Shown in pieces: positions 1 through 64,000 of a stretch of DNA of 64,000 nt. The position numbers were made by a program, and so were the translations under genes. This stretch comes from Escherichia phage W115: the sequence record ON286974. The stretch is one strand, 5' to 3'. Position 1 is the stretch's first letter, and every line of letters begins with the position of its first letter. The notes beneath the pieces are model-generated. The model did not search any database. It was given only the letters and a program-made list of their open reading frames with translations, and was not told where the DNA came from.

Positions 1-251
1 GATTGATTTTGATGCTGGATTTATTAAAACACAACAAACAATTCCACCAATTTTCGTAGTAACTGCATGGCAAAGGGACCAATGAATGAAATGAGCGTTC
101 ATGTTGATATTGGGTCGGATAGATTTGGTAGATATACAGATCTGGTGTATGCCGACCTTGTTATGACATTCCAGTGTGACACTAGCGGTAATTTTTGGTT
201 TTGGTACGCTGTTCCCCGAATTAACCCAAAATTCTCCATAAGGAGGAATGC

Positions 252-404
252 ATGAGTAAGAAAGAAAACAGCTATGTTATGACTCGTAAGGAATACAACG
301 AATTGATGTTAGCATTAGCTTATGCAATTATTCGTTCTGATCATGCAATTAATCTGGTAAACAAAGTTAACCGTAGCGTTGATAATGTTTCTAGGAAGAA
401 GTAA
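252..404 (+). CDS. small hypothetical protein (50 aa)
   Basis: ATG at 252 preceded by AGGAGG (241-246); ORF below the track cutoff, read manually; no recognisable domain. Confidence 0.3.
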   Translation: MSKKENSYVMTRKEYNELMLALAYAIIRSDHAINLVNKVNRSVDNVSRKK

Positions 405-443
405 GTTTATTTTTGGAATCCTTTGGATTCCTTTTTCTTTTTG

Positions 444-451
444 TATAAATA
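444..451 (+). promoter_or_regulatory. T4-type late promoter (TATAAATA) upstream of gene 24
   Basis: Exact TATAAATA about 37 nt upstream of the gene 24 ATG; T4 late (gp55-dependent) consensus. Confidence 0.6.
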
Positions 452-488
452 TGATATATCCATTAAGGCAAATACAGGATTCATAAAC

Positions 489-1730
489 ATGACTCATATT
501 TTTACTGAACTGTTGCGGGAATCTACTTCCTCAGTAGCTAACCAGACAGCGCGACCGCAACTATTATCATTAACTCGCGCGGTAAACAACCTGATTTTCT
601 CTGATCTGGTAGCAATCCAGCCAACGGATCAACCAGTATCTGCATTGTACGGCCTACGTTATCTTAATCATGATGGTCAGATGACTTTCCGAACTGCTGC
701 AACCTACGGTGGCGCGGTTGGTGATCGCACAGAGATTGAAGAGTTTTCAAAAGAAAAATCTTATGACGAAGGCGCACTATTCAAATCAGGCGATGTTGTA
801 TACGAAGTTGTGACCGCTGGTACAGTCGGTGAAGATGCCGCAACTCCAGAAGCTGCGATCTTTAAAGGCGTAATGACAAACAAAATTCGTTTCTATAGCG
901 ATTGTGCATCGGTAGAATACTTTGAAGATAAAAACACCGAAATTGCGTCTACCTCTATGCAGTTTGACAAGTGGCAAGTTAATGTAGGTTCTCGTAAACT
1001 GAAAACCTCATTCACGACCGAATTGATGCAGGATCTTGAGGCAAGCCAAATCAACTCTGAAAACTCTGTAATTGATCTTCTGGCTACTGTTGCTTCCGAA
1101 GAGATCAACAAAGATATTATTCAGAAGTTGATCACTGTATCATCTCGCTATAAAATTAAAGGGATCACCCCTGATGGCGTACTTTCTCTCGTTAGCGTTC
1201 AGGATGCACCAACACAAGCGCGTGAACTTTACCGCTACGCGTGCGAGATGAGCAATCAAATGTTGCGGACTTCCTCCTTTGCTGGTACATACGTTTTGGC
1301 GTCTTCTCGCGTGGTTGGCCTCCTGCAATCATCCGGTTGGATGGAAGAAACCGACAATGCTCTAAGCGAAGGTCGTCTACGTTGCGGTCTGGAAGTGTAC
1401 GCAGACACGACAACACCTTTCGATTATATGCTCGTTGGTTGTAAGCACATGATCGGTGATATGGAGAGTGTAGGTTCTCTGTTCTACTCCCCATATACAG
1501 AAGCCGACGGCGCTGGCGCGTATAAGAGCGTAATTGACCCTAATAGCTTCCAGCATCATGTAGCTATTATGAATCGTTATTCACTCTCTGTCAACCCATA
1601 CACATCAAAAGTTGATCAGGAAGAACACCAGGTCATCAAGGGTGACGATTGGGGTAAAATGGCTGGACGTTCAGAAATGTCCTACATTTTAGGAATCGAA
1701 CTGCCACCGCTTGAGATTGACAACGCTTAA
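489..1730 (+). CDS. 24: head vertex protein gp24 (major capsid protein paralog)
   Basis: Track ORF 423..1730; start moved to ATG 489 (MTHIF...). Motif LIFSDLVAIQPTDQPVSALYGLRY resembles the gp23/gp24 family; length about 414 aa fits gp24; synteny with hoc/uvsW. Confidence 0.85.
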   Translation: MTHIFTELLRESTSSVANQTARPQLLSLTRAVNNLIFSDLVAIQPTDQPVSALYGLRYLNHDGQMTFRTAATYGGAVGDRTEIEEFSKEKSYDEGALFKSGDVVYEVVTAGTVGEDAATPEAAIFKGVMTNKIRFYSDCASVEYFEDKNTEIASTSMQFDKWQVNVGSRKLKTSFTTELMQDLEASQINSENSVIDLLATVASEEINKDIIQKLITVSSRYKIKGITPDGVLSLVSVQDAPTQARELYRYACEMSNQMLRTSSFAGTYVLASSRVVGLLQSSGWMEETDNALSEGRLRCGLEVYADTTTPFDYMLVGCKHMIGDMESVGSLFYSPYTEADGAGAYKSVIDPNSFQHHVAIMNRYSLSVNPYTSKVDQEEHQVIKGDDWGKMAGRSEMSYILGIELPPLEIDNA

Positions 1731-2318
1731 CTAAATATCTAACCAAGACAAGTCAGATCCGCCCAAGATTTTTTCGACGGCGGATCTATTTTCTTGATGA
1801 TATAAGTTAAAACATGGTATCCCATGTCTACGGGCAACATAAACAGCAATTCTAGTTCCTCCAGAAACAATCCCATTAACTTCTTTCGCCCAAAATAACA
1901 CACAATCTACAGGATCATCAAGTGTCTCACCTAAGACTTGAGCAACATTTCTAGAAAACAGATTTTGCATGTATAACGGTATAGAACGAGGATTATCATA
2001 AACGTGTTCTAATTCATCCATCGCCAGATTTTTTTGTTCTAAGGTTTGCCATGCAATCACATCATGACCGTTATGCTTGTGGTCATAAAACTTCCAATTT
2101 GGAATGAAAATTTTTCTATAATCTGGATCGTAATACTTCATGAAAGCATTGTCCATACCGTAAGCCCCTCCAGAATGCGCTACAACGCGATTTTCTGACA
2201 ATACCCTCCCAATGGTACTAGCCATTATCAAAATGTCGCTAGGCGCTTTTCTAGAGCCTATTAAAGCACATCTACGAAGTGGTTTTACTCCAAATAGATC
2301 TTGTAACTGGTCAAACAT
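1731..2318 (-). CDS. DprA/Smf-like SLOG (Rossmann) domain protein
   Basis: 195 aa; IGSRKAPSDIL...VVAHSGGAYGMDNAF and ...IVSGGTRIAVYVARRHGIPCF resemble DprA/LOG motifs (GSR...SGxxxGxD; SGGT..A); GGAGG RBS; sits where T4 has rnlB. Confidence 0.6.
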   Translation of the reverse strand: MFDQLQDLFGVKPLRRCALIGSRKAPSDILIMASTIGRVLSENRVVAHSGGAYGMDNAFMKYYDPDYRKIFIPNWKFYDHKHNGHDVIAWQTLEQKNLAMDELEHVYDNPRSIPLYMQNLFSRNVAQVLGETLDDPVDCVLFWAKEVNGIVSGGTRIAVYVARRHGIPCFNLYHQENRSAVEKILGGSDLSWLDI

Positions 2319-2470
2319 AATATTTCCTCCATAGAAAGCAATATCATACTACAAGTTAATAACAAATACAAGTATCCGCGTAGCGGAAGCGAGCACAGCG
2401 AGCAATAAAACACTTCCAGTAATTGATTAATAAATGTTCGAAACAAATTTTTATTATTCTATAAGATAAG

Positions 2471-2645
2471 TCTTCGTTTTGATCATAATTTAATCATACA
2501 TGTAAAAACTACACAAAAGGATATCGCTTCGCGAACTCCTACGGAGTATAACATTTGTGTTACATTATGTAGTGATTAATAATTAACCAAAGATACATTT
2601 TCTATGTTCTAAAGATCTTTCTTCGTTTTGATCATAATTTAATCA
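2471..2645. repeat. pair of 26-nt direct repeats (tcttcgttttgatcataatttaatca) about 149 bp apart in a 413-bp non-coding leader
   Basis: Identical copies at 2471-2496 and 2620-2645, read directly; intergenic between the DprA-like gene start and the upstream terminator. Confidence 0.7.
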
Positions 2646-2700
2646 AACAGTATTAATATTGTGCACATGTAAACTAAAATTATGTCAATAATAGATACAA

Positions 2701-2731
2701 AAAAGCCGCCCCGAATGACGGCTAATGTTAA
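2701..2731 (-). terminator. weak candidate intrinsic terminator
   Basis: gccg...cggc imperfect hairpin following an A-run on the plus strand, downstream of the 2732..3169 ORF. Confidence 0.3.
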
Positions 2732-3169
2732 TTATTTGTTGATAACGATCTGATTTCGGCGAATGGTAACATTACTCTTAGAGATGATCAGATCATCCGG
2801 CACTACGTTAGTTTTGTATGGTTGGAAGCGAACAAGCATCTGATTGCGTTTAGACCCTTCCTTAATCTTGATTTCCATCTGGATATTGTTGCCTACGTGA
2901 GCAACCGCAATTTCACCTTTATTCTCATAGACCCACTTGCTGGTAACGTCTCCAGCAAAAGCCTTAATAACTTGCAATGCTTCGTCGTATGCGGTAGAGC
3001 TGTGAACTTTCAGAAGGCCAGCCGTAGAAAGACGGGAGCAGGTGATCGCCGGAGATTGCCAAACATCAACATTAATTTGCTCAATCAGAGTAACACCGCC
3101 CTGATCAACTGCTTTGAATGCTTCGAACATTGCCTTTTTCATTGCTACGTGGTTTTTACGGAATTTCAT
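2732..3169 (-). CDS. hypothetical protein (145 aa)
   Basis: Track ORF; no recognisable motif. Confidence 0.5.
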   Translation of the reverse strand: MKFRKNHVAMKKAMFEAFKAVDQGGVTLIEQINVDVWQSPAITCSRLSTAGLLKVHSSTAYDEALQVIKAFAGDVTSKWVYENKGEIAVAHVGNNIQMEIKIKEGSKRNQMLVRFQPYKTNVVPDDLIISKSNVTIRRNQIVINK

Positions 3170-3215
3170 AATTAGTCACCTCTATTGATTAGTTATTCAG
3201 AATATTAATTACAAA

Positions 3216-3491
3216 TCAGGACATTGCCCGTTTGAATGCGTCCATTATAACAGTGTTATTTGGCATGTCAACACGTTTTTGAACTTTATTTTTAAATTTT
3301 TTGTTGATGTGGTGTTTACGATAAACAACCTTTTCACGGTTGGCGTAAGCCTCTCGTGCATCTTTTACCATCAACCATGCCTTAGCCGCATCTTGTCCGC
3401 TGATCCCGCCAATCTTTTTAGCAATATCAACAAAATTAAGACCGTGGTCTTCGCGTAGCATGTAAACCATTAACGCTGTTTTCTTGTCCAT
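3216..3491 (-). CDS. hypothetical protein, possible helix-turn-helix
   Basis: Track ORF 3216..3599 trimmed to internal ATG (MDKKTALMV...) which overlaps the stop of the upstream ORF in an ATGA-type junction. Confidence 0.4.
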   Translation of the reverse strand: MDKKTALMVYMLREDHGLNFVDIAKKIGGISGQDAAKAWLMVKDAREAYANREKVVYRKHHINKKFKNKVQKRVDMPNNTVIMDAFKRAMS

Positions 3492-3688
3492 CACTTCGCC
3501 CCATTGACGATTAACAGGATAGTGATCAGCACCGGAAACTGGATCATGATAGTGCCAATAAACCGGATAAACGCATTTTCTGACTTCCACACATGACATG
3601 CGACTAGCTGATAGACCATTGTTGAAACCAGAACTAGGATATAAACCGAAAGCGGTGTAACTTCGATTAGTCGGGAAATCTCATTCAT
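3491..3688 (-). CDS. small hydrophobic membrane protein (65 aa)
   Basis: Track ORF; GAGGTG RBS before ATG; hydrophobic stretch LSVYILVLVSTMVYQLV. Confidence 0.4.
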   Translation of the reverse strand: MNEISRLIEVTPLSVYILVLVSTMVYQLVACHVWKSENAFIRFIGTIMIQFPVLITILLIVNGAK

Positions 3689-3847
3689 ACTTCACCTCAT
3701 ACATTCATAAACACAACAACGAATAATACAGTAACAGTTATCAACGCCATTTTCAACCCCATATTCATAATATTTTCTTCGCCTCACTATGACAGTAGCA
3801 TGTCGATGCGTGCCATTATAGGCATCTAAATCGCTCTGTCAAGCACA

Positions 3848-3888
3848 AAAACAAAAAAGCCACCCCGAAGGATGGCTGATAGATTTCA
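3848..3888 (-). terminator. intrinsic terminator downstream of hoc
   Basis: Hairpin agccacc-ccgaagg-atggct followed on the minus strand by a U-run. Confidence 0.5.
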
Positions 3889-5103
3889 TTAAGCAGGATG
3901 CGTTTCACGAATGCGTAGAACTCGCTCTAACGTCTCTCTGTCCAGCTTATGTAACTCTTTGGACTGATACATGAAACCATTGCGAGATTCCATGCAAGTG
4001 CAATCACTATATTTTTCTTCCGCTGCCGCGATTGTCTCCAGATCTTTGGCGTACTTGCTGGTTGAATAAACTTCTCGGTTACGCCACTCTAACCCAGCCT
4101 CATTGAATTTAACAATCTCGTCAAATACCCACCATCCAATGTAGATAAATGAAGTTTTGCGCCACGGGATCGGGTGTACGTAACGAAACATTTTAACAAC
4201 TTCCATTGAACATTTTCTACTTGTACTTGTTGCAACTTCTACTGTTTCATCTTCGATCTGTTGATATAGTTTAGCAACACACCAGAATTTGGCTGTGTCA
4301 TCGTAAGTAGCACTCTCTTTGAACAGATGACCGTCTGGAGTGATAGAAAATCCTTCCAGTGCTTCGCCAACCTCACTACCGATCAGAGTCGGTGACATTT
4401 GCCCTTCGCGCTGCAAATACCAGTTATATTTGATCGTCAAATTAGGCATACCGCTAGAATCGCCTACAATGTTCTCTGACACAACATAATTAAGTAAGAT
4501 CTCATTACCTAGTGCCACGGTCTTTGATTCCACTACATCCTGATCTACGTTCATTGTTGCCAGCATGATTTTAGTCGATGCGCTATCGGCTGAATCTTCC
4601 GACTCACCCCACACTTTTACAGTATACACGCCGTTTTTATCTGCTGTAAATTTTTGGATCGTAATATCCTGTGTTGTGTCTATAACGTCTTCGCCCTTAC
4701 TCCAACTATAATGTAGTTCATAGTTGTCTGCTGGAGTCTTCCCACCAGAAAATTTTACTGTTGCATGTAATTCTACGTCTGTTTGTGATGATACGTAGAA
4801 ATGCTGCGGTTCGGTGATATTTACGATTAATTCAGCTTCTTCCATGAGGAAAACTTCAGATTCTACTGATTCCATCGTATCGGTATCCTGTACCGTTACT
4901 TTATAGCTACCCGCATTTTCACTTGTTGCACCTACTACAGATAGCGTAGCTGTGCTATTTTCATGTGGTTGGTCGTCTTTTGTCCATGTATATGTCAAAT
5001 TGCTGGGTAATGGTTCGTCACCCGCTACAGTCGCCGTTAAGGTGAAACCATCTCCAGCAAGAAAACATCTTTTGTCAGATTTAATTGATACTGTGAAAGT
5101 CAT
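3889..5103 (-). CDS. hoc: Hoc, highly immunogenic outer capsid protein (Ig-like repeats)
   Basis: 404 aa with repeated Ig-like modules (TYTWTKDDQ..., YELHYSWSKGED..., GSYKVTVQD / GVYTVKVWG) and a C-terminal capsid-binding region; position between gene 24 and uvsW as in T4. Confidence 0.8.
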   Translation of the reverse strand: MTFTVSIKSDKRCFLAGDGFTLTATVAGDEPLPSNLTYTWTKDDQPHENSTATLSVVGATSENAGSYKVTVQDTDTMESVESEVFLMEEAELIVNITEPQHFYVSSQTDVELHATVKFSGGKTPADNYELHYSWSKGEDVIDTTQDITIQKFTADKNGVYTVKVWGESEDSADSASTKIMLATMNVDQDVVESKTVALGNEILLNYVVSENIVGDSSGMPNLTIKYNWYLQREGQMSPTLIGSEVGEALEGFSITPDGHLFKESATYDDTAKFWCVAKLYQQIEDETVEVATSTSRKCSMEVVKMFRYVHPIPWRKTSFIYIGWWVFDEIVKFNEAGLEWRNREVYSTSKYAKDLETIAAAEEKYSDCTCMESRNGFMYQSKELHKLDRETLERVLRIRETHPA

Positions 5104-5368
5104 ATAAAGCCACTCCCATAGAAAATCCGAATTTAATTAATTGAAATAGTTGATTGCCATCAACCAGATAACCATTGCGAGATTCCAATACATGAGTATT
5201 AGAATAGTGATGCAACGAGGCCGAAATAGTATCGATCTCGTCTGGGTATTTGTTCTGTTTGATGTAATACATTGATTTTGTTAGACATGTAGTATCCTCT
5301 TTTTAATTGCATAACGGAACTACAATTAAAATTATAACAAATATTTCACAACTTTTATCACCCAAAAA

Positions 5369-6094
5369 TTACTTGAGTGTGTGGAATTGGCTGTGTTTAG
5401 TCTCTCGCACCTTGACAGACCCATCGCGTTTGATATAATAGATCAGCGACTTGAGGGTGTCGTGTACATACGCGTGCGGGAAACGTTCTGGATACTTCTT
5501 CCAATCTGGAGTATTAACGATCCAGTCGAAAATCCACCACGGGCAGGAGTAGTAACCACGACCGCCACCGATCAAGCAAATGGTCGGACGGAAGCCAGTA
5601 AGATCGCAAAATGAATCAGTGTCATGTGCTGGGGAACGATGCTCTGCTTCGTTAGAGAAAATGTTGGCTACCGGAGATTCCACTTTAACTTCCGGTGCTT
5701 CTTCAACATCTGACTTAACTTCTTCGACCACTGGTTCAACTGCCGGAGATTCTTCTTTTGTTTCTTCAATGACGATCTCAGGTTCTTTCATTGCTTCAAC
5801 CAGAGACGGATCAACTTCGTCGAATACCACTTTATCATCTGCGGTGTCTGCTGCCAGAATAAGATCGTTAATACTGGTTCCTTCTGCCGGAGTTTCTTCT
5901 TCCATTTCGGAAGCCAGTTTAGTTAATTCTGTTTCTACGAACTCGATCATGTTCTCTAGCGAGAGCGTCTTTTTGACCTTTATATCAAATTGTTTTGCGT
6001 AGTCCGCTAATTCTGTTTTAGCGGCTTTCTGTGATTCTTTGTCGTCGGACGCCGCAATAGCGCGGAGTTCTTCGAAATATTCTTTATCAAACAT
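5369..6094 (-). CDS. inh: Inh-like protein (putative inhibitor of prohead protease), acidic N-terminus
   Basis: 241 aa; assigned mainly by synteny (between hoc and uvsW); no motif recognised. Confidence 0.4.
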   Translation of the reverse strand: MFDKEYFEELRAIAASDDKESQKAAKTELADYAKQFDIKVKKTLSLENMIEFVETELTKLASEMEEETPAEGTSINDLILAADTADDKVVFDEVDPSLVEAMKEPEIVIEETKEESPAVEPVVEEVKSDVEEAPEVKVESPVANIFSNEAEHRSPAHDTDSFCDLTGFRPTICLIGGGRGYYSCPWWIFDWIVNTPDWKKYPERFPHAYVHDTLKSLIYYIKRDGSVKVRETKHSQFHTLK

Positions 6095-6120
6095 GTTATT
6101 CTCCTGATTGGGGGTGTTTG

Positions 6121-6128
6121 TATAAATA
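6121..6128 (+). promoter_or_regulatory. T4-type late promoter (TATAAATA) upstream of uvsW
   Basis: Exact TATAAATA about 30 nt upstream of the uvsW start; uvsW is a late gene in T4. Confidence 0.6.
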
Positions 6129-6149
6129 TTTGTATACTGTATTTATTGA

Positions 6150-7667
6150 GTGAGGCTATTCGCTATGCAAGATATTAAAATTCACTTTCTGAACTACTCC
6201 CATGTTCAAATTGAATGTAGCGATTCAATTTTATTAGAAATGCGAGATTATTTTAGTTTTGAAGTCGAGGGAGCGCGGTTTCAAAAAAGATTTAAGTATG
6301 GTGGATGGGATGGGCGTATTCGTCTTTTAGATTACAACGGAAAGCTGCCAATCGGCCTAACTAAAACCGTGGGAATCTTCGCTAAAAATATGGGCTATAG
6401 CGTATGGGTAGATCCTCGCTTATTCGAAAAAGAACAAGTTACAGAAGAAGAAATTACAAAATGGTGTAATGACTTAGAATTATATTCCGGTGCTAACAGG
6501 ATCACCCCGCATTGGTATCAATCAAAGGCCGTCTTTGAAGGTATTCATCATAAACGCCGTATGTTAGTTTTGCCTACGTCCGCTGGTAAATCTGCGATTG
6601 CTTGTATGTTGTCTCGTTGGTACTTAGAGAACTACGAAGGGAAAGTGTTGATCATCGTTCCTACCACGTCGCTAGTGCTGCAAATGCGTGATGACTTTGT
6701 TGATTATCGCCAGTTTCCTTATGAAGCAATTCATACTATCATGAGCGGTACTAGTAAACACGTAGGTGATCGCCTGATCGTTGTTAGTACGTGGCAATCT
6801 GCATGTAAACAACCTCGTGAGTGGTTCCAACAATTCGGGATGGTTATTGTTGACGAATGTCATAAAGCCACTGCTAAAAACCTGCTAAACATCGTTACTG
6901 ATATGGATCATTGCCAATTTAAGATCGGCATGACTGGTTCCCCTCGTGACGGGAAAGCTAACATGATGCAGTATGTCGGGCTTTTCGGTGATATTTCTAA
7001 GATCGTGAGTATTGACCGCCTGATGGAAGAAGGTCAGGTGACAAAACTGAAAATTAACTGTCTTTTCCTTCGTTATACCGATGAGGAATGTAGCGCGGTT
7101 AAGGGGCGAGAATATGCGGAAGAGATCAAGTATATTACGTCTAACCCACGACGAAATAAGTTTGCTTGTAATTTGGCGCTAAAACTCGCTAAGAAGGGCG
7201 AAAACGTATTCCTGATGTTCCGCAATACTAAGCACGGAAAACTTATGTATGACGCGTTACAGAAGGTACACGACAAGGTTTATTATATTGACGGTGGAGT
7301 TAAGACAGAAGAACGTGATGAATTTAAGAAAATGGCGGAGGGTGACACCGGGATCATTTGTGTTGCGTCTTATGGTGTGTTCTCTACTGGTGTTTCAATT
7401 AAGAATTTGCACCATGTTATTTTCGGTCATCCAGTGAAGGAATCAACTATCGTTCGTCAGAGTATCGGTCGTGCATTGCGCAAACATGGTTCTAAGGATA
7501 TTGCAACGGTCTGGGATCTTATAGATCATCTGGCGGTGAAGACAAAGAGCAAGAATGCTAAGAAACAGTTTAGTCACCTTAATTATGCTCTTAAACATGC
7601 CCTTGAAAGAATAAAAATTTACAACACCGACCGATTTGAATATGTCACGAAAACCATCGAGATTTAA
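6150..7667 (+). CDS. uvsW: UvsW RNA-DNA and DNA-DNA helicase (SF2)
   Basis: 505 aa; Walker A LPTSAGKS, DEAD-like IVDECH, helicase C-terminal motifs (RQSIGRALR); synteny. Confidence 0.9.
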   Translation: MRLFAMQDIKIHFLNYSHVQIECSDSILLEMRDYFSFEVEGARFQKRFKYGGWDGRIRLLDYNGKLPIGLTKTVGIFAKNMGYSVWVDPRLFEKEQVTEEEITKWCNDLELYSGANRITPHWYQSKAVFEGIHHKRRMLVLPTSAGKSAIACMLSRWYLENYEGKVLIIVPTTSLVLQMRDDFVDYRQFPYEAIHTIMSGTSKHVGDRLIVVSTWQSACKQPREWFQQFGMVIVDECHKATAKNLLNIVTDMDHCQFKIGMTGSPRDGKANMMQYVGLFGDISKIVSIDRLMEEGQVTKLKINCLFLRYTDEECSAVKGREYAEEIKYITSNPRRNKFACNLALKLAKKGENVFLMFRNTKHGKLMYDALQKVHDKVYYIDGGVKTEERDEFKKMAEGDTGIICVASYGVFSTGVSIKNLHHVIFGHPVKESTIVRQSIGRALRKHGSKDIATVWDLIDHLAVKTKSKNAKKQFSHLNYALKHALERIKIYNTDRFEYVTKTIEI

Positions 7668-7673
7668 TAAATA

Positions 7674-7694
7674 GGGGCTTTAATGCCCCTTTAT
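7674..7694 (+). terminator. hairpin plus T-run after uvsW
   Basis: ggggc-tttaat-gcccc followed by tttatt. Confidence 0.45.
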
Positions 7695-7710
7695 TCTACG
7701 GAGATTAAAA

Positions 7711-7947
7711 ATGATTAGCTTTAAACGTTTTTTGGTTGAGGCCGCTATTGACGGTTTCATGCGTAAGATTTATTCTTGTAATACTATCGAGGGATTAAAT
7801 GAACTTGAGGCATATTATGAGAAGCGCAAGAAAGAAACAGAATTGAAACCTGCTGATGATATTTCGATCCGTGATGCCATCGCTGGACGCCGTAAGCAAT
7901 TGGAAGCGGACAACGAGCCAGAAGATGAGCCGGAAGAGGATTTTTAA
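7711..7947 (+). CDS. uvsW.1: UvsW.1 small acidic protein
   Basis: 78 aa ORF immediately downstream of uvsW, as in T4. Confidence 0.7.
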   Translation: MISFKRFLVEAAIDGFMRKIYSCNTIEGLNELEAYYEKRKKETELKPADDISIRDAIAGRRKQLEADNEPEDEPEEDF

Positions 7948-7952
7948 GATAT

Positions 7953-7980
7953 AAAAAAGCCCCATCATTGATGGGGCAAA
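7953..7980. terminator. bidirectional intrinsic terminator
   Basis: gccccatc-att-gatggggc hairpin flanked by an A-run upstream and a T-run downstream; lies between convergent genes. Confidence 0.6.
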
Positions 7981-8010
7981 ATAAACCAATTAAAATCGGT
8001 TATCAACAAA

Positions 8011-8187
8011 TTACATTAACAGCATTGTTTGCTCTACGAGTTGTTCTTGTTCTTCGCCGTTCGCATCTTCACTAATCGAACGTTCTGTTACTAGCTGTAA
8101 GCAGTAGCCAGTGTGAACAACGCCGTTTTCTGTCTGGACGGATAACGCATCCTCGACAGGTTGTTTACAACAAATACAGATTTTCAT
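8011..8187 (-). CDS. small Cys-rich protein (58 aa), UvsY.-2-like position
   Basis: Manual ORF MKICICCKQPVEDALSV...; AGGAGG RBS; immediately upstream of uvsY. Confidence 0.35.
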   Translation of the reverse strand: MKICICCKQPVEDALSVQTENGVVHTGYCLQLVTERSISEDANGEEQEQLVEQTMLLM

Positions 8188-8208
8188 AAAAATTCCTCCT
8201 GCATGTAT

Positions 8209-8616
8209 TTAGCGACCAGATTCCAGCATACGCAATTCTATAGCATTCTTGATCGCAAAGCCACGAGATTTAACGATATCAAGTGCGCGACCAGCGAAAT
8301 CCATTACCATCTGGTAATATGCAATTTTCGTATCAAGCGGTAAGATCTCGTCGTCTGCTGCCATGACAACTTTCAATTCTGATTTCTCATATTCAGCACG
8401 ACACCAGTCATCACTACGGTTAGTGTAAAAGTCAAGACGATTTTTCATAGCCTTTTTCTTTTTAGCCTCAAGAGCAATCGTCTCTCTTTTCGCCTCGCTG
8501 TAAATCCTTAACCACTTTGAGTATACTACCGGATTATTCAGCGCCTCCCATTGCAACTTAGTCGCATCGATCTTCATGTCAGCTTCTAATTGTTCTTTCA
8601 AATCGTTTAGGTCCAT
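8209..8616 (-). CDS. uvsY: UvsY recombination mediator
   Basis: 135 aa; close match to the T4 UvsY pattern (KLQWEA...YSKWL...KSRGFAIKNAIE...); AAGGGGA RBS. Confidence 0.9.
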   Translation of the reverse strand: MDLNDLKEQLEADMKIDATKLQWEALNNPVVYSKWLRIYSEAKRETIALEAKKKKAMKNRLDFYTNRSDDWCRAEYEKSELKVVMAADDEILPLDTKIAYYQMVMDFAGRALDIVKSRGFAIKNAIELRMLESGR

Positions 8617-8645
8617 AATATCCCCTTATTCACACTAAGACCTAT

Positions 8646-8674
8646 ATCATATCACACACAAAATCACTTTGCAA
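8646..8674 (-). promoter_or_regulatory. sigma70-like promoter upstream of uvsY (TTGCAA-17-TATGAT)
   Basis: Read on the minus strand: TTGCAA, 17-nt spacer, TATGAT, about 30 nt upstream of the uvsY ATG. Confidence 0.4.
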
Positions 8675-9050
8675 GTCTTATGCGTAGTTGTTCAAGATCA
8701 TCTGGGTTATCTATTACTGAAAAGTAGATTGATACTATGATTGAGTTATCGTCGTACTGCGGAGTTACTTCTACTGTCAGGTTTCGGACCCGTGGTTCAT
8801 AGTTTCGGATCGCCTCATTGATGTTTTTTGATAAGGTATCCACCGTCAGTGGGTTCATGTTCTCAAACAGTGATTTATTGAGATCGCATCCAAACAGTGG
8901 ATCAAATGGACGAGATCCCTTGCGAGTAGTCACGATCAGTAGAATAGAATCTTTAACCGCTTTAATCCCTATGTTCTTTTTAACGTCGTTATTCCACGAT
9001 CTGGATATATTGAGATCCAAATCAGTATACATCTGATTAATAGTTGCCAT
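8664..9050 (-). CDS. 25: baseplate wedge protein gp25
   Basis: Start moved to ATG (MATINQMYTD...) with GAGGT RBS; ...TTRKGSRPFDP.FGCDL...RNYEPR...FSVIDNPDD... matches gp25. Confidence 0.9.
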   Translation of the reverse strand: MATINQMYTDLDLNISRSWNNDVKKNIGIKAVKDSILLIVTTRKGSRPFDPLFGCDLNKSLFENMNPLTVDTLSKNINEAIRNYEPRVRNLTVEVTPQYDDNSIIVSIYFSVIDNPDDLEQLRIRLAK

Positions 9051-9058
9051 GTTATACC

Positions 9059-9688
9059 TCAAAGAATTTTAAGGAAACTGGATAGACCTGATAATGAATA
9101 TACACCAGATTCCCCGCATTCGCACTTGATCGGTACTGCCAGCGTGATTTGATTTCTTGTTAGCTCGTCGATCACTTCTTCCACTTTATCCGTGGTAAGC
9201 ATATCCAGCACGCGGTCAAAGTCCTGTGCGTTCAGGTCGTCTATATTGAATTGCTGATCGCCGATCACGATATATTCGATACATGCAATTACCATCTGCA
9301 TAATATCAACATCTTCTGTAAACTTAGGTTGACGAAATTTGATTTTTACTTGCCCTAAGTCCAGAATATACGGTTCAACTTCTGGTATCTGTGTGCGTGA
9401 AACATCAAGAGAGTATACTTTCTCTTTATTGCATACACCACACACCCAAGTAGCATCAATTTTCATCTTATTGAGGCTGTGACACCATAAGAGAAGAAAA
9501 ATATATTCTGCTTCGCATTTCTCTAGCTCTAATGCATTGATCCCCGTACATTCATGTATGATCTCTATAACAACCTCTGACAGCTTGCCAGTCTCTTTTG
9601 CTGCTACCAGTTTTTGAAATTCGCCGAAGGTGAAAGCACGGGCGTGTATCAACTTTTCGCCTAATTGGATCTTGAAAAAGTATTGCAT
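9059..9688 (-). CDS. 26: baseplate hub subunit gp26
   Basis: 209 aa; size and position between 25 and 51 as in T4. Confidence 0.75.
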   Translation of the reverse strand: MQYFFKIQLGEKLIHARAFTFGEFQKLVAAKETGKLSEVVIEIIHECTGINALELEKCEAEYIFLLLWCHSLNKMKIDATWVCGVCNKEKVYSLDVSRTQIPEVEPYILDLGQVKIKFRQPKFTEDVDIMQMVIACIEYIVIGDQQFNIDDLNAQDFDRVLDMLTTDKVEEVIDELTRNQITLAVPIKCECGESGVYSLSGLSSFLKIL

Positions 9689-9730
9689 AATAAAACACCC
9701 TTTATAAACACATAGAATTATTTAGTATTT

Positions 9731-9738
9731 TATAAATA
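9731..9738 (+). promoter_or_regulatory. T4-type late promoter (TATAAATA) upstream of gene 51
   Basis: Exact TATAAATA about 20 nt upstream of the gene 51 ATG. Confidence 0.6.
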
Positions 9739-9758
9739 CCCGAAAGGGGGATTATACC

Positions 9759-10529
9759 ATGAATATTATCCGAATAAAACTACCGGAAGGTGTGCAGAGA
9801 TTTAAACCATTCACGGTAAAAGATTATAGAGATTTCCTTCTGGTGTCAACTGAAATTAAGATGAATCCAGAAGAAGAACAAACGATTCTTGATGAGCTAT
9901 TAGAAGAAATATATCCAGACGTAGATCCGGCATTTCGTGAATATATTTTCCTGAATGTCTTTACTAGTTCAATTGGTAAAACTAAGATACCGCTTTGTTT
10001 TACTTGCCCGACTTGCAACAAAGAAAGAAGAATGTTGCTTAACTTACAGGTTGAAGCACTAAAACCAATCGTTCTAGAGGCCGCAGGGCTTAAAATAACT
10101 TTCCGGTATGTTAAACCATCAACCGACTATGCAAAAACGTTTCTGGATGCGATAGAGCGTGTATCTGATGGTATTAATGACTATCTATGGACTGAATTGC
10201 CGGAAGAAGTTAGAGAACAGGTTATCGATTCAATCTCATTTTCTGAATTTGAAGAAGTTGTTAAGCAGATGCACACAATCAAGATCGAACAAAAGATATC
10301 TTGTTGTGAGAGTCATGACCTGAAATACATAGGTCTTCTTCCATTATTCAAATTGTTGTTGAATCCAGATGAGTTATTCATCTTTTATCGAATAAACCAT
10401 CTATTGGCAAAATCAAATTATTCTATCAGTGATCTTATGGACATGTTACCCGTCGAGAGAAACATTGCACTGACACTGGTCGAGAAAGACGTAAAAGAGG
10501 CAAACAATGCAAAGAACGGGGTTTCCTAA
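9759..10529 (+). CDS. 51: baseplate hub assembly protein gp51
   Basis: 256 aa; synteny 26-51-27; Cys pair CPTC typical of gp51. Confidence 0.75.
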   Translation: MNIIRIKLPEGVQRFKPFTVKDYRDFLLVSTEIKMNPEEEQTILDELLEEIYPDVDPAFREYIFLNVFTSSIGKTKIPLCFTCPTCNKERRMLLNLQVEALKPIVLEAAGLKITFRYVKPSTDYAKTFLDAIERVSDGINDYLWTELPEEVREQVIDSISFSEFEEVVKQMHTIKIEQKISCCESHDLKYIGLLPLFKLLLNPDELFIFYRINHLLAKSNYSISDLMDMLPVERNIALTLVEKDVKEANNAKNGVS

Positions 10530-11616
10530 TGTCTCAATAAAACTTTATCAGGATTATGAGGCATTTCTAAATCATCGCTTTATAGAATTGGGTGCTACCT
10601 TTGTTACAATGACTCTGCGTGATTCGATTCGTGGGGTGAACGAAGGATTGTTGCAATTCTATGATAATAAGGCGATGCATACAAAATTAAACGGGAGAGA
10701 GATCATTCAGATTTCGCTATCCACTGCTAATACAGATGAAGTGTTTAACCGAATCTATGGGATCTCTCATAGTAATGTAACAATTGACCAAAAATCCGAC
10801 AACATTTTAACATTCCAGTTAAAGAGCTATCACGAATCATTAAACCTTAAATTTTCTCGCTCATTGACAAATAACGCGGTTAATAACGTAACTAGCATGA
10901 TTGATGCCATCTATAAGGAAGTTCCTTTATGGAAACCTACTATAAAGGGTGATAACGTTGTTATTCCTCGTTGTCCGTGGGTTAGTACCATAAATGACTA
11001 TATGGATTTTGTGAGGGCATACGGGCAAAGCGTAGAAACCGAGTCTTTCGTGTATTGCTGGGAAGATTTTGATGGTATAACGATCGCTGGACACGATACA
11101 ATATTAAAAAATGAGCCAATACCAGCTATAATCTGTGAGCCTAGACTCATGGGGCAGTTTATTGATATGTCGCCTAATCTGATGGTTTTTAATTTCGAGT
11201 GGCAGACTAAGAGCAATGCTAAAGTTAAAAATTCATTTAGCAATGTAACATACACAACTATTGATTTTGTTACTAAGCAGTATAATAAAATTATTGTTGG
11301 TAATGGGGATAACATTGCACACTTTGCTCATGGTGGCGCTTATGGCGATTTAACTTATAAGAATGCGTTTTTGGAAGGTTCTAAACTTGCCACAATAGAA
11401 CAATATGATTCATATGCTACCGCCGTGTGTCACGGTAATTTTTCGTTGCGCCCCGGTATGGTTATTCGATTCTTTGATGAGAAGCAACAAGCACGCAATG
11501 ATTTTATTGTTGACGAAGTTGTGCATGAAATTAGCCGAGAGCAATCATTAACTCACCTGTATATGATCGGTAACAGCGAAGAATTACAGGAAGTCAAATT
11601 TGAAGGTAAGATATAA
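10507..11616 (+). CDS. 27: baseplate hub subunit gp27
   Basis: 369 aa; N-terminus MQRTGFPNVSIKLYQDYEAF...MTLRDS...NEGLLQFYD matches T4 gp27. Confidence 0.9.
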   Translation: MQRTGFPNVSIKLYQDYEAFLNHRFIELGATFVTMTLRDSIRGVNEGLLQFYDNKAMHTKLNGREIIQISLSTANTDEVFNRIYGISHSNVTIDQKSDNILTFQLKSYHESLNLKFSRSLTNNAVNNVTSMIDAIYKEVPLWKPTIKGDNVVIPRCPWVSTINDYMDFVRAYGQSVETESFVYCWEDFDGITIAGHDTILKNEPIPAIICEPRLMGQFIDMSPNLMVFNFEWQTKSNAKVKNSFSNVTYTTIDFVTKQYNKIIVGNGDNIAHFAHGGAYGDLTYKNAFLEGSKLATIEQYDSYATAVCHGNFSLRPGMVIRFFDEKQQARNDFIVDEVVHEISREQSLTHLYMIGNSEELQEVKFEGKI

Positions 11617-12134
11617 TGACAGAAACTAAACCTATGTTAAAATTTGTTGTTCCTGTAAAAAAATTAGAGATAAACGGGAAACATATCAAGATCCCAAAAA
11701 TGGGGATTAAGCAACATCGATTATTAAAAGATGTTCGTAGCTGTGATGAAACATTAAAGATTCTTCTTGATTCAATCTGTCCTGGGTTAAACGCTGCCGA
11801 GTCTGAATTGGTTATGCTTAACCTTTGTGCGTTTAATGGTAAGTGTCTGGAAGAAAAAGATGGTCTTAAGCTGTCTGATGTGTATATTTGTACAGAGACT
11901 GAATTTACTTTAAATGGTAAAGTCTTTAAATTTAAAAATCCAATGTATACTTCTGACCCCATTATCGATGACGCTGATTTCTTGAGTCATCATTATCACG
12001 ATCCTAGTGTAGACTTCCATGATTTCCCAGCTTTTATTATGGATTGGGCTACAGGATTAAGAAAAACTATTGCACTGGATACACCGGAAGGTACTATCTA
12101 TGGTGGAATTAACATATTGGATCGCCTATCATGA
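11616..12134 (+). CDS. 28: baseplate hub distal subunit gp28
   Basis: 172 aa; synteny; ATGA-type overlap with gene 27. Confidence 0.75.
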   Translation: MTETKPMLKFVVPVKKLEINGKHIKIPKMGIKQHRLLKDVRSCDETLKILLDSICPGLNAAESELVMLNLCAFNGKCLEEKDGLKLSDVYICTETEFTLNGKVFKFKNPMYTSDPIIDDADFLSHHYHDPSVDFHDFPAFIMDWATGLRKTIALDTPEGTIYGGINILDRLS

Positions 12135-13864
12135 ATGACGCATTAACATCATTTCGCGGGATGCGCAAGGAAGCGGAAGAAAACCCGATTGATAAACTTA
12201 ACAAATTAGATAAACTTGATTCTATTGATAATTTGCAAGCCGCTACCGAATTGGTGGCGGAGACAGTAGAACAAAAATCTAATGAAGTTGTTGGTGCGGT
12301 AGAGGATAACACCGCAGCCAATGAATTGACGGCAGAGAATACCCAATCTACCGCTGGCAATACCCAAAAAACTTATGAAGAATTGCAAAAACTCAATAAT
12401 TTCTCTTCTCAGATGAATGAGAAATTACGTGGTTTTGGTGTTATGATGGAACGTAGATTTGGTGTTGTCAGTAAAATGGCTAGCGGTATTGGTGCGATTG
12501 AAGAAGCACTGAAAAAACCGGAACAACCGCAAACAATGCCATCACCTCAGCCAGTTTTGCCTACTGTGCCGGAACAGCCTAATAATGACAACTATCAAGG
12601 TCTTCCAAAGAAAAAACCAGATGTTGAGGAACGGAAGAAAAAGAACGCCACAGATAAGCGTAATGCAGATTCTATGGAAAATCTTCTTAAAGTTGTTCGT
12701 GGAGGATTTAAAGAAACCATAGGTATCTCTAATAAGGTCTTAGGGATGTTATTTAAGATCACCTTGACCGCTATGGCAGAAGCCGCAAAATGGGGCGCTA
12801 TTTTGATGGGTATTGTTTTTGCCATCGACACCCTTATGATTCATTTCAGATATTGGAGTGATTTATTCGAAACAAAATTCGATGAATTTATGGATAAGGC
12901 CGGAGAATGGGCTGGTCCTATTAGCGATATTTTAACTACTGTTCGTCAGGTTCGAGATTATTGGTCTAAAGGCGAATATGGGGAGTTAATTAAATCTCTT
13001 GTTATGGGTATTGGTGATGCATTCTATAAAACCTTTATCCAACTTGATCGAATTATCACTACTGGTATTGCTAAAATTCTTCGCATGATCCCTGGTATGG
13101 GTGATTATGCCGATAAGTTAGAATATGGTGCTTTAAAATCTGCTGTCGCTCAAGGCTATACGCCAAATGAAAGAGAACTCGAATTAATGGATAAGATCGA
13201 GTCTGAACACGAAGAAGACAAATATGGAGAGCGCACAGGATGGACAGGAAAAGCCCGTGATATTGGCGAAGCTATTGGGGATTCTATTAAGGATAAAGTT
13301 AACGAAGGTCTTGTTAGTCTGGGCTGGAGAGATCAAAAGGATGTTGACGCAGAGAAACGACAAGAAGAATTAAAACGCGGGGAATATAAGTCTGTTTCTG
13401 CTGAACAACGATCTGCTAGTCGTAAACTTAGAATTAAAAGCGAGGGCGCGATCAATAATATTAATGAAGTTATGGAGAATTTGAGCGGTGACTATGACAA
13501 AGAAAGAATGGGAGAGTTGAAAAAGGATATTGATGTTTACCGTGAGCAAGTTCAAGATCCTACATTAGTTGAAAGTGATCGTTCTCAGTTAGAGCGTCTT
13601 ATTGAAAAATTTGATGAGATGTATGCTGATAAAACTAAGGGTGTGGTTCCAACTAATCCTGTTCCTGCAACTGAAACGGAAACAGCAAAACAAGCGGAAC
13701 GCACTGAACAAATGCAGAAACAAGCTGCAATCCAGCAACAAACGACAAATCAGACCTCAAACGTAAATAATACACAAATTGTAACAAACAATAGAACTAT
13801 TAAACAGGGTGCACCAACAACTAGAATTGATGCTCCCGGTACAATTAATATGGGGAACTTTTAA
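12131..13864 (+). CDS. 29: baseplate hub / tail length determinator gp29
   Basis: 577 aa; synteny and size as T4 gp29. Confidence 0.8.
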   Translation: MNDALTSFRGMRKEAEENPIDKLNKLDKLDSIDNLQAATELVAETVEQKSNEVVGAVEDNTAANELTAENTQSTAGNTQKTYEELQKLNNFSSQMNEKLRGFGVMMERRFGVVSKMASGIGAIEEALKKPEQPQTMPSPQPVLPTVPEQPNNDNYQGLPKKKPDVEERKKKNATDKRNADSMENLLKVVRGGFKETIGISNKVLGMLFKITLTAMAEAAKWGAILMGIVFAIDTLMIHFRYWSDLFETKFDEFMDKAGEWAGPISDILTTVRQVRDYWSKGEYGELIKSLVMGIGDAFYKTFIQLDRIITTGIAKILRMIPGMGDYADKLEYGALKSAVAQGYTPNERELELMDKIESEHEEDKYGERTGWTGKARDIGEAIGDSIKDKVNEGLVSLGWRDQKDVDAEKRQEELKRGEYKSVSAEQRSASRKLRIKSEGAINNINEVMENLSGDYDKERMGELKKDIDVYREQVQDPTLVESDRSQLERLIEKFDEMYADKTKGVVPTNPVPATETETAKQAERTEQMQKQAAIQQQTTNQTSNVNNTQIVTNNRTIKQGAPTTRIDAPGTINMGNF

Positions 13865-14922
13865 TGAAAATTAGTGTTATCAATGATGCCGTTGATAGCT
13901 TTAAAGCGGGGGTTAAAACCTCCGCTGGTTTTACCTCAAAAAATAAAGGGAAAACATTAACCGCTCAATTCCCCGCTGAACGTGCTAGCGGTAATGATGC
14001 TAGCGGTTATTATATCAACGACTTATATAATAATGGTCTGTTATTCACTGCATACGATTATACATCTCGTACTACTGGTTCGTTGCGTGATTTCAGGAAA
14101 AAGAAAAATGTTGCTAGCGGTTTTGGTGGTAGCGTTAATATCGCTGGTTTTGATTTAAATTTGGGTGGGAGAAATGCTGCATTTGACCGAGAGGCAATTG
14201 CTAATATTCTTCTTCCTCGTAGTCAATCTGACGTTGACGCTGCTAGCCATAAGTTTAATGATGTTGGTGAATCTGTTATTTCTCGCGGTGGTGGTACTTT
14301 AGGCGGTGCTCTTTCTAATATGGCATCTACTGCCGTTTTTGGTGGTATCGAAAGTATTACTGGTGGATACCTTGCCGATCACGGTGAACAGATTTATAAT
14401 ACTGCGCGAAGCATGTATGCTGGTGCTGACGCACGAACTAAAAACTACGTATGGCATCTAACCCCACGTAGTATTGAAGACCTTCGCAATATTCTGATCA
14501 TATACGAAACGTTTTTAGAGTTGTCTTATGGGTCTAGTGGTATTTCCAGCACCGCAAAAGAATTAAAAGCGGAAGTTGATGCGTGGTATAAAAATACACT
14601 ATTGAGAAAATCCACCCCAGAGGAAGCGAAGAGAAATGATACTCTGTTTGAAGGGATCACCGATTTTCTATCAAACGCAATTACTGTATCTAACCCGACA
14701 ATATGGATGATCTCTAACTTCGGCAAGCGTACATCGTTTGAAGGGCGTAGCGATGCATTTGGTCCCGCTCAGATCTCAAGTGTACGTCTGGACAAGTCGC
14801 CTGATGGTAAGTTTAATGGCCTTGCTATTTCTCCTAACTTGCCTAGTACATTTGTTCTGGAAGTATCATTTAGAGAGATCTTGACACTTTCCCGTGGTAC
14901 TATATTTGGGAGTGTGGTATAA
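13864..14922 (+). CDS. 48: baseplate tail-tube junction protein gp48
   Basis: 352 aa; TAQFPAERASGNDA...LYNNGLLFTAYD... matches T4 gp48. Confidence 0.9.
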   Translation: MKISVINDAVDSFKAGVKTSAGFTSKNKGKTLTAQFPAERASGNDASGYYINDLYNNGLLFTAYDYTSRTTGSLRDFRKKKNVASGFGGSVNIAGFDLNLGGRNAAFDREAIANILLPRSQSDVDAASHKFNDVGESVISRGGGTLGGALSNMASTAVFGGIESITGGYLADHGEQIYNTARSMYAGADARTKNYVWHLTPRSIEDLRNILIIYETFLELSYGSSGISSTAKELKAEVDAWYKNTLLRKSTPEEAKRNDTLFEGITDFLSNAITVSNPTIWMISNFGKRTSFEGRSDAFGPAQISSVRLDKSPDGKFNGLAISPNLPSTFVLEVSFREILTLSRGTIFGSVV

Positions 14923-15854
14923 TGTTTGATTTAAATGATTTTAACGAACAAGCCGCTAACCTTGACTTTCAGCGATCTAACTTATTCAGCGTGGCATTTG
15001 CCACCACTCCAAGTAATAAGACACAAGCGATCCTAGAAAGTATGGGCGGTGCGGTATATGATATTATACCAAATGCATTAAATGACTATTTCGGGATTAC
15101 TCGTGGTGATTATACTGACGCATTAACAAATCTTGCTGTACAGGGTGTTAGGCGTGCTGTTGATTCATCCGGTGTCAAAAAGTATCTTTTAGGTGCAATG
15201 TCATCCCGCGTAGTTCAATCTCTTCTGGGGCAATTTGATGTTGGTACATATGCGCTTGACTGGTTCAATATGGCATATAAGACAAGCGGTCTTCTGGTGT
15301 ATGCTGTTAAGGTTCCAGAAAACAGATTGAATTATGAAATGGACCGTAACCACAATGCGCCAAACATTCGAATTACCGGACGTGATTTTGATCCGCTTGT
15401 ATTGAGCTTTAGAATGGACTCTAGCGCATCAAACTATAGAGCAATGCAGGATTGGGTTAACTCAGTAGAAGACCCCGTGACAGGGCTTCGTGCGCTTCCT
15501 GTTGACGTTGAAGCAGATATTCAGGTTAACTTACATAACCGAATGGGAGTTCCTCACACAATCATGATGTTTAATGGTTGTGTTCCTGTTGGTGTGAGTG
15601 CACCGGAATTAACCTATGAAAACAACAACGAAATTACAACATTCGATGTTACTTTTGCGTATAGGACTATGCAAACTGGTGCTGTAGGAGAGCAAGCCGC
15701 GCGAGAATGGATTGAGGATAAGGCAATAAACGCAATAACAAACACTTTCGGCAATAATTTACTTGATAGTGGGTTATCTGCTGCTGGTAATGCTTTATCG
15801 CGTCTAAATGGCGTTGGTGGGCGTGTGGTGAATACTGTCACTAACTGGTTCTGA
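14922..15854 (+). CDS. 54: baseplate tail-tube initiator gp54
   Basis: 310 aa; synteny after gene 48. Confidence 0.85.
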   Translation: MFDLNDFNEQAANLDFQRSNLFSVAFATTPSNKTQAILESMGGAVYDIIPNALNDYFGITRGDYTDALTNLAVQGVRRAVDSSGVKKYLLGAMSSRVVQSLLGQFDVGTYALDWFNMAYKTSGLLVYAVKVPENRLNYEMDRNHNAPNIRITGRDFDPLVLSFRMDSSASNYRAMQDWVNSVEDPVTGLRALPVDVEADIQVNLHNRMGVPHTIMMFNGCVPVGVSAPELTYENNNEITTFDVTFAYRTMQTGAVGEQAAREWIEDKAINAITNTFGNNLLDSGLSAAGNALSRLNGVGGRVVNTVTNWF

Positions 15855-15860
15855 TAAGCG

Positions 15861-15890
15861 AAAGGCGGGGATTATCCCCGCCTTTTTATT
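15861..15890. terminator. bidirectional intrinsic terminator between convergent gene 54 and the alt operon
   Basis: ggcgggga-ttat-ccccgcc flanked by A-run and T-run. Confidence 0.65.
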
Positions 15891-16371
15891 TTGCTAAATC
15901 ATTGCAATATTTTAGTGCCTTAGTTTGAAATTCTGCGCTGTTAAGTTCTTCATAACGGTCATAATCACCGTTTAATGCTGCCTTTCTTGCTTCTTGCTCT
16001 ATCTGCATGTCAGACATGATAATACAGCGATCCCGCGCTTTCATCTTCTCAAGTTGTATAGACTCTTCTTTCTGCTTGCGCAATTCTTCTTGACGCTTCT
16101 TTTCTTCTTGTGCTTTCTCTTCCCGCGCTTCTTTGATTGCCTCCTTGAACATCTGCGTTTGTGGTGCTAAACCAACTTTAACTCGATCTACGTCTCGACG
16201 TTCCATTTTAGAAATAAAGCATGATTCGATCTGATCATCACTTGCATATGCTGCTTTACATTCACGAAGCAAGAAAACCGGATCTGATTTAGCATTCATC
16301 ATAGCTTCCATGTTGGCACAACCAGTAAGCATGAATGCAGCCGCAAGACCAATCAGTTTAATCATTTTCAT
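15886..16371 (-). CDS. putative lipoprotein with charged coiled-coil region
   Basis: 161 aa; lipobox-like LTGC after a signal peptide; Glu/Lys-rich helix; start overlaps the stop of the upstream ART gene by 4 nt. Confidence 0.55.
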   Translation of the reverse strand: MKMIKLIGLAAAFMLTGCANMEAMMNAKSDPVFLLRECKAAYASDDQIESCFISKMERRDVDRVKVGLAPQTQMFKEAIKEAREEKAQEEKKRQEELRKQKEESIQLEKMKARDRCIIMSDMQIEQEARKAALNGDYDRYEELNSAEFQTKALKYCNDLAK

Positions 16372-17192
16372 TTAGTCACCTCACCGAAAATTGTAAATTG
16401 TCTACGATTCTCATCGCCGAAAGATTCTACTACGTCGTTTACCTTGACGCAAGTCCCGCGCGGTAAAATTACTTCACATTCGCAAGGGTTCCATGCAATG
16501 GACCCAACAACAAAACCTTTATGATCTTTTACATCAATCACCCATGATACATTACAAGAATGTTGCATCTTTCCGGTCACGGATTCATATCGATTCTCAC
16601 AATAAAGGCTAGTGCTGTTTGATAGCCAGCCTCCAAAGATGATCGGTGTCATGCTGGTCGATACAAAGTTTTTAAAGGTAAATTCCTTATCTTCAATAAT
16701 ACGCTCTATTGTCTGAATGTCAAGATGTTGACCTCGATAAAGAGTACCGTTTAACTTTTCGGTTTTATCCATGACGCAATCCATCAAATCAACAATTTCT
16801 GATATCTCGTCGGTCATGTCCTCTTCCCCTAAGAGAGCACCATTTACCCATTCGTATTGTTCAGACACATAATCACAGATTGCATTATATTCTGCTGGGG
16901 TTATGTTGTTATGTTTGTAATGTTTGAATACATTATCTCCAAAGTCTTCGGAATGTACTTCATACATCACATTAATGATTTTCTTGACAAATCCATAATC
17001 TTGCGTCTCGCGCTCAAGGAAGCGGATAACCTTCACATAATCATCAAAGTTAATCTGATCGCTGATCATCTCAGTGATCATGTAACCATTAATCCCCTCA
17101 ATGTCATATGTTTCGATGTAATTATCCATACGTTCCATCATTGATTCGCGTGATTCTTCTGAAAGACGAAAATCCTGTAATTGTTTGAACAT
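16368..17192 (-). CDS. Alt-like ADP-ribosyltransferase (short paralog of Alt)
   Basis: 274 aa; R-S-E ART motifs (TLYRGQHLD, FVSTSMTP, ECEVILPRG) co-linear with the catalytic region of the adjacent Alt protein. Confidence 0.75.
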   Translation of the reverse strand: MFKQLQDFRLSEESRESMMERMDNYIETYDIEGINGYMITEMISDQINFDDYVKVIRFLERETQDYGFVKKIINVMYEVHSEDFGDNVFKHYKHNNITPAEYNAICDYVSEQYEWVNGALLGEEDMTDEISEIVDLMDCVMDKTEKLNGTLYRGQHLDIQTIERIIEDKEFTFKNFVSTSMTPIIFGGWLSNSTSLYCENRYESVTGKMQHSCNVSWVIDVKDHKGFVVGSIAWNPCECEVILPRGTCVKVNDVVESFGDENRRQFTIFGEVTK

Positions 17193-17212
17193 TTTAAACC
17201 TCCCATATAACA

Positions 17213-17250
17213 GAAAACGGGGCTAGTATAAAACTAGTCCCCGTTTGAGT
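17213..17250 (-). terminator. intrinsic terminator downstream of alt
   Basis: cggggctagt-ataaaa-ctagtccccg hairpin followed by a U-run on the minus strand. Confidence 0.55.
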
Positions 17251-17270
17251 CAACCATTATTTCTTAAAAA

Positions 17271-19322
17271 TTACATTTTAAATTTATCTGGCATTGCGTC
17301 TACAGATACCAGATCAGCGATAAGCTGACGTAGAGTTGCCTTATCTGCTTTCTTACGTTCGGTTTTAGCTTCGCTAATGAAGCTGGAGAAAGACAGGTCA
17401 GAAGCAGGTTTAACAACACCTTCACGGATGAATGCATCACCGTCCGCGATCATCTCGCCAGATTCTTGTAATGCTGCCAGTTCATTTTTGTTCATAATAT
17501 GTGCCTCAATGTAATAAGTTTCTTGTGAATCCGTCGATGCCGTAGCACGAGTTACCGTATCAAAGGATAACACAACACCGCGAGGAAGTAAAATCTCGCA
17601 TTCTTTGTAAGCAAATGCTTTGTTACCTACTGGCAACACAGGGATGTTTTCCGCGCCAGCAATGGAGAAAGCAACATTAGCGCCACCTTCACCGCGAGAG
17701 CCAGCCATAGAATCAACACCAGCAACGGCACTAGCCACGTTTGCATTCCAGCCGCCAAAAATGTTAGGTTCAAGGGAAGTGCTCACATAGTTTTTAAAGT
17801 AAAACGCTTTTTGCTTACGTGCAGTTTCCCACATTTGCGACCGGAAGTCCATACCACGATACAGAATAGTACCCGGATCAAGTTTAACGCCATAGTTGGA
17901 GAAGGCATTATCCAGTGCATCGCACATCTTGACCAATTCTTCTGGATCTGCGATGCCTTCAAACTCTTCCAGCTTACGGTCGGTTAGGAAGTTGTTCATA
18001 TTGATGTATGCTGCATCGGCATATTCGCTCAACACAAAACCTTCCGCGCCCGGCAGATCAAGATCAATATCTGCCATCATTTCACCCATGTTGCTAGCAA
18101 TTGCTTCAAACATACCGGAAGCAACATTACGTAGGGCATCGGTTTTAATCTGGGTGATATGACTACGCAGCATTTCAGCTTTTACATCTGCTGGCATAGA
18201 CTGGTCTACTCGATCCATTGCCAGGGCGGTGATCTTGTTTTCGAATACTTCCTCGCTCATGATTTCTTTTAAGCGTTTGATTGATGCTGCGATAACTTCC
18301 GCAGACAACGGATCATATTGATCCTGAACTTTTACCAGTTCGCTTACTGCGTATTTTGCATCGGCTTCGCTTTCAAAAATAGTACGCATGAAACCATAGC
18401 GAGTGATAATATCACTTGTCCAGTCATTCAGAGAACGGGCGGTTGAACGTTCTAAGGCTTGACGGTCAATCAGAGTATTAAACTGTTTCTTAGGTTCTGC
18501 TTCGGTGATATCTTCTTCCGGTTTAAGATTAATTTTTTCTGGATGATTCACATAGTCGCTGTTATAGGTCGCTTGAGTTTTCAGCATTTCTTCTTTAGTC
18601 AAACGAGATTTAGCCGCTACGCGTTGTTCTGCTTCCGAGTTTCGTTCTTCTTCTGACACAAGACTAGCCGCATACGCCTCATCTTTAGTCAGAGATTCAC
18701 CAGTAGCCTTAGATACCCAGCGATCACCTAAATCACTTTCTACTTTAGTGAACAAGGATTCATCAAGTTTAATCCCTTTAATCTTATCAATCGCCATCCC
18801 GCGACGCTTGACAACAACTAAAGCGATCTTTTTGCTGGTCATTACTTCCTGCTGGAATACTTCAAACTTCGGTGTACGACGCACCAAACGCTCTATAACG
18901 CGCTTAACCAGTTCGGTCTTACCTTTCATGCGGGATACGTTAAAACGGAACATAACAGCGTCTAATTGCGCTTTACGGGCTGTTTCCATAACCACATCAA
19001 AAGCACTTGCCATAACTGCAATCGGGTTATCTCCTAGACCATTTTTAAGCTGTACAATACGACCGCTTTTGTTCATTTCGCACAGTACAACATGTGCGGT
19101 CTTGTCACCCATACGAATGATTTTAGGTGTTTTGTTGGTGAAGTTACAAAGACGGACAATCACATCTTTATCGCGTGTCTGTACTGCAAAAAGCTGTTTA
19201 GGATTCTGCTTAGGCTTTAAGCACTGTACCGGAGCAATACTACCAAAGTTTTCTTCCTCTTCCGTCAACAGCCATTTCTCGAAAGATTCAATCATTAGAT
19301 CGTCGATTTCTAAGTTAAACAT
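17271..19322 (-). CDS. alt: Alt ADP-ribosyltransferase (capsid-packaged, modifies host RNA polymerase in T4)
   Basis: 683 aa; ART motifs ILYRGMDFRS, YVSTSLEP, ECEILLPRG; size and position after gene 54 as in T4. Confidence 0.85.
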   Translation of the reverse strand: MFNLEIDDLMIESFEKWLLTEEEENFGSIAPVQCLKPKQNPKQLFAVQTRDKDVIVRLCNFTNKTPKIIRMGDKTAHVVLCEMNKSGRIVQLKNGLGDNPIAVMASAFDVVMETARKAQLDAVMFRFNVSRMKGKTELVKRVIERLVRRTPKFEVFQQEVMTSKKIALVVVKRRGMAIDKIKGIKLDESLFTKVESDLGDRWVSKATGESLTKDEAYAASLVSEEERNSEAEQRVAAKSRLTKEEMLKTQATYNSDYVNHPEKINLKPEEDITEAEPKKQFNTLIDRQALERSTARSLNDWTSDIITRYGFMRTIFESEADAKYAVSELVKVQDQYDPLSAEVIAASIKRLKEIMSEEVFENKITALAMDRVDQSMPADVKAEMLRSHITQIKTDALRNVASGMFEAIASNMGEMMADIDLDLPGAEGFVLSEYADAAYINMNNFLTDRKLEEFEGIADPEELVKMCDALDNAFSNYGVKLDPGTILYRGMDFRSQMWETARKQKAFYFKNYVSTSLEPNIFGGWNANVASAVAGVDSMAGSRGEGGANVAFSIAGAENIPVLPVGNKAFAYKECEILLPRGVVLSFDTVTRATASTDSQETYYIEAHIMNKNELAALQESGEMIADGDAFIREGVVKPASDLSFSSFISEAKTERKKADKATLRQLIADLVSVDAMPDKFKM

Positions 19323-19362
19323 TTTATATCCTCTAGTTGATAACCTATAAACCTATATTTAT

Positions 19363-19390
19363 GAAAAAGGGGCTTAACGCCCCCATTTAT
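19363..19390 (-). terminator. intrinsic terminator
   Basis: ggggcgttaagcccc hairpin plus T-run on the minus strand. Confidence 0.55.
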
Positions 19391-19602
19391 TATAATGCAC
19401 CATCGAGCAATTGCTCTAAGGTGTATCCTGAATAGTCTTTTTCAATCAGGGTATATTTTCCTACTCGTTTAATACAGCCACGCATTTCAACGTATTCTGC
19501 GTAGTTGATGGTGCGAGTTGTTCCATCTTCCAGTAATGCAGTACCGATTTCGTTAATGCGGTCATAAGTTACGTCGGTAATGATGATTTCGATGTTAGCC
19601 AT
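19390..19602 (-). CDS. hypothetical protein (70 aa)
   Basis: Track ORF directly downstream of a PeSL promoter. Confidence 0.5.
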   Translation of the reverse strand: MANIEIIITDVTYDRINEIGTALLEDGTTRTINYAEYVEMRGCIKRVGKYTLIEKDYSGYTLEQLLDGAL

Positions 19603-19624
19603 TTGATACTCCTTAGTAGTTCGT

Positions 19625-19670
19625 TTCGGTATGGGTGTATTATGATATACACCATCTGTTATGTCAACAA
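19625..19670 (-). promoter_or_regulatory. PeSL early promoter cassette 1
   Basis: Minus strand TTGACA ... TAATAC with inverted repeat ggtgtat/atacacc around the -10, then CGAAACG leader and GGAGTATCAAA-ATG. Confidence 0.55.
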
Positions 19671-19673
19671 CTT

Positions 19674-19853
19674 TTAGAACATTTTTGAAATTAATTCTGC
19701 TTTGATTTCGCAGAGAACATCTAAAGATTTCTCGTCACCCGCTTTTGCTGCTTCTGCTTGCATTTTTGAAATGGCTTCAATGTCAGTGCAATTATAAGCC
19801 GCTTGAACTTTAGCGATTGCGATGATTGCCGATTCGATGGTTAAGTTTTTCAT
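19674..19853 (-). CDS. small hypothetical protein (59 aa)
   Basis: Manual ORF (MKNLTIESAII...) starting just after a PeSL. Confidence 0.35.
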   Translation of the reverse strand: MKNLTIESAIIAIAKVQAAYNCTDIEAISKMQAEAAKAGDEKSLDVLCEIKAELISKMF

Positions 19854-19879
19854 GTTTGATTCTCCTTTCGTTTCGGTAT

Positions 19880-19920
19880 GTGTGCATTATAGGGGATCAC
19901 CGATCCCCCTGTCAACAATT
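19880..19920 (-). promoter_or_regulatory. PeSL early promoter cassette 2
   Basis: TTGACA - palindrome GGGGGATCGGTGATCCCC - TATAAT, then CCGAAACGAAA leader and GGAGAATCAAA before ATG. Confidence 0.6.
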
Positions 19921-19922
19921 TT

Positions 19923-20441
19923 TTAGTTATTTTTTAATTGCTCATCTTGCAATAGGGCAATCACATGCTGGCGATGTTCTTCCGATTGAGGCACACCGAA
20001 AAAGTTTGTTTTGTAGAAATACTCTAATCGGTCTTCTCGTGTGCTCTCTTCCATCATGATCGCGGGTAGTCCGAGATTTCGGAAACGTCGCTTTTCTGCT
20101 GGCGTAAAATCACTGTAATACAACATAGAATCATCATTACCAGCAATGCTAAACTCATCCTTCATAAAGGAGAATATTGCGTTTAAACGCTGTTTACCGT
20201 CCACGATTTCGATCTCATAGCGAGAGCCATCATCAATCTTAGCCATTGCGATAGCACCAACCGGAAAATCATTAATCAGGTTTTCGATAAACATACGTTT
20301 GTTTTCGGTGTCCCATACCAAAGGACGCTGATAATCTGGGTTCATGTTGATATAGCCATCTTCTAACCATGCATCATAAACAGAGATGACAAAGTTTTTA
20401 GTATTGGTATAGTAACGGCGTTTAGGCGTTAAACGGTTCAT
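19923..20441 (-). CDS. DUF262 / ParB-like domain protein (GmrSD N-terminal-like)
   Basis: Track ORF trimmed to ATG with AGGAGA RBS; NPDYQRPLVWD...FPVGAIAM...EIVDGKQRLNAIFSF matches the DUF262 signature (DGQQR-type). Confidence 0.65.
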   Translation of the reverse strand: MNRLTPKRRYYTNTKNFVISVYDAWLEDGYINMNPDYQRPLVWDTENKRMFIENLINDFPVGAIAMAKIDDGSRYEIEIVDGKQRLNAIFSFMKDEFSIAGNDDSMLYYSDFTPAEKRRFRNLGLPAIMMEESTREDRLEYFYKTNFFGVPQSEEHRQHVIALLQDEQLKNN

Positions 20442-20442
20442 G

Positions 20443-20775
20443 TTATAGTCTCCTGAATGGATCATCACGTAAATCAATATCTTTTAAGAACTCATCCCAT
20501 GAATGGCGGATATTGTTCTTAATTCTCCAGATAAGAGCAGGGATTGAACGCTCTCCCATCTGGAAGTATGGATCATATGATCCGTATGCCCAATATGCTA
20601 CTACAATTCCACAATCAGCGCAATAGTATTCTATTTCACTTGCTGGCGACCAAAGTCCATCAATATGATCGGTGATCTTGCTTTCGATGTTATGGCTATG
20701 ACAATCAGGGCAACGGATGCAATGACCTTGTTTATCGTAATTTGACGTTAGCGAATACTTAAACAATCTCATCAT
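20443..20775 (-). CDS. zinc-ribbon protein
   Basis: 110 aa; CIRCPDC ... CADC (two CxxC pairs); overlaps neighbours by 4 nt. Confidence 0.55.
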   Translation of the reverse strand: MMRLFKYSLTSNYDKQGHCIRCPDCHSHNIESKITDHIDGLWSPASEIEYYCADCGIVVAYWAYGSYDPYFQMGERSIPALIWRIKNNIRHSWDEFLKDIDLRDDPFRRL

Positions 20776-21488
20776 AGATCCTTATTGGCTTCAAATACTG
20801 CCTTTGCGAATCCTCGCGGGGTAAGTGACCTGATAGTCTTTGTTCTGGTTCCTTTCCCGCCTAGCTTAGAATGCTGTTTACTGTACCCTTTATTAATCTG
20901 CAACGGTTTCTTTTCTGGCATTATAAAGCCTTGTCCGGTCCATAAGCAAGTCTTTTTTGGGTACATATCACGGGCGGCAATATACTCAGGAAACGTAGGA
21001 TGTTTATCATCTTCCGGCAAATAACCGCCATATTCCCACGGATGGAACATGTAATCAGGCTTACGCCACATGCTAGAGATAACGCTTACAGGATTCTCTA
21101 TCATGTATGGAACTCCTAGCCATTCACCCAAATAAGCGGTTATTTTAGCTGCCCGTACATCATGAACTTGAATCAATGGTCCTTGTTCTCGTTTCTTTCG
21201 TTCAAAGTGCGCAGCGCCACTAACAGCTAAATTGGTGCACGGTGGGAATGCAAAGATAATATCCGGTTTCCCCCATTCAAGGTCCATTGCTCTTTCCAGC
21301 CAGTTCAAATCAATCCAGGTGTTTACATAGGTAATGTTTTGATGTTCAAATCTGGTATTATATTTTTTGTATGTACCGTGGTCGGCGTCATCCGCATTAA
21401 AGCAGACTACCTTATGACCTGCTTTAGCCCATTCTAGCCCCATTATCCCCGATCCGTCAAAGTTGCAGAATATTAATTTTTGTTTCAT
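20772..21488 (-). CDS. C5-cytosine methyltransferase-fold protein (minimal, atypical)
   Basis: 238 aa; motif I-like FDGSGIMG, motif IV-like FPPCTNLAVSG (PC dipeptide), motif VI-like IENPVS; no obvious target-recognition domain. Confidence 0.5.
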   Translation of the reverse strand: MKQKLIFCNFDGSGIMGLEWAKAGHKVVCFNADDADHGTYKKYNTRFEHQNITYVNTWIDLNWLERAMDLEWGKPDIIFAFPPCTNLAVSGAAHFERKKREQGPLIQVHDVRAAKITAYLGEWLGVPYMIENPVSVISSMWRKPDYMFHPWEYGGYLPEDDKHPTFPEYIAARDMYPKKTCLWTGQGFIMPEKKPLQINKGYSKQHSKLGGKGTRTKTIRSLTPRGFAKAVFEANKDL

Positions 21489-21730
21489 ATACGCCCCTTT
21501 AATCCAACACAGATTTTAGAAGGTTCTTTGCCGTGCCACATTAAGTAAATTCCGTTAGTACGGCCTTGTTTTGTATATGATTCTTTTCTGATCTTCTTAT
21601 AGTGTCGTGCTTCCTCAGCCGATTGTTTAGAATGTCGATCATAAAGGAAGAGGAACAAAGGCCACCCATTAGCGACCTTAATGCAGTTATTCAAAAATTC
21701 CTTATTTCGTTTAATTAATTTTCTTTTCAC
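21485..21730 (-). CDS. hypothetical basic protein (81 aa)
   Basis: Track ORF; 4-nt overlaps with neighbours indicate translational coupling. Confidence 0.5.
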   Translation of the reverse strand: MKRKLIKRNKEFLNNCIKVANGWPLFLFLYDRHSKQSAEEARHYKKIRKESYTKQGRTNGIYLMWHGKEPSKICVGLKGRI

Positions 21731-21978
21731 GCTGCCCCCATTGGTTTGATAGTAACAGAATCTAAAAGACCTTTGTTAGCCAGTTCGCGGCAAGTTTTCA
21801 GATCCGCAACTTCCCAGCCAGCCGCAATCAGGTTATCAATCAGGCTGTTAGCAATTTCTTCGCTCATGAAAGAGCACTGTTTGCCGATGGTGTAGCGTAC
21901 ACGCTGTAATTTCAGTTTACGGAAGCCTTTAACGTTCAGGTCTTTAGCGATTTTCTTTGCGGTTTCGATGTTAGCCAT
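21727..21978 (-). CDS. hypothetical protein (83 aa), first gene of the operon
   Basis: Track ORF directly downstream of PeSL 3. Confidence 0.5.
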   Translation of the reverse strand: MANIETAKKIAKDLNVKGFRKLKLQRVRYTIGKQCSFMSEEIANSLIDNLIAAGWEVADLKTCRELANKGLLDSVTIKPMGAA

Positions 21979-22014
21979 TGTTTGATTCTCCTAAGTGGTA
22001 TCTCGTCTTGATGG

Positions 22015-22050
22015 TTGTATTGTAGGGGAGTTATCCTCCCCTGTCAACAC
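22015..22050 (-). promoter_or_regulatory. PeSL early promoter cassette 3
   Basis: TTGACA - palindrome AGGGGAGGATAACTCCCC - TACAAT; conserved leader and GGAGAATCAAA. Confidence 0.55.
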
Positions 22051-22061
22051 TTTTTATAAAA

Positions 22062-22229
22062 TTATTTGTTAATTTCTGGTGCGTTGCTCGGATAGTAACC
22101 TTCTTTAACACCCAGATATTTTGCAACCATCCCTACAATCTTCTGTGCTACTACAATGTCAAATTTCAGATAATCTTCGCCGTGGGTTTCAATGATATAT
22201 GCTTCACATGCTGCTTTAGTCTCGAACAT
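22062..22229 (-). CDS. small hypothetical protein (55 aa), duplicate of 25849..26016
   Basis: Manual ORF MFETKAACEAYIIETHGEDYLKFDIVVAQKI...; same length and near-identical sequence to the 25849..26016 ORF, by eye. Confidence 0.45.
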   Translation of the reverse strand: MFETKAACEAYIIETHGEDYLKFDIVVAQKIVGMVAKYLGVKEGYYPSNAPEINK

Positions 22230-22259
22230 TTTGATTCTCCTATTTCGTTTCGGTATGTG

Positions 22260-22295
22260 TGTAGTATAGGGGATCTCCCGATCCCCGTCAACAAC
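22260..22295 (-). promoter_or_regulatory. PeSL early promoter cassette 4
   Basis: GTTGAC - palindrome GGGGATCGGGAGATCCCC - TATACT; conserved leader. Confidence 0.6.
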
Positions 22296-22305
22296 TTTTT
22301 TAAAA

Positions 22306-22587
22306 TTATTCGTGATTAGTTTCGATGTTATACATTTTGCACCAGTTCAGCCAATCACCCAGATCCTGATAGTTGATGCTTTTATCTGCTGCCATCGTTT
22401 TTGTCTTGATACCCATATGTGCGTTATGAGTAAGCATTTTTACAGTGAACTCAATTTTATCGCCTTTAGCTTTAACATCAACCAGTTTGGTCCACTGGCT
22501 ACCAGCGCCGCGAATGTTCATACCAACGATGTTTCCGATGTATGCTTCTTTGTTTTTCAGGATTTCGGTTGCTTTGATGAATTTCAT
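22306..22587 (-). CDS. hypothetical protein (93 aa)
   Basis: Track ORF after PeSL 5. Confidence 0.55.
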   Translation of the reverse strand: MKFIKATEILKNKEAYIGNIVGMNIRGAGSQWTKLVDVKAKGDKIEFTVKMLTHNAHMGIKTKTMAADKSINYQDLGDWLNWCKMYNIETNHE

Positions 22588-22614
22588 TTTTGATTCTCCA
22601 GTTCGTTTCGGTAT

Positions 22615-22655
22615 GGGTGTATTATGCTATGTTCTTACTTTGGTGTCAACAACTT
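22615..22655 (-). promoter_or_regulatory. PeSL-type early promoter 5 (no strong stem)
   Basis: TTGACA ... TAATAC, CCGAAACGAA leader, GGAGAATCAAA before ATG. Confidence 0.5.
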
Positions 22656-22660
22656 TTTTT

Positions 22661-22930
22661 TTAGATATTTTCAGAAATAAATTTTAAAACTTGACGTAAA
22701 TGTTTCTCATCTTTGATAGTTGCCGGAAGTTCTTCTTTTACTTCCTGTGCAAGATAGATATTTCCGTTCCAAGTGAAAGATCCGTCTTCGTTTACTCGAT
22801 AGCTGAACATCCACTCGCAATCATTTTCGATTTCATATACACACAGAAGGGTGTAATCGTTAAAGCTATTGATTTCAATGTCGAAGCCGTGACGTTTTGC
22901 AAAGTTGGTAGTGGTTTTAGTCAGTGCCAT
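22661..22930 (-). CDS. hypothetical protein (89 aa)
   Basis: Track ORF after PeSL 6. Confidence 0.55.
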   Translation of the reverse strand: MALTKTTTNFAKRHGFDIEINSFNDYTLLCVYEIENDCEWMFSYRVNEDGSFTWNGNIYLAQEVKEELPATIKDEKHLRQVLKFISENI

Positions 22931-22964
22931 TGTTTGATTCTCCTAAGTGGTATCTCGTTTCGAT

Positions 22965-23005
22965 GTGTGTATTATGCTATGGGCGTGATCTGGTGTCAAC
23001 AACTT
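22965..23005 (-). promoter_or_regulatory. PeSL-type early promoter 6
   Basis: TTGACA ... TAATAC with CGAAACGAGATAC leader and GGAGAATCAAA. Confidence 0.5.
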
Positions 23006-23026
23006 TTTTAAATTTTTGGAAATAAA

Positions 23027-23057
23027 AAGCCGACACTAAGGTCGGCACATTTAAAAA
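23027..23057 (-). terminator. intrinsic terminator
   Basis: gccgacc-ttagt-gtcggc hairpin plus T-run on the minus strand. Confidence 0.55.
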
Positions 23058-23335
23058 TTCTTGCTATATATGCAAGCCTCATAATCTAGAGGATGACCGC
23101 CAATCCTACCAGGCTTAATATTCCAACCGCATCGATATTTGCTGACCATGCTAACCGTTTCGGTTCTTAGAGCATTTCTTTGCAAATCATACCCCCTAAA
23201 TTCTTGTCTATAAGGACAGTCCGCTTTGCAAGTTGGTGGTTCTACGTCATTTAGCGGGTCAGAAGCAGTTGGCTTTATTATCAATTCTTTGTTTGCAATA
23301 ATCATAAGCACATCCCATTGAAGACAATTTAACAT
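23051..23335 (-). CDS. hypothetical Cys-containing protein
   Basis: Track ORF 23051..23368 trimmed to first ATG; overlaps the upstream small ORF in another frame, so the start is uncertain. Confidence 0.35.
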   Translation of the reverse strand: MLNCLQWDVLMIIANKELIIKPTASDPLNDVEPPTCKADCPYRQEFRGYDLQRNALRTETVSMVSKYRCGWNIKPGRIGGHPLDYEACIYSKNF

Positions 23336-23438
23336 CTTCGCAATAAGTGTTGAATCCGTCAAATACAATCACTTCGTATTTGACTCCATCGGCGATAGCT
23401 TTTACTTTATACCATCCATGCTTGTATAAAATCTTCAT
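23259..23438 (-). CDS. small hypothetical protein (59 aa)
   Basis: Track ORF trimmed to ATG with GAGGGA RBS, directly after PeSL 7. Confidence 0.4.
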   Translation of the reverse strand: MKILYKHGWYKVKAIADGVKYEVIVFDGFNTYCEDVKLSSMGCAYDYCKQRIDNKANCF

Positions 23439-23464
23439 CTTTATTTCCCTCAATCTCGTTTCGA

Positions 23465-23505
23465 TGTGTGTATTATGCTATAGGCTAGACCAGGTTGTCA
23501 ACAAC
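23465..23505 (-). promoter_or_regulatory. PeSL-type early promoter 7
   Basis: TTGACA ... TAATAC, CGAAACGAG leader. Confidence 0.5.
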
Positions 23506-23519
23506 TTTTTTAAAATTTT

Positions 23520-23553
23520 ATGCAATAAAAAAGCCGACACTAAGGTCGGCTAA
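23520..23553 (-). terminator. intrinsic terminator (near-copy of the 23027 element)
   Basis: gccgacc-ttagt-gtcggc hairpin plus T-run. Confidence 0.55.
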
Positions 23554-23558
23554 TAAAA

Positions 23559-23867
23559 TCATTTAGACAAATAATCTTTCAGTGCAATCCGGTCGGCATG
23601 TTCCGGCGTTACGTCAATCGCAATCACTTTAACTCGTGCTTTCTTGCGACCTGGGTTTTCTCGTAACCAGTGCTCATGACCGTGAACATTTTTATACTGC
23701 GATGCTTCTTCGAAGGTACGGATCGGACCTGGGTAATCAGCGTAAAGGATCTCTAGATCTTCGGTGATGTAAAAATATACATCGTAATTGCTGTTCTCTA
23801 GTTTAAGCAGAGACTTTCGGAACATTGGGAGATTTTCGCGGGTAAATTCAAAGATATTATCTTTCAT
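23559..23867 (-). CDS. small protein family member A (HxHW ... V-I-A-I-D-V motif)
   Basis: 102 aa; ...VYFYITEDLEILYADY...HGHEHW...VKVIAIDV...; shares its C-terminal motif with five other ORFs in this region. Confidence 0.6.
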   Translation of the reverse strand: MKDNIFEFTRENLPMFRKSLLKLENSNYDVYFYITEDLEILYADYPGPIRTFEEASQYKNVHGHEHWLRENPGRKKARVKVIAIDVTPEHADRIALKDYLSK

Positions 23868-23885
23868 AGTATTATCCTCAATAGT

Positions 23886-23915
23886 TGGATGAAAAGGGGG
23901 GCTTAACGCCCCGTA
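23886..23915 (-). terminator. intrinsic terminator
   Basis: ggggggcttaacgcccc hairpin plus T-run on the minus strand. Confidence 0.5.
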
Positions 23916-23917
23916 TA

Positions 23918-24205
23918 TTAAAACAGTCCTTCCTGTACACCGTAGTAGAGTTCATCGCTGATAATTTCATTAATGCGACGGTGTGCATATTCCTGATTTG
24001 CGAAGTTATCAGCAAGTTCTACTTTAGTTTCTCCGTCATGAGTCCATTTAGTGATAACTTTACCATCTGCAAATTTGAAGTTGAACTCTTTAGCTACTGC
24101 ATCGCGTACCAGACGTGCGAACTTGTTATTACGGATTGCATTATCGGTTTCGTGTGCAGCGTGAGCGAATTTGTTAACTTTCAGAGTGATAGTAATGTAT
24201 GCCAT
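23918..24205 (-). CDS. hypothetical protein (95 aa), paralog of 27215..27526
   Basis: Shares ...RNNKFARLVRDAVAKEFNFK... with ...KNATLIREVRKALAKEFNTK... in the 27215 ORF. Confidence 0.55.
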   Translation of the reverse strand: MAYITITLKVNKFAHAAHETDNAIRNNKFARLVRDAVAKEFNFKFADGKVITKWTHDGETKVELADNFANQEYAHRRINEIISDELYYGVQEGLF

Positions 24206-24244
24206 AATTTGATTCTCCTAGTTAGAAAGTGTATCTCGTTTCGA

Positions 24245-24285
24245 TGGGTGTATTATGCTATACACCCTCTCGCGTGTCAACACTT
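24245..24285 (-). promoter_or_regulatory. PeSL early promoter cassette 8
   Basis: TTGACA ... inverted repeat GGGTGTAT/ATACACCC with -10 TAATAC in the loop; conserved leader. Confidence 0.55.
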
Positions 24286-24286
24286 T

Positions 24287-24565
24287 TTATAAAATAATTT
24301 TTTGATATTTTTCTATGATGTTTGTGTAATCCACATCAACCGCTATCACCGTTGCTTCGAATCCACCGTTTAGCCAATGGCTATGGTCATGATCGTGAAA
24401 GAAACCAAGACCAGTACGAAGACCTTCTTTATATTCGGCGCGTACATTTAGATCATCATCGATAAACAGATAAAACCATGAATTTTTACTAGGATTGATG
24501 ATACAACCTTTCAGATTAGGGAGAATATCACGACTAAGAATAAACTTATCACCTACTTTGAACAT
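24287..24565 (-). CDS. small protein family member B (HxHW motif)
   Basis: Trimmed to ATG with GAGGA RBS; ...WFYLFIDDDLNVRAEY...HDHSHW...TVIAVDV... Confidence 0.6.
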   Translation of the reverse strand: MFKVGDKFILSRDILPNLKGCIINPSKNSWFYLFIDDDLNVRAEYKEGLRTGLGFFHDHDHSHWLNGGFEATVIAVDVDYTNIIEKYQKIIL

Positions 24566-24569
24566 AATA

Positions 24570-24890
24570 TTAGTCCTCATTTATAAGGTCAAACCAATTG
24601 TTTTTCGCATAATGCTTAATGCGTGCTTGATCTGCTTCCGCTGGTGATAGATTCCATGCAACCACTACAACTTCTGACGCATCGTCATCCGTTTCTGATA
24701 CCCAATGATTGTGATTCATACAGTTATTTGCGATCGAGTGAGCAAATGATTTCATCACTGGAGACGTATAATCATAGTAACGGATTTTCAGATTTTCATC
24801 AACGTACAAATAGATCGTATAAGGTTTATATTCAGTAACCAGTAACAGACAGTTACGCAATTCTGGGAAAATCTTTTTAGTTAATTTCAT
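24570..24890 (-). CDS. small protein family member C (HxHW motif, divergent C-terminus)
   Basis: Trimmed to ATG (MKLTKKIF...) with GAGGA RBS; ...IYLYVDENLKIRYYDY...NHNHW...VVVVAWN... Confidence 0.55.
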   Translation of the reverse strand: MKLTKKIFPELRNCLLLVTEYKPYTIYLYVDENLKIRYYDYTSPVMKSFAHSIANNCMNHNHWVSETDDDASEVVVVAWNLSPAEADQARIKHYAKNNWFDLINED

Positions 24891-24891
24891 T

Positions 24892-25110
24892 TTATAATCC
24901 TCGGTCGCGGCTATAGTACACGGTACGCCATACAATTTCATGTTTCGTGTCGCTCCAGCACACGATCTCATTTACTCTTAAATCTTTGTTATCAACAAAA
25001 GATGAACATTGTGACGCTTCTTTCATCATTTTATCTGCTGTTTTCTCATCAAATACAGCACAGATTTCTTTATACACTCGATAATCTTTGAATTGACTCT
25101 GAATACCCAT
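24892..25110 (-). CDS. small hypothetical protein, paralog of 25070..25333
   Basis: MGIQSQFKDYRVYKEI...KMMKEASQCSSF aligns with MSKFKEYKAYQQI...KMMEDASKCPSF; start uncertain. Confidence 0.4.
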   Translation of the reverse strand: MGIQSQFKDYRVYKEICAVFDEKTADKMMKEASQCSSFVDNKDLRVNEIVCWSDTKHEIVWRTVYYSRDRGL

Positions 25111-25333
25111 AATTAACACCATTCCAACCAATTGTTTTTGAGAAAACGTTTATCCACTGTTGAGTGTAACATGTTTCTTTCCATGATACAATACGAGTAG
25201 AATAATGGTTTTTGTTTCCAGAAAAGGACGGGCATTTTGATGCATCTTCCATCATCTTTTCGGCGAACTCTGGTGCGTATACTCGCAGGATCTGTTGATA
25301 TGCTTTGTATTCTTTAAATTTGCTCATAATCAT
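25070..25333 (-). CDS. small hypothetical protein, paralog of 24892..25110
   Basis: Track ORF; tandem duplicate of the downstream ORF. Confidence 0.45.
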   Translation of the reverse strand: MIMSKFKEYKAYQQILRVYAPEFAEKMMEDASKCPSFSGNKNHYSTRIVSWKETCYTQQWINVFSKTIGWNGVNYGYSESIQRLSSV

Positions 25334-25592
25334 TCACTACCTTATCAGCTTCTTTTGTTGTTTTTACATCAACTGCGATAACTCGTAAAGGTTCGTCATG
25401 GTTCCACCAGTGGTCATGAATATCAGCTTGTGATTTATCACCAAAGGAATCACGAATATCATTTTTACATTTATAGCTAATGTGACCTTCATAGTCAACA
25501 TAAAGGTAATTATCGAAAATCGGCGTTTTTAAGATCATACCGAAAAATCTTTCTTTGTGTGTCTTATCCAGCGTTGCAGTAATTCGCATCAT
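25314..25592 (-). CDS. small protein family member D (HxHW motif)
   Basis: 92 aa; ...NYLYVDYEGHISY...HDHWW...LRVIAVDV...; AAGAGGA RBS. Confidence 0.6.
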   Translation of the reverse strand: MMRITATLDKTHKERFFGMILKTPIFDNYLYVDYEGHISYKCKNDIRDSFGDKSQADIHDHWWNHDEPLRVIAVDVKTTKEADKVVNDYEQI

Positions 25593-25604
25593 AATATATT
25601 CCTC

Positions 25605-25784
25605 TTAGAAAGGGATGGTCATTTCTTGAGCTTGTACATTCTCGTTAGGATTAAACTTCATCCAGCCGATATTGTCTACCAGCATATGCACATTTTTATC
25701 ATATCCTACGTGAGTAGTCAACACTAAATGTGCTTTATCTTCAATGATGAGTTCCATGTACTTCTGAACTTCGATAGCTTTCAT
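25605..25784 (-). CDS. small hypothetical protein (59 aa)
   Basis: Manual ORF MKAIEVQKYMELIIEDK... directly after PeSL 9. Confidence 0.35.
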   Translation of the reverse strand: MKAIEVQKYMELIIEDKAHLVLTTHVGYDKNVHMLVDNIGWMKFNPNENVQAQEMTIPF

Positions 25785-25807
25785 TTTGATTCTCCGTTTG
25801 TTGTCTT

Positions 25808-25848
25808 GATGGGAGTATCTTACTACTCCCTTTAATCATTGTCAACTA
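25808..25848 (-). promoter_or_regulatory. PeSL early promoter cassette 9
   Basis: TTGACA ... inverted repeat GGGAGTA-GTAAGA-TACTCCC with -10-like TAAGAT in the loop; GGAGAATCAAA before ATG. Confidence 0.55.
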
Positions 25849-26016
25849 TTATTTGTTAATTTCTGGTGCGTTGCTCGGATAGTAACCTTCTTTAACACCA
25901 AGATATTTTGCAACCATTCCGGTGATCTTCTGTGCTACTACGATATCGAATTTCAGGTAGTCTTCACCGTGGTTTGCTACAATGTACGCTTCGCATTCTG
26001 CTTTAGTCTGGAACAT
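25849..26016 (-). CDS. small hypothetical protein (55 aa), duplicate of 22062..22229
   Basis: Track ORF trimmed: the N-terminal MLTGDHRSPI... is read-through of the PeSL; real start MFQTKAECEAYIVANHGEDYLKFDIVVAQKI... Confidence 0.5.
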   Translation of the reverse strand: MFQTKAECEAYIVANHGEDYLKFDIVVAQKITGMVAKYLGVKEGYYPSNAPEINK

Positions 26017-26047
26017 TTTTGATTCTCCTATATCTCGTTGGTATGTG

Positions 26048-26082
26048 TGCATTATAGGGGATCGGTGATCCCCTGTCAACAA
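26048..26082 (-). promoter_or_regulatory. PeSL early promoter cassette 10
   Basis: TTGACA - palindrome GGGGATCACCGATCCCC - TATAAT; conserved leader. Confidence 0.6.
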
Positions 26083-26084
26083 CT

Positions 26085-26378
26085 TTATAATGCTTTATAT
26101 GCGTATTTCATAAATTTGTCTGCCACTTCATTGGCATGTTCAGATTCTACGCCTGATTCGAGAACAATAGCTAGGTCGGTTTCGTCATTCCCGCCGTACC
26201 AATGATTTGATGTTCGATTTTTTTCAATTGGAAATTGGTCACTTTTATCTGTGCGACAAAATACATCTAAATGCTCGTCGATGTAAAAGATCCAATCTTC
26301 ATAAAGAATAACGGTATTAGCAAGATTTTTATTGCCTTCAACGAAAGGTTCGGCTACAAACAAATTAGTATGTTCCAT
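26085..26378 (-). CDS. small protein family member E (degenerate N-HW motif)
   Basis: Trimmed to ATG (MEHTNLFV...) with GAGGAAAA RBS; ...WIFYIDEHLDVF...SNHWYGG...LAIVLESGV... Confidence 0.55.
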   Translation of the reverse strand: MEHTNLFVAEPFVEGNKNLANTVILYEDWIFYIDEHLDVFCRTDKSDQFPIEKNRTSNHWYGGNDETDLAIVLESGVESEHANEVADKFMKYAYKAL

Positions 26379-26394
26379 AGTATTTTCCTCAAAA

Positions 26395-26586
26395 TTATAC
26401 AGCTTCGTAAACTTCCCAATGTCCAACACCAGCACGCTTAACGAAAAGGTTTTCTTTGATGTTATTCATAAACGTCTGGATGGATTTAATGCGGTTTGAA
26501 GGTTTCCATTCTTCGTTTGCATTGCGTCGATACATCATAACATTACCAGTTCGCTTATATTCAGCAACCATTTTAAGACCACACAT
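26395..26586 (-). CDS. hypothetical protein (63 aa)
   Basis: Track ORF; GAGGATAA RBS. Confidence 0.5.
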   Translation of the reverse strand: MCGLKMVAEYKRTGNVMMYRRNANEEWKPSNRIKSIQTFMNNIKENLFVKRAGVGHWEVYEAV

Positions 26587-26643
26587 AATATTATCCTCAA
26601 TTTGTGGGAGAGTATTACCCCTCCCAATGATTGTTATGTTATA

Positions 26644-26946
26644 TCACACAAAATGGCGTGTCAATGCTTCTTTTGCGGTTCCGCTAAGATTCTCGATCTC
26701 TCCTGGCATAACATCAACCGCAAGAACTTCTACAACATCCTCTGATCCTAACCAGTGAGTATGACCTTTGTAGAACTTGATATCCCATTTATCGCTATCG
26801 CTAGCCCACCACACATCACCGTCGATAAAGTTGATGTAAAGCACACTACGCCACATTGAATTAATTACTTTCAATACTGCGCCTTTCATCTCTTCCACGG
26901 TGTGGTCTTCCATTTTGAAGACCTCGCCTACCTTAACTTTTGCCAT
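26644..26946 (-). CDS. small protein family member F (HxHW motif)
   Basis: 100 aa; ...VLYINFIDGDVWW...HTHW...VEVLAVDV...; AGAGAGGTGA RBS. Confidence 0.6.
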   Translation of the reverse strand: MAKVKVGEVFKMEDHTVEEMKGAVLKVINSMWRSVLYINFIDGDVWWASDSDKWDIKFYKGHTHWLGSEDVVEVLAVDVMPGEIENLSGTAKEALTRHFV

Positions 26947-26963
26947 TTAGTCACCTCTCTTTA

Positions 26964-27143
26964 TTACATAACAATCACGCCAGCCGTTGAAAGTTGATGT
27001 TTCAACTGAGCATTTTCTGCTACCGTCAAATCAATGATTTCTTGTGACGCTGCAATCATATAGCCATTGGTGATATTGTTTTGCATCAGTTCAATGGTTT
27101 CTTCGTTGTAGCGGATTTTAGCGATGATTTCGTTGAAGTTCAT
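26964..27143 (-). CDS. small hypothetical protein (59 aa)
   Basis: Track ORF trimmed to remove promoter read-through (MLTGDHRSPI...); real start MNFNEIIAK... Confidence 0.45.
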   Translation of the reverse strand: MNFNEIIAKIRYNEETIELMQNNITNGYMIAASQEIIDLTVAENAQLKHQLSTAGVIVM

Positions 27144-27174
27144 AATTGATTCTCCTAGTTCGTTTCGGTATGTG

Positions 27175-27210
27175 TGTAGTATAGGGGATCGGTGATCCCC
27201 TGTCAACAAC
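27175..27210 (-). promoter_or_regulatory. PeSL early promoter cassette 11
   Basis: TTGACA - palindrome GGGGATCACCGATCCCC - TATACT; leader nearly identical to cassette 4. Confidence 0.6.
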
Positions 27211-27214
27211 TTTT

Positions 27215-27526
27215 TTAAAGTTTTTCCATGATAACGGTCATAATTATATCTTCTGCGCGAGCGGTCAGATTATCAGCGTCAGCATGTGGGCGGTTGGTTG
27301 TTACAGAGATAACACCGTTGCGCACTGGTTTGATGTTGATATCAAGATGATCCGCGAAACGTTCGCCAGTTACAGAATGAATTTTGGTGTTAAATTCTTT
27401 TGCCAGTGCCTTGCGAACTTCACGAATCAGGGTAGCGTTTTTCAGTTGGTTCTCCGCGCTCATGGTCTTCTGGGTGTTCATGGTTCCGTCGAAGTCAATC
27501 ATTGGCAGCGTTACGATGTATTTCAT
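27215..27526 (-). CDS. hypothetical protein (103 aa), paralog of 23918..24205
   Basis: Trimmed to ATG (MKYIVTLPM...); shared ...VRKALAKEFN... motif. Confidence 0.5.
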   Translation of the reverse strand: MKYIVTLPMIDFDGTMNTQKTMSAENQLKNATLIREVRKALAKEFNTKIHSVTGERFADHLDINIKPVRNGVISVTTNRPHADADNLTARAEDIIMTVIMEKL

Positions 27527-27569
27527 TTTTGATTCTCCGTTTAAGAAAGTGTGTTTCGTTTTGATGTGT

Positions 27570-27602
27570 GTAGTATAGGGGATCACCGATCCCCTGTCAA
27601 CA
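27570..27602 (-). promoter_or_regulatory. PeSL early promoter cassette 12
   Basis: TTGACA - palindrome GGGGATCGGTGATCCCC - TATACT. Confidence 0.6.
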
Positions 27603-27612
27603 ACTTTTTGAA

Positions 27613-28089
27613 TTATTTTTCTTGATGCTCGCGATCGTACTTTTCGAAATAAAATTCTACTGGCTGGTCGTGGATTGACAGCAAGCCAAAGCGTTTAGCC
27701 GCTCGCAATCCCATATTGCGCTGAATGTACTTCTGGAAGTTCTCGCGTATACACTTACGCCAGGATTCTAAGCCCATGCAGCTTTTATAAAGATTGCATT
27801 GCACACATGCCGGATTCATGTTATCAAGTATATCATGCTCCGGTTTATGCATTCCTACAACCTTATACTTCCACGATCCATCATCATTACGGGCAATTCG
27901 TCCATTTTCATCATAGACAACCTTTGAGCGTCGTAATACTGGTTTGATATGGTCTGCGTGCCAGCGATCCCCTAGTTCCTCGCCACAATAGGCACAACGT
28001 CCACCGTATTTCATTTTCAGGATCTGACGTTGCTCTTTCTTTGACAATTTTTTAGGTTTAGGGGCTTTCGCCCCTTCATTATCACACAT
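27613..28089 (-). CDS. HNH endonuclease
   Basis: 158 aa; CAYCG ... HADHIKP ... N ... CVQCN (HNH zinc-finger nuclease motif); start overlaps the ligase stop. Confidence 0.7.
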   Translation of the reverse strand: MCDNEGAKAPKPKKLSKKEQRQILKMKYGGRCAYCGEELGDRWHADHIKPVLRRSKVVYDENGRIARNDDGSWKYKVVGMHKPEHDILDNMNPACVQCNLYKSCMGLESWRKCIRENFQKYIQRNMGLRAAKRFGLLSIHDQPVEFYFEKYDREHQEK

Positions 28090-29578
28090 CGAATACCTCT
28101 TTTACTGTATTTGCAGCGGTCTTGTCGTAGCGAATACGTTTGATGATTGGGAGAAATAAAGAGAACTCCGGTTCATCTTCTTTACGTGATTTGCTGCGGA
28201 TATACCCGTTGCATGTCATCTCAATAACTTTTCCAATCAGGTTATGACGGTCAGCCCATAACATTTCTCGGTCGAGTTCATTTCGACGATCGAACGGAAT
28301 TACACGTTCAGTACCATCATCACCTTTTTCGGTTGTAGTGTCGGTTAATCCCGATCCGGTGTTAGTCATCATTCGTCCGCACGCACTACGGACAGTAAAA
28401 CCGCCTACCTTATTGGGGTCTTTACTATGCGGATATACATCAACAATTTCCGCGTCGAAGTCAATCACTTCTTTAAATTTAACCTGATCTTTACTACGGC
28501 GATCTTCAAATACACCATGTAAATTTTTAAGGATAATACCTTCTAATCCCATGTTTACATAGCGATGATATACTTCGCGAGCTTCGTCGATGTTGTTAAC
28601 TACAGTATTTTCGATTATCTGAACACGAGGATCGTTAAGTTCTTCAACAATCTGTTTTAGTTCTTCGAATCGATCTTTATATTGCTTCGTTGCTTTCTCG
28701 TTTCCGTAATACACATCACGGTCGATAACATCCCAGACAGTGTAAACAATACATTGGGCTTCTTCTTTTGGAATAGTTCCTTTAAGTGATTTGTTGAGTA
28801 TACCATTTCCGGTCTGACGATCTGCAACAACGGATTCTTTCACTGCTTCCGCTACTGGCGTTAATGGCATTTCCTCTTCTTCAAATATCCATGACAGAGT
28901 ACCATCATAAACGCTTTCAACGAAGTTCTGCGCTGGTGTTTGCGAAAGGGTAGGCATATATACCAATTCGCCATCTAGAACAATTCCACGGCCTCGTAGA
29001 CGCTCTAAAACCGCAAACAAATCATCAAGCCCTTGATAGGTATTACCTGAGCGGGTATAGATTGCTAATGTTTCCCCGTCAATATCAGCCATACCACGAG
29101 CGCCATCGCTTTTAAGTTGTGCATACGCCGGATACTTGATATTAGCAATAGTCTTATCAGAACATGACGATGCAAGGTGGCACGGTTGCTGAGGGATCAG
29201 TTTCTTCCATACCTTGTTTGCGGTGGTAGCGGAACAACCGCATTCCAGATCACGATTCAGGACCATCATTGCAACTTTAGCATCATCCTCTGACAAGCAA
29301 GTCAGAGTATCGGTAACTAGCTGTAATGCTGCATTACCAGTTACTTGACGCGTGGCAAGTTTATTTTTAAAGACCTGTAATGCACCGGATAAAGACAATA
29401 CAGACGAATAGCGAGACGGTTTATCGTATTTCTTTACGCCAAACGTAACCTGTTTGCAATATGCCAGATAAAAGCATTCTTTCAGCGTTTCATTGCTCGC
29501 GGATTCTTTCAGAATCTTTTCTTTCAGCGATGTTTTGTCTGTTGCTGCAAGCTGGTTAATGATATTAAGAATTGACAT
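28082..29578 (-). CDS. 30: ATP-dependent DNA ligase gp30
   Basis: About 498 aa; nucleotidyltransferase KxDG motif (LKSDGARG); size and position as T4 gene 30; start set to ATG with GAGGTG RBS (the track start is a GTG). Confidence 0.9.
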   Translation of the reverse strand: MSILNIINQLAATDKTSLKEKILKESASNETLKECFYLAYCKQVTFGVKKYDKPSRYSSVLSLSGALQVFKNKLATRQVTGNAALQLVTDTLTCLSEDDAKVAMMVLNRDLECGCSATTANKVWKKLIPQQPCHLASSCSDKTIANIKYPAYAQLKSDGARGMADIDGETLAIYTRSGNTYQGLDDLFAVLERLRGRGIVLDGELVYMPTLSQTPAQNFVESVYDGTLSWIFEEEEMPLTPVAEAVKESVVADRQTGNGILNKSLKGTIPKEEAQCIVYTVWDVIDRDVYYGNEKATKQYKDRFEELKQIVEELNDPRVQIIENTVVNNIDEAREVYHRYVNMGLEGIILKNLHGVFEDRRSKDQVKFKEVIDFDAEIVDVYPHSKDPNKVGGFTVRSACGRMMTNTGSGLTDTTTEKGDDGTERVIPFDRRNELDREMLWADRHNLIGKVIEMTCNGYIRSKSRKEDEPEFSLFLPIIKRIRYDKTAANTVKEVFDV

Positions 29579-30044
29579 TTTCACCTCGTTTTGTTAAACG
29601 TTCACGAATATCATTGAGGATACTACAAAATTCCGATTCAGTCAATATAGTCTTTAACGGATCAGTTCCACCTATGCTATGACGTAATTTCTTATTTCCG
29701 GTAGCAAGTAATGCTTTACAAAATTCTGGGTTATTCCGTGCCATCGTAACAAATGCCAGATGTACCAGTCTGTAATAATGCTCACTCATTCGATGAATCG
29801 GGCGACCCTGAAAATATAACATGTGATTCTCAATCTTTTCAGTTCTTCCGGTTCTTTTTGCTTTGCCACCGTGCATCAAAAAGATTTCTCTTTGTCTCTG
29901 AGGGTTCTTAAATCTTAGCCCCTGTAAAAATCCTTCTGTGCTGTTAATATCGCAGCCAAATAAACGGAATGGTCTTTTATTGAAATTACTCAATTCACCC
30001 GATGGATAAGGTCCACCCGCATAGATATCAATTTCAGAAGTCAT
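29565..30044 (-). CDS. NADAR (YbiA-like) domain protein
   Basis: 159 aa; IYAGGPYPSGELSNFNKRPF...STEGFLQGLRF...NPEFCKALLATGNKKL... matches the NADAR/DUF1768 pattern (F..G.LSNF ... sEh.fQA.KF ... LL.TG). Confidence 0.65.
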   Translation of the reverse strand: MTSEIDIYAGGPYPSGELSNFNKRPFRLFGCDINSTEGFLQGLRFKNPQRQREIFLMHGGKAKRTGRTEKIENHMLYFQGRPIHRMSEHYYRLVHLAFVTMARNNPEFCKALLATGNKKLRHSIGGTDPLKTILTESEFCSILNDIRERLTKRGENVNS

Positions 30045-30198
30045 TGAAACTAATCTCGCTAATCAGAGAGAACGGATCATAATCGTCATTAGGAATATCG
30101 ATAGTAATCGAATGAGGATTTACCCATACACCAAACTGGTCTTCTTCGGTGAATACTTCGGTATGGATTTCGTGGATGTTTACATTCATAGTTTTCAT
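30034..30198 (-). CDS. small hypothetical protein (54 aa)
   Basis: Trimmed to ATG (MKTMNVNIHEIH...) with AAGGAA RBS. Confidence 0.35.
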   Translation of the reverse strand: MKTMNVNIHEIHTEVFTEEDQFGVWVNPHSITIDIPNDDYDPFSLISEISFNDF

Positions 30199-30244
30199 AA
30201 TAAATTCCTTAATAATCAATAACTTACAAAATCATATAGCCAAA

Positions 30245-30275
30245 ATATAGGCGGGATTATTTCCCGCCGTTTAAA
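30245..30275 (-). terminator. intrinsic terminator downstream of gene 31
   Basis: ggcggga-aataat-cccgcc hairpin then U-run on the minus strand. Confidence 0.55.
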
Positions 30276-30279
30276 ATCA

Positions 30280-30603
30280 TTAACCGTAAACTACCACAAT
30301 ATTCTGTTTGTGCGTTACAGTCCATTTCAGGTCGATCTCTTCTTCCTTCTTAACGCCGTTAATAACGTCTGGATGAGGAACTTTATTCATCTTGCCATGT
30401 GGCAGTAGAACAGTTTTACCCAGCAATTCTTTATCTACCGTCTCGCCAATATCAATAATCTTACCTACCAGCGGAATCTCGCCCATAGTGCGCTTTTGCT
30501 CAATAATGATCCCCATAGAGCTTTTTACTTCTGTCCCTGCGCTTTCTGCTTTAGCTTCAATGATCACATAGTCACCAAGTGCTTTAGGAGTTTTAACGGT
30601 CAT
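30280..30603 (-). CDS. 31: co-chaperonin gp31 (GroES-like)
   Basis: 107 aa; GroES-like pattern (GDYVII...KSSMGIII...); position next to cd as in T4. Confidence 0.8.
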   Translation of the reverse strand: MTVKTPKALGDYVIIEAKAESAGTEVKSSMGIIIEQKRTMGEIPLVGKIIDIGETVDKELLGKTVLLPHGKMNKVPHPDVINGVKKEEEIDLKWTVTHKQNIVVVYG

Positions 30604-30644
30604 AATTTTATTACCTCTTCAAATCAATACAGTTTAATGATGAA

Positions 30645-30965
30645 TTATTTATAAATTTCGACGATCTGCGCTGGAGTCAGCCCGTCTACATTAATCAGAC
30701 TATCAAGCCCAAAACTACGGAAACCTTCAACTGCAATTTCATATACTGGCAAAGATGTTTCTGATTCTTTACGCGGTTTTTCAACATTCGGAACTAACCA
30801 CTTTTCGTATGTTTCAAACGGCATCAGTGCCGGATCTCGCGTGGCGATCATCTCACGGACAGTACCATCTTTCTTAGTAAACTGCAAAGAGTGAGTACCG
30901 ACCGAAAACATTTTCTTTAGTGCTTCACGAAGTGCGATATTATCAACTTGTTCAGTCATTATCAA
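30645..30965 (-). CDS. hypothetical protein (106 aa)
   Basis: Track ORF between cd and gene 31. Confidence 0.5.
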   Translation of the reverse strand: MIMTEQVDNIALREALKKMFSVGTHSLQFTKKDGTVREMIATRDPALMPFETYEKWLVPNVEKPRKESETSLPVYEIAVEGFRSFGLDSLINVDGLTPAQIVEIYK

Positions 30966-31458
30966 TACCCTTCAAATCAGTCAATAATGCTTTTGGAATA
31001 CGAGTAACCGTAATGTCGGCTTTATCCAAAATATCAGCCCAATCACGCCCACCATTTCGATCATATGTGTCGCAATAGTATAGATGTTTAATACCACTGT
31101 TTGCAATTGCTTTAGCGCAATCTGGACACGGTGAAGCAGTACACCACATACTAGCGCCTTCAATCGATACACCGCTACGGGCAGCAAACAAAATAGCATT
31201 TAATTCAGCATGGATCTCGTTTTTCTGTGACCATGCACTATGTTCTGGTCGTTTTTCTGGGATCATTTTTCCGTCATCATCCAGCCAACCGCTTTTATGT
31301 GCATGACAGCTACAATTTACTTGCCCTGCTGGAGTGCCATTAAATCCAGTAGAAATGATTCGCCCGTCTTTTTCGATCAGTGCGCCTACCTTCCACGAAA
31401 CGCATTTAGAGTTCTTTGCGATTAGATAAGCGATCTGCATGTAAGTTTGTGACAACAT
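30952..31458 (-). CDS. cd: dCMP deaminase
   Basis: 168 aa; zinc-binding HAELNAI and PCPDCAKAI motifs; high similarity to T4 Cd. Confidence 0.9.
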   Translation of the reverse strand: MLSQTYMQIAYLIAKNSKCVSWKVGALIEKDGRIISTGFNGTPAGQVNCSCHAHKSGWLDDDGKMIPEKRPEHSAWSQKNEIHAELNAILFAARSGVSIEGASMWCTASPCPDCAKAIANSGIKHLYYCDTYDRNGGRDWADILDKADITVTRIPKALLTDLKGIDND

Positions 31459-31479
31459 AATATAATCCTCACATATTAA

Positions 31480-31683
31480 TTAACCGTATACGCGAAAGTA
31501 TTCTACTGATCCGTCGCTATACTGTTTTACATTGAATGTATTCACGCCATGATCATTGCTCATAATGACATACACACTGCGACGCTCATCACTAAACGGG
31601 TTAACTGGTGCTGGTTCAATTTCAACATTAAAACCACGTTTAGCAAGTGCTTCGCCTAATTGCTTGAGTTTATCGGTAAACAT
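31480..31683 (-). CDS. hypothetical protein (67 aa)
   Basis: Track ORF. Confidence 0.45.
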   Translation of the reverse strand: MFTDKLKQLGEALAKRGFNVEIEPAPVNPFSDERRSVYVIMSNDHGVNTFNVKQYSDGSVEYFRVYG

Positions 31684-32582
31684 TAAAAGTCTCCGTAGTT
31701 AACCTGAAAACATTCTACACCAATTGAGCGATACATGTCAACCACTTGATCACGGTCATCTACTGCCAAAACAACATGATATCGCGGTGCAATTTCAGAG
31801 AAGAAAATCTCTTTCTTTACTTCATGATCAGGACGACGATCATTAGTTTCACGTTGAAAGTGATCACTAGGTTCAATACCCTGTTCACGCAACCATTGCA
31901 GAGTATCTTCTTCGCAAACATCCTCACGACCTGAGCATGTAATGATACGATAGCCATTATCACGATACAGTTTAAGCATTTCGATCACTTGCGGACGTGG
32001 TTTATCTTCTTTGACCTTTGTCCAGTCAAACGGATGACGACCGCCCTTATCCGCTAATGTTCCATCAATATCAAAGATCACTGCCTTTGGCAGCATAGTA
32101 TTCGGTTTGTATACTTCTTGACCCATATATTCCTGCATCAGATAAAATTGGTTGCGCAAATGAGAAAGTGGAATTGCTTTCTCGCCGCGATAGAAATTAC
32201 GTTTCTTTAGTGTCTCAAATGATTCATTGAACACTTGTTCAGTATACACCGCGTTAAATTCTTTTGCAAGTTCTTTGTAGAATACACGATGTTTTTCTTT
32301 CAGGTTGGTATCGGAGATAATGATACTCAATCCGCGTGATAGAGTCTCACGAGCAATCATTCTCTGAATAGACTCTACCAGCTTTTCTTTTTCCTTAGTA
32401 TACTTGTATTTCAAATGTGAGTAAACACCAAACAACATAAGACGAAGATCATCACGATTCACATTACGATAATTACTAAACCGTTTACATGTTTCCATCG
32501 CCCATGTAGTTTTACCGGACCCAGAACAACCAACGGTTAAAATCACTTCACATTTCGGCATTATTTCTCCTTCGGTTTGCAC
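31683..32582 (-). CDS. pseT: polynucleotide 5'-kinase / 3'-phosphatase
   Basis: 299 aa; N-terminal P-loop GCSGSGKT and C-terminal HAD phosphatase motif FDIDGTLA; size as T4 Pnk. Confidence 0.9.
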   Translation of the reverse strand: MQTEGEIMPKCEVILTVGCSGSGKTTWAMETCKRFSNYRNVNRDDLRLMLFGVYSHLKYKYTKEKEKLVESIQRMIARETLSRGLSIIISDTNLKEKHRVFYKELAKEFNAVYTEQVFNESFETLKKRNFYRGEKAIPLSHLRNQFYLMQEYMGQEVYKPNTMLPKAVIFDIDGTLADKGGRHPFDWTKVKEDKPRPQVIEMLKLYRDNGYRIITCSGREDVCEEDTLQWLREQGIEPSDHFQRETNDRRPDHEVKKEIFFSEIAPRYHVVLAVDDRDQVVDMYRSIGVECFQVNYGDF

Positions 32583-33013
32583 CGTTCCTCATTAAGTTCT
32601 TTTCGATAATAACACATGATCAACTTACTTTCAAGTGTATATCTCTTAATATCCGCAAGCCAGACTCTGAATTTTTGGGAGTCCTCCCACGACATAGAAA
32701 CTCTAGGTTTACCGTCTATTGTATCAACTTTCAGGTCAATGTCAACTTTTTCTATTGGTGCTGGTAGTGGAGGATGTAATTTCGGTTCCTGTGAATAATG
32801 GTCCATTGTACACGAAGAAAGCGCAAATACAATAGGCACAGCGAAGACATGGATTATGGCGGTCTGAAAATTCTTATGTGCTTTCTTAAACATCCAGTGT
32901 ATCACGAAAATTGAAAACACCATCAGGATAATAATGCTTGCACCTATCCACAGATAATCAACCAGATTAAAATTGCTTATCTGCTCTTGTGTAGACAATA
33001 TTTCTATGCTCAT
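32561..33013 (-). CDS. membrane protein (two predicted TM helices)
   Basis: 150 aa; hydrophobic segments IGASIIILMVFSIFVIHWMF and IIHVFAVPIVFALSS. Confidence 0.5.
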   Translation of the reverse strand: MSIEILSTQEQISNFNLVDYLWIGASIIILMVFSIFVIHWMFKKAHKNFQTAIIHVFAVPIVFALSSCTMDHYSQEPKLHPPLPAPIEKVDIDLKVDTIDGKPRVSMSWEDSQKFRVWLADIKRYTLESKLIMCYYRKELNEERCKPKEK

Positions 33014-33333
33014 TTAGTAGCCTCCCTTAACTCTTCGGTAAACTCCTTAAATGAATCATTAAGCTGTTTCTCTACCAACTTGGGTTTTTGTGCTACTACA
33101 TAGCCTCGTGTAGCGTCTTTCATTGCTTTGTTTTGTTCTTCTGCAAACTTAGTTCTTATTCCGTACATCTCCTTTTGTAGTGAGTCTACGACCTTCATCT
33201 TTTCATCGGTCTTTTTCTTATACTCTGTAAATTCCCGATTCAGTCGATCTACCTCCTTTTTATTTTCCCACCACATATTGCCACCTACCCCTAGCAACAC
33301 AGAGATGATAACAATGTATATCAGCTTTGACAT
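33010..33333 (-). CDS. membrane-anchored coiled-coil protein
   Basis: Trimmed to ATG (MSKLIYIVIISVLLGV...); N-terminal TM helix then charged helical region. Confidence 0.45.
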   Translation of the reverse strand: MSKLIYIVIISVLLGVGGNMWWENKKEVDRLNREFTEYKKKTDEKMKVVDSLQKEMYGIRTKFAEEQNKAMKDATRGYVVAQKPKLVEKQLNDSFKEFTEELREATK

Positions 33334-33344
33334 ATTACCCCCAA

Positions 33345-33375
33345 CGACAAAAGGCGGGGAACTAGCCCCGCTTAT
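33345..33375 (-). terminator. intrinsic terminator downstream of rnlA
   Basis: gcgggg-ctagtt-ccccgcc hairpin plus T-run on the minus strand. Confidence 0.5.
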
Positions 33376-33377
33376 TA

Positions 33378-34547
33378 TTACCAATCAATCTTATCAGCCG
33401 GAATCAGTTTCTTATAATTCCGTAGATAGTAAGTTTTCATTGAATCCAGAATACGGTCATAATCAAGACCATCAAATGCAATCATCAGACACATGAAAAT
33501 ATATGCTTGTGCATCACCATGTTTACGTGATTCGATAGTCGCATTGGATGCATATGTCTTTCTGTCTTCTCCCGCGTGTGCGTTATAAAATTCTGTTGCT
33601 GTCGTGAAGGCATTGCGAAGAATAGACCTGAATGCCTCCTCGAATAGCTCGATTCGTTCCAGTGCTTCCGGTTCGCCTTCATATGCAGCACGCAAATCAT
33701 CGGTTTCGCTTTCTACGACATAGTAGATCAGATTATTAGGAAACATCGATGTGTTTTTAATGTTATGCACACCAATATACCATTCACTCTTCACTTTGAA
33801 CATTTGACCGTCTTTAGTGCGTGCAACAATTCCTTCGATACCTTCTGCGGTCCGAACTTCATCAAGAATATTGCTAAAACGCGCTGAATCAACCTGTAAC
33901 GCATTTACCAGATGAGGACGTAGGATTGCGTCAGCAAATAGCATTTGATGCGGTACGTACTCTCCTGTGACGTTATGGCGTACATTCAGAAGTGTTAGCG
34001 ACGGTTCAGAATATTCTACAACAATTCGGTTGCTGGGTGCTGTATATTCAAAGTTGAAAGTATAATCAGACCCAATATCAGCAATCTTAGCGCGTAGATC
34101 CGCATACTTCTCTGAATACAGAAGACCGTTTGCTCTCTCTGCCTGGCTTGAGTACAAGGCCGCTTTAGACTTCAACTGAACATAGCCGTTATCAATGTAG
34201 GTGCTTACTAGACTACCGTCCATTTTGTCCATGACCATTTCCACATCTTCCGGCTTAAAGCGAGCGCGATCATTCTCGCCTAAATTAAAAAACTTCTCCA
34301 TAGGACGAGATGCAATGCGGACCGGACGACCTTTATCGTCAATTTCAAACATGATCCCGCGACACTCTAACGCATCTGGTTTATTCCACATTTCCGGTTT
34401 GCTCAAGTACAGATAACTAAAAATGCGCATACGGGTTTGCATCGCCGTAATTTCATCTTTGTAATAGAACGTATCAGATCCGTCACATAGTGCCATCAGA
34501 TTTTTGAACAATGCTAAAACTTTTTTGTTGTTTTCTTTTGTTGACAT
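33378..34547 (-). CDS. rnlA: RNA ligase 1
   Basis: 389 aa; KxDG nucleotidyltransferase motif (MDKMDGSLVSTY); LPDALECRGIMFE..PVRIASRPMEKFFNL as in T4 Rnl1. Confidence 0.85.
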   Translation of the reverse strand: MSTKENNKKVLALFKNLMALCDGSDTFYYKDEITAMQTRMRIFSYLYLSKPEMWNKPDALECRGIMFEIDDKGRPVRIASRPMEKFFNLGENDRARFKPEDVEMVMDKMDGSLVSTYIDNGYVQLKSKAALYSSQAERANGLLYSEKYADLRAKIADIGSDYTFNFEYTAPSNRIVVEYSEPSLTLLNVRHNVTGEYVPHQMLFADAILRPHLVNALQVDSARFSNILDEVRTAEGIEGIVARTKDGQMFKVKSEWYIGVHNIKNTSMFPNNLIYYVVESETDDLRAAYEGEPEALERIELFEEAFRSILRNAFTTATEFYNAHAGEDRKTYASNATIESRKHGDAQAYIFMCLMIAFDGLDYDRILDSMKTYYLRNYKKLIPADKIDW

Positions 34548-34944
34548 AATTTGTGTTCCATTCTGGTTTAAATTTGGTGATCAAAACAGGTTCTTCGATA
34601 TCGGCAGTGCTTATAATATCCTTACCCGTTGGATTCTCGATGTACAACTCAAAGCACTGTCGGTAATAGAATGTTACTGTCTTACCTTCCTCTAGCGCCT
34701 TATGAATATTCTTACTCTTGCGAGTATCCGCTGTTGGTGTTTGTCTGTTAATGCTAGTCCGGTAATAATTGATCCGCTTTCTGAGATTGACAGTCTGACC
34801 AATGTATACCAGTTCATCATCAACAACAATAGCGTAAAGAACATTTAAACGGTTCTTCTGAGGCGGCAGAATCACATCACCATCTTTACACTCTAAACAT
34901 GAATATTTAACGAATCCATAGTTTTCTATTAGCTCATTAATCAT
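34483..34944 (-). CDS. denA: endonuclease II (GIY-YIG family)
   Basis: 153 aa; VLYAIVVDDELVYIGQTVNLRKRINYYRT nearly identical to the T4 EndoII GIY-YIG block. Confidence 0.85.
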   Translation of the reverse strand: MINELIENYGFVKYSCLECKDGDVILPPQKNRLNVLYAIVVDDELVYIGQTVNLRKRINYYRTSINRQTPTADTRKSKNIHKALEEGKTVTFYYRQCFELYIENPTGKDIISTADIEEPVLITKFKPEWNTNYVNKRKQQKSFSIVQKSDGTM

Positions 34945-34959
34945 TATCCTTTCCTCACG

Positions 34960-34992
34960 TCACAACAAAGGCGGGATTTCTCCCGCCCACCT
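34960..34992 (-). terminator. intrinsic terminator
   Basis: ggcggga-gaaat-cccgcc hairpin plus T-run on the minus strand. Confidence 0.5.
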
Positions 34993-34994
34993 TA

Positions 34995-35393
34995 TTAACT
35001 TTCCAGAATATCGCGAGCTTCGTTACGCTCCTTGATGATTTTCAGGACAAATTCCAGTTTTTCTTTGTTCAGTGTTCCGTTTTCCATTGCTTCTTTGACG
35101 GTAAACACTCCGCCACCTTGCCCGTATACAGTGACAGTGATTTCACCTAACATCGTGGTATGAAAACCGCCAATTTTCGGTGATTCGAAAGAAACAATTA
35201 CCTCGCGAACAGTATTACCGTCGTTGATTTCTGAGAGGGTAATGTCGTTTTTGTAGGCGGTTGCTTTAACCATACGGATCAGCATAGTCTGATCTGGGGA
35301 GATGGTCATTTTGTCCATTGCATGTTGCAATGCAGCGTAACCGAAAACTTTAACGAAGTCCAGAACATCTTTGCGAGTTTGAAATTTAATCAT
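34995..35393 (-). CDS. hypothetical protein (132 aa)
   Basis: Track ORF downstream of PeSL 13. Confidence 0.5.
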   Translation of the reverse strand: MIKFQTRKDVLDFVKVFGYAALQHAMDKMTISPDQTMLIRMVKATAYKNDITLSEINDGNTVREVIVSFESPKIGGFHTTMLGEITVTVYGQGGGVFTVKEAMENGTLNKEKLEFVLKIIKERNEARDILES

Positions 35394-35417
35394 CTTGGTA
35401 CTCCTTAGTTGTTTTGG

Positions 35418-35458
35418 TGTGGGAGTATCTTACTACTCCCGTGATATGCTGTCAACTG
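35418..35458 (-). promoter_or_regulatory. PeSL early promoter cassette 13
   Basis: TTGACA ... stem GGGAGTAGTAAGATACTCCC. Confidence 0.55.
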
Positions 35459-35463
35459 CTTTT

Positions 35464-35613
35464 TTATGCAACCGCAAACATCAACATTTGAACATTCTTG
35501 GCTGTCTGGCTTTCAAAGTTCTGACATTCTTTGATAATGTCCTCTACTTTCTCGCCGGAGATCTCCGCGTAAGTTTCGATTGCCATTTTCAGTACCGCGT
35601 CAAAGTTGTTCAT
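35464..35613 (-). CDS. small hypothetical protein (49 aa)
   Basis: Manual ORF between two PeSLs (MNNFDAVLKMAIETY...). Confidence 0.3.
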   Translation of the reverse strand: MNNFDAVLKMAIETYAEISGEKVEDIIKECQNFESQTAKNVQMLMFAVA

Positions 35614-35643
35614 TTGATTCTCCTTAAAGTGTATTTCGTTTCG

Positions 35644-35683
35644 ATGGGGGTATATTACTACCCCCGTTTCATGCTGTCAACTA
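35644..35683 (-). promoter_or_regulatory. PeSL early promoter cassette 14
   Basis: TTGACA ... stem GGGGGTAGTAATATACCCCC; GGAGAATCAAA before ATG. Confidence 0.55.
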
Positions 35684-35899
35684 CTTTTTAATGACAAGTT
35701 CGAATTTTGCTACCTTGCGTCCTCGTTTATTGAAAGCAACCCACGGACGGTTTTCAATGTAGAACAATTCTTCACCAATAATGAATACTGGCTGATTGTA
35801 AAGGCGACCCATCAGGTCACGCTGGCGAATGGTAGTAGATTCGTATACTTCGCCTACTACAAAGTGTTTGCTGATAGAGTCGGTGCAAGTAAATTTCAT
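35681..35899 (-). CDS. hypothetical protein (72 aa)
   Basis: Track ORF. Confidence 0.5.
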   Translation of the reverse strand: MKFTCTDSISKHFVVGEVYESTTIRQRDLMGRLYNQPVFIIGEELFYIENRPWVAFNKRGRKVAKFELVIKK

Positions 35900-35921
35900 T
35901 TTGATTCTCCTTTGTTTTCTT

Positions 35922-35963
35922 GATGGGAGTATCTTACTACCCCCCGTTATTCAGTGTCAACTA
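35922..35963 (-). promoter_or_regulatory. PeSL early promoter cassette 15
   Basis: TTGACA ... stem GGGGGTAGTAAGATACTCCC. Confidence 0.55.
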
Positions 35964-35967
35964 CTTT

Positions 35968-36186
35968 TTACTTGTTGTATTCATTCCACCACTGGGTGAG
36001 CTTATCAATTATTTTTGTGTTTCTATCCAACTTCTCCCACCGTTTTCTAGGGTTTATCAACCGGAATAGGTAAGGTGTACTTGTTAAGTGAACTCGGTCA
36101 ATGTAGTGATTGATGTACTGCTTTTCGATTCTAAGTTTCATCTTTTTACGATGAAAATATGCAATGACTTGTTCTTCTGTTTCCAT
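35968..36186 (-). CDS. hypothetical protein (72 aa)
   Basis: Track ORF. Confidence 0.5.
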   Translation of the reverse strand: METEEQVIAYFHRKKMKLRIEKQYINHYIDRVHLTSTPYLFRLINPRKRWEKLDRNTKIIDKLTQWWNEYNK

Positions 36187-36204
36187 ATGTTCCTCCGTTT
36201 CGAT

Positions 36205-36242
36205 GGGTGCATTATGCTATACCCCGATCCGATTGTCAACAC
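36205..36242 (-). promoter_or_regulatory. PeSL-type early promoter 16
   Basis: TTGACA ... TAATGC, CGAAACGGAGGAACAT-ATG. Confidence 0.45.
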
Positions 36243-36249
36243 CCAATAA

Positions 36250-36286
36250 CAAAAAAGTCGCCACTATGGGCGACTTTGAACAAACA
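36250..36286 (-). terminator. intrinsic terminator
   Basis: agtcgcc-catagt-ggcgact hairpin then TTTTTT on the minus strand. Confidence 0.55.
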
Positions 36287-36763
36287 TTAATCATGACCGT
36301 GATTTGCAATATCCGCTCGCGTCTTATCTTTGTGATTTCCTACGTCAAAGACACGATAACCATTTTCACGCAAAACTTTAATCACTTCTGGGTTATCCTC
36401 AAAGACTCCGACAACTTCATCTTTATCAAAGGATTTAATTACCTCTAATTTTATGTGATAGTCTTTACGGGAATCGGTACGGCCTCTCATAAAGATTTTA
36501 TCAAAACACACCCCGTTAGAAATTAACCAATCAATTGTTTCCATGTAAGCATGTGAACTTCGTCCGGTGAGGATGTAAATCAAATGCCCGTTGTCGGAAA
36601 GAGCATTAATAACACGAATTACATCGTAAATGGGGGAATCACCCCCACATGCCTTGTTATATTCGATCCATGACTCGACTTTATCAAGATTTTCAGTTGG
36701 CATCTTTGCTAGTCGATGCGTTGGATCTGTGATCGTAAAATCTAAATCGACAAAATATATCAT
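36287..36763 (-). CDS. HAD-superfamily phosphatase-like protein
   Basis: 158 aa; motif I FVDLDFTIT (DxDxT), ILTGR, downstream Lys and acidic motifs; 4-nt overlap with nrdB. Confidence 0.55.
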   Translation of the reverse strand: MIYFVDLDFTITDPTHRLAKMPTENLDKVESWIEYNKACGGDSPIYDVIRVINALSDNGHLIYILTGRSSHAYMETIDWLISNGVCFDKIFMRGRTDSRKDYHIKLEVIKSFDKDEVVGVFEDNPEVIKVLRENGYRVFDVGNHKDKTRADIANHGHD

Positions 36764-37920
36764 AGATATTTCCCGAATCGGTTGTAGTCATCGTCTGTTA
36801 AATCGGTATTAACCTGAGATACCAGATACATAATCTCTACTTCCTGCGCTGCATTCTGTACTTCGTCAGAGTTCAACCATTTACGCATCCACGGTAACGG
36901 ATGACGACGAACACTAAACGGGCTTTTCAGTCCGGCAGCACGCATACGGGAATCTGCCAGGTATTCTACATAGGTTTTCAGAATTTCCGGTGACAGGTTA
37001 GGAATTGCCCCCATTGCGAATAGGTGGTCTACCCATTCTTTTTCTTGCTCGACAACATCCAGAAAGATTTTCGTTGCTTCGCCTTCAAGTTCTTCCGCAA
37101 TCTGTTTCCACTCATCACCATCAACCCCCGTTTGCCATTGACGAATAATGTATTGTGTGCCTTTTAAGTGAAGTTGTTCATCACGCGCAATAAATTTCAT
37201 GATCTTCGCGTTACCTTCCAGTAAACCACGTTCGGCAAAGCTGAAAGTACATGCAAAGGACACATAAAAACGAATTGCTTCCAGTGCATTGACGCAGTGT
37301 GCACACAGATAAATCGAAGCCATCAGATCTCGTTTTGTATCTTCAAAAAATCTTCTTGCATCATCTAATGCTGTCTGGTCGTCTCGTTCTTCCCAATAAC
37401 GGAGATCTTCTTTTGCATTCTCATACTTACGAATCCAATAAAGAACATCATCATAATATTTCCCGATAGATTCCGCTCGCTTCATGATAGCAGGGTTATC
37501 GATGATCTGGTCGAACTCACTAGCCGGATCAATGAAACAGTTACGCATAATGTGTGTATAGCTTCGGCTATGAATTGTTTCGCTGAATGTCCATGTTTGC
37601 AACCATGTATCGAGAGTTGGATCAGATACAATTGGACCAAATGCTGCGGACGGTGCGCGACCTTGAATAGAATCAAGTAATGTCTGATACTTCAAGTTTT
37701 CTGTGAAGAAACGCTTTTCGACGTCACCCATATTAAGATATTGAATGCGGTCAGTTGCAAGCGAGATCTCTTCTGGACGCCAGAAAAATGACAATTGCTT
37801 TTCGATCAGTTCTTCAAATACTTGATGACGCTGAATATCATAGCGAGCGATACCCAACCCACTACCCAGAAACATTGGTTCGTTCATAATATCAACATGT
37901 TCGCGGTTAAATACGCTCAT
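36760..37920 (-). CDS. nrdB: ribonucleotide reductase small subunit
   Basis: 386 aa; diiron/radical site context (FIARDEQLHLKGT) and overall R2 pattern; position next to nrdA. Confidence 0.9.
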   Translation of the reverse strand: MSVFNREHVDIMNEPMFLGSGLGIARYDIQRHQVFEELIEKQLSFFWRPEEISLATDRIQYLNMGDVEKRFFTENLKYQTLLDSIQGRAPSAAFGPIVSDPTLDTWLQTWTFSETIHSRSYTHIMRNCFIDPASEFDQIIDNPAIMKRAESIGKYYDDVLYWIRKYENAKEDLRYWEERDDQTALDDARRFFEDTKRDLMASIYLCAHCVNALEAIRFYVSFACTFSFAERGLLEGNAKIMKFIARDEQLHLKGTQYIIRQWQTGVDGDEWKQIAEELEGEATKIFLDVVEQEKEWVDHLFAMGAIPNLSPEILKTYVEYLADSRMRAAGLKSPFSVRRHPLPWMRKWLNSDEVQNAAQEVEIMYLVSQVNTDLTDDDYNRFGKYL

Positions 37921-37935
37921 TAATTCACCTCACTA

Positions 37936-38103
37936 TCACTTTTTAACACAAAAGAACTTAGTATTTCTGTTTATTTCGCTATCCTGCTGCAATTCCTGCA
38001 CAGCTTCAAAACAATTTTGATATGATGAAAACTCTACGCTGGTAACAGTTCCTTTATTATATACGCCTACGCTAACGGAAAGCAATAACCATAATGTAGC
38101 CAT
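37936..38103 (-). CDS. small protein with hydrophobic N-terminus (55 aa), tandem paralog
   Basis: Manual ORF MATLWLLLSVSVGVYNKG...; start overlaps the stop of the next ORF (TAATG). Confidence 0.3.
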   Translation of the reverse strand: MATLWLLLSVSVGVYNKGTVTSVEFSSYQNCFEAVQELQQDSEINRNTKFFCVKK

Positions 38104-38276
38104 TAGTTCACCTTTTGTTTTTCAACGCAATATAGATTCATAAAGCGTTTATTGTCTTCGCGGATAATCTCGCGAACTTTAACGCAATCCTGCTTTGTTG
38201 CAAACTCAATGCTTGACATATTTCCGTAATTATACATTGAATTGCTGATTGCAATCAATAACCATACAGTAGCCAT
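38103..38276 (-). CDS. small protein with hydrophobic N-terminus (57 aa), tandem paralog
   Basis: Manual ORF MATVWLLIAISNSMYNYG...; paralogous to the 37936..38103 ORF. Confidence 0.3.
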   Translation of the reverse strand: MATVWLLIAISNSMYNYGNMSSIEFATKQDCVKVREIIREDNKRFMNLYCVEKQKVN

Positions 38277-38443
38277 TATCCTACAACCTCAAAACATTTA
38301 TCATCAGGAAGAATCGCCCATTCTACACCGTATTCATCCTCGACGTAGTAGCAAGTCCCATCATGTCGAGCATCATATTCATCACCAACAACAAAGCTAT
38401 CAGCTAGCTCAAAATCTACAGCAACACATTTTAATTTGGTCAT
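38276..38443 (-). CDS. small acidic protein (55 aa)
   Basis: Track ORF trimmed to remove promoter read-through; real start MTKLKCVAVDF... Confidence 0.4.
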   Translation of the reverse strand: MTKLKCVAVDFELADSFVVGDEYDARHDGTCYYVEDEYGVEWAILPDDKCFEVVG

Positions 38444-38471
38444 AATAAAATACTCACTTGTTTTTGATGGT

Positions 38472-38506
38472 TGTATTATAGCGGGGATTTCTCCCCGCGT
38501 CAACAC
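38472..38506 (-). promoter_or_regulatory. PeSL early promoter cassette 17
   Basis: TTGACG - palindrome CGGGGAGAAATCCCCG - TATAAT, immediately downstream of the nrdA stop. Confidence 0.55.
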
Positions 38507-38511
38507 TTATT

Positions 38512-40755
38512 TTACAGCTTGCAAGATGAGCACTCGCTAGCGTCTTCCGTACCATCAGCACCGTCGCGAACGTTCGCATAATACAGGGTTTTCAGACCGT
38601 AATATTGAGCAAACAACATATCATCTAACACATCAGCAATATCGACTTTACCAGTCTTATAAGTGCTTGGATCGTATGATGTATTGGAACTAATCGCCTG
38701 ATCCACAAACTTCTGCATGATCGCTGCCAGTGTCAGATAAGGCTTGTTACCTTTCTTGATCAGTGTCCAAAGCAGGTCAATAACATCAGCATTATTCTCT
38801 ACGTTCGGAATAACCTGATTAAATTGCCCTTCTTTCGATCCTTTAACCGATACAATCCCGCGAGGCGGTTCAATACCATTTGTGCTGTTAGACACCTGAG
38901 AGGACGACTCACAAGGCATCAGAGCCGAAAGCGTACTATTACGAATGCCATATTTTTTCAGGTCTTCGCGCAGTTCTTCCCAATCCATCTCATACACCGG
39001 ATCAACCAGTTCATCTACTGTCTTTTTGTACCAGTCGATAGGCAGTTCACCGCGACCATAACGTGTTTCGTGCATCAGTTCGCAAGCACCCTTCTCTTTT
39101 GCTAGCTGCACACTAGCTTTAATCAGAGCATATTGCAAGCGTTCAAACGTTTTATGCGTAAACTCGCTAGCGTCTTCATATGTGAAGAAATTATCCGCGA
39201 GATACGATGCAAAGTTAGTCACCCCAACACCCAGAGAGCGACGTTTTTTGGCTGTCAGAGCTTGCTCTACAGGATAATCCTGATAATCTAACAGGTTGTC
39301 AAGTGCACGCACCATAACCATAGCAATGCGTTCTACTTCTTCCATGTTTTCGATATCGAAATTACCTAAAACATATGCTGCCAAAGTACATAGGCTGATC
39401 TCTGAATCATCACGACCCATCGGTTTTGTTGGCAGAGCAATTTCACAACACAGGTTAGATTGTTTAATCGGTGCTACATTACGAATAAACGCCCCGTGAT
39501 TGTTCATGTTGTCTGTGAACGTTGGGTAGATTCGACCAGTGTTAAAACGTTCAATTGCCACCGCTAAAAACAGGTCTTCGGCTTTAACACGAGTTTTACG
39601 AACACTCGGATCTTTTTCCAGTTTTTCGTAAAGCTGACGGAAACCTTCCTCATCTCGGAAGTATAGATCCCACAACAAGCCACCTGCAACATCTGGACTA
39701 AACAGAGTAATGTAATCCCGTTTAAGGAATCGCTCTACCATCAGGTTATTAATCTGTACGCCGTAATCAAGATGACGAATGCGGTTATCTTCTACCCCTT
39801 TGTTATTCTTTAACACAATCAGACTTTCAAACTCTAAATGCCACATTGGGTAATAGAGAGTCGCCGCCCCGCCACGAATACCGCCTTGTGAGCATGACTT
39901 AACGGCAGTCTGAAAATGTTTCCAGAATGGGATAACGCCAGTATGACGAACTTCACCATGCCCGATCTTAGATCCTTCCGCGCGAATCATGCCAGCGTTG
40001 ATACCGATACCAGCACGCTTGCTAATATACTTAATGATTGCATTTGCGGTTTCATTAATACCCTGCAATGAGTCATCACTTTCAATCACCACACACGAAC
40101 TAAATTGGCGTGTTGGGGTACGCACACCTGCCATAATCGGAGTAGGCAGAGAGATTTGCTTATTCGCAACAGCATTATAAAAATCAATCACATGTTCAAG
40201 TCGATTTTCTGTCTCTTCTTGATGCAAGCACATACCGATCAGCATATACGCAAATTGCGGTGTTTCGATGATTTTCTTAGTGCTGCGATCCTGAACAAGA
40301 TATTTCTCTTTTAACTGCATCGCACCAGCATAGGTCATTTTAAAATCAAGTTTATGGTCGATGAATTTCTCCAGATATTCCACTTCTTCACGGGAATATT
40401 TTTGCAGAATTTCGCGATCATATTTTCCGGTTTCAATATTACGCTCAATATGGCTGTAAAAATCAATCGGTTGGAATTGACCGTATACTGATTTACGAAG
40501 CGCGAACATTGCAAGGTTACTTGCTACATATTGATAATCGGGTGTTTCGACAGTAATGTTATCTGCTGCGACCTTAATCAATACTTTCTGGATATCATTG
40601 GTAGACATACCTTCTGTCAGAAGTGGTTCAACCATATCAAACAATTCATATGGATCAACGTTATGACCTTCGGCTGCCGCTTCCAGAATTTTCATTACTT
40701 TTTCTTTTTCAAACGGAACAGTCAGACCGGAAGACTTAACAACATTTTTAATCAT
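38512..40755 (-). CDS. nrdA: ribonucleotide reductase large subunit
   Basis: 747 aa; ATP-cone N-terminus, catalytic Cys/Asn/Glu context (NLCCEI), C-terminal redox Cys pair; T4 NrdA-like length. Confidence 0.9.
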   Translation of the reverse strand: MIKNVVKSSGLTVPFEKEKVMKILEAAAEGHNVDPYELFDMVEPLLTEGMSTNDIQKVLIKVAADNITVETPDYQYVASNLAMFALRKSVYGQFQPIDFYSHIERNIETGKYDREILQKYSREEVEYLEKFIDHKLDFKMTYAGAMQLKEKYLVQDRSTKKIIETPQFAYMLIGMCLHQEETENRLEHVIDFYNAVANKQISLPTPIMAGVRTPTRQFSSCVVIESDDSLQGINETANAIIKYISKRAGIGINAGMIRAEGSKIGHGEVRHTGVIPFWKHFQTAVKSCSQGGIRGGAATLYYPMWHLEFESLIVLKNNKGVEDNRIRHLDYGVQINNLMVERFLKRDYITLFSPDVAGGLLWDLYFRDEEGFRQLYEKLEKDPSVRKTRVKAEDLFLAVAIERFNTGRIYPTFTDNMNNHGAFIRNVAPIKQSNLCCEIALPTKPMGRDDSEISLCTLAAYVLGNFDIENMEEVERIAMVMVRALDNLLDYQDYPVEQALTAKKRRSLGVGVTNFASYLADNFFTYEDASEFTHKTFERLQYALIKASVQLAKEKGACELMHETRYGRGELPIDWYKKTVDELVDPVYEMDWEELREDLKKYGIRNSTLSALMPCESSSQVSNSTNGIEPPRGIVSVKGSKEGQFNQVIPNVENNADVIDLLWTLIKKGNKPYLTLAAIMQKFVDQAISSNTSYDPSTYKTGKVDIADVLDDMLFAQYYGLKTLYYANVRDGADGTEDASECSSCKL

Positions 40756-40799
40756 ATTACCTCACTTCATATTTTAGCAGGAACAAGTTTATCCTCCAT

Positions 40800-40824
40800 A
40801 TTGGGGGCTTTCGCCCCCTTTGTT
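40800..40824. terminator. GC hairpin GGGGGCTTTCGCCCCC between td and nrdA
   Basis: Perfect 6-bp stem with 4-nt loop; the same element (reverse complement) recurs after gene 34 at about 52291. Confidence 0.4.
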
Positions 40825-42044
40825 TATACTGCCATTTGAGCGGTGATGGCTGGATGGCTTTGATAGTTGTGAATTTTAAAGTCTTTCGGAGTTTTTGTCA
40901 ATACCTCATCTAAAGATTTAAATTCCGGCAACTCAATTGTTGGTTTATCAAACGGAACACGGCTTAACTGTTCCATGACTTGATCAAAATGGTTTTTGTA
41001 AATGTGAGTATCTCCACCAGAGAAAATCAGTTCTCCTACCTCAAGATCACACATTTTCGCTATGATGTGAGTTAACAGCGCATAGCTGGCAACATTAAAG
41101 GGCAAGCCCAAAAAGCTGTCTACGCTTCGCTGAAACCACATACAAGACAGTTTACCTTCATTGACGTAGAATTGTACGAACGGATGACATACACCCAATA
41201 CAGCATTATGTGTTCCTTGTACGTTCCATGAGTCAATAATGATCCGGCGATCCGTTGGATTGTTTTTAATTTGTTCGATCACATTTTGTAACTGGTCTTC
41301 CCAAATCTTCGGGCGATAGACATATTCTTCATCGTCTTTAGTGCTTGATGTGTCTACGTCCATACTAACAAACATCGTGGTATCCGGTGCTATAATATCC
41401 CCACCCAGATAATCACTATCAAGCAGATAACCGAAATAACCGTCATCTACCCATTCCTGGAATCCCCACAAGCAATATGCATCATTAACAAAATTAGATT
41501 GAGTCTTCCAGTGGTCTGCTACCAGAATATAATCAAACTCTTCATAACGCATACCACGCCAGATAGCACATAAACGGTCTTCTGTTTCATTGGTTGGCGT
41601 AAAGTCTTCTACCCACGGGTGTTTAAATGTATGTGTATATTTGCTCTTAACGCGCTTAATTTTGATTTCACCGTGTGGATGAATCGGTTTGCGTCGCCAT
41701 GCCATGCCATACATATTGCCGACATTATAACCATTGAATCGCAAAGGATTCTTTTCTTTCATATCAAGACAGTTGCCGCGCCAAATGTCGAAGGCTTCTT
41801 CGTCAAACTTACCGCGTGTAATTTCCTGTAAGCGACGGCGGTCAAGTGATCCCTCCATAAACCATAGCAACTCGCCAATTATAGAGGCTGTAGCCATCTT
41901 TTTGGTGGTCAGTAATGGAAAACCCTTGCTTAAATCAATTCGCATCTCTGCGCCGAATTTAGAGAGCGTACCTACCCCCGTGCGGTCTTCACGAGGCCAG
42001 CCATTATCAAGAACATCACGCAACAGTTTCAAATATTCTTTCAT
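40824..42044 (-). CDS. td: thymidylate synthase with a roughly 130 aa internal insertion
   Basis: 406 aa; ThyA blocks (DRTGVGT, LLTTKK, YGMAWRR, ...SWNV..., HPFVQFYV, LSC, RSVDSFLGLPFNVASYALL, C-terminal HPAITAQMAV) plus an extra segment between the YG.QWR block and the DQL..VI..IK helix. Confidence 0.85.
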   Translation of the reverse strand: MKEYLKLLRDVLDNGWPREDRTGVGTLSKFGAEMRIDLSKGFPLLTTKKMATASIIGELLWFMEGSLDRRRLQEITRGKFDEEAFDIWRGNCLDMKEKNPLRFNGYNVGNMYGMAWRRKPIHPHGEIKIKRVKSKYTHTFKHPWVEDFTPTNETEDRLCAIWRGMRYEEFDYILVADHWKTQSNFVNDAYCLWGFQEWVDDGYFGYLLDSDYLGGDIIAPDTTMFVSMDVDTSSTKDDEEYVYRPKIWEDQLQNVIEQIKNNPTDRRIIIDSWNVQGTHNAVLGVCHPFVQFYVNEGKLSCMWFQRSVDSFLGLPFNVASYALLTHIIAKMCDLEVGELIFSGGDTHIYKNHFDQVMEQLSRVPFDKPTIELPEFKSLDEVLTKTPKDFKIHNYQSHPAITAQMAV

Positions 42045-42285
42045 CCCACATCACCTTTTTCTTGTTGATTGCTTTCTTACGCAGTTTTGCTACTGTCTCG
42101 TCAATATCGATAAAGACAACGCCACGGTCGAATACAGTTGCAGGTCTTGAGATATCGCTATTTTCTTGCACAGGAAGCCATGATGCGCTCGCTTCATCAT
42201 AGAGATATTGTAAACCGTAATAATCTACGGCTACTGCGTAGTTTTCACTGGTAGCCGTCCATAATTGAATAATACCGACTTTCAT
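42016..42285 (-). CDS. hypothetical protein
   Basis: Track ORF 42016..42312 trimmed to the first ATG. Confidence 0.4.
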   Translation of the reverse strand: MKVGIIQLWTATSENYAVAVDYYGLQYLYDEASASWLPVQENSDISRPATVFDRGVVFIDIDETVAKLRKKAINKKKVMWDERIFETVA

Positions 42286-42378
42286 TATTGTTCCCGTCCG
42301 CAATGTAAGCACCGACTACCAGCAAACATCAAAGATTCACCACAATGTTTGCACTCATAATCTGTCAGAATTTTCATG

Positions 42379-42948
42379 TTACGCCTTCTTACGTTCTAAA
42401 ATTTGTTCGCTGATCAGGTAATCATCAAGGAAGTAATTATGTTCTTCTTTGGTTGCAAAGTCAAAATATAATTCCTGAATCATTTCCTTAGAGATTCCAA
42501 CATCATATTCAAATGGATCGTTGACCCCTGAACGTTGAACATACGTTAACACAATACGGTCCGCAAAGTCAACCGCTTTTTCAATCAGGGAAGGTCCGCC
42601 GATAACACTTACCAAACCTTGCGTTTTCTCTAGGGCTTTTAACAGATCCTTCAATTCAATTCCAGTATACACATCAGGTTGGTCGCCGTTTTTAGCTTTC
42701 GGTTCTGGCTTGCTGGTATCGGTACTAATAACCACATTCAAACGTCCCCAAAGTGCTTTAGGCAGACTTTCAAAGGTATTACGTCCCATTACTACCGCAG
42801 CAAAATCAACCTCGCCAATAGTGCGGATTTTAAAGTTTTCCATATCTTTTTTGATTGGACGCCCCCACGGTAAACCGCCTTTAAAACCAAAAGCCCAATT
42901 TTCATCCGACATTTTAGTGTCACCAATCGCAAATACACATTGAATCAT
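42379..42948 (-). CDS. frd: dihydrofolate reductase
   Basis: 189 aa; DHFR pattern (GLPWGRP...DF, VVMGRNTFESLP, VISTD); N-terminus MIQCVF.. like T4 Frd. Confidence 0.85.
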   Translation of the reverse strand: MIQCVFAIGDTKMSDENWAFGFKGGLPWGRPIKKDMENFKIRTIGEVDFAAVVMGRNTFESLPKALWGRLNVVISTDTSKPEPKAKNGDQPDVYTGIELKDLLKALEKTQGLVSVIGGPSLIEKAVDFADRIVLTYVQRSGVNDPFEYDVGISKEMIQELYFDFATKEEHNYFLDDYLISEQILERKKA

Positions 42949-42963
42949 AATATAAATCTCCTA

Positions 42964-43293
42964 TCAAATCAGTTTAAAGAAGTTTTCGTTTACATTTTCT
43001 TCGGTGATTGCTGTCTTAAATTCTTGACCGTTATCCGGTGTGATGAAATAACGGTCAGAATAATCACGATAACGTTTTAAGTGAGATACACCAACATTAA
43101 CACCATTTTCCCAAAAACGAAAGGTAATCATTTTTGGTTCATATCGATAGTCGCTGGTTAACACAGTACCATCACCGCGACGGGCTTCATAAACCGTAAT
43201 ACATTCACGATTAGCGGCTTTTAGGCATTCTTCAATAGTGCCACATGAGATAATACTTACTTTTTCATCTACGATTTGTTCTACAGTCCACAT
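42964..43293 (-). CDS. hypothetical protein (109 aa)
   Basis: Trimmed to ATG with AGAGAGGA RBS. Confidence 0.5.
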   Translation of the reverse strand: MWTVEQIVDEKVSIISCGTIEECLKAANRECITVYEARRGDGTVLTSDYRYEPKMITFRFWENGVNVGVSHLKRYRDYSDRYFITPDNGQEFKTAITEENVNENFFKLI

Positions 43294-43321
43294 AATATAA
43301 TCCTCTCTTTGTTTCGATATG

Positions 43322-43355
43322 TACATTATACACTATTGCGTTACGCTGTCAACTC
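43322..43355 (-). promoter_or_regulatory. sigma70-like early promoter 18 (TTGACA-16-TATAAT)
   Basis: Read on the minus strand upstream of the 42964..43293 ORF. Confidence 0.5.
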
Positions 43356-44357
43356 TTTTTCAAAAGTTTTTACGATATACATGATAGTGCTCAATTCAGA
43401 CGGCGCGACTGTTTCTGTGTAGCCATCCGGCATATCTTCTTTTGAGATATAGGAAGTTTTACCTTTCATCGCTTCCTTGATCTTGTTCTCTAATTCTAAG
43501 ATCTTTTGACCGTCTTGTAAAGTCAATTCATAAAAGATCTCGTGGTCGAATTTAGATTTCGCTGATTGGTTTCTCATTCGTTCTTGTGTTGTTAAATTGG
43601 TTATTCCAAATTTGATTCCATAAAAACATGATTTTTTAATTAGTTTTTGAATGTATAGTGTTCCGTGTTTTAAAGTGTTGTATCCAAATCTAGCACAACT
43701 TGAACATCTATTTCCTGATAGAAACCCGTTAATTGTTGGTGTAAATGTATGACCATTACAACATTGCAATTTTAATTTTGTTGTATTTCCTTTCCATTCA
43801 CCTATAAATCCATTGAATAGTATGTTTTCTTTATCAAAGATTGGTTTAATTCTAATAATATAGTCATCTTTGGGTATTGATTTTAATTCTTTCAGTTTTA
43901 ACCGGTAGCATTCTTGGCAGCGTCTTCCATTTTTGAAATTGTTAATTGTTGGTGTAAATGTATGTCCATTACAACATTGTAGATTTAATTTTGTCGATGA
44001 CCTTTTCCATTCACCTATAAATCCATTGAATAGTATGTTTTCTTTATCAAAGATTGGAGTTAACTTATGTAGATGTTCATCTTCCGAAAAAGATTTCATC
44101 CTTCCATTCTTTATGTCTGCACATTTATGACAGCGATTTCCAGCGTTGAAATTGTTAATTGTTATTGTAAATGTATGACCATTACAACATTGCAATTTTA
44201 ATTTTGTTGTATTTCCTTTCCATTCACCTATAAATCCAATAAACTTTATATTTTCTTTAAAGAATGTTGGTTTTAATTCTTCGTAGTAATTCACTGGAGA
44301 TTTTGAATTGTGAGCTTTTCTAACCCATTCAATCTCATGTGCTTGACGTACTAACAT
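43341..44357 (-). CDS. protein with three tandem Cys/His zinc-ribbon repeats and a C-terminal T5orf172/GIY-YIG-like region
   Basis: Trimmed to ATG with GGAGGA RBS; three roughly 70-aa repeats (GFIGEWKGNTTKLKLQCCNGHTFT.TINNF..GNRC..C); C-terminus GTLYIQKL...FYGIKFGITNL...R resembles T5orf172. Confidence 0.5.
   Translation of the reverse strand: MLVRQAHEIEWVRKAHNSKSPVNYYEELKPTFFKENIKFIGFIGEWKGNTTKLKLQCCNGHTFTITINNFNAGNRCHKCADIKNGRMKSFSEDEHLHKLTPIFDKENILFNGFIGEWKRSSTKLNLQCCNGHTFTPTINNFKNGRRCQECYRLKLKELKSIPKDDYIIRIKPIFDKENILFNGFIGEWKGNTTKLKLQCCNGHTFTPTINGFLSGNRCSSCARFGYNTLKHGTLYIQKLIKKSCFYGIKFGITNLTTQERMRNQSAKSKFDHEIFYELTLQDGQKILELENKIKEAMKGKTSYISKEDMPDGYTETVAPSELSTIMYIVKTFEKELTA
43730..44275. 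repeat. three tandem copies of a roughly 210-bp coding repeat (high nucleotide identity)
   Basis: Near-identical blocks starting near 43730, 43937 and 44150 (aattgttggtgtaaatgtatgaccattacaacattgcaattttaattttgttg...), by eye. Confidence 0.7.
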
Positions 44358-44384
44358 AATTTTATCCTCCGTTGTTTCTATGGG

Positions 44385-44418
44385 TGCATTATACATTACC
44401 ACATCAGCATGTCAATAC
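44385..44418 (-). promoter_or_regulatory. sigma70-like early promoter 19 (TTGACA-16-TATAAT)
   Basis: Read on the minus strand upstream of the zinc-ribbon repeat gene. Confidence 0.5.
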
Positions 44419-44436
44419 ATTTTCATAAAATTTTAG

Positions 44437-44477
44437 GCAATAAAAAAAGCCTCCCCGAAGGAAGGCTTTAAAATTCA
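44437..44477 (-). terminator. intrinsic terminator downstream of gene 32
   Basis: aagcctcc-ccgaa-ggaaggctt hairpin plus T-run on the minus strand. Confidence 0.5.
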
Positions 44478-45446
44478 TTACATCCCTAACAGAGCGTCAA
44501 GATCATCCAGATCAGAAGCGGAGGAAGTACCGCCACCCAGATCCAGCGATGCCATCAGGTCATCAGCGGAAGAATCTAACGCCGTGCTAGCTGCGTTAAT
44601 ACCAACTACAGTGCTAGCTGCGTTAATACCAGAATCGAATGCATTCATCTGTGCGTCAAAATCGTCAAGCTGGCTGTTAATCGCTGCCGCAGCACTGGAA
44701 GCCGCAGCACCAGCTACCATAGAAACGCCCATAGTTTTCTTAAATTTGGTTTCCAGTTCATCGAACGGTTTAAACTGGCTAGGCGCTACAATCTCACTCA
44801 GGTCAACCATGTTTTCCATCAGATATTTCTGATATGCTTCGTCTTCAATTTTCGGAAGCTGTGATTGCTGCATGAAACGAGAATCATCATAGTTCTGGTG
44901 TTTATCAACCTTCTTAGCTTTCAGGAGGAAGTTAGCACCGGAGAACACACAAGTTACATCTACCGGAACTTCGCCCATGTCGGTATTCACGTTCACCATT
45001 GCAACGATCTTATCATAAATTTTCTGACCGAAGCGGAATTTGAATACCTTACCTTCATTTTCTGGTGCTTGAGGATCTTTCAGTACCAGAATGTTTGCGT
45101 AGTAAGACGCTTTACGCTTAATCAGTTGCCATTCGGTTTTATCGGTATTGTACAGGTCTTTTTCGTTAATATATTTGCACACAGGGCAAGAATCAAAATC
45201 ACCGTGGGTGCTGGAGCAGTTTTCCCAATACCATTTGCCATTAACTTTGAAGGAATGGTTTACCAGTTTCACAATCGGCAGACCGTCTTCTGTCTTCGAC
45301 GGCAGGAAGCGAATCAGGGCTTCACCGTTACCTGCTGCATCAGTCTTAATCTTCCACTCTTTCGGATCTTCTTTGGAGAAACCGTTGCCACCTTTCAGTG
45401 CGGCCAGTTGAGCTTGCAGTTTGGAAGAATCTTGGCGTTTAAACAT
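44478..45446 (-). CDS. 32: single-stranded DNA-binding protein gp32
   Basis: Start at ATG (MFKRQ...) with AAGGAA RBS; LIRFLPSK...[22 protein letters not shown]...[18 protein letters not shown]... nearly co-linear with T4 gp32; acidic C-terminus. Confidence 0.9.
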
Positions 45447-45506
45447 ATTCACTATTCCTTCTTTTGATTGATTTACTAGACTATTATACAGATTTAAATT
45501 TACTTG

Positions 45507-46187
45507 TCAACTATTTGTTTCGGCTTTTAATTGAGATATTTCTTTACACTCTTTAACTACTTTAACAAATAATGCTCTTGCTTTTGCGGCGTCAATAACA
45601 AGTAGTTTCTTGTACGCCTTCATTTTAACACTATAAGTTTGCCAAATCAAGTCTTTGGCTACCTTGTCGTGTTCGTCGATTATATTTAGAAAGCTATCTA
45701 ACAACATAAACGACTCAAACGATATAATCCGATTTTGCAGTAGTTTAAAGATACCGCTAGTTTCGGTTGCGGGATTATATGTAATTAGCTCTTTAAGAGT
45801 AACCCCGCGTTTCTCTGAGAAGTATACAAGACTTTTAATGTCATCGTCAAATCTTGTTGCTGCATCGGTTATCTTTCCTATGTATTCCATATAAAAGCCG
45901 TATGCGTCAACATCAGTGATTTCACCTACCCATGCATCGGTATTAGCTACCAGATTGCTTAGGAATAGGAAGTATAATTCTCTTAGATTGTACTTTTCCG
46001 CTAATTTTGCGAAATAATACTTATCTCTGCGTTTATTGAATGCGGCATCAGACAACCGCATCCTCCAATTGTATTTTACGCAATCATAACGCCCGTTCAT
46101 GTGAGCTTTCATCATGCAATATAACATATACACAGATTTAGCATTAATTCGCATATCTGGATCTGGAGGAAGACGGTTTCTGATCAT
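45507..46187 (-). CDS. 59: helicase loader gp59
   Basis: 226 aa; AKSVYMLYCMMKAHMNGRYDCVKYNWRMRLSDAAFNKRRDKYYF... co-linear with T4 gp59. Confidence 0.9.
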   Translation of the reverse strand: MIRNRLPPDPDMRINAKSVYMLYCMMKAHMNGRYDCVKYNWRMRLSDAAFNKRRDKYYFAKLAEKYNLRELYFLFLSNLVANTDAWVGEITDVDAYGFYMEYIGKITDAATRFDDDIKSLVYFSEKRGVTLKELITYNPATETSGIFKLLQNRIISFESFMLLDSFLNIIDEHDKVAKDLIWQTYSVKMKAYKKLLVIDAAKARALFVKVVKECKEISQLKAETNS

Positions 46188-46196
46188 ACATACCCC

Positions 46197-46466
46197 TTAA
46201 ATATCGAGAGTGTTGGTCGGTTCGTCGATCACTCCCTTCCTGAGCGTTCTATTTACTATACATTCTTGTGTGATCTTGTCAATAATGGACACCGGAATAT
46301 ACTTCTGATAGTGACCATATTCGATAGAGTTTTCCTCTACAAACTGCGTTGTCGCTTCAAGATAAGTCAATCCCTCTTCAACAACCAGTTTTTCGATTGC
46401 AAGACCGTTTGCTGTTTTATTCGCGGCTTTTACCGCATGTTCATTAAGCATTGAACACCCGATCAT
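46197..46466 (-). CDS. 33: late transcription accessory protein gp33
   Basis: 89 aa; ...IEKLVVEEGLTYLEATTQFVEENSI... matches the T4 gp33 core; exact start uncertain. Confidence 0.7.
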   Translation of the reverse strand: MIGCSMLNEHAVKAANKTANGLAIEKLVVEEGLTYLEATTQFVEENSIEYGHYQKYIPVSIIDKITQECIVNRTLRKGVIDEPTNTLDI

Positions 46467-46719
46467 AGAGTTCTACCGCTTCGTCGCGTTCTGCTTCGAA
46501 GGTTTCGCGCTGTTGCTGGTGATACAGTTTAAACAGAATGCCCCACATTTTACCATCTACGCCTAATTCTTCTTTAGCACGCTGTTTGATCTCTTTGATC
46601 TTATCGCCATATGCTTCTTGAATGGTTTTCTGATCGCTGGCTTCTTTAATCAGTTGTGCCAGGGTATTTCCGTGTACATTTTCGTCAAATACTACTTTTT
46701 CTTTTTTCTGTTCAGTCAT
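46444..46719 (-). CDS. dsbA: DsbA-like double-stranded DNA-binding protein
   Basis: 91 aa; assigned by size and synteny between gene 33 and rnh. Confidence 0.55.
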   Translation of the reverse strand: MTEQKKEKVVFDENVHGNTLAQLIKEASDQKTIQEAYGDKIKEIKQRAKEELGVDGKMWGILFKLYHQQQRETFEAERDEAVELYDRVFNA

Positions 46720-46723
46720 AATA

Positions 46724-47323
46724 TTAACCCTCTTTAGTAATTAATTGAAAACCACGTTCAGCTTTTGATATTTCGCTAGGACTTAAATCGTCACCAACAT
46801 ATTCTAGCATCATTTCTCGGATAATGTCAAGTGCTTTTTCATCACCTGATTTTAACTCGAACTCAAGTTCATAATGAGCAGTGTCGCCCAATCCTTCGCC
46901 TACTTTGCCATAATAGAAAGTGTCTTTGCACATTTCCACTATACCACAACCCATATCTAGAGTCAATGACTTGCGATATGTCATTACTTGCATTATTGTA
47001 GTGATATAGTCGGAGTTTACCCCTAGACTATCAATAAAATGGACGAACTCATCCCAATTTGAAAATGTCATTTCCTCGCGGTTGAATAGTCCAGATTCAT
47101 TATCACCCATTTTGACCATGATCTCTGATTTTCTACAGTCAAGTCGTGCATAAATTCCTTTTTGACGTAGCGCATGATCTTCGGTATCATAATAAAATTC
47201 GTGTTTTAATATGTTATCTCGGTCTAAGAGATTGTACCCGTCATACATTACCACCCACAAATCACAGATGGTTTCGACGCCAATTTGTGAGTGTGCATAG
47301 TATTTTAATTCAAGTTCTTTCAT
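46724..47323 (-). CDS. CYTH-domain protein (triphosphate tunnel metalloenzyme; adenylate cyclase class IV / triphosphatase-like)
   Basis: 199 aa; N-terminal ExExK (KELELKYY), HEFYYDTEDHALRQKGIYARLD, and HYELEFELK acidic strand pattern typical of CYTH; no counterpart at this position in T4. Confidence 0.6.
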   Translation of the reverse strand: MKELELKYYAHSQIGVETICDLWVVMYDGYNLLDRDNILKHEFYYDTEDHALRQKGIYARLDCRKSEIMVKMGDNESGLFNREEMTFSNWDEFVHFIDSLGVNSDYITTIMQVMTYRKSLTLDMGCGIVEMCKDTFYYGKVGEGLGDTAHYELEFELKSGDEKALDIIREMMLEYVGDDLSPSEISKAERGFQLITKEG

Positions 47324-47333
47324 GTGTCAACCC

Positions 47334-48281
47334 TTAGAACTCACCAATTTTCTGTAACATTTTAACTAACGCATTTGTTACAAAATAGTTATAAATTTTA
47401 CCGCGTGGTGCTGGTTTAGATTTCTCCCATGCTAACAAAATTTCATATTCGATGTTATCAGGAATAAATTCAAAATCAATAAGTTCGCGGTTTTCGTCAA
47501 AGCGTCGTGCTTCTTCCTCTGTCATCAAAGACTTTGGATCTTCGGCATCGAAAATTTGCTCTAACCATTTGGTTGCAATTGGTTTAGCTCGTTCTCCTTC
47601 CAGTCGTGAGATAATGAAATCACTACGGCACTTGATCGAAGCTACACCGTCTTTTGCGTCACCCTTAACACATTTTACCATAAGGTCTTTGTAAGGGCTA
47701 CCATATTTGCATTTCTTCCATGCTTTCTGTACTGGTGCCCACTGTTTCACATTTTTGTATTTGTGCAACTGTGTGTAGTCACCATCGCCGGAGTTGATTA
47801 GCACCTGGCGACCTTCTACAGAAAACTTTTTAGTTAATACAGCGATTATATCATCCGCTTCAACTTTGTCAACCTTAATAACGTGATAAGGCATGTTCTC
47901 TTTAAACTCTTCGGTGATCTTATTGATCGCAGCAAAGATCATCTCCCAATCACGCGGATCTGCGTCTCGTTTTTCCTTACGGTTGCGTTTATAGTAAGGT
48001 GCGATATCACGTCGCCAGTAACCTTTGCTTGAATCAAAGGCAAGTACCGTAATTGGGTATTGCTCTTTGAATTTTGTCATATTATAACGCATGGTGTCAA
48101 GAATAAGATGACGAATCATGCCTTCATTAATAGGATCTTCCGGTTTAAAGGTATGCGAGATAGTAGCAATCATAAGCTGCGACATATCAATCAAATGCAC
48201 ACCTTCCGGCAGTTTATCTTCTGGATCATCGAAGAAATCATTAAGTGTAGCGGTAGTTTTTGTAAATGGGTTATACGTCAT
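47334..48281 (-). CDS. rnh: RNase H (FEN-family 5'-3' exonuclease)
   Basis: 315 aa; acidic-cluster pattern (FDSSKGYWRR, DDIIAV, SGDGDY) of T4 RNase H; synteny. Confidence 0.85.
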   Translation of the reverse strand: MTYNPFTKTTATLNDFFDDPEDKLPEGVHLIDMSQLMIATISHTFKPEDPINEGMIRHLILDTMRYNMTKFKEQYPITVLAFDSSKGYWRRDIAPYYKRNRKEKRDADPRDWEMIFAAINKITEEFKENMPYHVIKVDKVEADDIIAVLTKKFSVEGRQVLINSGDGDYTQLHKYKNVKQWAPVQKAWKKCKYGSPYKDLMVKCVKGDAKDGVASIKCRSDFIISRLEGERAKPIATKWLEQIFDAEDPKSLMTEEEARRFDENRELIDFEFIPDNIEYEILLAWEKSKPAPRGKIYNYFVTNALVKMLQKIGEF

Positions 48282-48283
48282 AA

Positions 48284-48469
48284 TTAAGTTCTCTCCACTC
48301 TCACAACAACATATTCGCCAAACGAGTTAGATACTTCACGATCATACCCGTATTTCTCCATAACTCGCAGAATTGCATTGTTTAATTCGGCACGGAAATA
48401 ATTGTAATCCTTATCAGGGATTCTGTCAACTACCCATTTTGCACCTTCTGACAAATCAACTTTAACCAT
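48284..48469 (-). CDS. hypothetical protein (61 aa)
   Basis: Track ORF between rnh and gene 34. Confidence 0.45.
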   Translation of the reverse strand: MVKVDLSEGAKWVVDRIPDKDYNYFRAELNNAILRVMEKYGYDREVSNSFGEYVVVRVERT

Positions 48470-48507
48470 AATATATCATCCTCTTTTGTTTCTATCAAGC
48501 CTTATTT

Positions 48508-48515
48508 TATAAATA
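48508..48515 (+). promoter_or_regulatory. T4-type late promoter (TATAAATA) upstream of gene 34
   Basis: Exact TATAAATA about 28 nt upstream of the gene 34 ATG; AAAGGAGA RBS. Confidence 0.65.
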
Positions 48516-48543
48516 TGAACATACTATAAAAGGAGACCCAATA

Positions 48544-51500
48544 ATGGCAGATTTTTCTCAACATTTCAAGGCCACATTTGGCTTTGACGCTGGTAATGAA
48601 AAGGTCGTCAATGTAGCATTGGCTGATAAGAATGTCAACACCGATGCGGTCAACGTTGAATTTTTCAATTACCATAATGGTATTACTCAGTATGACACAA
48701 CTCGCGGTTATGATCAATACGGAACTACAATCTATCAAAACCGTCCGTATTATGCAAAAGAAGATATCACAAAGCCAGCAGGTGATTTTGACCCGACTAA
48801 ATGGCAAGCACTGCGCACGGACCCACGTTGGGATTATATTGCAGCAACTTCCGGTGATACTCCTTTAAAGTCTGGTGATTATATCGCAGCAGATGGTCAA
48901 TTTGCAAACTTGACTTTCTCTATGCCAACTAAACCAGCAGAGGGAGACACTATAACAGTAAAAGATATCGGTGGCAAGTGTGGTGTTAACGAATTATCGT
49001 TCTTGAGTACAGGACATGAGTTTTACCATAATGGTAATGTATATAACAGAAAATGGTATTGCACTACCCCGTATGCAATGAACTATTTCATCTTTGTTCG
49101 GAATCGTTGGCATGTTTATCAGACAGGAACAGAGCCACGCGGTGTGTACGCACAGCCAGCGATTGATGCTATTCAAATGCAGAATGGTGATCAGGTATTT
49201 CGTCGTAGTTCGTTGGGTAATATTACCTTAGTGCTTCCTAAGTTTGCCAACAATGGCGACATGATCCAGACTACAGACCTTGACGGATTAACCGCAACCA
49301 ACCACGTTACGGTTAAAGTTCATGAGCACGCAGAAGAACAATCAATTGGCACGTCCGGTCTAAAAGAGATTATCGGTAAGCGTAGCGGTCATGGTGTATT
49401 CATCTTTGACAAGACGGAAAACTTATGGCGTTTGTGGGATGGTGATCAGTCTGTTCGTCTTAAACCGATCATCAATGACACTCGCTTGCAACCTAATAGC
49501 TATGTTGCTGTATTTGGTGGTCGTGATGTTACTCTGACGCTGCCGACCAATGTCGAGCCGGGTGATCGTATTCAAGTTTCTATGCAGTATATGCACGGAA
49601 ACCAGACTTGCCGAATCATTACCTCAGAAGAGGATACAAAAATCCTTATGCAGAAAAACATGGTTCAGTTTCCTAAGCGTAGCGAGTACCCATTCAATGG
49701 GACCGATACATGGACTGGAGTGTCTGAATTGTCTTTCAACGCTGCAAATGATTATGTACCTTATCTGGAGTTCTCTTATTCAGAAGGTGATGATGGTAAG
49801 AAATACTGGTTGGTGGCACATGCTCACCCGATTGTAGAACGAGTAGATCCGACTCGTAAAGATCGTGTTGGTGTAATTGCACTGGCTACCCAGACTGAAA
49901 CGAATAAAAACCATGAAGAGAATCCTAGCGACGAAGTTGCTGTAACACCAAAAATGCTGGCTAATAAAACAGCCAACGAAACTCGACGCGGTATTGCTCG
50001 CATTGCGACTCAAGCGGAAACGCATCAAGATACTGGTTCCAACTTCCTGGATGATGTTATCGTTACACCCAAAAAGTTAAATGACTGTGTTGCTACCGAA
50101 GCCCGTCGTGGTGTGATGGAAATTGCAACCCAGCACGAAACCAATGAAGGTTTAGACGATACCCGCGCTATTACTCCTAAGAAATTAGAAGAACGTCGCG
50201 CTTCCGAAGATCTAGCTGGTATTGCTGAAATTGTTCAGGCTGGCGGTAGTGCTGCCGCTCGACGTGGCGAAGCTGGTACAGGGATCTATAACATCAACGA
50301 CCATGCTAAAATTGTTACGCCACAAAACATCAACGAAGTCAAGGCGACCGAAACTTCCCGTGGTGTTGGCTATCTGGCAACTGACGCGGAAGTGCAAGGG
50401 GCTACAGAATCAACCCCGCAAGATGCTTTACTAATCACGACTCGCACGCTAACGAAACGTACTGCTACCGAATCGCGCACTGGTATCGCTGAAATTGCAA
50501 CTCAGGAAGAAACAAACTTAGGTCAAAGTGATAACCATATCATCACGCCTAAAAAGCTGCATACTCGCCGCGCAACTGAAACTTTACATGGTTTAGCAGA
50601 AATTGCAACTCAACCGGAGTTTGACGCAGGTCGTGACGATTCTCGCATTTCTACCCCATTGAAGATTAAAACCTTCTTTGAGAATGCACAGCGTTTGAAA
50701 GTAGATCCGACTCAGGGGCTTAACCTTACTGGTGATTTGTGGCAAGGTATCATGATCAGCGGTCTGGATGCAACCGAAGACACAAAAGGTGTCGCTAAAG
50801 TTGCTACTACTCAGCTTACTGACGCTGGTCAAGATGATACTACAATCATCACGCCTAAAAAGCTGCAAGGCAAAAAGGCCACCGAAGGTAAAGAAGGCAT
50901 TATCCGAGTTGGTACTCAAGCCGAAACCGTGGCTGGTATTATGGACAATGTAGCAATTTCTCCGAAGAACTTCAAATATGTTGTTCAGACAGAGGATACA
51001 TGGAAAGCAACCGAAGCGCGTCGTGGATTCTTGAAAGTTGCTACTCAGGAAAACTGTTTTGTTGGTGATAATCTGCAAGGTTCTACTCAAGAACTAGGAA
51101 ACTACCAGCATGACGGAATTGCTGTTACCCCTAAAGGATTAAACTACGCACTTGCTAATTTCTTACCTAAGATGGCAACCGCTCAGAATAGTTTGAAATT
51201 GGGTAACGTAGAGGCCTCTAAATGGGCGCGTAGAGACATTGACCAGACCATTGAGAGCAATTACACGTTTAATAAAAACGTTAACGTGAAGGGCGATTTA
51301 GAGTGCTTAAAATCTGGTTCCTTTGAAACTCTGTCTGTGACTAAGAACTCGACCGATGTTCCGAGTAATGGTCATCTGGTGTTGGGTGAGCGTGGAGTTG
51401 ACGGTCACACCGGAATTACTCTGCATGGCACAACCGCATCGGAAGGCATGAAAAACTCTTGGTCTATTATCGTTGGTGGTACTGGAACAGCGCAAGTTGT

Positions 51501-52284
51501 TGATAGTGATGCTATCGCTTTCGGTAAAATCAATGATGGTGGAGTCGTTGAGCATTACGCCTTTGCTATGAAACACAATGGCGACGCGACAGCATATAGA
51601 GACTTTATTGCAGGTCGTAACCTGTATGCGAAACAAGGCGGTTTATACATTGTTGACCAGTCTAATCCGGCAATGACTCGTTCCCCAGATGGTATGCTGA
51701 ATATCGGTCACGGTGGAAGTGTTAACATCAAGGCAGGGCATCAAACGTTAACTACAGAGATCGCCGGACAGAAATATCAGATCGTACACGCAGGAAACGC
51801 TGACGAAGTTCTTAACCGTCAGTTTGTTAAGAATGCTGGCGATACAATGGTCGGTAAGCTGACTATGGATAATGCGCCTATTGTTTCTGTTAAGCATGAA
51901 GCTAGCGCGGCAACCGCTCCGGCAATCGGTAACATCGGTTTCTGGAATATGCGAGTTACTACCCAGAACATCAAAGAAACTTATCCAGAGAAGAAAAACG
52001 GTACTCTGATGCAATGGGGTACTGACGCGGACGGGCTTACCCAGCTTTGGTCCCCTGATGGTACTCATAAACATTATATCCGTTCCGGTACTGGTGGTCA
52101 ATGGACCGCATGGGGTGAAATTTACACCAAACAGAATAAGCCTACCGCTCAGGAAATCGGGGCAGTAGTTGCAGAAGGTGGTTTAATGAACTCTATGACG
52201 GTTCGTGATTGGATCAAAGTTGGTAATGTTAAAATCATCGCCAATAATCTGACTCGTACCGTAGACTTTATCTGGGAAGACTAA
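48544..52284 (+). CDS. 34: long tail fibre proximal subunit gp34
   Basis: 1246 aa; N-terminus and internal repeats (...RRGIARIATQAETHQD..., ...ATEARRGVMEIATQHETNEG...) co-linear with T4 gp34. Confidence 0.9.
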   Translation: MADFSQHFKATFGFDAGNEKVVNVALADKNVNTDAVNVEFFNYHNGITQYDTTRGYDQYGTTIYQNRPYYAKEDITKPAGDFDPTKWQALRTDPRWDYIAATSGDTPLKSGDYIAADGQFANLTFSMPTKPAEGDTITVKDIGGKCGVNELSFLSTGHEFYHNGNVYNRKWYCTTPYAMNYFIFVRNRWHVYQTGTEPRGVYAQPAIDAIQMQNGDQVFRRSSLGNITLVLPKFANNGDMIQTTDLDGLTATNHVTVKVHEHAEEQSIGTSGLKEIIGKRSGHGVFIFDKTENLWRLWDGDQSVRLKPIINDTRLQPNSYVAVFGGRDVTLTLPTNVEPGDRIQVSMQYMHGNQTCRIITSEEDTKILMQKNMVQFPKRSEYPFNGTDTWTGVSELSFNAANDYVPYLEFSYSEGDDGKKYWLVAHAHPIVERVDPTRKDRVGVIALATQTETNKNHEENPSDEVAVTPKMLANKTANETRRGIARIATQAETHQDTGSNFLDDVIVTPKKLNDCVATEARRGVMEIATQHETNEGLDDTRAITPKKLEERRASEDLAGIAEIVQAGGSAAARRGEAGTGIYNINDHAKIVTPQNINEVKATETSRGVGYLATDAEVQGATESTPQDALLITTRTLTKRTATESRTGIAEIATQEETNLGQSDNHIITPKKLHTRRATETLHGLAEIATQPEFDAGRDDSRISTPLKIKTFFENAQRLKVDPTQGLNLTGDLWQGIMISGLDATEDTKGVAKVATTQLTDAGQDDTTIITPKKLQGKKATEGKEGIIRVGTQAETVAGIMDNVAISPKNFKYVVQTEDTWKATEARRGFLKVATQENCFVGDNLQGSTQELGNYQHDGIAVTPKGLNYALANFLPKMATAQNSLKLGNVEASKWARRDIDQTIESNYTFNKNVNVKGDLECLKSGSFETLSVTKNSTDVPSNGHLVLGERGVDGHTGITLHGTTASEGMKNSWSIIVGGTGTAQVVDSDAIAFGKINDGGVVEHYAFAMKHNGDATAYRDFIAGRNLYAKQGGLYIVDQSNPAMTRSPDGMLNIGHGGSVNIKAGHQTLTTEIAGQKYQIVHAGNADEVLNRQFVKNAGDTMVGKLTMDNAPIVSVKHEASAATAPAIGNIGFWNMRVTTQNIKETYPEKKNGTLMQWGTDADGLTQLWSPDGTHKHYIRSGTGGQWTAWGEIYTKQNKPTAQEIGAVVAEGGLMNSMTVRDWIKVGNVKIIANNLTRTVDFIWED

Positions 52285-52287
52285 TTA

Positions 52288-52310
52288 AAGGGGGCGAAAG
52301 CCCCCTATGG
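52288..52310 (+). terminator. hairpin GGGGGCGAAAGCCCCC after gene 34
   Basis: Perfect stem-loop 3 nt after the stop; weak T-run, so a partial terminator or RNA-stability element. Confidence 0.4.
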
Positions 52311-52317
52311 GGTTATT

Positions 52318-53457
52318 ATGACACAAGATATAGAATTACGCAATACTGGAATTAGGTTTGCGCATTTCGACGAAGACTCTGCGACATTTACCAGCATTTC
52401 AGAAAATAACTCTGTGATGTATAAGCTGGAAGTGCGCGGATCTAATGCGGATTCTACCAAACCAGCAAGGATTAGATTTAATGGAGTGGAGATCGTTGGC
52501 ACTGGCTATGAAAATGGCCTAAATTTTAAAGTTCTTACTCCAACTGGACAACTACACGAAGAAAAGGTATTCTATGGTCGCGGTGCTGTTTTGGCAATGC
52601 GTGATTATCTTTCTTTGCTGAAAGGTGACTATATCATTGCGATGGCAACGCATGGAGAATTGTTTGCAGATCCGATAAGTGATGTTGTATTTTCTAAGAT
52701 GGGATCTGTATCATTCCCGAATCACATTTTGCTACAGCAAATGCCTCGTGTATCCTATGCAGCAATTTATTCTACTAAAATGGGTAAAATTGTGTGCGAA
52801 GGGATGCAAGCGACCAACGGGGAAGGACAAGATTCATCTATACAAATTGAGAAGGTTTATGATACTATAGATGATCTTGCTATAACAGGAACACCACAAC
52901 GATTTTTAGATTATCCGGTTGAGTATGTTAGCGAAGATGCCGAACATTTCGAGCTAATACAATGGCCTCATGATGAGACCAGCGCCCCACTTGAGGATTT
53001 TAACATAAAGGCAGGTGACAAACTATCAATATCCTTTGAATTGTTCCGTGATAGTGCCGCAGCCGCAGCCAACGTAACAGCGCGTTTCTATCACAACTAC
53101 TTCACCGATGGACAATATCAAACTGGTGTTCGATACAATGCCAGCAAAAAAGACCAATGGGAAAAGTTTGAAGCCGTCTATACCGTACCGGAAGGAGTTG
53201 ATAGTGTAGTAACTGGTTGTATCAGATATCCAACCAACTCCAATGAAGGTATTGTTAAAATTAGAAACATACTAATAACGCCGATCAGTGGAGTCGTCAA
53301 AACTACTGGTCCTACTTCATTTGGTGTTAATGGTGTTAGAACAACTCATATTCAGGATAACGGTGATTTTACTAACCCTGTAATGAGTCTTCTTAAACTA
53401 CCCAGAGATAATAAACACATCACATCCAACAACTTTAAAGAGTTCGATGTTGATTAA
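52318..53457 (+). CDS. 35: long tail fibre hinge connector gp35
   Basis: 379 aa; C-terminal FGVNGVR and overall co-linearity with T4 gp35. Confidence 0.85.
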   Translation: MTQDIELRNTGIRFAHFDEDSATFTSISENNSVMYKLEVRGSNADSTKPARIRFNGVEIVGTGYENGLNFKVLTPTGQLHEEKVFYGRGAVLAMRDYLSLLKGDYIIAMATHGELFADPISDVVFSKMGSVSFPNHILLQQMPRVSYAAIYSTKMGKIVCEGMQATNGEGQDSSIQIEKVYDTIDDLAITGTPQRFLDYPVEYVSEDAEHFELIQWPHDETSAPLEDFNIKAGDKLSISFELFRDSAAAAANVTARFYHNYFTDGQYQTGVRYNASKKDQWEKFEAVYTVPEGVDSVVTGCIRYPTNSNEGIVKIRNILITPISGVVKTTGPTSFGVNGVRTTHIQDNGDFTNPVMSLLKLPRDNKHITSNNFKEFDVD

Positions 53458-53465
53458 CATTTTTA

Positions 53466-53500
53466 ACAAGCCGATCCATGTGGTCGGCTTTATTTTTATA
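53466..53500 (+). terminator. intrinsic terminator after gene 35
   Basis: agccgatc-catgt-ggtcggctt hairpin plus TTTATTTTT. Confidence 0.6.
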
Positions 53501-53617
53501 CAGTTGGTTAAATTGTAACCAAAACGAAGAAAGATCTTTAGAATAATAGAAATTTGTTTCGGTTAAAAATTAGTCAGTGCCTACGGCACGTCGCGAAGCG
53601 ATATTTTGTTAACATTC

Positions 53618-53625
53618 TATAAATA
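53618..53625 (+). promoter_or_regulatory. T4-type late promoter (TATAAATA) upstream of gene 36
   Basis: Exact TATAAATA about 33 nt upstream of the gene 36 ATG. Confidence 0.65.
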
Positions 53626-53658
53626 CTCGGAACTATAACTAATTTTTGAGGTTACTTT

Positions 53659-55149
53659 ATGGCAGATTTGAAATATGGATCTACTGTAGGTGGATCGCCC
53701 ATTTGGACGCAAGGAAACTTGACGATCCAGCCAGCGGGGGATCAGCTTTTCTACAAAGGTCATAAAATCTATACCGCTTTTGATAGACCTTCGGCTACCG
53801 ATTTTGATGCTGTTAGTGCATCCGAAGGTGGCACATTTCAAAAGCAAGTTCATTTCGAGGAAGGTTTAAGCGTAGGTAGCGCATCGGCTGGAGAAACCAA
53901 AAAGAATGGTATCTTTAAAGGGCAGAGTGACGCTGCTAATTTTGACGGCGTAAGCTGGGGTTTGCATTCATGGAAGTCAATCGGCTTTGTTAATGCCCGT
54001 GATGGCGTTATCATGGCGTATATTGACACCACAACGGGCGAATTTAAGTCTAAAGGGACTATCGAAGGGACAACCATTAAAGATACAGGTCAACGCGTCT
54101 ATAGCCCTGTTAATAAACCAACGAATAATGATTTGGATTTAGTTTCCCGTCGCGGTGATACTCTCACAGGAACATATAATTTAAACACTGTCACTGTTAA
54201 ACTATCGGTTGATTCGAAATTAATTGCAAGGGAACGTGATTTAATTAATTTTGATGCGACTAAGATCTATTATGGTAACGTTCTTGATACGTTGGTCTTC
54301 CGAAGTAAAGATGAGCCTACCATTTTTGTTAATGGCAAAGAAGGTCGTTTTTATCACACCAACAATAAACCAACTAAAGCCGATGTTGGACTAGGTAATG
54401 TCACCAATGATGCACAGGTTAAACGTGCTGGTGATATTATGGAAGGTAACTTGCAAGCGCCTAGAATGTTGGCGACAAACGATCCTGCTGGTCCTAATGA
54501 ATTGGTTCGTTTGAGCTACTTTGAGAGAAAATCAATGGTAGCAAATCCAACCATCATTGGAAACGTTGATTGGAACACTCTTATTAATCGCGGTATCTAT
54601 CGTGTGGAAAATGCTGGGTCGGGTACTAATAAACCGTCTGATAGCTATTATAACGGCGTTTTGATGGTATATCGCCCAGAAGATGCGGTCGGTACTCGTC
54701 GAATTGTTCAGGTGTATTATCCTGAATCTATTGACCATCCGATGTGCTGGCGTTCGTGTTCTAATGAATCATGGACTGCATGGAACTATGTAGATCACCG
54801 TAAATTAGCCGATATTCGCTATGTTAACGTAACTGGCGATACCATGACAGGACCGTTAACTGTTCCGGCTGCAAATGGCGTTAGAACAGCTAAAACTAAC
54901 TATAACGGGGATAACTGTTATGCGGCGTTAAGCGGTGCTGATGGTACTGCTATGATTCACCGCATTAGTGATATTAAAGGGACCGAAAAGCTGGGGATCA
55001 CCCACGACTCAAAGGTCGTGTTTTTCCGTTCTAGAAACAATACTCAAACCGTGGACCGCTATCAGCTTTATCATGAAGGTAATAAACCTACTCCGGCTGA
55101 TGTTGGAGCGGTTCCACTTAATGCGGTGATTGATTTTGGTACTTTCTAA
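53659..55149 (+). CDS. 36: long tail fibre distal connector gp36 (enlarged, 496 aa)
   Basis: N-terminus MADLKYGSTVGGSPIWTQGN...PAGD..FYKG.KIY matches T4 gp36, but the protein is more than twice the T4 length (221 aa). Confidence 0.8.
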   Translation: MADLKYGSTVGGSPIWTQGNLTIQPAGDQLFYKGHKIYTAFDRPSATDFDAVSASEGGTFQKQVHFEEGLSVGSASAGETKKNGIFKGQSDAANFDGVSWGLHSWKSIGFVNARDGVIMAYIDTTTGEFKSKGTIEGTTIKDTGQRVYSPVNKPTNNDLDLVSRRGDTLTGTYNLNTVTVKLSVDSKLIARERDLINFDATKIYYGNVLDTLVFRSKDEPTIFVNGKEGRFYHTNNKPTKADVGLGNVTNDAQVKRAGDIMEGNLQAPRMLATNDPAGPNELVRLSYFERKSMVANPTIIGNVDWNTLINRGIYRVENAGSGTNKPSDSYYNGVLMVYRPEDAVGTRRIVQVYYPESIDHPMCWRSCSNESWTAWNYVDHRKLADIRYVNVTGDTMTGPLTVPAANGVRTAKTNYNGDNCYAALSGADGTAMIHRISDIKGTEKLGITHDSKVVFFRSRNNTQTVDRYQLYHEGNKPTPADVGAVPLNAVIDFGTF

Positions 55150-55180
55150 TTTTAGCGGGGATTATCTCCCCGCTTTTCTA
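55150..55180 (+). terminator. hairpin after gene 36
   Basis: agcgggga-ttatct-ccccgct followed by TTTTCT. Confidence 0.45.
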
Positions 55181-55219
55181 AATAATATTATTCTAATAAC
55201 CGTTTAAGGATTTTATAAA

Positions 55220-58135
55220 ATGGCAGATTTAAGCAGAATCCAATTTAAACGCACTAGCACTAAAGGTCGTAAACCGGATGCTAGTACGATGAATCCGGGG
55301 GAATTGGCAATCAACCTTGCGGATCAATATCTTCTTACTAAAAATGATTCCGGTGATATTATCAATTTAAGTTGTCCTCCGGTGTATGACCGCGATGTTA
55401 CAATGGCGGGTAAGGTTAAAGGTAATAATTATATCTTAGGTAAAACCGCCAACTATCTGGAAGATCAGACAGCGCGAGATCTTAACTATTTTGGTGCTTT
55501 CCGTACCAATGGTCTTGATGGTTTTCTCGAACTCACGCTAAACGTTCCTCATTCTTCTGGTGTTCAGCATGGTCGAGGATTTACTTTCCAGTATGGACAC
55601 ACAGGAAACCGTGTAGAAACTTATGGTTATAATAAAGAAGGACAAAAAGCATTTAGTTATAAAATGTATCACGAAGGTGATAAACCAACTCCAGGAGAAT
55701 TGAACGTCTATAGCAAACAAGAAATTGACAGAATGTTTATTAAAAACGTTAAAATGTCTGTTCCTTCCGGTGACGCAACTCGTGGTTACTTTAAGATCGC
55801 GACCGCAATGATTCCGCAGAATGGTCGAATGGCATTTTTACGGATTTACGGCGGAAACGGATATAATGTTAACTCCTACGATCAGGTGGATTTCCTTGAA
55901 ATTGTGATTCGTGGTGGTAATAATAACCCTAAAGGTGTTAGTATTGCTGCATATCGTCGTAATTCTTTGAACGTCCATGAAGTATTTGCAATTAATACTT
56001 CCGGTGATAACTATGACATTTATGTTAACTATGGTCGTTACACCGATAACGTTATTGTAGAGTTTGGAAAAACTGTTGATGTTGCATTGACTGTTCATGA
56101 TGTTCCTGAATTTTCGGCGACTAAACCAGCAACCGGAACTAAATTTGATGCTCGTGTTATTACAATGTTCAACACCGAAAACAAAGCCGGAACGTTGATG
56201 TTTGATAATAACGGTCAAGGAACGTATGATATTATCAGCTTGAATAACTCGACTGATAGCAATAAAAAATATCTTCGTAAGTTTCGTAGCAAATCCGCAG
56301 AAACAATATGGCATGAAGTTGTCGAGGGTAGCGTATATCGTTTAGCTACGGGCGTTACTGATCAGTCAGACCAACTAAAAATTGATTTTAATGGGGTTAC
56401 TGTAAATCGTCTTTTCGTTAAGGGAAATAATGCTATCAGAATGGAGCGTAGAGACGGACAAAGTAATTACCTAGAATTTTATGATTATCGTTCCGGTGCT
56501 AACCGCCGTCAAGGTTATCTAGGATATGGTGACGGTACTACTAACACCGTACAGTTAGTAAATGAATTAACGGAAGGTACTAACTCATTACGACTGGATG
56601 ATACTGGTCAGGTTACGCTGTCAGTAGGCAAAACAAAAATTGTATATACCAACGGACAATATTATTCCGCTAACTCTGATGCATTCCGTATGATTTACGG
56701 CAATTATGGCGCATTCTGGCGAAATGATGGTCAAAAAGTATATTTGTTGTCTACTGCCGAAAATGATCGTTTTGGTGGATGGAACGGCAACCGACCATTC
56801 ATTTACGACCTGTCAACTGGTAAAGTTACTTTAGGTGGCGACGGTAACGAAGGCGCATTAGTTCTCGAAAGAGATAGCCGTGCGGCTAGATTTGCAGGTG
56901 ACATTTATGTCGGTAACGGGATGTTAACCTTTGATGCTGGGCGATTAAATTCTCGTGATTACTTCCGATTTAATCATTGGGGCGATAGCAATAACGCTCG
57001 TGATAACATCTTACAGCTTGACGATAGCAAGGGTGCTCATTTTACCACTGAACGTACTTTAGCAACTGGTGCAATTAAAACTAAATTCTTCGGTGATTTG
57101 GAATCTGCTGGTCAAATTAAATGGGGTAAAGGGACCGCCACATCTACGTTTAATATACGTGTGTGGGGTGCTGATGCTCGTAAACAGGTGTTTGAGTGTG
57201 CTGATGAAAGCGGTTGGCATTGGTATACCCAACGTCCGGGCGGTCCAGATACTTCTGCAATTGAGTTTGTCATCAATGGTACTGTTAAACCTCAAGCAAT
57301 CCACACTGGCGGTAATATCACGCTTAACGGTGCTGATATTGAATTTAAACGAAGCGGTAACAAGCATTTATGGTTTAGAGATCCGAACGGCTTAGAGTTG
57401 GGTCTGTTGTACTGCGATGATGCTGGTGTTATGCGTATTCGTGGGGAGAAATCGACCGAAGTATGGAAATTCTCAGCAAAACAGATTCATCTGGAAACTG
57501 GTACTGCCGGAAATGGTGTAGGCTTGCTTCGTGGTGCTGTAGGTGGTGGCGCATGGACTCAATGGCGAGATCGTGGCACTGGCTTGCAGGTTGATTGTCA
57601 GCAATCTGAAAACTCAGCGCATAACGTATGGAGAGCTACGCATCAAGGAAAATACCACATCGCGGCAATGGGTGTACACGTTCCTGGTGGTACTATCGGA
57701 AATGCTATGGTGCGTATTCACGTACACGATGCAACTTTTGACTTTAGCGCAACTGGTGATTTCCAAGCAGGTCGTAACGGTAATTTTAACGATGTGTACA
57801 TTCGTTCTGATGCTCGCCTGAAAATCAATAAGGAAGAGTATAAAGAGAATGCTACCGATAAAGTTAATCGCTTGACGGTATACACCTATGACAAGGTTAA
57901 ATCTTTAAGTGACCGTACTGTCATTGCTCATGAAGTTGGTATTATTGCTCAGGATCTTGAGAAAGAATTGCCAGAAGCAGTAAAAACCTCGAAGATCGGC
58001 GACGGTGATACACCAGAAGAGATCTTAACAATTTCTAACTCTGCTGTCAACGCTCTTTTAATTAAGGCGTTTCAGGAAATGAGCGAAGAATTGAAAGCCG
58101 TTAAAGCTGAACTAGCGGAACTTAAAAAGAATTAA
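55220..58135 (+). CDS. 37: long tail fibre distal subunit gp37 with C-terminal S74-type intramolecular chaperone domain
   Basis: 971 aa; N-terminus MADLSRIQFKRTSTKGRKPDAS...GELAINL matches T4 gp37; C-terminal ...YIRSDARLKINKEEY...AHEVGIIAQDLEKELPEAV... resembles the self-cleaving chaperone domain of endosialidase-type fibres. Confidence 0.85.
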   Translation: MADLSRIQFKRTSTKGRKPDASTMNPGELAINLADQYLLTKNDSGDIINLSCPPVYDRDVTMAGKVKGNNYILGKTANYLEDQTARDLNYFGAFRTNGLDGFLELTLNVPHSSGVQHGRGFTFQYGHTGNRVETYGYNKEGQKAFSYKMYHEGDKPTPGELNVYSKQEIDRMFIKNVKMSVPSGDATRGYFKIATAMIPQNGRMAFLRIYGGNGYNVNSYDQVDFLEIVIRGGNNNPKGVSIAAYRRNSLNVHEVFAINTSGDNYDIYVNYGRYTDNVIVEFGKTVDVALTVHDVPEFSATKPATGTKFDARVITMFNTENKAGTLMFDNNGQGTYDIISLNNSTDSNKKYLRKFRSKSAETIWHEVVEGSVYRLATGVTDQSDQLKIDFNGVTVNRLFVKGNNAIRMERRDGQSNYLEFYDYRSGANRRQGYLGYGDGTTNTVQLVNELTEGTNSLRLDDTGQVTLSVGKTKIVYTNGQYYSANSDAFRMIYGNYGAFWRNDGQKVYLLSTAENDRFGGWNGNRPFIYDLSTGKVTLGGDGNEGALVLERDSRAARFAGDIYVGNGMLTFDAGRLNSRDYFRFNHWGDSNNARDNILQLDDSKGAHFTTERTLATGAIKTKFFGDLESAGQIKWGKGTATSTFNIRVWGADARKQVFECADESGWHWYTQRPGGPDTSAIEFVINGTVKPQAIHTGGNITLNGADIEFKRSGNKHLWFRDPNGLELGLLYCDDAGVMRIRGEKSTEVWKFSAKQIHLETGTAGNGVGLLRGAVGGGAWTQWRDRGTGLQVDCQQSENSAHNVWRATHQGKYHIAAMGVHVPGGTIGNAMVRIHVHDATFDFSATGDFQAGRNGNFNDVYIRSDARLKINKEEYKENATDKVNRLTVYTYDKVKSLSDRTVIAHEVGIIAQDLEKELPEAVKTSKIGDGDTPEEILTISNSAVNALLIKAFQEMSEELKAVKAELAELKKN

Positions 58136-58177
58136 GGAAAAATCCCAGGGAAGGGAAACTACTAAGGAGAAACGGCT

Positions 58178-58417
58178 ATGGTCTATAATATCGTCATTGG
58201 TGCTTTGTCTAGTTTCGGAATGAAACTATTATCAAAGTTAATTAGTGAAAAGATGCTCACTAAAATTTTCTTCTACTGCGCTCGTCGTCTTGCGGCCTAT
58301 ACCAATACGCCAATTGATGATCGTTTTGTGGAAGAACTTTATAAGGAGTTTAATAAAGATCAATCAGAAGATAGCAACGAGCAAGATAAACCTAGTGATA
58401 GTCAAGTACCTAAATAA
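58178..58417 (+). CDS. small protein with N-terminal hydrophobic helix (79 aa)
   Basis: AAGGAGA RBS; sits where T4 has gene 38, but is too short and unlike gp38. Confidence 0.5.
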   Translation: MVYNIVIGALSSFGMKLLSKLISEKMLTKIFFYCARRLAAYTNTPIDDRFVEELYKEFNKDQSEDSNEQDKPSDSQVPK

Positions 58418-58450
58418 GAGTACACTGTCATAGTTATCTTAGGGCATTAT

Positions 58451-59107
58451 ATGCAAGTTTCTGAAAAAGAGAAAGACTTTGCTATCTCAAATGTCCTGCG
58501 CGCTATTTTCACAACTAAAAGCACGGAGTTGCTCGTACTTCGTGTTTTTGCTGCCGTCGTGTTGTCCATATTAGCATTTGTCGTTTATAGTAAAAACGAG
58601 TTATTTGCGCTTTATAAAGAGACTCGTTATGAGACTTATGCTCACGTTCTCCAGGTAGAGAAAGACCGCAATTTTGATAATGCAGCACAGGAGCAGTTAC
58701 AGATAGTTCATGTGTCGGCTGATGCCGATTTTTCTGCTGTTTTTAGTTTTCGTCCGAAAAACCTAAACTATTTTGTTGATTTGGTGGCATATGAAGGAAA
58801 GCTACCGCACACAATCGATGAAAAAAATTTAGGCGGATTCCCTATCAATAAAACGAGTGAAGAATATCGTAGGCATCTTTTAGGTAAATCATATTTTACC
58901 GATAAAGATTTCCAGTATATTCCATCAAGAGAAAAGAAATTAGAGAATATCGATATAGGTTTCATGTATTCTTGTCCTATATTCAATCTCGATAATGTCT
59001 ATTCTGGTAGTATCGCCATTGCATGGAGGAATAAACCAGATATTGACATTGAGAATTTAGATACTCTTTGCAATCAATCTGCCAGAATCCTCGGAAGGAT
59101 TAGATAA
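58451..59107 (+). CDS. t: holin T
   Basis: 218 aa; ...YETYAHVLQVEKDRNFDNAAQEQLQIVHVSADADFSAVFSFRPKNLNYFVDLVAYEGKLP... co-linear with T4 holin; one N-terminal TM segment. Confidence 0.9.
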   Translation: MQVSEKEKDFAISNVLRAIFTTKSTELLVLRVFAAVVLSILAFVVYSKNELFALYKETRYETYAHVLQVEKDRNFDNAAQEQLQIVHVSADADFSAVFSFRPKNLNYFVDLVAYEGKLPHTIDEKNLGGFPINKTSEEYRRHLLGKSYFTDKDFQYIPSREKKLENIDIGFMYSCPIFNLDNVYSGSIAIAWRNKPDIDIENLDTLCNQSARILGRIR

Positions 59108-59143
59108 CTTAAAAGGGGAAGCCTTTCGGCCTCCCCTTCTTTT
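59108..59143. terminator. bidirectional intrinsic terminator after holin t
   Basis: aggggaagcc-tttc-ggcctcccct hairpin plus TTTTTT. Confidence 0.65.
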
Positions 59144-59392
59144 TTATTGGCGCATAGAAGCCCCTGAATCACATTTTGACGCTGTATGATGAAAACATGT
59201 AGCGTACCAGTCATCGGCTTGTTTGTCTTCGTCAGAAAACGCGTAATTTCGTTGTATACCGTTTTCTACTTTGACCAGTGCGATAGCTGTTTCTGGAAGA
59301 TCAATCAATCGGACAAAATCGCCATCTTCCCATTCTACACGAGCAATATCATAGCCCATCTCAAAGTATACAATCGCTTGTTCTAATTTCAT
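59144..59392 (-). CDS. hypothetical protein (82 aa)
   Basis: Track ORF. Confidence 0.45.
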   Translation of the reverse strand: MKLEQAIVYFEMGYDIARVEWEDGDFVRLIDLPETAIALVKVENGIQRNYAFSDEDKQADDWYATCFHHTASKCDSGASMRQ

Positions 59393-59712
59393 TCTGGAAA
59401 CTTCCCGTAAACATTCTCTGCCAACTTACGTGCATCTTTTACAATATCTTTCATGTAATGGCTATAATTTTTAGCTAAATCAATGATGCAATCAACAAAG
59501 AAGTAATAGCGTCGCAGTGCTACCAGCTCAACATCTTCAAGATGACCATTTTCCCCAATCGCTGAAATATGTTTAAATTCCTTTCGGATCGCGTCCATCG
59601 CTACATTAACTTCTTTTATAATATCTTTCGTATTATATGCACCTCGACTAATCAAAATTTTGGTTAGGTCTTCTGCTTTTTCGTGAAAGTTGTCAATTTC
59701 AAACTCGATCAT
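59389..59712 (-). CDS. hypothetical protein, paralog of 59827..60159
   Basis: Trimmed to ATG with GAGAGGTGA RBS; C-terminus ...KDARKLAENVYGKFPE against ...DEARIMTENIFGKF. Confidence 0.5.
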   Translation of the reverse strand: MIEFEIDNFHEKAEDLTKILISRGAYNTKDIIKEVNVAMDAIRKEFKHISAIGENGHLEDVELVALRRYYFFVDCIIDLAKNYSHYMKDIVKDARKLAENVYGKFPE

Positions 59713-59826
59713 AATCACCTCTCATAATTTCACGCTGTTGTGTCAACATTTTTTCGTGGTTTGCTAATTCTATACATTGTAATAGCATAACCAGTGCAAT
59801 TTTCAATGATTCATCATCTTTCATAA

Positions 59827-60159
59827 TCAAAATTTACCGAAAATATTCTCTGTCATAATTCTTGCTTCGTCGATTATTTTCGTCATGTTCATGGTGTAGT
59901 TATGATCATTTAGTGCCTTAATGACAACGAGCAAGGAATCTAAAAACACTCGATACCGGGTATATTCTACGCTATTTGTGAATACCGATGTTTTCTCTAC
60001 TTTATCGATCAGATAGCCTAAAGCCGATAGCGCCTCGTTTACTTCCCTTGTTACTTTATCGGCGCTAAACAACACCGGATAAAGACGCGGTGTGATTAAC
60101 CGCGCTGCCTCTTTCAATTCGGTCGCTTTCCATGATTCATATTTGTCATAGTTAAACAT
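59827..60159 (-). CDS. hypothetical protein, paralog of 59389..59712
   Basis: 110 aa; AAGGAGA RBS. Confidence 0.5.
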   Translation of the reverse strand: MFNYDKYESWKATELKEAARLITPRLYPVLFSADKVTREVNEALSALGYLIDKVEKTSVFTNSVEYTRYRVFLDSLLVVIKALNDHNYTMNMTKIIDEARIMTENIFGKF

Positions 60160-60171
60160 TGTATAATCTCC

Positions 60172-60504
60172 TTACAGATGAAAACCTGTTACGATCACCG
60201 CATCGATCATACCGCTAGGAATAAACGGTTCGCCCTCTTTTATTTCAACTTTGAATTGATGCCATTTCGCTAATACTTCTTCCGGTACACCCAGCGATTC
60301 GGCGTCTGCTTTAGTTTCATCCATAATCCAACTAGGCTGCATGAGAGCATAGTTTACATAGTCCATTTCTGGGGTCATGTCATCAATGTTAATATATTTG
60401 CAGTTGACGCGTTTCAGAATTTCAAATTCTTTATTGTCAACCTGTACCATGTATAATTCAGTAGTTTCTGGAATCAGTTCCCACACAATCAGTACATTTT
60501 TCAT
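60172..60504 (-). CDS. hypothetical protein (110 aa)
   Basis: Track ORF; GAGGTGA RBS. Confidence 0.5.
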   Translation of the reverse strand: MKNVLIVWELIPETTELYMVQVDNKEFEILKRVNCKYINIDDMTPEMDYVNYALMQPSWIMDETKADAESLGVPEEVLAKWHQFKVEIKEGEPFIPSGMIDAVIVTGFHL

Positions 60505-60512
60505 AGTTCACC

Positions 60513-60881
60513 TCACTTAACAAAGATTTTCTTTAATGCTTTCAGGATCGTTGCTTCCGGCGCTTCTTCCGGTGGAGGAAGCAATTCTACCACTTCCTCT
60601 TCCAACTCGATATAGTCTACCAGATATTCTACATAGAATGCAAGTGCTTCCATGAAATTAGATGCTACATCCGATTCACCACAAGCGCCTACATGCATTG
60701 TATAAACATCACTGCGATCAAGTTTGTGGATGCTTCCCAGATAGTTTCGGTTATACCAGACTTCCCACACTTTCAGCTTTCCGGTTTTGGTTGCTGTTTT
60801 ATAATCGGTTTCGTAATGATGCAATTGACGTTGCAAATCATTGATAATAACACATTTTTCGTAATTGTTTTGAATTTCCAT
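60513..60881 (-). CDS. hypothetical protein (122 aa)
   Basis: Track ORF; GAGGA RBS. Confidence 0.5.
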   Translation of the reverse strand: MEIQNNYEKCVIINDLQRQLHHYETDYKTATKTGKLKVWEVWYNRNYLGSIHKLDRSDVYTMHVGACGESDVASNFMEALAFYVEYLVDYIELEEEVVELLPPPEEAPEATILKALKKIFVK

Positions 60882-60891
60882 GATGTAATCC

Positions 60892-61083
60892 TCACTTATC
60901 GTTAAGAAGTTCTAAAACTTTCTGTCGTACTTTGTCAATATTAGTTGATTCAAAAACTGTACGGTATCCCCAGCTTTGACCGTATGAGCGGTTGCAATCT
61001 CCATATCCCCATTGTTCAACCTGGTAGTATTCAAGGAATGGATGCTGCCGAACTATGATACCATCGCGATTAAAAATTACCAT
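60892..61083 (-). CDS. hypothetical protein (63 aa)
   Basis: Track ORF; GAGGA RBS. Confidence 0.45.
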   Translation of the reverse strand: MVIFNRDGIIVRQHPFLEYYQVEQWGYGDCNRSYGQSWGYRTVFESTNIDKVRQKVLELLNDK

Positions 61084-61106
61084 AATATAATCCTCACGTC
61101 AACAAC

Positions 61107-61400
61107 TTATTTTCGGTTGTGGTCGCGATATGTTTTAAAATATCCCTCGTACCACGGTAAAATATCTGGATTTTTACCACTATACAGACCTTTAACCATC
61201 ATGTCAATAAGGCCATCTGGTGTCTGATAGTTTCCAGCTTTTATAAGCTCTCTGATTAAAATCTCTCTGTATATGTCTTTCGGATCTTCGTAATCAACTT
61301 GTATTGTGGTTGTGGTTGTGGTCTCATTCAATTTGGTTTCTGGAGTATCTCGCATTGCATCCCACCAATCTTTTGTGACCTTCATGTTATTGAATTGCAT
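61107..61400 (-). CDS. hypothetical protein (97 aa)
   Basis: Track ORF; AAGAGGT RBS. Confidence 0.5.
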   Translation of the reverse strand: MQFNNMKVTKDWWDAMRDTPETKLNETTTTTTIQVDYEDPKDIYREILIRELIKAGNYQTPDGLIDMMVKGLYSGKNPDILPWYEGYFKTYRDHNRK

Positions 61401-61411
61401 AATTTAACCTC

Positions 61412-62170
61412 TTACTTGCAAACGTATTGATCTACATCAATTGCGCCACCGAATGTAGGATGACGTTTTTCAAATCGAATAGTTCCGTCGTTTGGTTCGA
61501 AAACGGAGTATTCATATAGATCTTTCTTGCCAACATTCTTATAAAACCCGCCTTTAGTCATAACGGTTTCTTGTACGTTTGCTTTGTGTACGTTGTATTC
61601 ATCAATGTATACAAAATCAACCATCTTCCCATTTTTAATGGTTACTTTAAGATCCCCTGGCTGGTTTCCATATTTTGCATACAGTGGAGCCTCTTTAATT
61701 TTGGTGGAAATTCCATCTTTCATACTCCACTCATAACGAACGGTGCATTGATAGGTAAAAGTTTCAACCTTCGGTTCTTCCACCACTTTTTCTTCCTGTT
61801 TCGGTTGTTCTTCGTCAACCTTCACGGAAGTCTCTGAATCGCTTTCTGACGCGGTCTCTTCTTTAGGTAATACATTCATCAAGTTTTGGATTTGAGCGTT
61901 GTATACAGCCTCCAGTGGCTGAATCTGCCCGATATTGATCATTGTATCACGAACAGTTTTATTCCAGTTGCGTTGCTCTTGTTTCAGAGACGGATCAATC
62001 TTAACAGCTTTAACATATACTTCATGAAGTTTAGAGTCCAGTGCGGAGATAGACTCATTAGAACAAATAAACTTCTCTGATTTGGTAGTAGCTTTAGCGC
62101 AATCAAAGGACGCAGCGTTAGCACCGAAAGCAGTAGCAGAAAGAACGATAGCAGCGATAATGTTTTTCAT
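61412..62170 (-). CDS. secreted protein with LprI-like (DUF1311, lysozyme-inhibitor-like) N-terminal domain
   Basis: 252 aa; signal peptide MKNIIAAIVLSATAFGANA; FDCAKATTKSEKFICSNESISALDSKLHEVY...EQRNW matches the DUF1311 pattern; acidic linker; Cys-containing C-terminal domain. Confidence 0.6.
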   Translation of the reverse strand: MKNIIAAIVLSATAFGANAASFDCAKATTKSEKFICSNESISALDSKLHEVYVKAVKIDPSLKQEQRNWNKTVRDTMINIGQIQPLEAVYNAQIQNLMNVLPKEETASESDSETSVKVDEEQPKQEEKVVEEPKVETFTYQCTVRYEWSMKDGISTKIKEAPLYAKYGNQPGDLKVTIKNGKMVDFVYIDEYNVHKANVQETVMTKGGFYKNVGKKDLYEYSVFEPNDGTIRFEKRHPTFGGAIDVDQYVCK

Positions 62171-62195
62171 AATATATTCCTCAGTGTTTTGTCTT

Positions 62196-62236
62196 GATGG
62201 GAGTATCTTACTACTCCCTTAATCCGGTGTCAACTA
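62196..62236 (-). promoter_or_regulatory. PeSL early promoter cassette 20
   Basis: TTGACA ... stem GGGAGTAGTAAGATACTCCC; leader. Confidence 0.55.
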
Positions 62237-62239
62237 TTT

Positions 62240-62395
62240 TTAAATTTCTTCTACAGTAAAGTCTTCAATGTTATTGTGCTCGGAGAACGTTGCCAGACCA
62301 GCATTCCATGCATCATCCTCAGAGAAGAATACACCGTAACGTTCATATCCTTTAGCGCCTTCAAATTTAACCATTAATTTGTGAGTATGTTTCAT
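62240..62395 (-). CDS. small hypothetical protein (51 aa)
   Basis: Track ORF trimmed of promoter read-through; real start MKHTHKLMVKF... Confidence 0.4.
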   Translation of the reverse strand: MKHTHKLMVKFEGAKGYERYGVFFSEDDAWNAGLATFSEHNNIEDFTVEEI

Positions 62396-62423
62396 TTTGA
62401 TTCTCCTTCGTTGTCTTGATGAG

Positions 62424-62458
62424 TTCATTGTAGGGGATCGCCGATCCCCTGTCAACAA
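62424..62458 (-). promoter_or_regulatory. PeSL early promoter cassette 21
   Basis: TTGACA - palindrome GGGGATCGGCGATCCCC - TACAAT; GGAGAATCAAA before ATG. Confidence 0.6.
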
Positions 62459-62465
62459 CTATTTT

Positions 62466-62678
62466 TTAATTTTTACCCGCTCGTGCATTAATACGCATTT
62501 TCTGAATAGCCATGATCTGGCTTACTGCTTCTTCTTTACGTTCTTGCGTGATAACGTGACCAGATTCCGCAAACTCTCCCGCAACTTCTTCTACGATCTC
62601 GCGAACTTGAGAACGTCCAAAGATGCGGTTTCCTTCGTAGCTCATAAACTCGGTTACTACTTGCTCGATAGATTTCAT
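62466..62678 (-). CDS. hypothetical protein (70 aa)
   Basis: Track ORF after PeSL 22. Confidence 0.5.
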   Translation of the reverse strand: MKSIEQVVTEFMSYEGNRIFGRSQVREIVEEVAGEFAESGHVITQERKEEAVSQIMAIQKMRINARAGKN

Positions 62679-62699
62679 GTGATTCTCCTTTCGTTTCGG

Positions 62700-62740
62700 T
62701 GTGGGAGTATGTTAATACTCCCATTTCTTTACGTCAACCA
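62700..62740 (-). promoter_or_regulatory. PeSL early promoter cassette 22
   Basis: TTGACG ... stem GGGAGTATTAACATACTCCC; GGAGAATCAC before ATG. Confidence 0.55.
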
Positions 62741-62744
62741 GTTT

Positions 62745-62987
62745 TTAGAAATTTTTCGCTTCTTCTTCGGTCATCATCACCGCGCATTCGTGCATAACTT
62801 TGAAAACCGGGTCAATCATATCGAATGCTTCGCTGGACAGTTTACGAGAAGCGATTTTGATTGCTTCAACGTCTTCTACTACAGGAACAAAAACAGTTTT
62901 CAGTTCGTCGAGCACGGCAGCTTCTTTTTCATTCAGGAAGATCCCAGCGTCGTACAGTGCAACTTCGATAACATTAACTTTAACCAT
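62745..62987 (-). CDS. hypothetical protein (80 aa)
   Basis: Trimmed to ATG (MVKVNVIEV...) with GGAGGAAAT RBS. Confidence 0.45.
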   Translation of the reverse strand: MVKVNVIEVALYDAGIFLNEKEAAVLDELKTVFVPVVEDVEAIKIASRKLSSEAFDMIDPVFKVMHECAVMMTEEEAKNF

Positions 62988-63017
62988 TTTTATTTCCTCC
63001 AGTTCGTTTCGGTATGG

Positions 63018-63053
63018 GAGTATAATACTACCGATGACCTTTGGCGTCAACTG
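63018..63053 (-). promoter_or_regulatory. PeSL-type early promoter 23 overlapping the 3' end of the upstream gene
   Basis: TTGACG-17-TATTAT; CCGAAACGAACTGGAGGAAAT leader. Confidence 0.45.
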
Positions 63054-63252
63054 CTTTTTTATTATTTTCGTGAAAATTTTTCGTCGCCTCATGTGCTTTT
63101 CGCTGGGCTTCTTGTTGTGCTTGCTGGCGTGCTGCCTCTTGTGAAGCCATAACGGAAGCATTTGCAGCAGTTACAGCCGCTACCATCGCTGCGGTATTAG
63201 CATTTACAGTACATGCACTAGCCAGCAAAGCAATTGCAATCATTTTCTTCAT
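63028..63252 (-). CDS. small secreted protein (74 aa) with signal peptide
   Basis: MKKMIAIALLASACTVNA signal-like N-terminus; AAAGGGGAA RBS. Confidence 0.45.
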   Translation of the reverse strand: MKKMIAIALLASACTVNANTAAMVAAVTAANASVMASQEAARQQAQQEAQRKAHEATKNFHENNKKAVDAKGHR

Positions 63253-63419
63253 AGTTTCCCCTTTAGGTTATCTTCGACCTTCACCCATTCCGCGTATTCT
63301 TGCGCGGCTACTTTTGGATTTAGTCCGTCTTCGTACATTGCTTCAAGTAATTCTTCGTCGGTGGGCTTATACCCTAGATAAGCCTTCACCTGATTTTTCC
63401 AAATTTTATACCAGTTCAT
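63249..63419 (-). CDS. small hypothetical protein
   Basis: Track ORF 63249..63488 trimmed to internal ATG (MNWYKIWKNQ...); start uncertain. Confidence 0.35.
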   Translation of the reverse strand: MNWYKIWKNQVKAYLGYKPTDEELLEAMYEDGLNPKVAAQEYAEWVKVEDNLKGKL

Positions 63420-63423
63420 ATTA

Positions 63424-63696
63424 TCACCAGTCAAGAGCGCGTGTCTCTGCGTCTTCCCATGCTTGATCCATAACAGCCTTGAAAACATATTCTAAAGTAT
63501 CATCTTTAGAGAATCCGAAGACCTTAGACGGAATATCTTCAATTGCTACTCCCGCGACTTCTGCATTACGCGCTTGGCAATAATGCAACTCTAAGTTATC
63601 GAGATAGCGACCGCCTAATTTCTCCATATCATCCCAGCATTTCCAGTAACCTACTTTATTTGCAATCGCTAACACCTTGCTGTTTTCGTTGTTCAT
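63424..63696 (-). CDS. hypothetical protein (90 aa)
   Basis: Trimmed to ATG (MNNENSKVLAI...) directly after PeSL 24. Confidence 0.45.
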   Translation of the reverse strand: MNNENSKVLAIANKVGYWKCWDDMEKLGGRYLDNLELHYCQARNAEVAGVAIEDIPSKVFGFSKDDTLEYVFKAVMDQAWEDAETRALDW

Positions 63697-63721
63697 CTTT
63701 GATTCTCCTTTTGTTTGGTAT

Positions 63722-63760
63722 GTGTGTATTATGCAATGATGGATTTGTGAAGTCAACAAC
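63722..63760 (-). promoter_or_regulatory. PeSL-type early promoter 24
   Basis: TTGACT ... TAATAC; CCAAACAAAAGGAGAATCAAAG before ATG. Confidence 0.5.
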
Positions 63761-63769
63761 TTTTTAAAA

Positions 63770-63806
63770 TAAAAAAGCCGACCACACGGATCGGCTTAAT
63801 AATCAG
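63770..63806 (-). terminator. intrinsic terminator
   Basis: agccgacc-acacgga-tcggct hairpin plus T-run on the minus strand. Confidence 0.5.
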
Positions 63807-64000
63807 TTACTTACTAAATTTCTTTTTGGCTTCGTCTACCGCATGAGATGCCAGTACCGCAGCCGCATGTGCACTTTTATCTGTGTTGCAGAGAACGCCC
63901 AGATAAACATCACGCCAAAGTTTAATCATCTCGTAGATCATATCAATATCATTTTCTTGTTTGTTGGCGATGCTATTCGTCGTTATCTGGTAAGGTAACG
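63807..64000 (-). CDS. partial CDS (C-terminal 64 codons; N-terminus beyond the window)
   Basis: Open frame on the minus strand ending ...SHAVDEAKKKFSK with its stop at 63807-63809. Confidence 0.4.
   Translation of the reverse strand, partial: LPYQITTNSIANKQENDIDMIYEMIKLWRDVYLGVLCNTDKSAHAAAVLASHAVDEAKKKFSK

Follow-up and report, generated by a model that had tools for sequence, protein, structure and literature searches.

Gene content between gene 32 and frd

The stretch of DNA analyzed here, hereafter the window, comprises 64,000 nucleotides of Escherichia phage W115 (record ON286974), an RB49-like (Krischvirus) T4-type coliphage. The 338-aa frame proposed from the letters alone near gene 32 is a real minus-strand gene (43341..44357 in the ORF list, ATG at 44357, stop codon at 43341-43343). 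Its product matches PHROG 681 'endonuclease' (E 1.5e-73), and a 338-aa protein 99% identical to it is called on an independent 171-kb metagenome contig, a sister genome that is 95.5% identical over 7 kb. The ATG at 44357 was preferred because it has a GGAGGAT ribosome binding site 6 nt upstream (44364..44370, minus strand, read from the sequence) and is the start also found on the sister contig. A longer reading of 353 aa from a GTG at 44402 was discarded, as this codon falls between the −35 and −10 boxes of promoter P1, described below.

The left-hand flank of the cassette is gene 32 (44478..45452, minus strand, placed by annotated homologues), which encodes the essential single-stranded DNA-binding protein and whose counterpart on the sister contig matches PF08804. 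From the gene 32 stop codon to the endonuclease ATG there are 120 nt, within the replication and nucleotide-metabolism cluster 59-32-frd-td; the gene therefore adjoins an essential, conserved neighbor, as expected of a free-standing phage homing endonuclease gene (HEG). For gene 32 the terminator scan found an intrinsic terminator at 44446..44469 (minus strand), AAAGCCTTCCTTCGGGGAGGCTTT and then a T run; it delimits the cassette region on the upstream side, and all aligned relatives keep it.

On the right-hand side lies a 109-aa gene homologous to RB49p239 (42964..43293, minus strand, product starting MWTVEQ), for which no Pfam family was matched, and then frd (42379-42948). Placing the 338-aa frame between frd and gene 32 was thus right, except that this further gene intervenes. 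A 120-aa reading of the same downstream frame in the mechanical ORF list starts too early, the MWTVEQ start being common to all relatives. The endonuclease itself begins with an 18-aa leader, MLVRQAHEIEWVRKAHNS (44304..44357, minus strand), kept even in the otherwise diverged Whisky-type allele, and no paralogue of either of its domains was found elsewhere in the 64-kb window.

Three CapR-type zinc-finger units

The leader is followed by three tandem units with a period of 213 bp or 71 aa, all on the minus strand: unit 1, a CapR homology domain (aa 19-89, 44091..44303; putative zinc ligands C57, H61, C76 and C79), unit 2 (aa 90-160, 43878..44090; C128, H132, C147 and C150) and unit 3 (aa 161-231, 43665..43877; C199, H203, C218 and C221). 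Repeat analysis, including Tandem Repeats Finder (2.5 copies, 80% matches, score 685), bears out the three consecutive repeats of about 70 aa seen in the sequence-only reading, and its CC...H...C..C pattern is present in each as QCCNGH...RCxxC. Pfam CapR (PF21817) matched the protein in three stretches at 80.4 bits (gathering cut-off 24.2; E 1.1e-22), far above chance, and DUF4379, a 'probable treble clef zinc finger', reached 24.9 bits against a cut-off of 24.5. The two ligand pairs of a CapR module, which lie about 15-26 residues apart, are found in all three units as C-x3-H...C-x2-C. Across 79 diverse units the ligands at unit positions C39 (first) and C58 (third) never vary, the fourth (C61) is conserved in at least 90% and the second is His in about 70%. 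In the model of unit 3 (pLDDT 83.6) the C-x3-H follows a β-hairpin and the C-x2-C sits at a helix start, whereas a classical zinc ribbon has its two ligand pairs on β-hairpin 'knuckles'; the modeled fold is thus closer in appearance to a treble clef. What remains of the proposed zinc-ribbon array is its modularity and its zinc-finger character, as indicated by the CapR matches, with the ribbon itself giving way to a fold that resembles a treble clef.

CapR, a repressor of the PLE satellite, binds DNA through Cys residues, and its zinc-dependent, sequence-specific binding was demonstrated by EMSA and a Cys-to-Ser mutant (PMC8096241); by analogy, zinc-dependent DNA binding by the window modules seems likely. 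The published CapR motif is CxxC...CxC (PMC8096241), hence ligand identities differ in detail from those of the window.

The repeats had been described as nearly identical at the DNA level and their expansion as recent, and neither description survives measurement. Whole units share 58-62% of amino acids and 66-69% of nucleotides pairwise, and DNA identity rises to 78-81% in a 156-nt core and to 79-90% in the best sub-core (codons 12-49 of the unit). Nei-Gojobori estimates between units give a dS of 0.77-1.0, so the expansion is old, and a dN/dS of 0.37-0.43. Window units are up to 72% identical to units of other alleles, about as similar as they are among themselves. The copy number of three is real: the sister contig carries the same three-unit gene, in frame, with 16 nucleotide differences. 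A two-unit variant (P0004) with exactly 71 aa fewer was seen only on a contig of 1054 bp covered about 3x; it resembles a recombinant of units 2 and 3 and was set aside, being indistinguishable from an assembly collapse.

A diverged T5orf172/MUG113-like nuclease domain

The remaining 107 residues (aa 232-338, 43344..43664, minus strand) form a predicted T5orf172/MUG113-like domain of the GIY-YIG superfamily, with the motif residues Y235, K249-F-G251, R260, E290, K294 and D311-G-Y-T-E315-T316. In an alignment of 21 homologues, down to 21% identity, the pattern Y, K-x-G, R, E, K, D-G-x-T-E-T is invariant or nearly so: K249, G251, R260, E290, D311, G312, T314, E315 and T316 are invariant and Y235 is nearly invariant. 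The catalytic Tyr of strand 1, Arg of helix 1 and metal-binding Glu of T5orf172/MUG113 domains are all present, as assigned by motif order rather than by superposition. An AF2 model of the domain (pLDDT 95.6) has a β-β-α-β-α topology consistent with the GIY-YIG-type fold, in which helices flank a three-stranded sheet.

Direct profile searches with the window sequence are silent. PF10544, PF13455 and PF01541 are absent among the Pfam matches listed for aa 225-338 (E up to 10) and for the whole protein (E up to 1), and NCBIfam listed nothing at E up to 1. An alignment profile of the C-terminal region searched against PDB sequences gave a chance hit only (E 2.1); Foldseek with the C-terminal model found nothing significant in the PDB, with SLX1 appearing only at E 3-5. 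The assignment comes instead through intermediate sequences. Among the 21 aligned homologues, 16 match MUG113, 13 T5orf172 and three GIY-YIG. A 42%-identical relative scores 30.5 bits with T5orf172 (cut-off 20, profile positions 1-101 of 101) and 29.2 bits with MUG113 (cut-off 22.3); a 50%-identical relative reaches 20.8 bits with T5orf172 and a 71%-identical one stays below threshold at 15.1 bits. By this sequence chain, the domain is homologous to T5orf172/MUG113, and the resemblance noticed earlier is upheld by relatives that pass the Pfam thresholds, the window's own domain having no direct match. The canonical GIY-YIG profile PF01541 is reached by just three of the 21, all distant homologues (best 22.9 bits, cut-off 22.6), and since the window protein has no PF01541 match, it is not a member of the T4 Seg family.

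The T5orf172 domain of ICP1 Odn is a proven nuclease whose activity is abolished by the conserved-Glu mutant E180A (PMC8263062), and it is the only member of the family with demonstrated cleavage that we found in the literature (PMC8263062). By analogy, the window domain would be expected to cleave DNA.

A cassette between two perfect early promoters

A promoter scan placed P1 (44388..44415, minus strand), a TTGACA-16 nt-TATAAT element matching the sigma-70 consensus at 12/12 positions, upstream of the endonuclease gene; the GEC-3S record has a promoter annotated at the equivalent position. From its position, P1 probably drives the endonuclease gene as an early-type promoter. A second perfect TTGACA-16-TATAAT, P2 (43325..43352, minus strand), has as its −35 box the endonuclease codons L336-T337 (GAG TTG ACA GCG TAA, E L T A stop) and, from its position, would drive the 109-aa gene that follows. 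The cassette thus sits between two near-identical copies of a perfect early promoter, and in relatives P2 follows every cassette type found at the site.

T4 seg and mob genes likewise embed a promoter of the neighboring gene in the endonuclease coding region (PMC2988022). T4 homing endonucleases are transcribed from middle or late promoters and early ones are not known (PMC2988022), which makes the apparent early expression of the window gene atypical.

Polymorphism of the site among Krischvirus genomes

The locus matched 65 phage records, 23 of which cover at least 80% of its 4 kb and many only about 75%. Krischvirus relatives differ in what lies between gene 32 and the gene preceding frd: the site is either empty (JSE, PHB13), occupied by an unrelated 109-aa ORF (G5211, kvi) or occupied by a gene of the present type, a presence/absence polymorphism at a collinear locus such as homing genes produce. 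The number of units ranges from one in MIZ4 and two in Sf20, through three in the window and four in GEC-3S, to five in RB49 and Whisky and six in Delraymugoa. At least three lineages occupy the site, with nuclease domains only about 43-52% identical and with common 5′ and 3′ junctions. Many Krischvirus alleles have nuclease domains 81-92% identical to that of the window among the matches listed. At high nucleotide identity, public phage records reach about half of the window gene at most.

Comparing eight HEG+ with four HEG− loci, we found fixed differences confined to the insertion junction, with none in the flanks compared (the final 400 nt of gene 32 and the initial 420 nt of its counterpart downstream of the cassette), and no candidate target site or immunity polymorphism. 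A divergent JSE-type allele of the downstream gene does not track the empty site, for PHB13 is empty yet has the RB49-type allele. Empty sites could be deletions rather than naive targets.

A probable homing endonuclease gene and its alternatives

We consider it probable that the window gene is a selfish, free-standing T5orf172-type homing endonuclease gene with a CapR zinc-finger array, resident in an RB49-like phage. Sequence and models together show the architecture of the protein; its activity and homing we infer. Weighing against this reading are the silence of the direct profile searches, the lack of a target-site signal in the comparison of HEG+ and HEG− loci, a downstream-gene allele that does not follow the cassette, the chance that the empty sites are deletions, and the atypical early promoter. 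The type of architecture was already described (Netter 2021, Barth 2023), and the gene is a new member rather than a new system or mechanism. Both parts of the original proposal fit. That the protein is nuclease-like and binds nucleic acid through a modular array of zinc fingers is supported by the CapR matches and by the relatives passing T5orf172/MUG113 thresholds; that the gene is mobile in the manner of homing endonucleases is made probable by the presence/absence and copy-number polymorphism of the gene 32 locus. The parallel drawn to segG-type elements of T4 applies to the gene 32 locus but not further: segG lies on the opposite side, with gene 59 as its other neighbor (PMC2988022), and its product is of another GIY-YIG family.

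The enzyme would resemble beads on a string, three CapR-type modules with one zinc each jointly reading an extended DNA site, near which the divergent C-terminal domain would cut. The gene has its own consensus sigma-70 promoter and is probably expressed early. In a mixed infection the enzyme would cleave cassette-less relatives near the gene 32/frd region, and repair by recombination with the cassette-bearing genome would give the broken genome a copy of the gene, along with the embedded promoter of the downstream gene. Where units are similar enough to recombine unequally, or are swapped between alleles, this would change module number (from one to six) and order, and presumably with them the target specificity. 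The duplicated flanking promoter would offer a route to precise loss of the cassette, regenerating empty sites.

Some credence, though clearly the minor share, goes to a domesticated derivative, in which the same architecture now serves the phage. One variant is a sequence-specific exclusion or anti-satellite nuclease, comparable to Odn (a T5orf172 nuclease acting as a defense-type weapon; PMC8263062) or to SegG-type marker exclusion of co-infecting relatives. The other is a regulator in the manner of PLE CapR, whose finger alone acts as a promoter-binding repressor at the −35 region (PMC8096241), or of I-TevI autorepression, perhaps acting on the duplicated P1 and P2. The presence of the gene in a large share of Krischvirus genomes, with several lineages intact at one site, the early consensus promoter, in contrast to T4 HEGs, and the two near-copies of one promoter around the gene would all suit such a role. 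However, many near-identical phages lack the gene or carry the unrelated ORF, so it is dispensable; the retained catalytic residues argue against a pure repressor; and there is neither a satellite-derived or foreign DNA-binding domain, in contrast to the RepA_N of Odn, nor a link to any specific target. Nothing specifically supports the defense or counter-defense role that had been offered as an alternative.

A more speculative pair of proposals, judged jointly as rather unlikely, starts from the variation in unit number. The Krischvirus gene 32/frd site may be a natural allelic series on one scaffold, with one to six CapR-type modules in at least three lineages, in which each module may read a short DNA sub-site and specificity may be roughly additive, re-written by gain, loss and shuffling of units. 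As a second possibility, the protein might also bind the two near-identical flanking early promoters as an autoregulator.

It is improbable that the gene is a decaying or inactive HEG remnant, kept only for the embedded promoter of the downstream gene. The HEG life cycle predicts degeneration, the window nuclease domain is too diverged for Pfam detection, and P2 in the last codons is an arrangement that favors HEG retention (Edgell review, PMC2988022). Against this, the 338-codon frame is intact and retains every family-invariant nuclease residue and each of the 12 putative zinc ligands, the dN/dS between units is well below 1, the frame is kept in the sister genome despite the nucleotide differences, and the nuclease domain is well conserved in the many Krischvirus alleles noted above. 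That the triple repeat is an artefact of mis-joined or mis-counted repeats is highly improbable: tandem repeats are prone to mis-assembly and the two-unit contig shows that data sets do contain products of collapse or recombination, but the units differ at 31-34% of nucleotides and are therefore placeable by short reads, the independent 171-kb contig has the same three, and isolate genomes carry one to six at the same locus.

As a probable homing endonuclease gene, this member would extend the T5orf172/CapR-finger class to RB49-like T4-type coliphages. Its nuclease domain has diverged below Pfam detection in Krischvirus and is therefore missed by profile-based surveys; that of Barth, Dunham & Seed 2023 picked genes by PF10544/PF13455 profiles (PMC10448857), and RB49, Krischvirus, JSE and GEC-3S have zero occurrences in its text supplements. 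The locus would illustrate, in compact and well-sampled form, how HEGs come and go next to an essential gene during their life cycle, with gain, lineage replacement, change of module number and precise loss between duplicated promoters. We suggest the annotation 'T5orf172-like GIY-YIG-superfamily endonuclease, three CapR zinc-finger domains' instead of 'hypothetical protein'. Were additive module reading true, the allelic series could yield a recognition code for the CapR-type finger class and a route to programmable GIY-YIG-type nucleases.

Comparison with known systems

Among the closest counterparts are RB49p240 (RB49ORF239c) and its Krischvirus orthologues, labeled 'endonuclease' in RefSeq, which share the locus order gene 32, this gene, RB49p239, frd. 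Phage T5 encodes T5.141, with two units and the same C-terminal domain (29% identity, E 8e-27), whose likeness to RB49ORF239c was already annotated by its depositors. The window protein differs from these relatives in the number and order of its units.

Repeated CapR/DUF723/DUF4379 fingers are on record in T5orf172 HEGs, as is recombination between such repeats (PMC10448857). Like the ICP1 members gp174, gp165, gp121, gp53 and gp130, the window protein has N-terminal CapR-type Cys-rich modules, often repeated, and a C-terminal T5orf172/MUG113 domain (PMC8096241, PMC10448857). Further features in common are degenerate nucleotide repeats whose recombination would add or delete modules, a place beside essential replication genes and variable presence between isolates. 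The present case departs from them in a nuclease domain too diverged for a direct PF10544/PF13455 match, in ligands of the C-x3-H...C-x2-C type rather than the CxxC...CxC described for CapR, and in host and phage family, being a Straboviridae coliphage rather than a vibriophage.

With T4 SegG the window gene has in common that it is a free-standing nuclease gene adjoining gene 32 in a T4-type genome, with a promoter of the neighboring gene inside the coding sequence and a catalytic fold of the GIY-YIG superfamily (PMC2988022). It lies on the frd side, however, and has a CapR finger array, which SegG with its canonical GIY-YIG domain lacks; the early-type consensus promoter of the window gene also sets it apart from the T4 HEGs with their middle or late ones.

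The likeness to ICP1 Odn (gp88, origin-directed nuclease) lies in the C-terminal T5orf172 domain with conserved Arg and Glu and without the helix 1 His/Tyr typical of classical GIY-YIG enzymes. The DNA-binding part of Odn is, in contrast, a satellite-captured RepA_N and not zinc fingers, and its role is anti-satellite defense, not homing. Finally, I-TevI, the GIY-YIG endonuclease of the T4 td intron, similarly tethers a catalytic domain of this fold to DNA-binding modules that include a zinc finger, and also represses its own promoter (PMC8096241, PMC10448857); unlike in the window protein, its nuclease is N-terminal, the opposite order, and its single zinc finger is a spacing element.

ORF and genomic setting

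The window comes from an RB49-like coliphage of T4 type (genus Krischvirus). The ORF that the sequence-only reading placed at 43341-44357, here an endonuclease-type gene, is confirmed and runs on the minus strand (338 aa from an ATG). Gene 32 (44478-45452) flanks it on one side and frd (42379-42948) on the other, and a small extra gene for a 109-aa protein (42964-43293) lies between the ORF and frd; gene 32 and this small gene are also on the minus strand. A GTG at 44402, given as the start in a mechanical ORF list, was rejected. The ATG is preferred because this GTG falls within a promoter, after its -35 box and before its -10 box, and the ATG is preceded by GGAGGAT (44370-44364). In an independent contig, a 99%-identical 338-aa protein was called with the identical ATG start.

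Elsewhere in the neighbourhood, td (thymidylate synthase; 40824-42044, minus strand) encodes 406 aa that match Pfam ThyA in two separate stretches, the second aligning residues 250-406 with profile positions 110-266, which implies a mid-enzyme insertion of roughly 120-140 aa; td of RB49 and GEC-3S is similarly long (about 407-410 aa). In the C-terminal region of gene 32 (44584-44631, minus strand), a perfect 21-nt direct repeat with a spacing of 27 nt gives gp32 two copies of the peptide GINAAST in its acidic, Ala/Ser-rich tail.

Domain architecture

The protein very probably joins three CapR-type zinc fingers to a T5orf172-like nuclease of the GIY-YIG superfamily. Its triple repeat, already seen in the sequence-only reading, is made of 71-aa tandem units (period 213 bp) that span aa 19-89, 90-160 and 161-231. 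All three units match the CapR homology domain in Pfam (PF21817, 80.4 bits, E 1.1e-22); DUF4379 ('probable treble clef zinc finger') is matched marginally, a zinc-ribbon family only below threshold. The consensus from 79 diverse units is GF.GEWKG..TK..L.C..GH.......F..G.RCP.C, with no variation at the first Cys or at the Cys that opens CxxC; at least 90% of the units keep the last Cys and about 70% have the His. The Cys/His motif proposed earlier is real, but the second Cys of its 'CC' is not conserved across units, so that the ligand set predicted from the alignment is likely C-x3-H...C-x2-C.

Taken alone, the C-terminal domain had no match in Pfam, NCBIfam or PDB sequences, and structural support for a nuclease fold is moderate since Foldseek against the PDB returned nothing significant. 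The domain can be aligned with 20 homologues at identities down to 21%; K249, G251, R260, E290, D311, G312, T314, E315 and T316 are invariant and Y235, I252 and K294 nearly so. Pfam matches among the 21 aligned sequences are to MUG113 (16/21), T5orf172 (13/21) and GIY-YIG (3/21). Against T5orf172 (cut-off 20), a homologue of 42% identity scores 30.5 bits over the full profile and one of 50% identity 20.8 bits. The conserved residues and the profile matches of homologues bear out the nuclease-like C-terminus and, taken with the moderate structural support, are sufficient to assign it as a divergent T5orf172/MUG113-type domain that retains the predicted catalytic Tyr, Arg and Glu. The sole enzymology that we found for the T5orf172 class concerns ICP1 Odn, a DNA-cleaving enzyme that loses its activity when the Glu equivalent to the conserved Glu of the window protein is mutated (PMC8263062).

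Allelic variation at the locus

A search of 5.8 billion proteins returned 72 homologues; where the C-terminal domain is almost unchanged, the unit number is 1, 2, 3, 4, 5 or 6. ORF T5.141 of phage T5 combines two units with this C-terminal domain (29% identity, E 8e-27); its depositors noted a similarity to RB49ORF239c, which occupies the present locus in RB49. Phages of Escherichia, Vibrio, Salmonella, Klebsiella and Aeromonas account for most of the 214 phage records that contain the domain. Same-architecture homologues P0041, P0044 and P0045 (30-35% identity) come from Salmonella enterica and E. coli, where their contigs of up to 1.47 Mb, 194 kb and 67 kb are presumably chromosomal DNA of the bacteria; one of the three proteins, named 'GIY-YIG nuclease family protein', occurs on 68 contigs.

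Krischvirus genomes are collinear at the locus, except that the stretch from the gene 32 terminator to the 109-aa gene varies. The site is empty in JSE and PHB13 and holds an unrelated 109-aa ORF in G5211 and kvi; elsewhere it carries one unit in MIZ4 (182 aa), two in Sf20 (281 aa), three in the window (338 aa), four in GEC-3S (392 aa), five in RB49 and Whisky (485-486 aa) and six in Delraymugoa (542 aa). At least three nuclease-domain lineages are present: window/RB49, MIZ4/Sf20 (about 52% identical) and Whisky (about 43%). All end in ...KSFEKELTA or ...KTFEKELTA, and the window and Whisky types share the start MLVRQAHEIEW. By this comparison, the polymorphism appears to behave like that of a homing-endonuclease site.

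The unrelated ORF (MFLNATLSQKSDK...; L004:2142-2471 in G5211, L012:2629-2958 in kvi) is 98% identical between its two copies, belongs to no Pfam family and stands where the endonuclease is absent. An HNH_3 + AP2-domain endonuclease lies between genes 59 and 32 in MIZ4 (L005:978-1574) and kvi (L012:878-1474), at the position of T4 segG, where the window has no gene. With this gene on the 59 side in relatives, the gene 32 neighbourhood is probably a two-sided homing-endonuclease hot spot.

Duplicated promoters and junctions

At the empty JSE site, a single consensus early promoter separates the gene 32 terminator from the RBS and ATG of the downstream 109-aa gene. This promoter occurs twice in the window, once on each side of the cassette: predicted promoter P1 (44415-44388, minus strand; TTGACA-16-TATAAT) precedes the endonuclease gene and P2 (43352-43325, minus strand; likewise a 12/12 consensus match) precedes the 109-aa gene. 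The P2 -35 box doubles as the last endonuclease codons (GAG TTG ACA GCG TAA, E L T A stop), and the same P2 variant follows every cassette type in relatives, the unrelated ORF included. In T4 seg and mob genes, the promoter of a neighbour lies inside the endonuclease ORF, an arrangement thought to favour retention, and early promoters are not known to drive T4 homing endonuclease genes (PMC2988022).

The hybrid junctions of the empty sites differ, with P1 boxes and a P2-type leader in JSE and P1 with a P1-type leader in PHB13, which suggests that each site would have lost its cassette precisely, in a separate event, through recombination between the two promoter copies; independent insertions are a possible source of the same difference. 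The downstream 109-aa gene is 97-100% identical among most Krischvirus examined and 74-75% identical in JSE (L003:2145-2474). The JSE DNA is about 83-86% identical in the downstream flank and about 99% in gene 32 on the other side, which makes the cassette site a sharply defined mosaic boundary.

Functional interpretation

On balance, we infer that the gene is, or was until recently, an active homing endonuclease; the grounds are its domain layout, the conservation of its catalytic residues, an intact ORF under constraint and the polymorphism at the locus. Domain matches and polymorphism likewise lend support to the original proposal of a putative homing-endonuclease-like nuclease with a modular zinc-binding array. 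As to a target, the flanking 400-420 nt showed no fixed differences between genomes with and without the cassette, the junction excepted, and cassette presence does not follow the downstream-gene allele type.

Domestication as an exclusion or anti-satellite nuclease, or as a regulator, is unlikely but deserves consideration. CapR is a repressor from the Vibrio cholerae PLE satellite that targets the -35 region of the ICP1 capsid promoter, its binding depends on its Cys residues, and it is thought to have originated from ICP1 T5orf172 homing endonucleases (PMC8096241). A decaying homing-endonuclease remnant is a distinctly poorer account of an intact, constrained ORF.

Age of the repeat array

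The sequence-only reading supposed near-identical DNA repeats and a recent expansion, and neither held. Between whole units, protein identity is 58-62% and DNA identity 66-69%, with 78-81% in a 156-nt core; codons 12-49 of each unit are best conserved (79-90% identity) and the N-terminal helix and tail reach 36-58%. Synonymous divergence among units is 0.77-1.0 and dN/dS 0.37-0.43, so the array is old and under purifying selection. Window units are up to 72% identical to units of other alleles, about equal to the similarity within the array.

A 267-aa protein equals the window protein less exactly one unit, with the crossover within TKLN|LQCC; as it comes from a 1-kb contig at roughly 3x coverage, it may be a true recombinant of units 2 and 3 or a collapsed assembly. 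That the three-unit structure itself is an assembly artefact is hardly credible, since the same gene, with 16 nucleotide differences, is found on an independent 171-kb metagenomic contig (95.5% identity over 7 kb).

Comparison with known systems

The earlier likening to T4 segG stands as far as the gene 32 locus is concerned, but segG lies on the other side of gene 32 (PMC2988022) and the window gene, having no PF01541 match, is not a member of the Seg family. In RB49 and other genomes, the orthologues already bear the annotation 'endonuclease' or 'GIY-YIG nuclease family protein'. The T5orf172 homing endonucleases described by Barth, Dunham and Seed have the same architecture, read as 'beads on a string', with fingers gained and lost via repeats and with essential genes adjoining (PMC10448857); the window gene is like them in its finger array, nuclease and essential-gene neighbour. 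The Krischvirus clade is absent from the text supplements of that survey and is too diverged for the Pfam profiles used there (PMC10448857), and its locus presents an unusually complete allelic series.

Follow-up and report, generated by a model that had tools for sequence, protein, structure and literature searches.

We analyzed a 64,000-nucleotide stretch of the genome of Escherichia phage W115 (sequence record ON286974), referred to below as the window, at the locus encoding the tail fibers. According to the ORF listing, the genes in this region follow the order g34-g35-g36-g37-79-aa ORF-holin t, with g34 found at positions 48544–52284, g35 at 52318–53457 (+ strand), g36 at 53659–55149 (+, 496 aa), g37 at 55220–58135 (+, 971 aa), and the small ORF of 79 aa at 58178–58417 (+). 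The next gene, holin t (58451–59107, +), is identified by Pfam Phage_holin_T (PF11031, E = 1.7e-61) and PHROG_860 and directly follows the 79-aa ORF, just as the first-pass annotation of this DNA had read it. The region 53600–59150 shares 96.8% nucleotide identity with Escherichia phage FL37 (Krischvirus) and 90–94% with RB49 (90.6%), AV108, Phi1, ECD7, and others, all of which belong to Krischvirus and retain the same gene order. By nucleotide identity, the window is assigned to a Krischvirus (RB49-like, “pseudo-T-even”) phage with FL37 as its closest relative. In gp35 (gene 52318–53457, +), residues 66 to 133 give a subthreshold match to the Pfam ILEI domain (E = 5.9e-4, 20.7 bits versus a cutoff of 27).

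An intrinsic terminator-like hairpin with a 9-bp stem and a T-run (53468–53490, +) ends the g34-g35 unit, and this strong terminator is followed ≈130 nt on by the T4-type late promoter consensus TATAAATA (53618–53625, +), positioned 33 nt upstream of the g36 ATG. Given this arrangement of hairpin and TATAAATA, the distal half-fiber genes and t look transcriptionally separate from g34-g35. The stretches separating g37, the 79-aa ORF, and t contain no convincing terminator, and a good Shine–Dalgarno sequence (AAGGAG, 58166–58171) precedes the small ORF, such that g36, g37, the 79-aa ORF, and t look like a single late unit, the transcription of which probably starts at the TATAAATA promoter.

The enlarged gp36 that had been noted from the sequence is confirmed by the ORF listing and by comparison with T4: the W115 protein is 496 aa in length versus 221 aa for T4 gp36. 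Codons 1 to 171 (53659–54171, +) specify the T4 gp36-homologous part, the hinge connector that binds gp35, which shares 37% identity with residues 1 to 184 of T4 gp36 (E = 1e-29, BLASTP). The protein also matches PHROG_1425 (E = 8e-55) and scores just below threshold against Pfam PF03903 (21.4 bits against 26); homology to the T4 hinge connector is therefore clear for this part of the protein, but the family core does not extend into the C-terminal 325 residues. These ≈325 extra residues, encoded by codons 172 to 496 (54172–55149, +), are absent from T4 gp36 and returned no Pfam, NCBIfam, or PDB match by sequence search. Two collar motifs recur in gp36, GDxxTG at residues 166 to 171, 258 to 263, and 393 to 398, and YHxxNKPTxADVG at residues 232 to 244 and 470 to 483. 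Full-length homologues of 50 to 95% identity are restricted to a narrow sequence group, with remoter matches sharing only the motifs; the gp36 homologues named “pyocin knob domain-containing” by NCBI, for which no NCBIfam model was matched, align via these collar motifs (residues 133–269) and not via the compact domain described next.

For gp36 as a whole, the AlphaFold model is poor (mean pLDDT of 49). The better-predicted part of the extension is a compact β domain at residues ≈296 to 380 (window 54544–54798, +; pLDDT of 71–82), which carries a knob-like sequence pattern, DWNTL..G.Y...N.P....G.L.V. A Foldseek search with the gp36 model returned weak matches to R1/R2 pyocin fibers (probability of 0.95–0.97, TM about 0.15), which do no more than hint that the domain is knob-like; on the shaft, it could serve as decoration or as an accessory binding module. 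As predicted by the model, then, the extra length of gp36 consists of shaft with a single small globular domain. That the extension was borrowed from the N-terminal part of T4 or RB32 gp37 was considered and rejected, as no significant similarity was found. Together, gp36 and mature gp37 amount to 496 + 862 = 1358 residues per chain versus 1247 in T4, and the simplest reading of the long gp36 is a shaft of similar length split differently between two genes. The size of g36 is variable in T4-like phages, which fits the “hyperplasticity” described for the fiber locus (Trojet et al. 2011, PMC3157838). Between W115 and RB49, gp36 is 99.8% identical.

The gp37 chain opens with a conserved N-terminus that forms the joint with gp36 (codons 1–71; 55220–55432, +) and is 46% identical to residues 1 to 71 of T4 gp37 (E = 3e-13). 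Codons 456 to 529 (56585–56806, +) encode a Gp34_trimer-type shaft domain (PF21446, E = 3.4e-26), which also matches the T4 gp34 structures 4uxe and 5nxf and the Mu S fiber 5yvq. Neither of the needle domains gp37_trimer and gp37_C (PF20744, PF12604) is detected by Pfam in W115 gp37; the FelixO1 fiber, which served as a positive control for them, scores 4.6e-91 and 1.1e-33. W115 and RB49 gp37 are 78% identical, with divergent blocks at residues 361 to 480 and 681 to 800. Encoded at 56300–56660 and 57260–57620 (+), these blocks are only 45 to 65% identical to their RB49 counterparts, as against 88 to 100% for the N-terminus and the chaperone domain. Over the last 221 residues of gp37, the closest match is not FL37, the best one overall, but phage Delraymugoa, with 99% identity across 205 aligned residues. 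The divergent blocks and the Delraymugoa-like end suggest mosaic exchange within g37, and the divergence from RB49, judged from these alignments, appears to be allelic or mosaic within the same design.

The C-terminal region of gp37, codons 863 to 971 plus stop (57806–58135, +), encodes an S74 intramolecular chaperone with a C-terminal helix. The resemblance to S74 proposed for this segment is borne out by a Peptidase_S74 match (PF13884) at residues 863 to 922 that is far beyond chance (E = 1.2e-11, 45.1 bits versus a curated cutoff of 22), as well as by PDB and Foldseek matches, and both gp37 motifs quoted in its favor are present, YIRSDARLKINKEEY at residues 860 to 874 and GIIAQDLEKELPEAV. 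In the K1F endosialidase, the catalytic dyad is Ser911/Lys916 in the pattern S-D-x-R-x-K, with the Ser at the start of the domain and the Lys five residues on. The corresponding dyad of gp37, Ser863/Lys868, is intact in the sequence SDARLK (S863 at nt 57806), which aligns with SDRRIK of Salmonella phage S16 gp37. Residues 857 to 969 match the C-terminal part of S16 gp37 (6f45_A, E = 1.5e-5) and, more weakly, the MyRF ICA (7dc3) in a PDB sequence search. The AlphaFold model of residues 700 to 971 is confident only at residues 860 to 971 (pLDDT of 69–96), where it features a long helix (residues 940–970), and Foldseek pairs the modeled chaperone with the MyRF ICA (7dc3, E = 2.9e-5, TMt of 0.66), GA-1 (3gud, probability of 1.0), and K1F (3gw6, probability of 0.99). 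In short, the family profile, the Ser–Lys dyad, and, in the model, the C-terminal fold with its long helix are all found in gp37, and cleavage is expected between Arg862 and Ser863. Folding chaperoned in cis with autoproteolytic release, as put forward in the first-pass annotation, is the mechanism to be expected from an S74 domain with an intact dyad; the purely cis version of that proposal is unlikely, because RB49 also encodes the general fiber chaperone gp57A.

The position between g37 and t, which gene 38 occupies in the usual synteny (a placement dispensable for function), is filled in W115 by the 79-aa ORF. A six-frame scan of the 64-kb window together with a tblastn search with RB49 gp38 revealed no gp38-like or glycine-rich ORF (sole match, E = 4.3). 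The claim that gp38 is missing is therefore correct for the g37 locus and for the window but does not extend to the genus, as both RB49 and FL37 encode gp38 at a distant locus. RB49 gene 38 (45367–46143, minus strand), situated between the rI/tk and dam/nrdC blocks, encodes 258 aa with PF05268 (E = 7e-72) and Gp38_N (PF21721), and the FL37 adhesin gene (81526–82311) harbors the same two domains; of the 30 relatives listed for the W115 block, at least 20 are among the tblastn matches to RB49 gp38. The displacement of g38 in RB49 is known (Trojet et al. 2011, PMC3157838, citing Desplats 2002). A 2025 study places g38 near holin in three other Krischvirus isolates but not in FL37 (PMC12032242), and the position of g38 therefore varies within Krischvirus. 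Extrapolating from these relatives, we infer that g38 is present in this W115 genome, outside the window.

The displaced genes have several features of their own. Three tryptophans are described as mediating docking in S16; RB49 gp38 has a Tyr in place of the third, its attachment domain carrying Trp7, Trp20, and Tyr35 at the positions of Trp8, Trp21, and Trp37 in RB32 gp38 (RB32 g38 at 3130–3930 of the segment examined). A G+C-rich hairpin, GCCCCTTAATTGGGGC, with a T-run lies just upstream of the displaced RB49 g38 (AY343333, 46144–46260, minus strand), directly before the ribosome-binding site, and the same hairpin is found upstream of g38 in FL37 (9400–9526 in FL37 segment L003). The TATAAATA late promoter is absent within about 120 nt upstream of the displaced g38 in RB49 and FL37. 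The displaced g38 is a structural gene embedded among small ORFs of the early region, and the sequence does not readily show how it would be expressed late.

The distal end of mature gp37 (codons 779–862; 57554–57805, +) is the candidate docking platform for gp38. Residues 779 to 955, a span that comprises the 84 residues preceding the predicted cleavage site and most of the chaperone domain, are 59 to 65% identical to the gp37s of the T6-like phages RB32 (65.5%), ESh30, and RB5 (tblastn) and only 33 to 39% identical to T5-like L-shaped fibers. The monomer model of residues 700 to 859 is of low confidence. In RB32, g38 lies directly downstream of g37, in the order g37-g38-t, and its gp37 harbors Gp34_trimer and Peptidase_S74 domains as does that of W115; in RB49, gp37 is described as shedding its self-cleaving chaperone and bearing gp38 thereafter (Golomidova et al. 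2022, PMC9569957). Because RB32 has both and RB49 likewise, an S74 domain and gp38 are partners, not alternatives. Of the proposal that the receptor-binding tip differs from the T4 and T2 types, the first half holds and the second does not: the RB32-like end of gp37 and the presence of gp38 in relatives point to a W115 fiber tip of the T2/T6/S16 type, unlike that of T4.

The 79-aa ORF (RB49p252/Dc5; PHROG_402) was correctly described as a short gene unlike gp38: it yields no alignment with RB49- or T2-type gp38, and a match to T4 gp38 was rejected by profile comparison. The latter, considered as a possible remnant of a T4-type gp38, consists of 19 residues including EELYKEF (BLASTP, E = 0.001 in a single comparison) and is regarded as chance, given an hhalign probability of 0.9%; T4 gp38 has no Pfam family. 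The small ORF is 96% identical between W115 and RB49. Homologues are found in 387 phage records (tblastn), 58 of them above 90% identity and the rest below 60%, and those shown above 90% are all RB49-like phages of ≈165 kb. The PHROG_402 family is characterized by a T-x-T-P-I-D-D-x-F motif, an N-terminus that is weakly hydrophobic, and a charged, acidic tail. In the contexts examined, the homologues adjoin receptor-binding genes, lysis genes, or both. In Felixounavirus and Suspvirus, the order is tail fiber, homologue, and then a gene annotated as holin in mistaenkt, with the genes abutting or overlapping; in Vibrio phages, the homologue starts 2 nt after a lysozyme-like gene; in Aeromonas phage LAh_8, it follows a tail-needle knob protein gene. 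The family occupies the junction of receptor-binding and lysis genes in at least four phage lineages. It is not tied to S74, since the FelixO1 fiber upstream of the homologue has a T4-type tip (gp37_C).

Three other readings of the fiber end merit consideration. If the S74 domain were a noncleaving relic, it would stay attached as the fiber tip or block that tip. We consider this very unlikely: Ser863, Lys868, and the stretch NDVYIRSD-RLKIN are invariant across the aligned gp37s of W115, RB49, RB32, and M1, sequences drawn from Krischvirus and Tequatrovirus, and this invariance points to purifying selection on the catalytic site, and the domain scores well over the Pfam threshold and folds confidently in the model. 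The RB49 domain is, moreover, regarded as self-cleaving in the literature (PMC9569957). A fiber that dispenses with gp38 altogether, folded by the cis chaperone only and binding the receptor through the exposed end of gp37 in the manner of T5 pb1, would have a tip unlike those of both T4 and T2. The L-shaped fiber protein pb1 of T5 works without an adhesin cap, and both the 64-kb window devoid of any gp38 homologue and the identity of T5-like fiber proteins to gp37 residues 779 to 955 are in keeping with such a design. That identity is nonetheless much lower than the one shared with the gp38-bearing T6-like phages over the same end, and every close relative examined has a gene for the gp38 adhesin at a remote position. 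With RB49 host-range mutations mapping to gp38 (E230K; Golomidova et al. 2022, PMC9569957), we judge a gp38-less phage to be extremely improbable.

A further possibility is that the 79-aa ORF replaces gp38 functionally, as a miniature fiber chaperone or tip protein. It fills the g38 slot and is probably cotranscribed with g37, it shares the seven-residue string EELYKEF with T4 gp38, and its homologues follow a fiber gene in Felixounavirus and Suspvirus and the needle knob protein gene in LAh_8. On the other hand, the T4 gp38 profile comparison and the missing T2-type alignment speak against it, as does the Vibrio phage homologue, which directly follows a lysozyme-like gene and not a fiber; in Felixounavirus and Suspvirus, the homologue abuts or overlaps the next gene, the putative holin gene of mistaenkt, and the fibers that precede it differ in their tips, T4-type gp37_C in FelixO1 versus S74 in W115. 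Since Krischvirus possesses a separate gp38 as well, replacement of gp38 by this ORF is unlikely. A lysis-associated role is our leading guess, held with low confidence: the 79-aa ORF could, tentatively, represent a so far undescribed partner of the holin or a regulator of lysis, coexpressed with holin t.

We are thus left with high confidence in a standard Krischvirus distal fiber block, in which an S74-cleaved gp37 is capped by a distantly encoded gp38 of the T2/T6/S16 type. Its observed basis consists of the domain identities, the intact dyad, a precleavage end homologous to the gp37 of phages that bear gp38, and the g38 genes of the nearest relatives. In the assembly pathway that we propose, the late promoter before g36 probably drives g36, g37, the 79-aa ORF, and t as one unit; gp36 would join gp35 via its T4-like N-terminal 171 residues, with the further ≈325 residues forming shaft; gp37 would trimerize with the help of its own S74 chaperone (residues 863–971) and probably also of gp57A, which is encoded elsewhere in RB49. 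The chaperone would then cut itself off at Ser863 by means of the Ser863/Lys868 dyad, leaving a new gp37 end on which one gp38 monomer may dock to recognize the receptor. The g38 gene itself would sit outside the window, about 57 kb from g37 in one direction around the genome or about 107 kb in the opposite one.

The W115 arrangement is one already described for RB49-like phages, and this block leaves the current view of tail fiber assembly unchanged. Its practical bearing is on the prediction of host range in RB49-like phages, for which the receptor-binding protein should be sought away from the fiber locus; an S74 domain with no adjacent gp38, if read as a gp38-less tip, leads to specificity being assigned to the wrong protein.

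Among known systems, the RB49/Krischvirus fiber module (Desplats et al. 2002; PMC3157838; PMC9569957) is matched in gene order, in a gp36 of 496 aa, in the S74 C-terminus of gp37, and in a nonadjacent g38, the difference being a gp37 only 78% identical to that of W115. The S16 tip (PDB 6F45) and its counterparts in T2, T6, M1, and RB32 share with W115 the self-cleaving chaperone domain at the end of gp37, and their monomeric gp38, with its Gp38_N attachment domain and glycine-rich receptor-binding domain, has its equivalent in Krischvirus. In those phages, however, g38 lies between g37 and t, a slot occupied in W115 by the 79-aa ORF, which is unrelated to g38; the relatives of W115 have g38 far away and on the other strand. 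The chaperones of the K1F endosialidase (3GW6), the GA-1 neck appendage (3GUD), T5 pb1, and the eukaryotic MyRF ICA (7DC3) belong to the same family and share the Ser–Lys dyad, the C-terminal position, and the terminal helix; for the endosialidase and T5 pb1, cleavage exposes a protein with an enzymatic or receptor-binding function of its own, whereas the exposed end in W115 is probably capped by gp38. Finally, the T4 distal half-fiber (gp36 of 221 aa, gp37 of 1026 aa, and the chaperone gp38) has homologous gp36 and gp37 N-termini, shaft segments, and t downstream, but W115 lacks both the gp37_C/gp37_trimer needle tip and a T4-type gp38, and its gp36 is more than twice as long.
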